From: a virus
DNA length: 11,653 nucleotides
Strand: one strand, 5' to 3'
Virus genome (UHGV): UHGV-1581764
Shown: one piece after another, positions 1 to 11,653 of the stretch
Numbering within the stretch: position 1 is the first letter of the stretch
Layout of the letters: every line of letters begins with the position of its first letter
The notes under the pieces: generated by a model
What the model was told of the DNA's origin: nothing
Database searches by the model: none
Seen by the model: only the letters and a program-made list of their open reading frames with translations
Position numbers and translations under genes: made by a program

Positions 1-228
1 ACGGCTGGGACGGAAGTCGCTGTCGTTCTCAAAATCGGTGGAGCTGCATGACAAAGTCATCGGGCATTATCTGAACATAAAACACTATCAATAAGTTGGA
101 GTCATTACCCATCAAGAAAACTCAAATTATGGGATGCGCTAGAGTTCCTCAAGGAATACTCACCGGAAAGAATAATATTCTATAACCTACGAAGGTTATT
201 TGTTACTTTCTGCGTAAACCTACAACTA

Positions 229-250
229 ACCTTCCTAAGTTAAGGAAGGT
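229..250 (-). terminator. Candidate intrinsic terminator hairpin downstream of the AT-rich cargo gene
   Basis: Perfect 8-bp stem ACCTTCCT/AGGAAGGT (229..236 and 243..250) with 6-nt loop. On the minus-strand transcript it lies about 33 nt past the cargo gene stop and is followed by a moderately U-rich stretch (UAGUUGUAGGUUU). The U tract is interrupted by G, so this is a weak call. Confidence 0.3.
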
Positions 251-282
251 ATTTATCATGAAGTGTAGACATAAGCGTATTA

Positions 283-1323
283 TTACATGGGCTTAACCAC
301 AACCTTTCCGTATATATCAAGTTTTGAATGTAATACGTTGACGTGAGACAATTCTTTATTCGAACTAACTTTATCTAAAATTATATTTTTATCTTTTTCA
401 GTCATGTTATACCCTAAGGTAATTTGCTTGAATGCAGAAAAAGGAATTTTCTTTAAGTTAATTTCATGATAGTCATGAAAAACATCAGGATACTCATTTA
501 ATAGGCAATCATCAATCGATGGAGAGACAATACTTCCTATCTTTCTCTCGCAATCAGCTAAAGGAAAAATAATTCTACTTTCATTTTCAGGAAGCCACTC
601 TTCACCTTTTGTATAAAGGAGCCTATTAATAAAAAGCTCGCGAACTGAATCTCGATTTAAGATCCCATGCAATGTATTATCTTTATTCTTTATATCTATA
701 TTCCTCGATGGCGCAGGATAGCCATTAAATCGCACAGCGCCTTTATAATAGGTTACAGATGCTCTATCTTCTGGATTATAACTAACATCACACGGCCTAT
801 ATATTTTGAAAAAATCGTGTGTTTCATCGAAAACTACAGCAAACCCCTTTCCTATCGATGCATAATGAGTCCACATGTGTAGATTGCAATCACTTTTTGA
901 TAGAGAGAATACACCAAGATGACAGCTTACGGCTTCTACTAAATAATCGTTAAGGTACGTTACTATTTCTTGGGGTTTAGATTCATCATATGAATCCATT
1001 GAGGTAAAACCTTCATTGATTAACAAGTGTGGAAAATCCTCTCCGTATCGTTTCCCGCAAGGTTTTAAATAATACTCTAACTCTTGTATAGATGGGACAT
1101 AAGATGGATCTCGTTGCATTTTCTTAAATTCATTTCTAGCCCATGCGTAATCGGCTGGTGAAAATTTATTAAAAAATGGAAGAAGTCGCGACTCACTCGA
1201 CGGATCATTAAGATACTTTGGTTGCGTTGCTCTAAAGAAACCATCCTCCAGACAAGATGTTCTAATGTGCATGCCCGGCCAAGGTTTTTCCATATAACTC
1301 TCGCCTATATATTTAACTAACAC
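283..1323 (-). CDS. Hypothetical protein with DUF2971-like core signature; AT-rich accessory cargo gene (candidate defence/exclusion protein)
   Basis: Longest ORF in the island, 346 codons as given. The start at 1323 is GTG with AGGA about 10 nt upstream; the first in-frame ATG is at 1293, preceded by purine-rich GGCGAGAG, so the start is uncertain. Stop TAA at 283..285. Hand counts of G+C: 15/60 (361..420) and 23/60 (901..960) inside this gene versus 30/60 (2101..2160) in darB. The segment HLGVFSLSKSDCNLHMWTHYASIGKGFAVVFD resembles, from memory, the conserved core of Pfam DUF2971; not verified by search. Confidence 0.7.
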   Translation of the reverse strand: MLVKYIGESYMEKPWPGMHIRTSCLEDGFFRATQPKYLNDPSSESRLLPFFNKFSPADYAWARNEFKKMQRDPSYVPSIQELEYYLKPCGKRYGEDFPHLLINEGFTSMDSYDESKPQEIVTYLNDYLVEAVSCHLGVFSLSKSDCNLHMWTHYASIGKGFAVVFDETHDFFKIYRPCDVSYNPEDRASVTYYKGAVRFNGYPAPSRNIDIKNKDNTLHGILNRDSVRELFINRLLYTKGEEWLPENESRIIFPLADCERKIGSIVSPSIDDCLLNEYPDVFHDYHEINLKKIPFSAFKQITLGYNMTEKDKNIILDKVSSNKELSHVNVLHSKLDIYGKVVVKPM

Positions 1324-1344
1324 TGTATATCGATCCTGTTGTTT

Positions 1345-1365
1345 AAGCCCATATCATATGGGCTT
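1345..1365. promoter_or_regulatory. 21-bp palindrome at the backbone/cargo junction; possible operator overlapping a -10-like hexamer for the cargo gene
   Basis: AAGCCCATAT-C-ATATGGGCTT has perfect 10-bp arms around one central base (checked base by base). It lies 10 nt after the lxc-like stop and about 20 nt before the cargo gene start. On the minus strand the centre reads TATGAT, a 5/6 match to the -10 consensus TATAAT. No U tract follows on either strand, so it is not a canonical terminator. Confidence 0.3.
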
Positions 1366-1375
1366 TAAATGATTA

Positions 1376-1624
1376 TTAATCAGCGTTCAGAAGCAATGCG
1401 TTATCTATGATGATCTGCTCCCATTCTTCGAATGCCCGGTCGCGGACGCCCTGGGGAACACTGTTAGTTTTGAAATCGACGACCGTCCGCCATTTTCCGT
1501 CAGGACGGTACATGCGCAGAGCTTTACTTCCCCCTTCCCTGCGCACCTCAACGTTATGCTTATCAGCAAACTCTTGCAATGCTCGTAGCGTCCCATGCTT
1601 TACTGTGTAGTATCGCTTCTTCAA
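1376..1624 (-). CDS. lxc: Lxc/Bof-like small basic protein (modulator of C1 repressor), TTG-initiated
   Basis: 82-codon ORF. The start is TTG at 1624..1622 with an SD-like GGAGAG 5 nt upstream, and it overlaps the stop of the preceding ORF (TTGA). Stop TAA at 1378..1376. Its position, two genes downstream of darB on the same strand, matches the P1 order darB-ulx-lxc as I recall it. I also recall that P1 bof/lxc is 82 codons with a TTG start; both are recollections, not sequence comparisons. Confidence 0.6.
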   Translation of the reverse strand: MKKRYYTVKHGTLRALQEFADKHNVEVRREGGSKALRMYRPDGKWRTVVDFKTNSVPQGVRDRAFEEWEQIIIDNALLLNAD

Positions 1625-2061
1625 GTTTTCTCTCCAGCCTGTGCCAAGGCTTCAACTTCCAAATCGTAAGACTCAAACTCATAGTCCTGGTCGTCAACCT
1701 CTTCAGGCACTGGCAGTAAATGCCAGGCTGAGTATATCTGACCATTATCAAAACGCTCCTGGCTGTAGAGCGTCGCGGCTATGAGTGTTAGCGCCGGGCG
1801 GTCATAACGGTAAATTTTGCGAACGTCACGATCAACGAGACGACCGAAATTACCATAACCGCGCTCCAGTAATAATTTTTTAATTTCCGGCCAGTATGGC
1901 CCATAGCTGCGGTACAGGCGGGGATTTTTAAGTAATCGCCCGCGTAGCCCTGACAGGAAGAAATCAACGTATTCGTCTTCTGTCTTTCCTAACAACGCCG
2001 TACGGAGTACCGCCTCAAGATATGTTTTATTCGGTTTTATTGTATCAGATAGTGTGGCCAT
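1621..2061 (-). CDS. Hypothetical 146-aa protein, Ulx-like by position (between darB and lxc)
   Basis: ATG at 2061..2059, 33 nt after the darB stop. Stop TGA at 1623..1621, overlapping the TTG start of the next gene. Acidic C-terminus (EEVDDQDYEFESYDLE). No recognisable catalytic motif. Backbone-like G+C. The assignment rests on gene order only. Confidence 0.6.
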   Translation of the reverse strand: MATLSDTIKPNKTYLEAVLRTALLGKTEDEYVDFFLSGLRGRLLKNPRLYRSYGPYWPEIKKLLLERGYGNFGRLVDRDVRKIYRYDRPALTLIAATLYSQERFDNGQIYSAWHLLPVPEEVDDQDYEFESYDLEVEALAQAGEKT

Positions 2062-2070
2062 ATTATGCGA

Positions 2071-2088
2071 CGCCCGGCAAACCGGGCG
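2071..2088 (-). promoter_or_regulatory. GC-rich stem-loop between darB stop and the 146-aa ORF start (possible attenuator or mRNA processing/stability element)
   Basis: CGCCCGG (2071..2077), loop CAAA, CCGGGCG (2082..2088): a perfect 7-bp all-GC stem. It sits inside the 33-nt intergenic gap directly after the darB stop TAA (2097..2095). On the minus-strand RNA it is followed by UCGCAUAAUAUG, which is not a strong U tract. Confidence 0.3.
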
Positions 2089-2094
2089 CTCCTG

Positions 2095-5000
2095 TTATGC
2101 GTATTGTTGGATGACGGCCAGAACGTCCGCCACGTTGTGTTTTGTCTCGATAATCCACCAGTTACCCGGGAAATCGCTGTTCTTCGCCTTCGCTGGCAGC
2201 CAGCGAGCGCCGAATTTCGCCTTGATTGCGTCTTTCGCACGGAAAAGAATGCCTTTCATGCCGGACGCCTCCTGAAGCCCAAATACCTCGCCAGCGGCGA
2301 ATTTTGGTGCGTACATCATCTTCAGGTCGGCGGTGGATACGCGATAATTCAGACCAAGAGACTGAGTTATGCTGGTGGCATCACCCTGTATTGATGATAA
2401 CTCTTCTTGTTTCTCGTTTCTGGCGGCAATTTCTTCCTCCGTGATGTTGCCAAGGGCCAGGTTTATCCGATCAGCGTCTGCCTGTTTCTCTTCATCGGTG
2501 CGCCCGGCAAGTACCGTGTTAATTCTGTGCAATATCTCCACATGATTCTTGCGCATGCTGAGCAACGCTGGCGTAACCTCGTTAAGGTCCACCAGCCCAA
2601 GGATGGCAAGGTCAGTAAACATTGATACCAGGTTGTAGGTCATGCGATAGCTGAGTTGCCCATAGGCTGATGGCAACTGCACCGCATCCATTTGATAGGC
2701 ATCCATAAATTTAGAGCCGTCGTTTACGACATCCGCAATTGCCGGTGTGATTTTCCCTGTGGTGGCGGCCTCCCTGATTGCTGTTACCCACGATTGAGTC
2801 AGCGCGGCGACTGCATGATTCAGATTGGCTTTCCGTTCTGCTGCAATACGCGCGCTTGCAGCGTCCATTGCCTGCTTGATCTCGTCTTTATTGCTGTAAA
2901 TGCCAATGGTGCCAAACTGTGCTGTGGTGATCTCATAATCTGACGCCCGGAACTCATGGGTACCGAAAATGGCATTGGTGACCTCAAGTTCAGAATCCCC
3001 GTTACGAGTAGCCCCCTGGCTTGTTTTCTCCGGCATTCTGGCGATCGCATCCGCTATTTTCTCCTGAATTGCTTCAGGGGATAGCGTATCTCCGTATGAC
3101 GCGATTACATCGCCATAATTGGAGCCAAACAGTTCAGTCAGGAATACTTCTGCCAAACGGACCTGGCGGTTATTCCCTTCCGACATCATACCAAGCACCC
3201 ATTTTGCAATTGACGACTTCAGCGCGCCGTCACGGCGATCCGGGTAAACCGCATGCTTCAGTGGGTCCGTATAGGTACCAACAAAATCAATGCTATAGCC
3301 TGACTCTGTAGTCTGAACGCCGTATGAGTCAGTGATTTTGATCATGCCGCGCTGCTGGAAACGGTAGAAATCGTCACAGGAAATGATGTCGTTAATCCCG
3401 GCGATGGAGACGCCACCACTGATTTTCTGCATAACAGCATCTTCATCGGGAGTTACATCCACCTGTTTATCCAGCGTCTTCACATCCCAGTTACCCGATT
3501 TGGTGCCTTTGAAGGTAAAGATGATCTCCACGTCTGCGCGCTGGCTGTCGAAGTCCAGCGACTTAATGCGAACGATATCACCGGCACAATCGTAGTATTG
3601 GCCTACACGCCATGAGCGATCGCCGATAACAAGGAACTCATTCGCATGGTTAACCAGATCAGGATCAACATCCAGAATGCCTTTATTTATTGCATCCTCC
3701 ACCAGCGGGCGCAGGCGTTTGATATCCGTCGCGGCCTTCTGAGTACGGTTCAATAATTTCTCATAGCGGGAGATGGCCTGAGAGATATTAGCCTTGCGCT
3801 GAATGGCGCTTTTCAACGACGCGCGATACTGTGCTAACAACGTACGGTCTGTGTGATGGACGCTACCCCAGCGGGCCTTCCAGTCTGCGTTATCAGCTGC
3901 TTTGGCCATTGCCGCCTGTTTGAATTTAGCTACCTCGGCGGTGGTCTTTTCAAGTTCCGCTTTGCTTCGCTCTAATTCAGCGGTAAGTACCTCCACATCC
4001 TCGCCAGCTGCGTGCTGCGCCTTGATGTAATTCTGAAGGTCGATAGTAGCCTGTTCTTTCTGGCGAGCGCGTTTCGCAGCTTTCGCCTTATCCATTTGAA
4101 CCTGCATCATTGCCAGACGTTCGCCGTCATCCTTCGCGGTATACATCTGCATTTCGATCATGTCATTGGCGTCGGCGTTCTCCATTTCCGACTTATCTGA
4201 ACGGAGGATATCGGAGATCCAGCCTGCTTTACGCTTCAGCGTCTTCAATCGGTATTCATCGAAAGACCCCTTGCCGCAGTAGTAGTGAACGCGAACGCTT
4301 GCACGGTTGGAGCCAACTCGAGCACCGCGACCGTTACGTTGTGCGATGCTGGCTGGAGTCCACGGCAACGTCAGGTGGTGGATATCCGTCGTTCCTCGAT
4401 GCAGGTTGATACCCACCTCTGCCTTTTTGTTGCAGATGATGATCGGAGTCCGGCCCTCCTGGAAGTCGGCTGCAATCTTTTCCAGACCGCCCAACGACAT
4501 TTCATTTTGCTGCGCGATATAGGCGTCATACAGAGCCATTTGCTCGTTGTATTTCGCTATCTGTGCATCTGTTGGTTCATCCGGTAGCTCTTTCGGCGGT
4601 TTAACCGCTTTCAGTTTCTTACCGGTTTTACCTGCCTCGGCAACCGTCTGAGCATTCAGGATCCCCACCTTTGAAGGTTCAAGGTTAAGAGCATTGCAGA
4701 TAATGCGCTTGAGCTTCTGGTGCTGCGTTTTTTCATCGGTGAAGATGATTTGCTTACCTTCCGGGAAAAACTCCTTCAGCGTGGCAATCAGCTTCGCGTA
4801 TTTGGGCGTAACGGGGTGAGTTACGGTCTGTTCGTCAATGCCAAACCTGGCCAGGCGCTTATTCACTTCCTGCTCGAACGCTTCCGGAACCTGTAACTGA
4901 ATAAACTCGCCCTTATCTATCAGGGAGTATTGCGATTGCTGCGTGATTGAATCATCACTGTCGTCGTCTTCGCTGGTGGCTTGTTTAGGCAAACTGTCCG

Positions 5001-8000
5001 CCAGCTGCTGCACCGCATCGGCGTACTCCGGCAGGAAACGATAGGTGATCCGGCGATAGTACAGGTCCATGTCAGTACATACGCGGTCCATATCCCTGAT
5101 TATTGAGAAGATCGGACGGGCTTTCTCGTGCTCAATCACGCCGTCTTCATTGACCGAGGTCGTTACGCCATTGTTGGCTTTGGCTGCCGCTTCCGCCTGC
5201 TGACGCAATTCTTCATACGCCGCCAGTTGTTCTTCAGTAAGTGGTGCATCCTGCTGGTGTTCGTCCAGCTCCGGGATCTCCACGGTATCCTTAACGTCTT
5301 CCGCCGTTTTAAGCGTTACCCAGCGATGGAATATACCGCGCAGCGCATCAAGGTTTTCAAAGCCCACCAGCGCCATTTTTTCTTCAACTTCACCGCTGAT
5401 TTTCTGTACCGTTTCCAGCCTGGTCTTACCGAAGAATTTAACGAAGTCATCAGGACCGTAGATCCCCATCTTCTGCCAGTATTCCTTCGGCAGAACATGA
5501 GAAAGCATGTTGTATGCATCGATCGGGGTGTTAACGACTGGCGTTGCAGTCAGGAGAACCGGCCCGCGCCCGCCATTCTTTTTCATCAGGTACGCGTTTT
5601 TAATTGCCATATCTCGCGCCGATTGCGCCACCGCGCTGGTGGGCAGATAGGCCAGCTGTGACGCTTCGCGACCATTTTTATAGCTATTGCGGTAGTTGTG
5701 GCCTTCGTCGGCGATCACGCTGTCGAAGCCCATATCCTCAAAGTACGGATACTTCTCTGCTTTTTCGGTGCCAGTATCTGAATACTCCGACAATACCCGG
5801 CGACGCGCGGCCTCTTTGCGGTGGGAGTCGGAGTCAATTGCGCTGGCTACGCGCCCGGCAGCAACGAAGTCATAAAGCATATCCTGTGCATGCTCATCTA
5901 CGGTGTCATCACGTAGCGGAATGCGGGCGTATTGTTCTTTGGTAAACACGACTGCACGGTAATTTGAGTGCGGGATCGCATTCATCCGCGCCGTGATAGT
6001 GGCTTCATCTGCCAGCTTAAGAGCATCGCGCATAACTGGAGTGCCATCAGTACCAAGAACAGGTTTACCGTTCTCATCGAGCACCGGCACCTGGCGAATC
6101 TGATCGCCATCCATCAGCACATCAAGACCGACGAACAGGTAGTTACTGAATGCCTCTTCACTCAGGAATTCTTTTGCTTCGTAATACCAGTTTTCCAGCA
6201 CTGATTTAGGCACTACATACGCAGTACGGGTGGAGCGACCGTTCTCATAGTTGAACGCCTCAAGTGCCAGCGCGGTCGTGGTTTTACCCAGCCCGGTGCC
6301 GAAGCCCAGGATGCCACGCCCATCTTCGGACAGTCGGCGCACCTCGCTATTCTGGTAATCAAATGGCTGGCGCTTACCGCTTAATCCCTTCAACCCAAGC
6401 GGATCGCCAGAGTGTTCATACGGGATATTGCTATTGAACACATCGTTGTATTTGGCAACCAGCTCATCGTAGCGATCGTGCGTCTTGATCCACTTATTGA
6501 ACTGGTCCTCAAGCAGTGCCATCTGCTCGCGGTAGCCGTTCGCCGTCGCGCTATCTTTGCCACCGATACGCGCACCATTGAGATACTTTTCCAGCTGTGC
6601 CGGGAACCCGGTCGCGTTTTCTCCTGATTTACGGTCCCACTCGTAGCGGATCTCGCCTGTTTCTTTATCCTTGCGCTGGACGACACCGTATCGGTGCCCG
6701 ACGAACAGGCCATCACCACCGTGATAGGTGTCAGAAACCATTTCGTCGCCTTCCAGCTGCACTGACTGCACATAGCGCAGATCCGGATAGCCGTTTTCCT
6801 GCAAAAATTCCAGAATGACGGAACGGTCGAACCAACGGCTATTGAGCTTAAACCGGATATTCTCTGCTGGCGTCTTGATGCGCTTCTCTTCGATCGCTGC
6901 CAGCTGATTAAGGACGTTGTTCTTTACTGGACCGTCGGGGAGCGTGGCGAGGAACTCCTGTTTTGGAGCCACTATCTCGTTAATGTCGCCGCTGGTGGCG
7001 CGGGCAAACGGAACAATCCCGCCATACGGTGAAACCGCAATGCCAGGGGTGCTGGCCAATAAATTAAGCAACTCGTCATCACTGGCTGGCAGTTCGCCGG
7101 TAAACGCAAGGCGGAAATCATCGAGCTGGATTGGATCGCGAGTGAGATCACTGTAGAGATAACGCAGGGTATCCTGATAGCTGGTGGAGTCATAACTGGC
7201 GCTGGAATCATGCGTAACCAGTTTTCCTGTCAGCTCGTCAGAAATAGTGCCATCCAGCTTAATTGCACCACGGAAAGCAAACCAGGCGCGCGCACCGCTC
7301 CCCGATAATTTCGCTATCGGACCGCGACCGGGGTTACCAAAACGGTCAATCTCTGCCTGCAAACGGGATACCAGAGAAAGGCGCTGCTGTTCGATTTGTT
7401 CAGCACTATGCCCGGCGGCCTTCATATCCTGATATTCAATTAACATCCGGCCAATCATCGCCCCACGATACAAGCGTTCACGGTATTTTTCAGGCTGGCT
7501 GTTAATCCAGTCCACCAGCTGCACCATATCGTCGCTGATTGATGTGGTGTACTTATCGCGGACATTTGCCATCTGGGTAAATGTCATACCGAGACGGCCT
7601 TCTGTTGTAGTCAGGTTACGCTGAAGAGCCTCCCAGCTATCCGCGCCATAACTGGCAACCTCAATCTTCAGCTCCTTCCCGGCATCAGCTTCAATCCAGC
7701 GACCACCAGCATATTTTTGCCATACGCCATTAATCAGGCGCATTTCCCCTTCATCAACAACATCTGCGGTCGGTGACGGTTCAGTCATATCGAGCAAAGA
7801 CCAGTCGATACGACTTTCGAAACGATGAATCAGCTTCGCTTTAAGAGCCTGGTTATCAATCTGCCCGTCGGCACGAACCTCAATACGCCCCTGGAAACCC
7901 TTCTCCTGGGTGCCATGAACAAACCGGCGGCCGTCCTTTTCGAACCACTTGCCAGAAATAAACGTTGGCCAAAGCACATTTGCCGATTCAAGAGTGCCTT

Positions 8001-8862
8001 CATCCACCAGGGGGATTTTCTCAGCCATCTCTGCCGGATGTTTACGCATCAGCACCACATCAACGACCGTACTGGTCCCGTTTGCGTCAAAAGTACCGGT
8101 AGGCAAGCGGTGAGCGCCAAGAAATTCAGCTTTACGGGATAGGCGCAGGCGTAACCGCTTCATGTTTGAACCTGAAACAATGGACGGCGGCACAATCACG
8201 CACATGAATCCGCCAGGCTTTATCTTGTCCAACATGCGGAGCATGAAGTAAGACCCCATGTCCGTTTCTTCTGCGTAAGGTTTATCGATGTTGCGTGTGT
8301 TATCACGACCACCGAACGGAACGTTACCCACCACATGGTCGAATGAATCGTTAGGCGTGCTTACAGCCAGCTGTTCGAACGGGGAAATCTGTACGCTGTC
8401 TTCCGGGTGTAACAGCTGGTTTATACGACCGGAAACACTGCTGATCTCAGTCGCGGTCATCACCGTACCAACCGGTTTTGTCTCATTAAAAACGCCGGTG
8501 CCCGCCGATGGTTCCAGAGTATTACCTACGTCCGCGCCATAGAGCTTCATGATCTCCCAGACACCTTCAGCGATAGGCTTTGGTGTGTAATATTCGGAGA
8601 CGGACCCGCCAATGCCGCCTTCGCCGGTGTACCCAGCCAGGATCTGGCGCTGTTCATCTGTCAGTGTCGCGCCGTCCACCAGCGAATTAAGCAAATCTAT
8701 CGCCTTCTGATTCGCCTCCCGGCGTAGTCGGTCATAGCTTTTGCCTTCCACCTTTTCCACGCCGTATCTAATCGGCGCTCGGTGAGATGTTATTGCCCTA
8801 ATGTATTTCAATATTTCGCTGACACTTGAACAGCGAAACACCCCCATAGATAGCTTGTTCAT
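2095..8862 (-). CDS. darB: DarB-like antirestriction protein: N-terminal N6-adenine methyltransferase-like domain fused to an SF2 DExH helicase, with a long C-terminal extension
   Basis: Uninterrupted 2255-codon ORF. ATG at 8862..8860 with AAGGA 6 nt upstream; stop TAA at 2097..2095. Methyltransferase motif I LEPSAGTGVF is encoded at 8488..8517 and a motif IV-like FDHVVGNVPFGG at about 8310..8340. Helicase Walker A GTGLGKTTT is at 6274..6300, DEGH at 5698..5709, TATP(V)VN follows, and the motif VI-like QRNGRGAR is at 4318..4341. This architecture and the length match what I recall for phage P1 DarB (about 250 kDa, methyltransferase plus helicase). Confidence 0.9.
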   Translation of the reverse strand: MNKLSMGVFRCSSVSEILKYIRAITSHRAPIRYGVEKVEGKSYDRLRREANQKAIDLLNSLVDGATLTDEQRQILAGYTGEGGIGGSVSEYYTPKPIAEGVWEIMKLYGADVGNTLEPSAGTGVFNETKPVGTVMTATEISSVSGRINQLLHPEDSVQISPFEQLAVSTPNDSFDHVVGNVPFGGRDNTRNIDKPYAEETDMGSYFMLRMLDKIKPGGFMCVIVPPSIVSGSNMKRLRLRLSRKAEFLGAHRLPTGTFDANGTSTVVDVVLMRKHPAEMAEKIPLVDEGTLESANVLWPTFISGKWFEKDGRRFVHGTQEKGFQGRIEVRADGQIDNQALKAKLIHRFESRIDWSLLDMTEPSPTADVVDEGEMRLINGVWQKYAGGRWIEADAGKELKIEVASYGADSWEALQRNLTTTEGRLGMTFTQMANVRDKYTTSISDDMVQLVDWINSQPEKYRERLYRGAMIGRMLIEYQDMKAAGHSAEQIEQQRLSLVSRLQAEIDRFGNPGRGPIAKLSGSGARAWFAFRGAIKLDGTISDELTGKLVTHDSSASYDSTSYQDTLRYLYSDLTRDPIQLDDFRLAFTGELPASDDELLNLLASTPGIAVSPYGGIVPFARATSGDINEIVAPKQEFLATLPDGPVKNNVLNQLAAIEEKRIKTPAENIRFKLNSRWFDRSVILEFLQENGYPDLRYVQSVQLEGDEMVSDTYHGGDGLFVGHRYGVVQRKDKETGEIRYEWDRKSGENATGFPAQLEKYLNGARIGGKDSATANGYREQMALLEDQFNKWIKTHDRYDELVAKYNDVFNSNIPYEHSGDPLGLKGLSGKRQPFDYQNSEVRRLSEDGRGILGFGTGLGKTTTALALEAFNYENGRSTRTAYVVPKSVLENWYYEAKEFLSEEAFSNYLFVGLDVLMDGDQIRQVPVLDENGKPVLGTDGTPVMRDALKLADEATITARMNAIPHSNYRAVVFTKEQYARIPLRDDTVDEHAQDMLYDFVAAGRVASAIDSDSHRKEAARRRVLSEYSDTGTEKAEKYPYFEDMGFDSVIADEGHNYRNSYKNGREASQLAYLPTSAVAQSARDMAIKNAYLMKKNGGRGPVLLTATPVVNTPIDAYNMLSHVLPKEYWQKMGIYGPDDFVKFFGKTRLETVQKISGEVEEKMALVGFENLDALRGIFHRWVTLKTAEDVKDTVEIPELDEHQQDAPLTEEQLAAYEELRQQAEAAAKANNGVTTSVNEDGVIEHEKARPIFSIIRDMDRVCTDMDLYYRRITYRFLPEYADAVQQLADSLPKQATSEDDDSDDSITQQSQYSLIDKGEFIQLQVPEAFEQEVNKRLARFGIDEQTVTHPVTPKYAKLIATLKEFFPEGKQIIFTDEKTQHQKLKRIICNALNLEPSKVGILNAQTVAEAGKTGKKLKAVKPPKELPDEPTDAQIAKYNEQMALYDAYIAQQNEMSLGGLEKIAADFQEGRTPIIICNKKAEVGINLHRGTTDIHHLTLPWTPASIAQRNGRGARVGSNRASVRVHYYCGKGSFDEYRLKTLKRKAGWISDILRSDKSEMENADANDMIEMQMYTAKDDGERLAMMQVQMDKAKAAKRARQKEQATIDLQNYIKAQHAAGEDVEVLTAELERSKAELEKTTAEVAKFKQAAMAKAADNADWKARWGSVHHTDRTLLAQYRASLKSAIQRKANISQAISRYEKLLNRTQKAATDIKRLRPLVEDAINKGILDVDPDLVNHANEFLVIGDRSWRVGQYYDCAGDIVRIKSLDFDSQRADVEIIFTFKGTKSGNWDVKTLDKQVDVTPDEDAVMQKISGGVSIAGINDIISCDDFYRFQQRGMIKITDSYGVQTTESGYSIDFVGTYTDPLKHAVYPDRRDGALKSSIAKWVLGMMSEGNNRQVRLAEVFLTELFGSNYGDVIASYGDTLSPEAIQEKIADAIARMPEKTSQGATRNGDSELEVTNAIFGTHEFRASDYEITTAQFGTIGIYSNKDEIKQAMDAASARIAAERKANLNHAVAALTQSWVTAIREAATTGKITPAIADVVNDGSKFMDAYQMDAVQLPSAYGQLSYRMTYNLVSMFTDLAILGLVDLNEVTPALLSMRKNHVEILHRINTVLAGRTDEEKQADADRINLALGNITEEEIAARNEKQEELSSIQGDATSITQSLGLNYRVSTADLKMMYAPKFAAGEVFGLQEASGMKGILFRAKDAIKAKFGARWLPAKAKNSDFPGNWWIIETKHNVADVLAVIQQYA

Positions 8863-11645
<2,783 letters not shown>

Positions 11646-11653
11646 CACCCTCC

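Follow-up and report, generated by a model that had tools for sequence, protein, structure and literature searches.

The slot between mat and lxc of a P1-like phage-plasmid is a variable site. In UHGV virus genome UHGV-1581764 it is occupied by an AT-rich cassette of 1.2 kb with a single gene (186-1375 of the window, as we call the whole analysed stretch of 11,653 nucleotides). The gene product is a member of the DUF2971 family with a predicted ADP-ribosyltransferase (ART) fold, in model comparisons closest to DarT and Tpt1. We consider it probable (about 60%) that the gene is expressed in the lysogen and provides a single-gene anti-phage defence, an ART of the abortive-infection type located in the P1 slot. 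Such a role is supported indirectly by matches to the candidate family PDC-S31, by a slot which in relatives holds restriction-modification (R-M) genes or CapRelSJ46, by homologues which are prophage morons or lie beside defence candidates, and by the validated family member Aristaios. It was already known that DUF2971 proteins are predicted to be ART-like and that the lactococcal Aristaios is a single-gene abortive-infection system.

A single-gene cassette between mat and lxc

Features of the window, with strand and basis of assignment:
1..109, no strand assigned: part of an IS1 copy up to its inverted-repeat end at 109 (identity of 100% with IS1 ends of numerous records)
110..185, plus strand: 3' end of mat (maturation control), comprising the final 24 codons with the stop codon (colinearity to the Mat CDS in MH422554)
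229..250, no strand assigned: hairpin with an 8-bp stem and a 6-nt loop, in the gap where mat and the DUF2971 gene converge
283..1323, minus strand: gene of the DUF2971 protein, 346 aa, GTG start (ORF call, homologues, Pfam)
1334..1337, minus strand: AGGA, possible Shine-Dalgarno sequence, 10 nt upstream of the GTG (judged from the sequence)
1342..1368, no strand assigned: palindrome, perfect in its core (1345-1365), in the spacer of 52 nt from the lxc stop to the DUF2971 start
1376..1624, minus strand: lxc (modulator of C1), right backbone flank (homology to P1 relatives)
1621..2061, minus strand: ulx (Ulx-like anti-restriction), backbone (P1 comparison)
2095..8862, minus strand: darB, 2255 aa, intact, backbone (P1 comparison)

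A preliminary description of this DNA had reported an AT-rich island with one minus-strand ORF. Computed from the sequence, the G+C content of 110-1375 was 0.352 as against 0.504 to 0.546 in 181 backbone windows of the same size, none of which fell below 0.50; the P1 backbone as a whole (1376-11653) had 0.521. The DUF2971 ORF, the single ORF of the island, had a G+C of 0.353 and a GC3 of 0.282. Its GTG start is supported by the homologues, which begin with MLVKY. The right boundary was sharp. From 1376 rightwards the window corresponds to P1 lxc-ulx-darB-prt with 98% identity, which settled the backbone comparison by BLASTN that had been proposed earlier. P1 homology begins exactly at the lxc stop codon (1376), and homology to every examined P1 relative starts ≤4 bp from this codon.

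The left boundary had to be revised. The island had been said to begin at 52 and possibly to extend beyond the left edge of the window. Position 52 falls inside the IS1 end, and 110-185 is the 3' end of mat and not cargo. The IS1 copy, which is not cargo either, leaves the window at its left edge; it interrupts mat and separates 110..185 from the remainder of the gene. Because 1-109 is an IS1 end that cuts mat, the island does not continue to the left, and in intact relatives the variable segment starts just 43 bp further left. No PLSDB record had the same IS1-mat junction. The C-terminus of Mat is homologous to that of P1 Mat, with the last ~40 residues diverged, and the G+C of the mat 3' end (0.355) is low. 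The mat 3' end is thus a diverged, AT-rich allele that travels with the cargo; cassette and mat 3' end together make up a variable segment of 1.3 kb that is intact in relatives.

The slot is a defence hotspot

The gene order in P1 is mat-res-mod-lxc-ulx-darB (NC_005856), in agreement with the order from res to darB given in the preliminary description. As suggested there, the cassette sits at the same place as res/mod in P1 and P7. We compared the contents of the slot in eight relatives. A type III R-M system is present in P1, P7 and 813R1 (the 813R1 genes matched R-M profiles with E = 0 and 1e-147). The occupant in SJ46 and 673R5 is a RelA/SpoT protein (PDC-S33), i.e. CapRelSJ46, which is a validated defence system (PMC9712102). 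JL22 has a PDC-S34-like gene and in RCS47 the slot is empty. The locus is indeed variable, and we conclude that the mat-lxc slot is a defence hotspot. The DUF2971 island was found in 63 of ~699 complete E. coli genomes with this backbone (~9%, roughly 1 in 11) and in 90 PLSDB plasmids. An AT-rich insert with this distribution, which is replaced elsewhere, is accessory cargo and not a conserved core gene, as had been proposed. Commensal and environmental E. coli (chickens, wastewater, soil) are among the carriers, as are E. coli from humans.

The cassette protein is a DUF2971 member with a predicted ART fold

The resemblance of the protein to DUF2971, noted in the preliminary description, was borne out by a Pfam HMM scan. 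PF11185 matched over the full model (1-89 of 89; E = 4.3e-6); the score of 28.4 bits lies above the gathering cut-off of 22 bits but is modest, and the model covers residues 150-251 alone. All 75 aligned homologues match PF11185, and the RefSeq annotation of the same gene also reads DUF2971 domain-containing protein. The family is very large; a Legionella survey put it at about 6,000 species. Four PDC-S31 profiles of PADLOC matched, the best being PDLC04994 (E = 2.1e-16) and PDLC04990 (2.4e-14). PDC families in PADLOC-DB are computational candidates, and PDC-S31 is such a candidate and not validated. The best PDC-S31 matches span part of the protein. In PHROGs only phrog_1762, a family of unknown function, was hit, and NCBIfam gave no family match. 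That no nuclease or methyltransferase motif was recognised on first reading agrees with the lack of restriction endonuclease or methyltransferase profile matches for this ORF.

The earlier statement that no mechanism is described for this family needs correction, because published work predicts DUF2971 proteins to be ADP-ribosyltransferases, with DarT and AbiGi as relatives (PMC12522546). Our AlphaFold2 model (pLDDT 91.9, pTM 0.86) agrees with this. In the model, residues ~1-255 match an ART fold with its split beta-sheet NAD+-binding core; the domain is predicted to contain a helical insert at 56-133. The closest structural neighbours are the nucleic-acid-modifying ARTs DarT and Tpt1. A C-terminal alpha/beta domain (~257-346) has no recognisable fold. 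When the whole model was run with Foldseek against BFVD, a set of predicted structures of viral proteins, nothing was returned at E ≤ 0.001. In the Pfam scan of the query PF11185 was the sole hit and no DarT family appeared; among the 75 homologues there was no ART family except DUF2971, and a profile of these homologues against all PDB sequences gave 0 matches at E ≤ 10. Since the PDB-sequence search yielded nothing, the link to ARTs is a structural one only.

Candidate catalytic motifs are R31-x-T33, S140-L-S142, Y154 and E246-x-E248, placed by sequence order and predicted secondary structure and not by their 3D position in the model. R31 is kept in 74 of the 75 homologues, and T33, S140, Y154, E246, E248 and R250 are invariant (75/75). 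S142 is kept in 50/75 and is otherwise Cys or Ala. The motifs come in the order that ART motifs I-III should have: a strand, another strand, and ExE where a strand begins. Motifs I and II are assigned tentatively because the published DUF2971 consensus is a modified H-Y-E as compared to R-S-ExE in this clade. The ORF is intact and 98-99% identical across ~90 plasmids, and homologues at 37-51% identity retain the catalytic-type residues. Taken together, this points to purifying selection.

Homologues reside in prophages and beside defence candidates

The Salmonella homologue is a moron in a P2-like prophage, located between gpV and gpS on the opposite strand. A Serratia homologue is located at a prophage end, adjoining a PDC-S64 gene, and a Klebsiella homologue adjoins a HEC-04 ATPase. 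These three genes have a G+C of ~35% as compared to 54-57% in the host genomes. A distant DUF2971 gene lies inside the parA-dnaB-primase replication module of SSU5-like phage-plasmids and is matched in G+C to this module. Because this gene is a resident of a replication module, DUF2971 proteins are not necessarily defence proteins. Literature searches gave no description of the present gene in P1-like elements; none of the papers listed for DUF2971 deals with P1, and PDC-S31 is named in no paper of the collection that was searched.

Signals around the gene

The hairpin at 229..250 and the palindrome at 1345-1365, both named in the preliminary description, were found. The former is an inverted repeat which folds on both strands. 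It is the only terminator-like site in 1-2200 and likely is a bidirectional terminator for the convergent genes. The perfect 10-nt arms of the palindrome extend to 13-nt arms at 1342-1368, and it is a feature of the island and not of the P1 backbone. As RNA, 1342-1368 folds with -12.1 kcal/mol (z = -3.2; an equally good fold in 1 of 200 shuffles). The mRNA strand gives a hairpin of 9 bp with no U-tract behind it; for this reason a canonical intrinsic terminator of lxc was rejected. It may be a partial terminator or insulator, an RNA stabiliser or an operator. The three homologues elsewhere share no common upstream hairpin.

No antitoxin or partner ORF was detected in the island: the spacers of 97 and 52 nt contain no conserved small ORFs, and there is no other credible ORF. 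Rfam families were not matched anywhere in the window. The gene is located directly downstream of, and co-oriented with, darB-ulx-lxc, the counter-defence of the phage itself. A promoter scan of the minus strand from lxc to the ORF yielded no sigma-70-like site, and the position that matches the P2mod promoter of P1 reads ACGCAT-17-TAATAA, which is weak. The promoter of the DUF2971 gene is thus a putative one. The hexamers of the annotated P1lxc and P2lxc promoters upstream are identical to those in P1.

Proposed mode of action

We propose that in the lysogen the prophage would express the gene, with transcripts that read through from the conserved lxc promoters or start at a promoter located at the 3' end of lxc, comparable to P2mod for P1 mod. 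The protein would stay inactive until triggered by a superinfecting phage. It would then use NAD+ to ADP-ribosylate a nucleic acid, i.e. DNA or RNA of phage or host; an essential protein is a less likely target. Expression of phage genes or phage replication would come to a halt and the infection would be aborted, which would protect the lysogen population and the resident P1-like element. As the island is devoid of an antitoxin gene, the protein would have to control itself. The variable segments 205-225 and 256-285 and the C-terminal domain are candidates for sensing the trigger or for autoinhibition. This arrangement would be analogous to CapRelSJ46, a fused toxin-antitoxin in the slot of SJ46.

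In a more specific version the protein could be a self-contained sensor-effector, a DarT-like nucleic-acid ART with an R-S-ExE site and no antitoxin, which is autoinhibited by its C-terminal domain of unrecognised fold and released when a phage protein binds to it directly. We put this forward tentatively and consider it less likely than not. If true, it would constitute a new mode of autoinhibition and sensing for ART toxins and a new nucleic-acid modification in immunity.

Less likely roles of the cassette protein

ARTs are not confined to defence. With Alt, ModA and ModB of T4, phages use ADP-ribosyltransferases offensively, and the cassette protein could similarly serve the phage as a host-takeover or counter-defence enzyme, perhaps co-expressed with darB-ulx and acting on targets in the host during P1 infection. 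A distance of 52 nt to darB-ulx-lxc, the same orientation and the lack of a canonical terminator (U-tract) in between would suit such a role, as would the G+C-matched relative in the SSU5-like replication module. However, a gene carried by only ~9% of the E. coli P1-like elements, with R-M or CapRel in others, argues against it. So do the homologues, some being neighbours of defence candidates in chromosomal islands and others opposite-strand morons of unrelated prophages, and the lack of a structural match among the predicted viral proteins of BFVD. In addition, the one family member tested, Aristaios, acts as a defence. An offensive role is thus unlikely.

ART-fold toxins such as DarT arrest growth, and a low-copy plasmid prophage gains from addiction modules. 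The protein might then be a plasmid-addiction toxin or a selfish passenger which stabilises the P1-like plasmid or its own cassette, yet the two short spacers without an antitoxin ORF speak against addiction. Alternatively, the gene might be a decaying, non-functional remnant in a window where IS1 has already disrupted the neighbouring mat; here, the intact and nearly identical ORF in ~90 plasmids and the invariant catalytic-type residues in homologues of 37-51% identity argue otherwise. We consider these readings, taken together, improbable. For some DUF2971 proteins, in Legionella and other pathogens, a role as virulence effector has been suggested; the cassette protein might likewise be secreted or injected and ADP-ribosylate targets of a eukaryotic host, but this we expect least of all. 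Its best structural matches are ARTs that act on nucleic acids, commensal and environmental strains are among the carriers, and the contexts are prophages and defence islands instead of secretion-system loci. The reading we prefer remains a lysogen-expressed anti-phage defence.

Comparison with known systems

Aristaios is a 316-aa single-gene DUF2971 protein which confers phage resistance of the abortive-infection type and reportedly interferes with phage transcription (PMC11381338, PMC13064643). It originates from the Lactococcus plasmid pUCCL641_199 (Grafakou et al., 2024; PMC11381338). Both proteins are encoded by a single gene on a mobile element, belong to DUF2971, have a predicted ART fold and are similar in size (316 vs 346 aa). 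Aristaios differs in that it comes from a conventional plasmid of a Gram-positive host, as opposed to a phage-plasmid here. The two proteins, compared via Pfam membership, are probably related at the family level only. In a tblastn search of PLSDB plasmids Lactococcus was not among the ten organisms named for the matches.

DarT is the ssDNA ADP-ribosyltransferase of DarTG toxin-antitoxin systems. It shares with the cassette protein the ART fold predicted for the N-terminal domain, but there is no match at the sequence level. The gene lacks an adjoining DarG macrodomain antitoxin, its neighbours being mat and lxc, and the protein differs by large predicted helical inserts, an additional C-terminal domain and a motif I with, apparently, R in place of H. 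With PDC-S31 the cassette shares the single-gene architecture (best profile E = 2e-16).

CapRelSJ46 occupies the same mat-lxc slot and likewise joins a toxic enzyme and its own regulatory or sensor region in a single polypeptide. It too was a PADLOC candidate (PDC-S33) which was later validated. In contrast, as a RelA/SpoT-type pyrophosphokinase that acts on tRNA it is unrelated to the cassette protein in fold and chemistry, and its gene has the opposite orientation; the two are alike in position and architecture only. The type III R-M systems EcoP1I and EcoP7I (res, mod) share the slot and, presumably, the role of a lysogen-expressed barrier to incoming DNA. They consist of two large genes (~5 kb) for a nuclease/helicase and a methyltransferase, whereas the cassette gene has no such domains.

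One member of DUF2971 has been tested so far. The present allele is available in a genetically tractable E. coli phage-plasmid, in a slot that already gave a textbook R-M system and CapRelSJ46. With a tractable host, a productive slot and a frequency of about one in 11 elements, it would be a convenient model for the targets of DUF2971 ARTs, for the silencing of toxins without an antitoxin and for the exchange of defence cassettes by phage-plasmids at a fixed site. The practical stakes are modest: the cassette could affect phage susceptibility and P1 transduction in carrier strains.

An AT-rich single-gene cassette between mat and lxc

Between mat and lxc the P1-like genome carried an accessory, AT-rich cassette in a defence slot, with one gene and no partner gene. 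The window contained the following features.

1-109: IS1 end, with the terminal inverted repeat reaching to 109
110-185: 3' end of mat, last 24 codons
229-250: hairpin, 8-bp stem and 6-nt loop
283-1323, minus strand: DUF2971 ORF, 346 aa, GTG start, sole long ORF of the AT-rich region
1342-1368: palindrome with 13-nt arms, perfect core at 1345-1365
1376-1624: lxc, backbone gene
1621-2061: ulx, backbone gene
2095-8862: darB, backbone gene
right of darB: prt, then pro, backbone genes

In a 200-bp sliding window G+C was 0.27-0.40 across about 100-1400 and 0.47-0.56 beyond 1400. It amounted to 0.352 for 110-1375 and to 0.353 for the ORF (GC3 0.282), compared with 0.521 for the remainder of the window; the lowest value among 181 island-length backbone windows was 0.504. 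This bore out the preliminary description of an AT-rich island with a single minus-strand ORF, a hairpin on one side and a perfect palindrome on the other. The hairpin was the only terminator-like site within 1-2200. The palindrome is located in the 52-nt leader from lxc to the DUF2971 start and as RNA had a folding energy of -12.1 kcal/mol (z = -3.2). A U-tract is absent on the mRNA strand; a T-rich tail is on the plus strand, where there is no gene to terminate. An equivalent hairpin was not seen upstream of three homologues from other loci.

From 1376 to its right end the window was 98% identical to phage P1 and relatives. Homology to P1, P7, SJ46, RCS47, JL22, 673R5, 813R1 and Ro157c2YLVW started ≤4 bp from the lxc stop codon. 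The gene order in P1 (NC_005856) is mat, res, mod (with IS5), lxc, ulx, darB. Thus, the map given in the preliminary description was right, and the DUF2971 gene indeed sits where P1 has res and mod. The left boundary differed from what had been assumed, i.e. a start at 52 and a possible continuation beyond the window edge. Positions 1-109 matched the IS1 copies of many records at 100% identity, and 110-185 was colinear with the Mat CDS of MH422554 and MH445380, two P1-like records bearing the same island. In MH422554 similarity to P1 ended within mat, 118 nt short of the stop codon, and the last ~40 residues of Mat were a diverged allele. The variable segment measured 1308 bp in intact relatives. 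Here, IS1 had removed only its first 43 bp and split the remainder from the rest of mat; therefore, the island ends inside the left window edge. Because the IS1 end interrupts mat 24 codons before the stop, this maturation-control gene is disrupted or truncated here. The IS1-mat junction was matched by no PLSDB record.

The cargo gene encodes a predicted ADP-ribosyltransferase

The suspected DUF2971 membership was confirmed by Pfam (PF11185, 28.4 bits, cut-off 22). The protein also matched four PDC-S31 profiles in PADLOC (best E = 2e-16) and the PHROGs group phrog_1762, listed as function unknown; an NCBIfam search gave no match. Among 5.8 billion proteins searched, 76 homologues were found. 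One was a cluster of 839 members, 98% identical and named DUF2971 domain-containing protein from Salmonella enterica. The others were 36-54% identical, nearly all 340-355 aa long, and came from Klebsiella, Serratia, Salmonella, Citrobacter, Enterobacter, Vibrio, Shewanella and others. PF11185 was matched by 75/75 aligned members. The homologues open with MLVKY, a predicted β-strand. This supports GTG 1323 as the probable start (346 aa) rather than ATG 1293, the RefSeq/PGAP start (336 aa, e.g. NZ_CP080135.1).

An AlphaFold2 model computed from the 75-sequence alignment had a mean pLDDT of 91.9 and a pTM of 0.86. Its structural neighbours (scores in brackets) were M. tuberculosis DarT (8.4), yeast Tpt1 (8.1), Thermus DarT (8.1), Thermosipho DarTG (7.0), SopF (6.7), E. 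coli DarT1 (6.4), the Rhs toxin TreX (6.0), two further Tpt1/KptA proteins (5.8 and 5.6), Scabin (5.2) and OspC3 (5.1). The model thus showed an ADP-ribosyltransferase (ART) fold nearest to nucleic-acid-modifying ARTs. The family sequence profile found no PDB entry, and Foldseek found no relative among predicted viral structures. Invariant or near-invariant residues, in stretches where conservation across the alignment was highest, form candidate catalytic motifs. Judged by sequence order and predicted secondary structure, they fall at the positions expected for an ART: F30-R31-x-T33-Q34-P35 at a strand end (motif I), S140-L-S142 closing strand 136-142, with W151 and Y154 further on (motif II), and E246-x-E248-x-R250 at the start of strand 248-254 (motif III). 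Two regions interrupted the core, one a helical insert (56-133) and the other a highly variable segment modelled with low confidence (~205-225), an arrangement also reported in a published description of DUF2971 (PMC12522546). Segments 205-225 and 256-285 were the most variable of the alignment. The same paper predicts that DUF2971 proteins are ARTs, similar in sequence to DarT, AbiGi and Tox-ART-HYD1; it describes an ExE motif and a conserved Tyr, with the His of motif I poorly conserved (PMC12522546). We are nearly certain that the gene is DUF2971 cargo encoding an ART fold; a nucleic acid as its substrate is a tentative prediction, somewhat short of an even chance.

The island gene is not a new system, because RefSeq already annotates it as DUF2971, an ART prediction for the family has been published, PADLOC includes the family as a candidate, and one member has been validated. 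This member, Aristaios, is a 316-aa DUF2971 protein of a lactococcal plasmid with a predicted ART fold, shown to be a single-gene defence of the abortive-infection type (PMC11381338). According to a 2026 review, it interferes with phage transcription, its target and trigger being unknown (PMC13064643). The literature searched had no mention of PDC-S31 and, for DUF2971, nothing concerning P1-like elements. The E. coli phage-plasmid allele would be a convenient place to settle target, trigger, antitoxin-free control and the C-terminal fold.

Slot contents, homologue contexts and alternative functions

Island DNA, 95-99.9% identical, was carried by 90 PLSDB plasmids (Escherichia, Salmonella, Shigella, Klebsiella) and by 63 of 5426 complete E. 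coli genomes, in nearly every case on a plasmid. The lxc-ulx-darB segment was found in 699 of these genomes. Hence, about 9% of the E. coli P1-like elements bear the DUF2971 allele, in line with the proposed accessory status.

Contents of the mat-lxc slot in P1 relatives (coordinates within the compared locus)
P1, P7, 813R1: type III restriction-modification
SJ46, 673R5: 373-aa RelA/SpoT protein (PADLOC PDC-S33)
JL22 (L016), 3510-4460: 316-aa protein, weak partial PDC-S34 match
Ro157c2YLVW (L019), 1725-3299: two uncharacterised genes, a 199-aa protein and a 240-aa helix-turn-helix protein; no PADLOC match to either
RCS47: empty, 39 bp

The SJ46 protein is evidently CapRelSJ46, a fused toxin-antitoxin defence encoded by this phage (PMC9712102). 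The varied contents identify the slot as a site where lysogen-expressed defence genes are exchanged, and the JL22 and Ro157c2YLVW genes are additional candidates. In vB_EcoM-673R5 (L017, 6843-7942) the CapRel-type gene is annotated as two ORFs of 182 and 180 aa, one matching the N-terminal and the other the C-terminal half of PDC-S33; this suggests a frameshift or sequencing error.

Elsewhere, homologues of 46-51% identity were always single genes with ~35% G+C in genomes of 54-57% G+C. The Salmonella homologue (L007/L008, 8001-9050; 46% identity, 35% G+C) lies on the opposite strand within a P2-like prophage, inserted between gpV, which codes for the baseplate spike, and the tail-completion gene gpS. 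Thus, a second, unrelated prophage family houses the same gene at a fixed moron slot. The Serratia homologue, at a prophage end beside smpB, adjoins a PDC-S64 gene, and that of Klebsiella a HEC-04-type ATPase gene.

Is the enzyme a defence? We consider this the best prediction, with a probability of about 0.65. Alternatively, it may serve the phage itself in host takeover or counter-defence, co-expressed with the adjacent Dar genes. The location beside them would fit, as would a distant DUF2971 gene of SSU5-like phage-plasmids (252 aa, ~26% identity), seen in Salmonella phage SSU5 at 5001-5759 (NC_018843.1, L021). The SSU5 gene lacks a C-terminal domain, shares its orientation with the parA-like, dnaB and primase genes around it, has a G+C of 0.48 compared with 0.495 in the flanks, and looks like a resident of the replication module rather than cargo. 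Of 152 PLSDB records matched at below 60% identity, largely from Klebsiella and Enterobacter, most appear to be SSU5-type. However, the patchy presence of the island gene, the slot contents and the homologue contexts make a phage-serving role less likely. An addiction toxin or an inert passenger would agree poorly with the absent antitoxin and the strong conservation, and a secreted effector with the genomic contexts and the nearest structural neighbours.

Proposed mode of action

As a defence, the gene would probably be expressed in the lysogen. Superinfection would activate the enzyme, which would ADP-ribosylate DNA or RNA, less likely protein, and stop phage gene expression or replication. 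Because an antitoxin is absent, control would reside within the DUF2971 protein itself, analogous to CapRelSJ46 from the same slot. Segments 205-225 and 256-285 together with the C-terminal domain are candidates for a sensor or autoinhibitor. Since no U-tract follows the leader hairpin on the mRNA strand, transcription by read-through from lxc is plausible. AGGA is located 10 nt upstream of the GTG start. For P1lxc and P2lxc, both annotated promoters, the hexamers were the same as in P1; ACGCAT-17-TAATAA occupies the position that P2mod has in P1, at the lxc 3' end. The -10 hexamer of P3lxc (1992-1997) is CGTTGT, compared with CATTGT annotated in P1.

Follow-up and report, generated by a model that had tools for sequence, protein, structure and literature searches.

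The window analysed here is the whole 11,653-nucleotide stretch of the virus genome UHGV-1581764, and it carries one very long minus-strand reading frame among genes and signals of a phage of the P1 type:

283..1323: DUF2971 gene, a candidate defence gene (PADLOC PDC-S31 and Pfam DUF2971)
1376..1624, minus strand: lxc (bof), C1 repressor modulator; protein identical to that of P1
1621..2061, minus strand: ulx, small virion protein; 2 substitutions relative to P1
2095..8862, minus strand: darB coding sequence; a single open reading frame of 2255 codons plus a TAA stop
8869..8873, minus strand: Shine-Dalgarno sequence AAGGA, 6 nt upstream of the ATG start codon of darB, seen directly in the sequence
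8877..8895, plus strand: LPpro, late promoter of the divergent prt-pro operon; same as in P1
8918..8948, minus strand: PdarB, sigma-70 promoter, transferred from the P1 annotation via intergenic alignment; −10 hexamer TAGAAT at 8918..8923 and −35 hexamer TTGTCT at 8943..8948, both as in P1
8938..10633, plus strand: prt (portal), broken by a 14-nt deletion at 9056/9057
10626..11645, plus strand: pro (head processing / prohead protease); differs from P1 by 2 substitutions

The single 2255-codon frame of the original prediction was borne out; at 3 stops per 64 codons, the chance of an open frame this long is ~1e-47. We read it, with a probability of about 90%, as darB (defence against restriction B) of a P1-like (Punavirus) phage-plasmid, whose product would protect DNA enzymatically. 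BLASTP against phage P1 DarB (AAQ13985.1) gave 2230/2255 identities with 0 gaps (98.9% at the amino-acid level), and P1 darB (AF234172 10469..17236; 2255 codons plus stop) is of the same size, so that the P1 length of 2255 aa given in the original prediction was right. The protein encoded here is orthologous to P1 DarB and equals it in length and layout: P1 DarB and its orthologues in P7, RCS47, SJ46 and JL22 have in common with it the 2255 residues, the domain order and the 30-residue targeting peptide, and the loci share the neighbours lxc, ulx and divergent prt-pro, the promoter hexamers and 11 Chi sites. Positions 1376..11641 are 97.7–98.2% identical in DNA to P1, P7, RCS47 and SJ46, and the lxc-ulx-darB / prt-pro order is syntenic with all four; the Shine-Dalgarno sequence is also that of P1, and the match to PHROG 1685 spans residues 1–2255, the full length. 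The gene is present in 441 plasmid records and in 419/5426 complete E. coli genomes (~8%). The databases also contain many darB fragments that are truncated or chimeric.

The source element is a close relative of P1 and not P1 itself, because its darB differs from P1 darB at 121 nt, the EcoP1I res/mod cassette of P1 is replaced by the DUF2971 gene, IS1 abuts a truncated mat at a position different from that in P1, and prt is frameshifted; of the original wording, "P1 or a close relative", the second half therefore holds. The further suggestion of an anti-defence gene next to a candidate defence gene is right as to the candidate at 283..1323, but not as to direct adjacency, as lxc and ulx lie between. 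The 121 differences yield 25 amino-acid substitutions, 14 of them within the final 659 residues (P = 0.005) and none in a catalytic motif.

From its N-terminus, DarB comprises a 30-residue targeting peptide, a helical module, a γ-class methyltransferase, an SNF2-type ATPase split in two and a C-terminal third that is specific to the family. These parts, all on the minus strand, with the motifs read from the sequence, are as follows:

8773..8862: codons 1–30, capsid-targeting sequence; identical to P1, where it was defined experimentally (PMC9024508)
8593..8772: aa 31–90, helical N-terminal module, putatively LPD36-like (from the sequence and the LPD36 description in PMC5512222)
7993..8592: aa 91–290, γ-class N6-adenine methyltransferase domain (from Pfam, PDB sequence matches and family invariance)
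8581..8586: TP motif T93-P94 of the methyltransferase, in Y-Y-T93-P94
8488..8517: methyltransferase motif I, LEPSAGTGVF, aa 116–125
8314..8325: methyltransferase motif IV, NVPF, aa 180–183
5473..6366: aa 833–1130, SNF2-type ATPase lobe 1 (from Pfam SNF2-rel_dom and ResIII and from invariant residues)
6274..6300: ATPase motif I, GTGLGKTTT, aa 855–863
5698..5709: ATPase motif II, DEGH, aa 1052–1055
5539..5550: ATPase motif III, TATP, aa 1105–1108
4312..4500: aa 1455–1517, ATPase lobe 2 (from Pfam Helicase_C and invariant residues)
4318..4341: ATPase motif VI, QRNGRGAR, aa 1508–1515
2098..4182: aa 1561–2255, C-terminal third; a long stretch predicted to be helical, followed by a module that evolves fast

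Residues 1–31 are those of P1 DarB, with the first substitution at aa 32, and residues 1–30 of P1 DarB suffice for packaging (PMC9024508). The helical module contains a G-x-G-G/S run at aa 80–87. Every Pfam match exceeds its gathering score: N6_Mtase (PF02384) at aa 145–290 with 32.8 bits (gathering 20.4); Eco57I (PF07669) at aa 166–244 with 31.8 bits (cut-off 25.3); SNF2-rel_dom (PF00176, with ResIII) at aa 833–910 with 42.4 bits (gathering 24.9); and Helicase_C (PF00271) at aa 1455–1517 with 27.7 bits (gathering 23.5). The HMM matches thus follow the proposed order of methyltransferase, SNF2 N-lobe and Helicase_C, and the four motifs that the original prediction had quoted (methyltransferase motif I and ATPase motifs I, II and VI) lie exactly where it had placed them. 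Motif I precedes motif IV, with 54 residues from F125 to N180 and no recognition domain between them; the motif IV-like segment expected about 60 residues on is NVPF, 64 residues past L116, which compared with (N/D/S)-P-P-(Y/F/W) keeps N, P and F and replaces the first P by V. The SF2 motifs I (GxGKT), II (DExH), III and VI (QxxGRxxR) occur in order, and an insert of ~340 residues separates motif III from lobe 2. By "helicase" one should understand here an SF2 ATPase of the SNF2 type; members of that family usually move along duplex DNA and do not unwind it. The C-terminal third has no Pfam match, and an exhaustive HMMER search with it returned only 70 matches, the distant ones all at the same C-terminal position of proteins of 2.1–2.3 kaa; the AF2 model for this third is poor (pLDDT 43).

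The closest solved sequences for aa 86–267 are the Type I R-M methyltransferase subunit HsdM (EcoKI M, PDB 2ar0 / 2y7c) and Eco57I-type γ-class N6A methyltransferases (E = 1.5e-4 to 7e-4), which share with DarB the placing of motif I ahead of motif IV as well as a TP motif at the N-terminus; a helix capped by such a motif is a trait described by Iyer et al. 2017 (PMC5512222), and T93-P94 of DarB conforms to it. Unlike these enzymes, DarB has neither an HsdS-type specificity partner nor a recognisable target-recognition domain, its motif IV is NVPF and not NPPF, and its methyltransferase is joined to a motor in one protein. SNF2/Rad54-type dsDNA translocases (SsoRad54, PDB 1z63), DrmD and ZorD have the same order of SF2 motifs I, II (DExH), III and VI, but the DarB match to them is weak and partial (E = 0.006 for 1z63), and the ~340-residue insert sets DarB apart. 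Bcep22-like, Ralstonia, Agrobacterium and Thermus phages encode polyvalent virion proteins termed "DarB-like" (PHROG 10089; 24–32% identity), which represent the methylase-SNF2 dyad of Iyer et al. 2017. These proteins resemble DarB in an LPD36-like module with an EcoKI/TaqI-type adenine methyltransferase and, in some, an SNF2 ATPase; they differ in being bigger (up to ~4600 aa) or of another composition, and they have no C-terminal third of the P1 type, for which the exhaustive search gave matches in proteins of 2.1–2.3 kaa only.

Weak PADLOC and NCBIfam matches to DrmD, ZorD, DpdE, PglX and Type I/II methyltransferases could be taken to mean that the gene encodes a host-type defence enzyme (a fused restriction-modification protein, or a component like DISARM DrmD or BREX PglX) and not an anti-defence protein. 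These matches cover partial domains and fall far under the family cut-offs: membership of DISARM DrmD was rejected at 44.5 bits against a 610-bit cut-off (NF038317), and that of DpdE at 29 bits against 500. Pfam found no nuclease domain in DarB, and the gene sits among virion genes. Because of the 98.9% identity of its product to the genetically characterised DarB and of the sub-cut-off scores, this sequence-based comparison effectively refutes the host-defence reading.

In 17 DarB-family proteins at 32–49% identity, both catalytic centres are invariant: T93, P94, E117, P118, S119, G123, F125, N180 and P182 in the methyltransferase; T856, G857, G859, K860, D1052, E1053, H1055, A1106 and T1107 in ATPase lobe 1; and Q1508, G1511, R1512 and R1515 in motif VI. 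Mean identity is 52–56% in the catalytic cores, 48% at aa 31–90 and 17–23% in the C-terminal third, and both the targeting peptide at the N-terminus and the final ~700 aa diverge fast. As motif IV reads NVPF in 14/17 relatives, NPPY in 2/17 and NAPF in 1/17, NVPF is, on this alignment, probably a family variant of the canonical motif, the normal motif IV of DarB proteins and not a product of decay. Catalytic residues that stay invariant at 32–49% identity while the rest drifts form the pattern of retained catalysis, which argues for an enzymatic mechanism over passive shielding.

In P1, DarB is a 250-kDa protein loaded into the procapsid at ~40 copies per virion (PMC9024508), the last in an ordered pathway of Hdf/DarA, DdrA, DdrB, Ulx and DarB; it exits the head with the DNA and shields only that DNA, in cis, against Type IA EcoKI and EcoBI (EcoK/EcoB) (PMC9024508, PMC12810830, PMC12707154). 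Placement of DarB in the capsid requires Ulx (PMC9024508 Table 1). The biochemical mechanism is called undefined in PMC11109961 and PMC12707154. In line with the methylase-SNF2 dyad model of Iyer et al. 2017 (PMC5512222), we infer that protection would be enzymatic: the SNF2 motor would track along the entering duplex with ATP and the fused methyltransferase would act on its adenines, so that either the incoming DNA would no longer be read as unmodified, or host modification would take over before the Type I complex could finish translocating and cleaving. Several points speak against this enzymatic view: the Type I targets of EcoKI and EcoBI are unrelated, and a single methyltransferase serving both would have to be of low specificity; an enzyme that diffuses freely should also protect co-infecting phage in trans, which Dar does not; and motif IV is non-canonical.

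The cis-only action would also suit a non-catalytic DarB that stays bound to DNA and physically blocks Type I recognition or translocation, its methyltransferase and ATPase folds serving as DNA-binding modules only. Such an occlusion hypothesis is summarised in PMC12707154, and PMC5512222 places DarA and DarB among proteins that bind transferred DNA; in the literature we found no methyltransferase or ATPase activity reported for DarB, which counts against the enzymatic view and is consistent with passive binding. However, ~40 copies per virion cannot coat 94 kb, and the invariance of the catalytic residues of both enzymes amid drifting surroundings is against it; we consider pure occlusion unlikely.

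The DNA of darB may itself contribute, as dense Chi sites could cause RecBCD/RecA-dependent alleviation of restriction (ClpXP degradation of HsdR). darB contains 11 Chi sites and the window 14, where chance would give 0.27; the 11 in 6.8 kb lie ~40-fold above chance, and their number and split (5+6) are those of P1. EcoKI is inhibited by plasmids with darB, or with its first 350 codons and a premature stop, and this inhibition depends on Chi, on an EcoKI site and on ClpX (PMC11109961). However, that effect was seen with multicopy plasmids, requires that the molecule itself carry an EcoKI site and works in trans on the pool of EcoKI in the cell (PMC11109961), whereas Dar protection of phage is cis-only and requires the packaged protein and its targeting peptide (PMC9024508, PMC12707154). 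Moreover, P1 is Chi-rich genome-wide (PMC11109961), so that the density is not specific to darB, and a sequence scan found no EcoKI sites within darB. That part of the antirestriction effect comes from the Chi sites is very unlikely. We also regard as rather improbable a combined arrangement, in which the locus may hold two antirestriction layers: a packaged enzyme whose C-terminal third (aa ~1560–2255) could set the countered systems or head docking, and Chi-rich DNA that could trigger RecBCD-dependent alleviation in infection as it does on plasmids.

The 14-nt deletion in prt shifts the frame to a stop 57 codons past the P1 start and, if real, would mean that the element makes no virions and delivers no DarB; darB would then be intact but stranded in a defective P1-like plasmid prophage with a broken portal. 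The deletion junction occurred in 0/72,556 plasmids (PLSDB) and 0/5,426 complete E. coli genomes, with the undeleted form in 489 plasmids (PLSDB), and the frequency of broken darB fragments in databases would fit such stranding. The deletion may, however, stem from an error of sequencing or assembly; the 525 Prt codons downstream of it are still open, with only 7 substitutions, in a frame that reaches upstream to a GTG at 8879, so that the event may be recent or the portal altered at its N-terminus; and darB shows no decay, as its dN/dS relative to P1 is 0.077. We judge stranding to be quite unlikely. The window ends at pro; darA, hdf, ddrA and ddrB, which in P1 lie beyond pro and the lysis genes, are outside it.

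In conclusion, the gene at 2095..8862 and its product were already known, darB having been described genetically in 1987 and by sequence in 2004; since it was correctly named from the start, the finding is an ordinary one. It anchors the window as a P1-type phage-plasmid backbone and accounts for the neighbouring genes, and it marks the position of P1 res/mod as a variable slot for defence genes, filled here by the DUF2971 gene. To the biology of the family little is added, the small gain being the comparison of DarB catalytic centres across its members.

The ORF at 2095..8862 (minus strand), read in the original prediction as a DarB-type methyltransferase-helicase fusion, is borne out in every detail as a single very long frame of 2255 codons plus a stop (chance of an open frame of this length, ~1e-47 at 3 stops per 64 codons). 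Its four quoted motif peptides were recovered exactly on translation, the motif IV-like segment placed ~60 residues beyond motif I is NVPF, and two further motifs (TP and TATP) can be added. Plus-strand ORFs within darB (e.g. 5128..5661, 177 aa) were read as shadow ORFs; P1 has no annotated gene there.

Motifs, domains and structural relatives of the window protein (residue numbers are those of the window DarB)
aa 93-94: TP motif, newly added
8488..8517, minus strand, aa 116-125: LEPSAGTGVF, methyltransferase motif I (translation)
8314..8325, minus strand, aa 180-183: NVPF, motif IV-like segment
6274..6300, minus strand, aa 855-863: GTGLGKTTT, ATPase motif I (translation)
5698..5709, minus strand, aa 1052-1055: DEGH, ATPase motif II (translation)
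aa 1105-1108: TATP, helicase motif III, newly added
4318..4341, minus strand, aa 1508-1515: QRNGRGAR, ATPase motif VI (translation)
aa 145-290: N6_Mtase, Pfam, above the gathering score
aa 166-244: Eco57I, Pfam, above the gathering score
aa 833-910: SNF2-rel_dom and ResIII, Pfam, above the gathering score
aa 1455-1517: Helicase_C, Pfam, above the gathering score
aa 86-267: nearest sequences of known structure are Type I M subunits, EcoKI HsdM among them
aa 1461-1560: weak match to SsoRad54 among solved sequences

In a megablast search of phage records with the entire window, 1376..11641 aligned at 97.7-98.2% identity with P1 (AF234172, AF234173, NC_005856), P7, RCS47, SJ46 and others, and the match covers P1 lxc, ulx, darB, prt and pro. 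In the P1 record, darB (10469..17236) also comprises 2255 codons plus a stop, the length given in the original prediction, and is annotated [quoted passage not shown]. Aligned with the P1 DarB CDS (AF234172) by BLASTP, the window protein is identical at 2230/2255 positions, with no gaps. At the DNA level the two genes differ at 121 positions (93 synonymous and 25 non-synonymous codons; Nei-Gojobori dN/dS = 0.077); none of the 25 substitutions falls in the catalytic motifs, and 14 lie in the last 659 residues (binomial P = 0.005). Residues 1-31, a span that includes the experimentally defined 30-residue capsid-targeting sequence (PMC9024508), are identical to those of P1, and in the 75-nt intergenic region between the divergent genes neither the PdarB hexamers, as annotated in P1, nor the late promoter LPpro has changed; a Shine-Dalgarno sequence, AAGGA, lies 6 nt upstream of the darB ATG. 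Lxc is identical to its P1 counterpart, and Ulx and Pro each differ by two residues. At least 80% of darB is carried by 441 plasmids in PLSDB, and at least 80% of the window by 419 of 5426 complete E. coli genomes. By every sequence-level criterion tested, the ORF almost certainly (probability about 98%) belongs to the P1 DarB orthologue group. This is a known feature, and the family comparison reported here is the sole new work on it.

Chi sites (GCTGGTGG) number 14 over 2371..11060 on both strands, where shuffles predict 0.27; darB holds 11 of these sites (5 on the plus strand and 6 on the minus strand), as in P1. The encoded peptide is x-L-V-(D/E/G) at five of the six darB sites on the sense strand and (A/S/P)-T-S-x at every one of the five antisense sites. 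The Chi richness of P1 and the 11 darB sites have been reported (PMC11109961).

The HMM search recovered the predicted domain order, N6_Mtase/Eco57I followed by SNF2-rel_dom and Helicase_C, all as Pfam matches above gathering scores. Two features support placing the methyltransferase in the gamma class: motif I lies ~60 residues ahead of motif IV and no recognition domain separates the two, and the domain has affinity to HsdM and Eco57I. The ATPase is of the SNF2 kind, with a gap of ~340 residues between motif III and lobe 2. SNF2 family members usually move along duplex DNA and do not separate its strands; the term “helicase” is best taken to mean an SNF2-type SF2 ATPase. At the domain level, DarB resembles Type I HsdM and Eco57I-type methyltransferases on the one hand and SNF2 translocases on the other; its last ~700 residues have no Pfam match. 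A defence-system reading was rejected: the PADLOC/NCBIfam matches to DrmD, ZorD, DpdE and PglX are partial and far under cut-offs, and the ORF fails the whole-protein thresholds of DISARM DrmD, DpdE and similar defence proteins and is therefore none of these.

Used as query in a word-index search, the C-terminal 696 residues returned only relatives of at least 71% identity, many of which are truncated or are chimeras with DarA/DdrB-type domains; these matches were unsuited to deep alignment. The truncated and fused relatives look like deletion products of decaying prophages. In database proteins P0004, P0005, P0010 and P0017, the DarB C-terminal region is fused to domains of DarA type (PF18788/PF18789), DdrB type (PF18763) or other kinds, and “helicase, partial” fragments of 400-500 aa are numerous in databases, which suggests that dar genes are often deleted or fused in resident P1-like plasmids. 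When 1.84 billion cluster representatives were searched exhaustively with HMMER, the C-terminal third found only 70 matches; at the distant end (22-35% identity), every match is a protein of 2.1-2.3 kaa that carries the region at the same C-terminal position, and four of these proteins that were scanned share the Eco57I/SNF2/Helicase_C layout at nearly equal coordinates. The C-terminal third is therefore a DarB-family-specific module rather than a shuffled domain. Single-sequence AlphaFold2 prediction of the C-terminal 696 aa (mean pLDDT 43, pTM 0.26) was too poor for a fold search.

We aligned 17 full-length DarB-family members with 32-49% identity to the window protein. Invariant residues include T93 and P94; E117, P118, S119, G123 and F125 of methyltransferase motif I; G179, N180 and P182; T856, G857, G859 and K860; D1052, E1053 and H1055; A1106 and T1107; and Q1508, G1511, R1512 and R1515. 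Motif IV reads NVPF in 14 members, NPPY in 2 and NAPF in 1.

Mean identity to the window protein by region (17-member alignment)
Targeting peptide: 0.17
Methyltransferase core: 0.52
ATPase lobes: 0.52 and 0.56
C-terminal third: 0.17-0.23

The invariant columns and regional identities indicate that both active sites are under long-term purifying selection and that the protein ends evolve fast. In phage records, tblastn found 21 full-length P1-group copies and ~100 “DarB-like” proteins below 60% identity; the latter share the methyltransferase alone with DarB, and sometimes the SNF2 part too, and fit the polyvalent-protein “methylase-helicase dyad” of Iyer et al. (PMC5512222).

P1 DarB is a 250-kDa head protein of ~40 copies that joins last in an ordered pathway requiring Hdf, DarA, DdrB and Ulx; its N-terminal 30 residues send DarB or a reporter protein into the capsid; P1 without DarB, Ulx or DdrB becomes EcoB/EcoK-sensitive; and Dar proteins act only in cis, on DNA of the same virion (PMC9024508, PMC12810830, PMC12707154). 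The mechanism of protection “has not been defined” (PMC11109961), and how DarB protects DNA is a question of the field, not one raised by this window. After Iyer et al., we infer an enzymatic model, to which we give about even odds: DarB would enter the cell as an active enzyme together with the DNA; its SNF2 motor would move it along the entering DNA; its methyltransferase would act on adenines; and Type IA enzymes would consequently see modified DNA, or translocation-dependent cleavage would stay incomplete. Passive shielding of the DNA by DarB, the main rival, is favoured by protection in cis only and by a literature in which enzymatic activity of DarB is unreported, and disfavoured by the small number of copies and by the conservation of the active sites. 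The invariance of the catalytic residues strengthens the enzymatic model.

The element itself is a P1 relative and not P1: the predicted P1-like backbone stood, at 97.7-98.2% identity, whereas P1 itself differs at the res/mod slot, IS1 and prt. No record more than ~98.5% identical over the window was found in the phage, plasmid and E. coli collections. Homology to the P1 reference begins exactly at the lxc stop (1376); to its left, a low-GC (0.35-0.41) stretch occupies the slot of P1 mod/res (EcoP1I).

283..1323, minus strand: 346-aa ORF in the low-GC stretch

This ORF matches Pfam DUF2971 (E = 4e-6), PADLOC candidate system PDC-S31 (E = 2e-16) and PHROG 1762, and a DUF2971 arrangement in place of mod/res also occurs in MH422554, MH445380 and 86 plasmids. 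DUF2971 is a predicted DarT/AbiGi-like ADP-ribosyltransferase (PMC12522546). The ORF is probably the “candidate defence gene” that had been placed next to the anti-defence gene; the pairing is roughly right, but the two are not directly adjacent, as lxc and ulx intervene. Window 1..110 is an IS1 end, 100% identical to IS1 copies, that immediately adjoins the final ~76 nt of mat, so that mat is truncated in the window (1..185); the IS1-mat junction (41-mer) had no PLSDB match. A terminator-like hairpin at 229..250 (8-bp stem, ACCTTCCT...AGGAAGGT) lies between the mat end and the DUF2971 gene stop. A promoter/terminator scan of 1..2300 found sites no more numerous than in shuffled sequence, and Rfam at gathering thresholds gave no RNA family match in the window.

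At the right end, P1 similarity stops 3 nt short of the stop codon of pro, which is TGA here and TAA in P1, and the last 12 nt (11642..11653) differ from the P1 lydE region, a stretch too short to interpret. Within the portal gene prt (8938..10633, plus strand), 14 nt (GTATTTGTTTTCTC) present in P1 and every other record are missing at 9056/9057, which frameshifts prt after codon ~40; the frame from the P1 start (TTG 8938) runs into a stop after 57 codons, and 525 further portal codons are intact in the frame of ORF 8879..10633, with 7 substitutions. Neither the 72,556 plasmids nor the 5,426 complete E. coli genomes searched contain the 36-mer that spans the deletion junction, and the undeleted sequence is found in 489 plasmids. 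The deletion is either a real private mutation, marking a defective prophage, or a sequence error; if real, it would disable the portal and with it the delivery of DarB.

Follow-up and report, generated by a model that had tools for sequence, protein, structure and literature searches.

N-V-P-F at motif IV of the phage anti-restriction protein DarB: a clade-wide and probably functional variant of the NPP(F/Y) catalytic loop

Motif IV of the methyltransferase domain of the phage anti-restriction protein DarB reads N-V-P-F, and our analyses indicate that this tetrapeptide is native and probably functional, a form of the NPP(F/Y) catalytic loop that marks out the DarB clade. DarB, a classic anti-restriction factor, was defined genetically in 1987. 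According to the literature on P1, it is packaged in the capsid and co-injected, and protects against EcoK and EcoB in cis; Iyer et al. (2017) placed it among the polyvalent proteins, as a methylase-SNF2 helicase 'dyad'. How it works was described as undefined in 2024, and in 2025 only as a shielding hypothesis; the biochemical mechanism is still treated as unknown in a paper of 2024, a review of 2025 and a structural paper of 2026. A conserved and selected N-V-P-F, rather than a lesion, gives experiments on that mechanism a focus.

The window analyzed here, a stretch of 11,653 nucleotides from the virus genome UHGV-1581764, carries darB on its minus strand (Table 1). The ORF list and translation gave a protein that is identical to P1 DarB (NC_005856) at 2230 of 2255 positions (99%) in a gapless, full-length alignment. 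The order of the ORFs (1376..1624, lxc; 1621..2061, ulx; darB; and a prt ORF from 8879) agrees with the P1 annotation, and P1 and P7 DarB share with the window protein their length, the motif IV block and the ulx-darB-prt neighbourhood. None of the 25 substitutions relative to P1 DarB falls in the motifs listed in Table 1, and there is no material difference between the two proteins. Among the P1-like phage records with a match, 18 of 19 align with 80% or more of the query, with 97-98% of nucleotides identical. The initial annotation, which flagged the tetrapeptide, had allowed as a fallback that it was simply the native P1 DarB sequence, and rightly so, residues 174-185 being the same in both proteins. 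The gene is already known and the feature is ordinary for the window, as the native sequence of a known gene; the clade-wide signature described below is a modest new observation. A plus-strand ORF at 8288..8542 had no Pfam match, and a structured RNA search of the window gave no Rfam match.

Table 1. Positions in the window of darB and of the domains and motifs of its product
Feature	Position	Strand	Basis or remarks
darB coding sequence, 2255 aa	2095..8862	-	ORF list, P1 DarB identity, neighbourhood
Gamma-class SAM-dependent amino-methyltransferase domain, ~aa 86-300	7963..8607	-	Pfam, AlphaFold2, Foldseek; boundaries approximate
Motif X, E-Y-Y-T-P, aa 90-94	8581..8595	-	T93 in 148/148 and P94 in 146/148 ungapped representatives
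Motif I, L-E-P-S-A-G-T-G-V-F, aa 116-125	8488..8517	-	SAM-binding loop after beta1
Motif II, T-A-T-E-I-S, aa 136-141	8440..8457	-	Acidic E139 at end of beta2
Putative motif III region, S-P-F-E-Q-L, aa 160-165	8368..8385	-	F162 149/151, E163 151/151
Motif IV block, F-D-H-V-V-G-N-V-P-F-G-G = FDHVVGNVPFGG, aa 174-185	8308..8343	-	Translation, profile alignments
N180-V181-P182-F183 (codons AAC GTT CCG TTC)	8314..8325	-	Translation
Late methyltransferase motif, H-R-L-P-T-G-T-F, aa 251-258	8089..8112	-	P254 147/151, F258 147/151
SNF2-type SF2 translocase/helicase module, ~aa 833-1520	4303..6366	-	Pfam SNF2-rel_dom, ResIII, Helicase_C
GFGTGLGKT, aa 853-861	6280..6306	-	Walker A GLGKT
DEGH within aa 1051-1059	5686..5712	-	DExH motif
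QRNGRGAR within aa 1508-1517	4312..4341	-	Motif VI arginines

The plus strand at the flagged site reads GAACGGAACGTT, the reverse complement of which (AAC GTT CCG TTC) encodes N-V-P-F, and the presence of this tetrapeptide at the motif IV position was confirmed. In phmmer and profile alignments, 'NvPFG' was placed opposite the 'NPPFG' of EcoKI HsdM (2y7c/2ar0), the StySJI-type HsdM 2okc and BsaXI. The Pfam matches to N6_Mtase (32.8 bits, cut-off 20.4) and Eco57I (31.8 bits, cut-off 25.3) both exceed their thresholds and span the motif IV stretch. An AlphaFold2 model (mean pLDDT 79.8) has a Rossmann-like (class I) fold in which beta1 (113-117) is followed by PSAGTG, beta2 covers 133-139 and beta4 (174-180) ends at N180 with VPF directly after it, the canonical site of motif IV, with lower confidence for the loop just past the motif (mean pLDDT 69 for residues 181-190). 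The alignment to gamma-class motif IV made in the initial annotation is thus borne out by Pfam, by the phmmer and profile alignments and by the model, and the canonical motif elsewhere in the domain that was to count against it was not found: [NDS]PP[YFW] has no occurrence in all 2255 residues. N-V-P-F matches (N/D/S)-P-P-(Y/F/W) at three of four positions, and the deviation is clade-wide. DKPY at 193 and NIPY at 812 were considered as alternative motifs and rejected as being at chance level, with an estimated ~2.5 such matches expected per 2255 aa.

The remainder of the domain is that of a gamma-class enzyme. The top Foldseek matches of the model were gamma-class N6-adenine DNA methyltransferases, namely BsaXI, HsdM proteins, M.TaqI, M.BseCI and CamA (E-values 3e-10 to 1e-7 for these) and PacII. 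DarB has the fold and the motif order X-I-II-III-IV of enzymes of the EcoKI HsdM, M.TaqI and Eco57I type (PF02384, PF07669), and shares with them the TP cap and motif I as well as three of the motif IV residues, the Asn, the second Pro and the aromatic one; unlike them, it has Val for the first Pro of motif IV and carries an SNF2 motor and ~1,400 further residues in fusion with the methyltransferase domain. Both the E/D-P-x-x-G-x-G-x-F of motif I and the T-P of motif X were found, as LEPSAGTGVF and EYYTP, at 97-100% conservation. Motif X, which aligns with QYFTP of HsdM, corresponds to the N-terminal 'TP' cap, which makes contact both with the cofactor and with the Asn of motif IV (PMC5512222, PMC3814359). 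Motif I is conserved at P118 (149/151), G121 (145/151), G123 (150/151) and F125 (150/151), and position 139 is always acidic (E in 128 and D in 23 of 151 sequences); by likeness to CamA Asp114 and RlmJ E118, E139 probably binds the SAM ribose (PMC8187626, PMC3814359). We infer motif III, SPFEQL, from its position after beta3 in the model. The late motif is common to DarB and EcoKI HsdM, in which it appears as 'rLPtGiF'. A Pfam search recognised no target-recognition domain or specificity subunit in DarB.

The comparison with P1 DarB and its homologues that had been suggested for the motif was made on a family sample of 151 sequences, comprising the query and 150 representatives of 50%-identity clusters, all but three of them 38-65% identical. 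NVPF, the motif of P1 itself, was present in 130, followed by NIPF (12), NPP[FY] (6), and NLPF, NAPF and TLPL (1 each), so that position 2 is V in 130, I in 12, P in 6, L in 2 and A in 1. The surrounding positions hardly vary: N180 was found in 150 and P182 in all 151, position 183 was F in 147 and Y in 3, and D175 and G184 were retained in 150 and 142, respectively. Overall, N180, P182, F183, motifs I and X, the acidic residue 139 and E163 are 97-100% conserved at an overall identity of ~40%. An independent sample of 77 loci, from species genomes chosen by the motif I pattern alone, gave NVPF in 72, NIPF in 2 and NPP[FY] in 3. All four Val codons were used (GTG 35, GTC 15, GTT 13, GTA 9), in sources from several phyla that included Enterobacterales, Vibrio, Shewanella, Desulfovibrio, Nitrosomonas, Burkholderiales, Moraxellaceae, Alistipes, Phycisphaerae and Anaerolineaceae. 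The motif was also present in 80 of 80 viral contigs, although the pattern for that scan had in part been built on NVPF. A sequencing error or a private, strain-specific mutation, to which we attach next to no probability, was rejected because the motif block is the same in reference P1 and because NVPF recurs in the 72 loci of the unconditioned genome sample.

Proline at position 2 is the rule in the closest family outside the clade. This sister family (around P0070), made up of Eco57I-domain proteins of Myxococcota and metagenomes that are ~28% identical to DarB, resembles DarB in its motif I (EPSAGxGxF) and in the G-x-R after motif IV, but 69 of 70 members keep the canonical NPPY or NPPF (NPP[YF]G.R). 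The signature D-x-x-[VI]-x-N-[VI]-P-F-G tells the DarB clade from these NPPY relatives. Family-wide V or I, the use of all four codons in several phyla and NPP[YF] in the sister family together argue that Val is a derived, selected signature of the DarB clade, Val or Ile being fixed clade-wide under selection on the amino acid. In a neighbour-joining tree, the six in-clade NPP[FY] sequences formed one monophyletic, nested group, which suggests that V and P have been interchanged on one scaffold. A 2017 survey ascribed an NPP(Y/F) motif to these methylase-helicase proteins (Iyer et al., 2017, PMC5512222); the N-V-P-F of the DarB clade runs contrary to that general claim and corrects it.

The statement in the initial annotation that position 2 of motif IV is nearly always Pro holds for characterised DNA amino-methyltransferases, and for 69 of 70 sister-family members, but does not extend to N6-adenine methyltransferases at large, as the Erm/KsgA/Dim1/TFB1M/PikR enzymes (PF00398) are active with N-[ILV]-P-[YF]. 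Such cores are active in ErmC', PikR1/PikR2, DIMT1 and TFB1M, and the motif IV of PikR1 and PikR2 is exactly NVPF (PMC6787224, PMC10915109). The DarB motif resembles these and fits the Erm/KsgA consensus (A/S/N)(L/I/V)P(Y/F) (PMC6787224), although those enzymes belong to another methyltransferase family and act on RNA. DarB had no PF00398 match at E<=0.1, and Erm/KsgA proteins were absent from its 18 PDB profile matches and its top 50 Foldseek matches. True membership of that family was ruled out, as there is no profile or structural relationship, and the form of motif IV that DarB shares with the Erm/KsgA-type enzymes is convergent. When the literature was searched for DNA methyltransferases with NVPF, NIPF or NLPF, only RNA-enzyme papers came up, and the active N-[ILV]-P-[YF] precedents are all RNA enzymes of a different methyltransferase family.

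This likeness raises the improbable reading that the N-[VI]-P-F loop, similar to that of m6,6A rRNA dimethyltransferases, changes the reaction itself, towards a second N6 methylation, single-stranded or sequence-independent substrates, or a non-adenine acceptor. The consensus (A/S/N)(L/I/V)P(Y/F) has been tied to dimethylating N6 enzymes and (N/D)PP(Y/F/W) to monomethylating ones (PMC6787224, PMC3814359, PMC10915109), the substitution is fixed and selected rather than drifting neutrally, and the lack of a recognised target-recognition domain fits low sequence specificity. However, PikR1, with NVPF, is reported to be monomethylating (PMC6787224), so the motif does not set the degree of methylation; no rRNA dimethylase Pfam match was found in DarB, whose neighbours are all DNA m6A/m4C methyltransferases; and the nested group that reverted to NPP[FY] suggests that either V or P can serve at this position. 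We also reason that N6,N6-dimethyladenine would disturb base pairing in a genome that is due to replicate. Still more remote is the notion that N-[VI]-P-F is an adaptation giving an opener, Erm/KsgA-like pocket and a reaction beyond those of canonical NPPY DNA methyltransferases, which could be motor-coupled, sequence-independent methylation of incoming DNA or a second N6 methylation; if true, either reaction would account for the ability of a single injected protein to counter Type I enzymes of different specificities.

The initial annotation suggested that the domain may have altered substrate handling, which is conceivable on the present evidence, or may be catalytically impaired and act as a DNA-binding module. 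In the latter reading, the domain would bind SAM and flip or grip the base but would have lost turnover, and would instead clamp the DNA, occlude Type I target sites or act as an HsdM-like decoy, with Pro to Val as part of the shift. Several points favour this reading, which we regard as unlikely. By sequence, the nearest relatives of DarB with solved structures are HsdM subunits of the very Type I enzymes that DarB defeats, the Type I M subunit in PDB 7eew aligns with 'SGVPFG', having Gly for the catalytic Asn, one family member has a decayed TLPL motif, and the literature searched contained no report of methyl transfer by DarB or a close relative. Catalytic and cofactor motifs relax in typical pseudo-enzymes. 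In the DarB family, by contrast, conservation across several phyla stands at 97-100% for N180, P182, F183 and motifs X, I, II and III, decay was seen in only 1 of 151 sequences, and a nested group has reverted to canonical NPP[FY] on the same scaffold. The main-chain carbonyl is all that the first Pro provides in solved m6A DNA methyltransferases (PMC8187626, PMC3814359), and this group is kept by the Val backbone. The suggestion of impairment therefore went unsupported, with Val/Ile fixed clade-wide under selection and the cofactor- and base-binding residues near-invariant. The conservation of those SAM- and base-binding residues speaks of selection on binding, as distinct from turnover.

Judged from the sequences, N-V-P-F thus looks like a working variant of NPPF/NPPY, not a broken one. 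The comparisons indicate that N-V-P-F took the place of an ancestral NPP(Y/F) at the root of the DarB-like clade of methylase-SNF2 helicases, and that Val, sometimes Ile, has since been retained by purifying selection together with every SAM- and base-binding residue and an intact motor. [quoted passage not shown] Replacing Pro by Val would remove a ring constraint and no catalytic group. Judging from the literature, DarB as a whole, injected with the P1 genome, may track along the DNA by its SNF2 motor and methylate adenines in cis, such that EcoKI/EcoBI-type enzymes spare the incoming DNA. We set aside, as uninformative on DarB catalysis, the finding that restriction is still alleviated when plasmids carry catalytic mutants of darB (PMC11109961); plasmid restriction alleviation was due there to Chi and EcoKI sites in the DNA, not to the protein.

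The motor invoked in this proposal has the Walker A, DExH and motif VI arginine signatures of an SNF2-type SF2 translocase (Table 1), with Pfam scores of 42.4 bits for SNF2-rel_dom and 27.7 bits for Helicase_C. It is likewise retained across the family: among 120 full-length representatives, GxGK[TS] was present in ~115, DExH in 104 and QxxGRxxR in 119.

The tetrapeptide NVPF belongs to darB of a P1-like phage: positions 7800..8862 share 97-98% DNA identity with P1, P7 and related punaviruses, and the encoded protein is identical to P1 DarB at 2230 of 2255 residues, with zero gaps. Because the motif IV block FDHVVGNVPFGG is unchanged in reference P1, the initial annotation was right in its fallback suggestion that NVPF is just what P1 DarB natively carries. 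Given this identity and NVPF at 72 of 77 species-genome loci, an error of sequencing or a peculiarity of the strain is excluded as the source of the valine. The gene and its sequence became public with the deposit of the P1 genome, whose record labels DarB a putative adenine methyltransferase and helicase, and the feature in the window is already known. Opposite the motif lies one mechanical 84-aa ORF alone, without a family match, and an Rfam search of the window gave no match.

Positions of the features discussed, in window coordinates
Feature	Position	Strand	Basis
ORF, 2255 aa (DarB)	2095..8862	minus	ORF list and translation
N180-V181-P182-F183	8314..8325	minus	codons AAC GTT CCG TTC
Motif IV block FDHVVGNVPFGG, residues 174-185	8308..8343	minus	translation
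NIPY, DarB aa 812-815	6418..6429	minus	
ORF, 346 aa	283..1323	minus	
prt, longest portal ORF	8879..10633	plus	

The initial alignment of NVPF with motif IV was borne out by sequence and structure comparisons. Pfam matches above curated cut-offs comprised N6_Mtase (residues 145-290) and Eco57I (residues 166-244), and phmmer and the family profile placed 'GNVPFG' of DarB opposite 'TNPPFG' of EcoKI HsdM, 'ANPPFG' of 2okc HsdM and 'SNPPF' of BsaXI, with further matches to M.TaqI, CamA and PacII. In an AlphaFold2 model (mean pLDDT 79.8, pTM 0.79; around 69 just after motif IV), beta1 (113-117) is followed by the PSAGTG loop, beta2 (133-139) ends in E139 and beta4 (174-180) in N180; this predicted order of strands and loops is the gamma-class layout. 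The top Foldseek matches in the PDB were BsaXI, several HsdM proteins, PacII, M.BseCI, M.TaqI and CamA. A canonical motif elsewhere in the domain would have displaced this alignment; the pattern [NDS]PP[YFW] has zero occurrences in the whole 2255-aa protein. The tetrapeptide NIPY, some 20 residues ahead of the SNF2 domain, also resembles motif IV in a relaxed form; it belongs to no methyltransferase fold, and its frequency is that expected by chance.

An exhaustive HMMER search with DarB residues 1-400 against 1.84 billion cluster representatives retrieved 7840 relatives (E<=0.001), the best 150 of which were analyzed; identity to the query is 38-65% except in three of them, and 120 reach 1800 aa or more (median 2225 aa). 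NVPF proved to be conserved among P1 DarB and its homologues, both in this set and at 77 genome loci chosen by the motif I pattern only, not conditioned on motif IV. Hosts of these loci include Enterobacterales, Vibrio, Shewanella, Desulfovibrio/Bilophila, Nitrosomonas, Burkholderiales, Moraxellaceae, Avibacterium, Alistipes, Phycisphaerae and Anaerolineaceae, and the mixed valine codons of the loci (GTG 35, GTC 15, GTT 13, GTA 9) show selection at the amino-acid level.

Motif IV tetrapeptides in DarB relatives and in the sister family (the Eco57I-domain methylases around P0070)
Set	NVPF	NIPF	NLPF	NAPF	NPP[FY]	Other
Query and best 150 of 7840 relatives (n=151)	130	12	1	1	6	1 (TLPL)
Species-genome loci (n=77)	72	2	0	0	3	0
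Sister family (n=70 with readable motif)	1	0	0	0	69	0

DarB and the sister family share G-x-R after motif IV. On a neighbour-joining tree built from the methyltransferase core, the six members of the clade with NPP[FY] fall into a single nested group and the Ile variants are dispersed. Val and Pro are two nucleotide changes apart, and the single-step intermediates, Ala and Leu, were each seen once. The simplest history, on this rough distance tree, is an ancestral NPP(Y/F) that gave way to N-V-P-F as the DarB clade arose; the new motif was then long retained, with one reversion.

In DNA-bound gamma- and alpha-class enzymes, the target adenine is hydrogen-bonded by the side chain of the Asn/Asp and by the first Pro's main-chain carbonyl, while the aromatic residue touches N7 through its amide and stacks its ring on the base (PMC8187626; PMC3814359); the second Pro of CamA stacks against the ribose of the cofactor (PMC8187626). 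Since the first Pro acts through its main chain, valine in its place costs no catalytic group. By analogy, the exchange should remove the ring constraint and add a beta-branched side chain, with all catalytic groups kept. Active RNA N6-adenine methyltransferases carry N-[ILV]-P-[YF], for example ErmC' (NIPY), PikR1/PikR2 (NVPF), DIMT1 (NLPY) and TFB1M (NLPF) (PMC6787224; PMC10915109). Although alike in motif IV, these Erm/KsgA-type enzymes are a separate methyltransferase family: the Pfam search gave no PF00398 match in DarB (E<=0.1), and neither its 18 PDB profile matches nor its top 50 Foldseek matches included an Erm/KsgA protein. The likeness is convergent. Altered chemistry from the N-V-P-F loop, akin to the altered substrate handling proposed initially, is improbable, and less likely than a pseudo-enzyme or occluder. 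Residues ~253-264 ('YDFVISGVPFGK') of PDB 7eew chain A, a solved HsdM-type subunit from the Vibrio vulnificus YJ016 type I methyltransferase, align to DarB 'FDHVVGNVPFGG'; with Val at position 2 and Gly at the catalytic Asn position, this is by alignment a further non-canonical motif IV in the same superfamily.

We regard NVPF as probably a functional catalytic loop, in a domain that works as a methyltransferase or at least binds SAM and base. Among the query and best 150 of 7840 relatives, the catalytic loop (N180 150/151, P182 151/151, F183 147/151 plus Tyr in 3) and the SAM-binding apparatus are conserved to the same degree (T93 148/148, P94 146/148, P118 149/151, G123 150/151, F125 150/151, acidic residue at 139 151/151, E163 151/151). 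The domain is coupled to an intact SNF2 motor, whose motifs (GLGKT, DEGH and QRNGRGAR in the window) are kept in 104-119 of the 120 full-length relatives. From conserved catalytic residues we infer DNA methylation by DarB; methylation dependent on DarB was reported nowhere in the literature searched. A 2024 paper calls the mechanism 'undefined', and a 2025 description offers a shielding hypothesis only. Set beside the conserved residues, a pseudo-enzyme or occluder is a less probable reading. Decayed motif IV occurs in one of the 151 sequences, P0180 (1083 aa), where TLPL replaces NVPF (context FDSALATLPLAAR) and motif I is intact; this DarB-clade representative may be a true pseudo-enzyme offshoot.

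Plasmid-borne darB with catalytic-residue mutations still alleviates EcoKI restriction, an effect traced to the Chi and EcoKI sites that this DNA carries, without any DarB protein (PMC11109961). The mutant result is thus uninformative on the protein, and the DNA effect can mislead functional tests. The window is strongly enriched in Chi sites (GCTGGTGG; 14 observed, 0.27 expected; 2371..11060); the 11 inside darB (2371, 2589, 3699, 4972, 5364, 5635, 6991, 7180, 7512, 7703 and 8676) agree with the number stated in PMC11109961.

A survey of methylase-helicase proteins gives the motif as NPP(Y/F) (PMC5512222), and a full-text search for NVPF/NIPF/NLPF methyltransferases returned RNA-enzyme papers only; the clade-wide N-[VI]-P-F of DarB appears unremarked in the literature searched. 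This refines the picture modestly, chiefly as an aid to designing V181P, N180A and F183A experiments.

Elsewhere in the window, Pfam assigns DUF2971 to the 346-aa ORF (E 4.3e-6), which also strongly matches phrog_1762 (E 1e-71), of unknown function. It is flanked by mat and lxc, where reference P1 has the EcoP1I res-mod genes and IS5, an arrangement shared by just two of the 29 phage records that match (MH422554, in which the equivalent ORF is unannotated, and MH445380). The GTG start of prt lies 17 bases from the darB start, and P1 annotation places the prt start ~60 bases further in. The ends of prt and pro fall ~14 bases earlier than a simple P1 offset predicts, implying small indels relative to P1.
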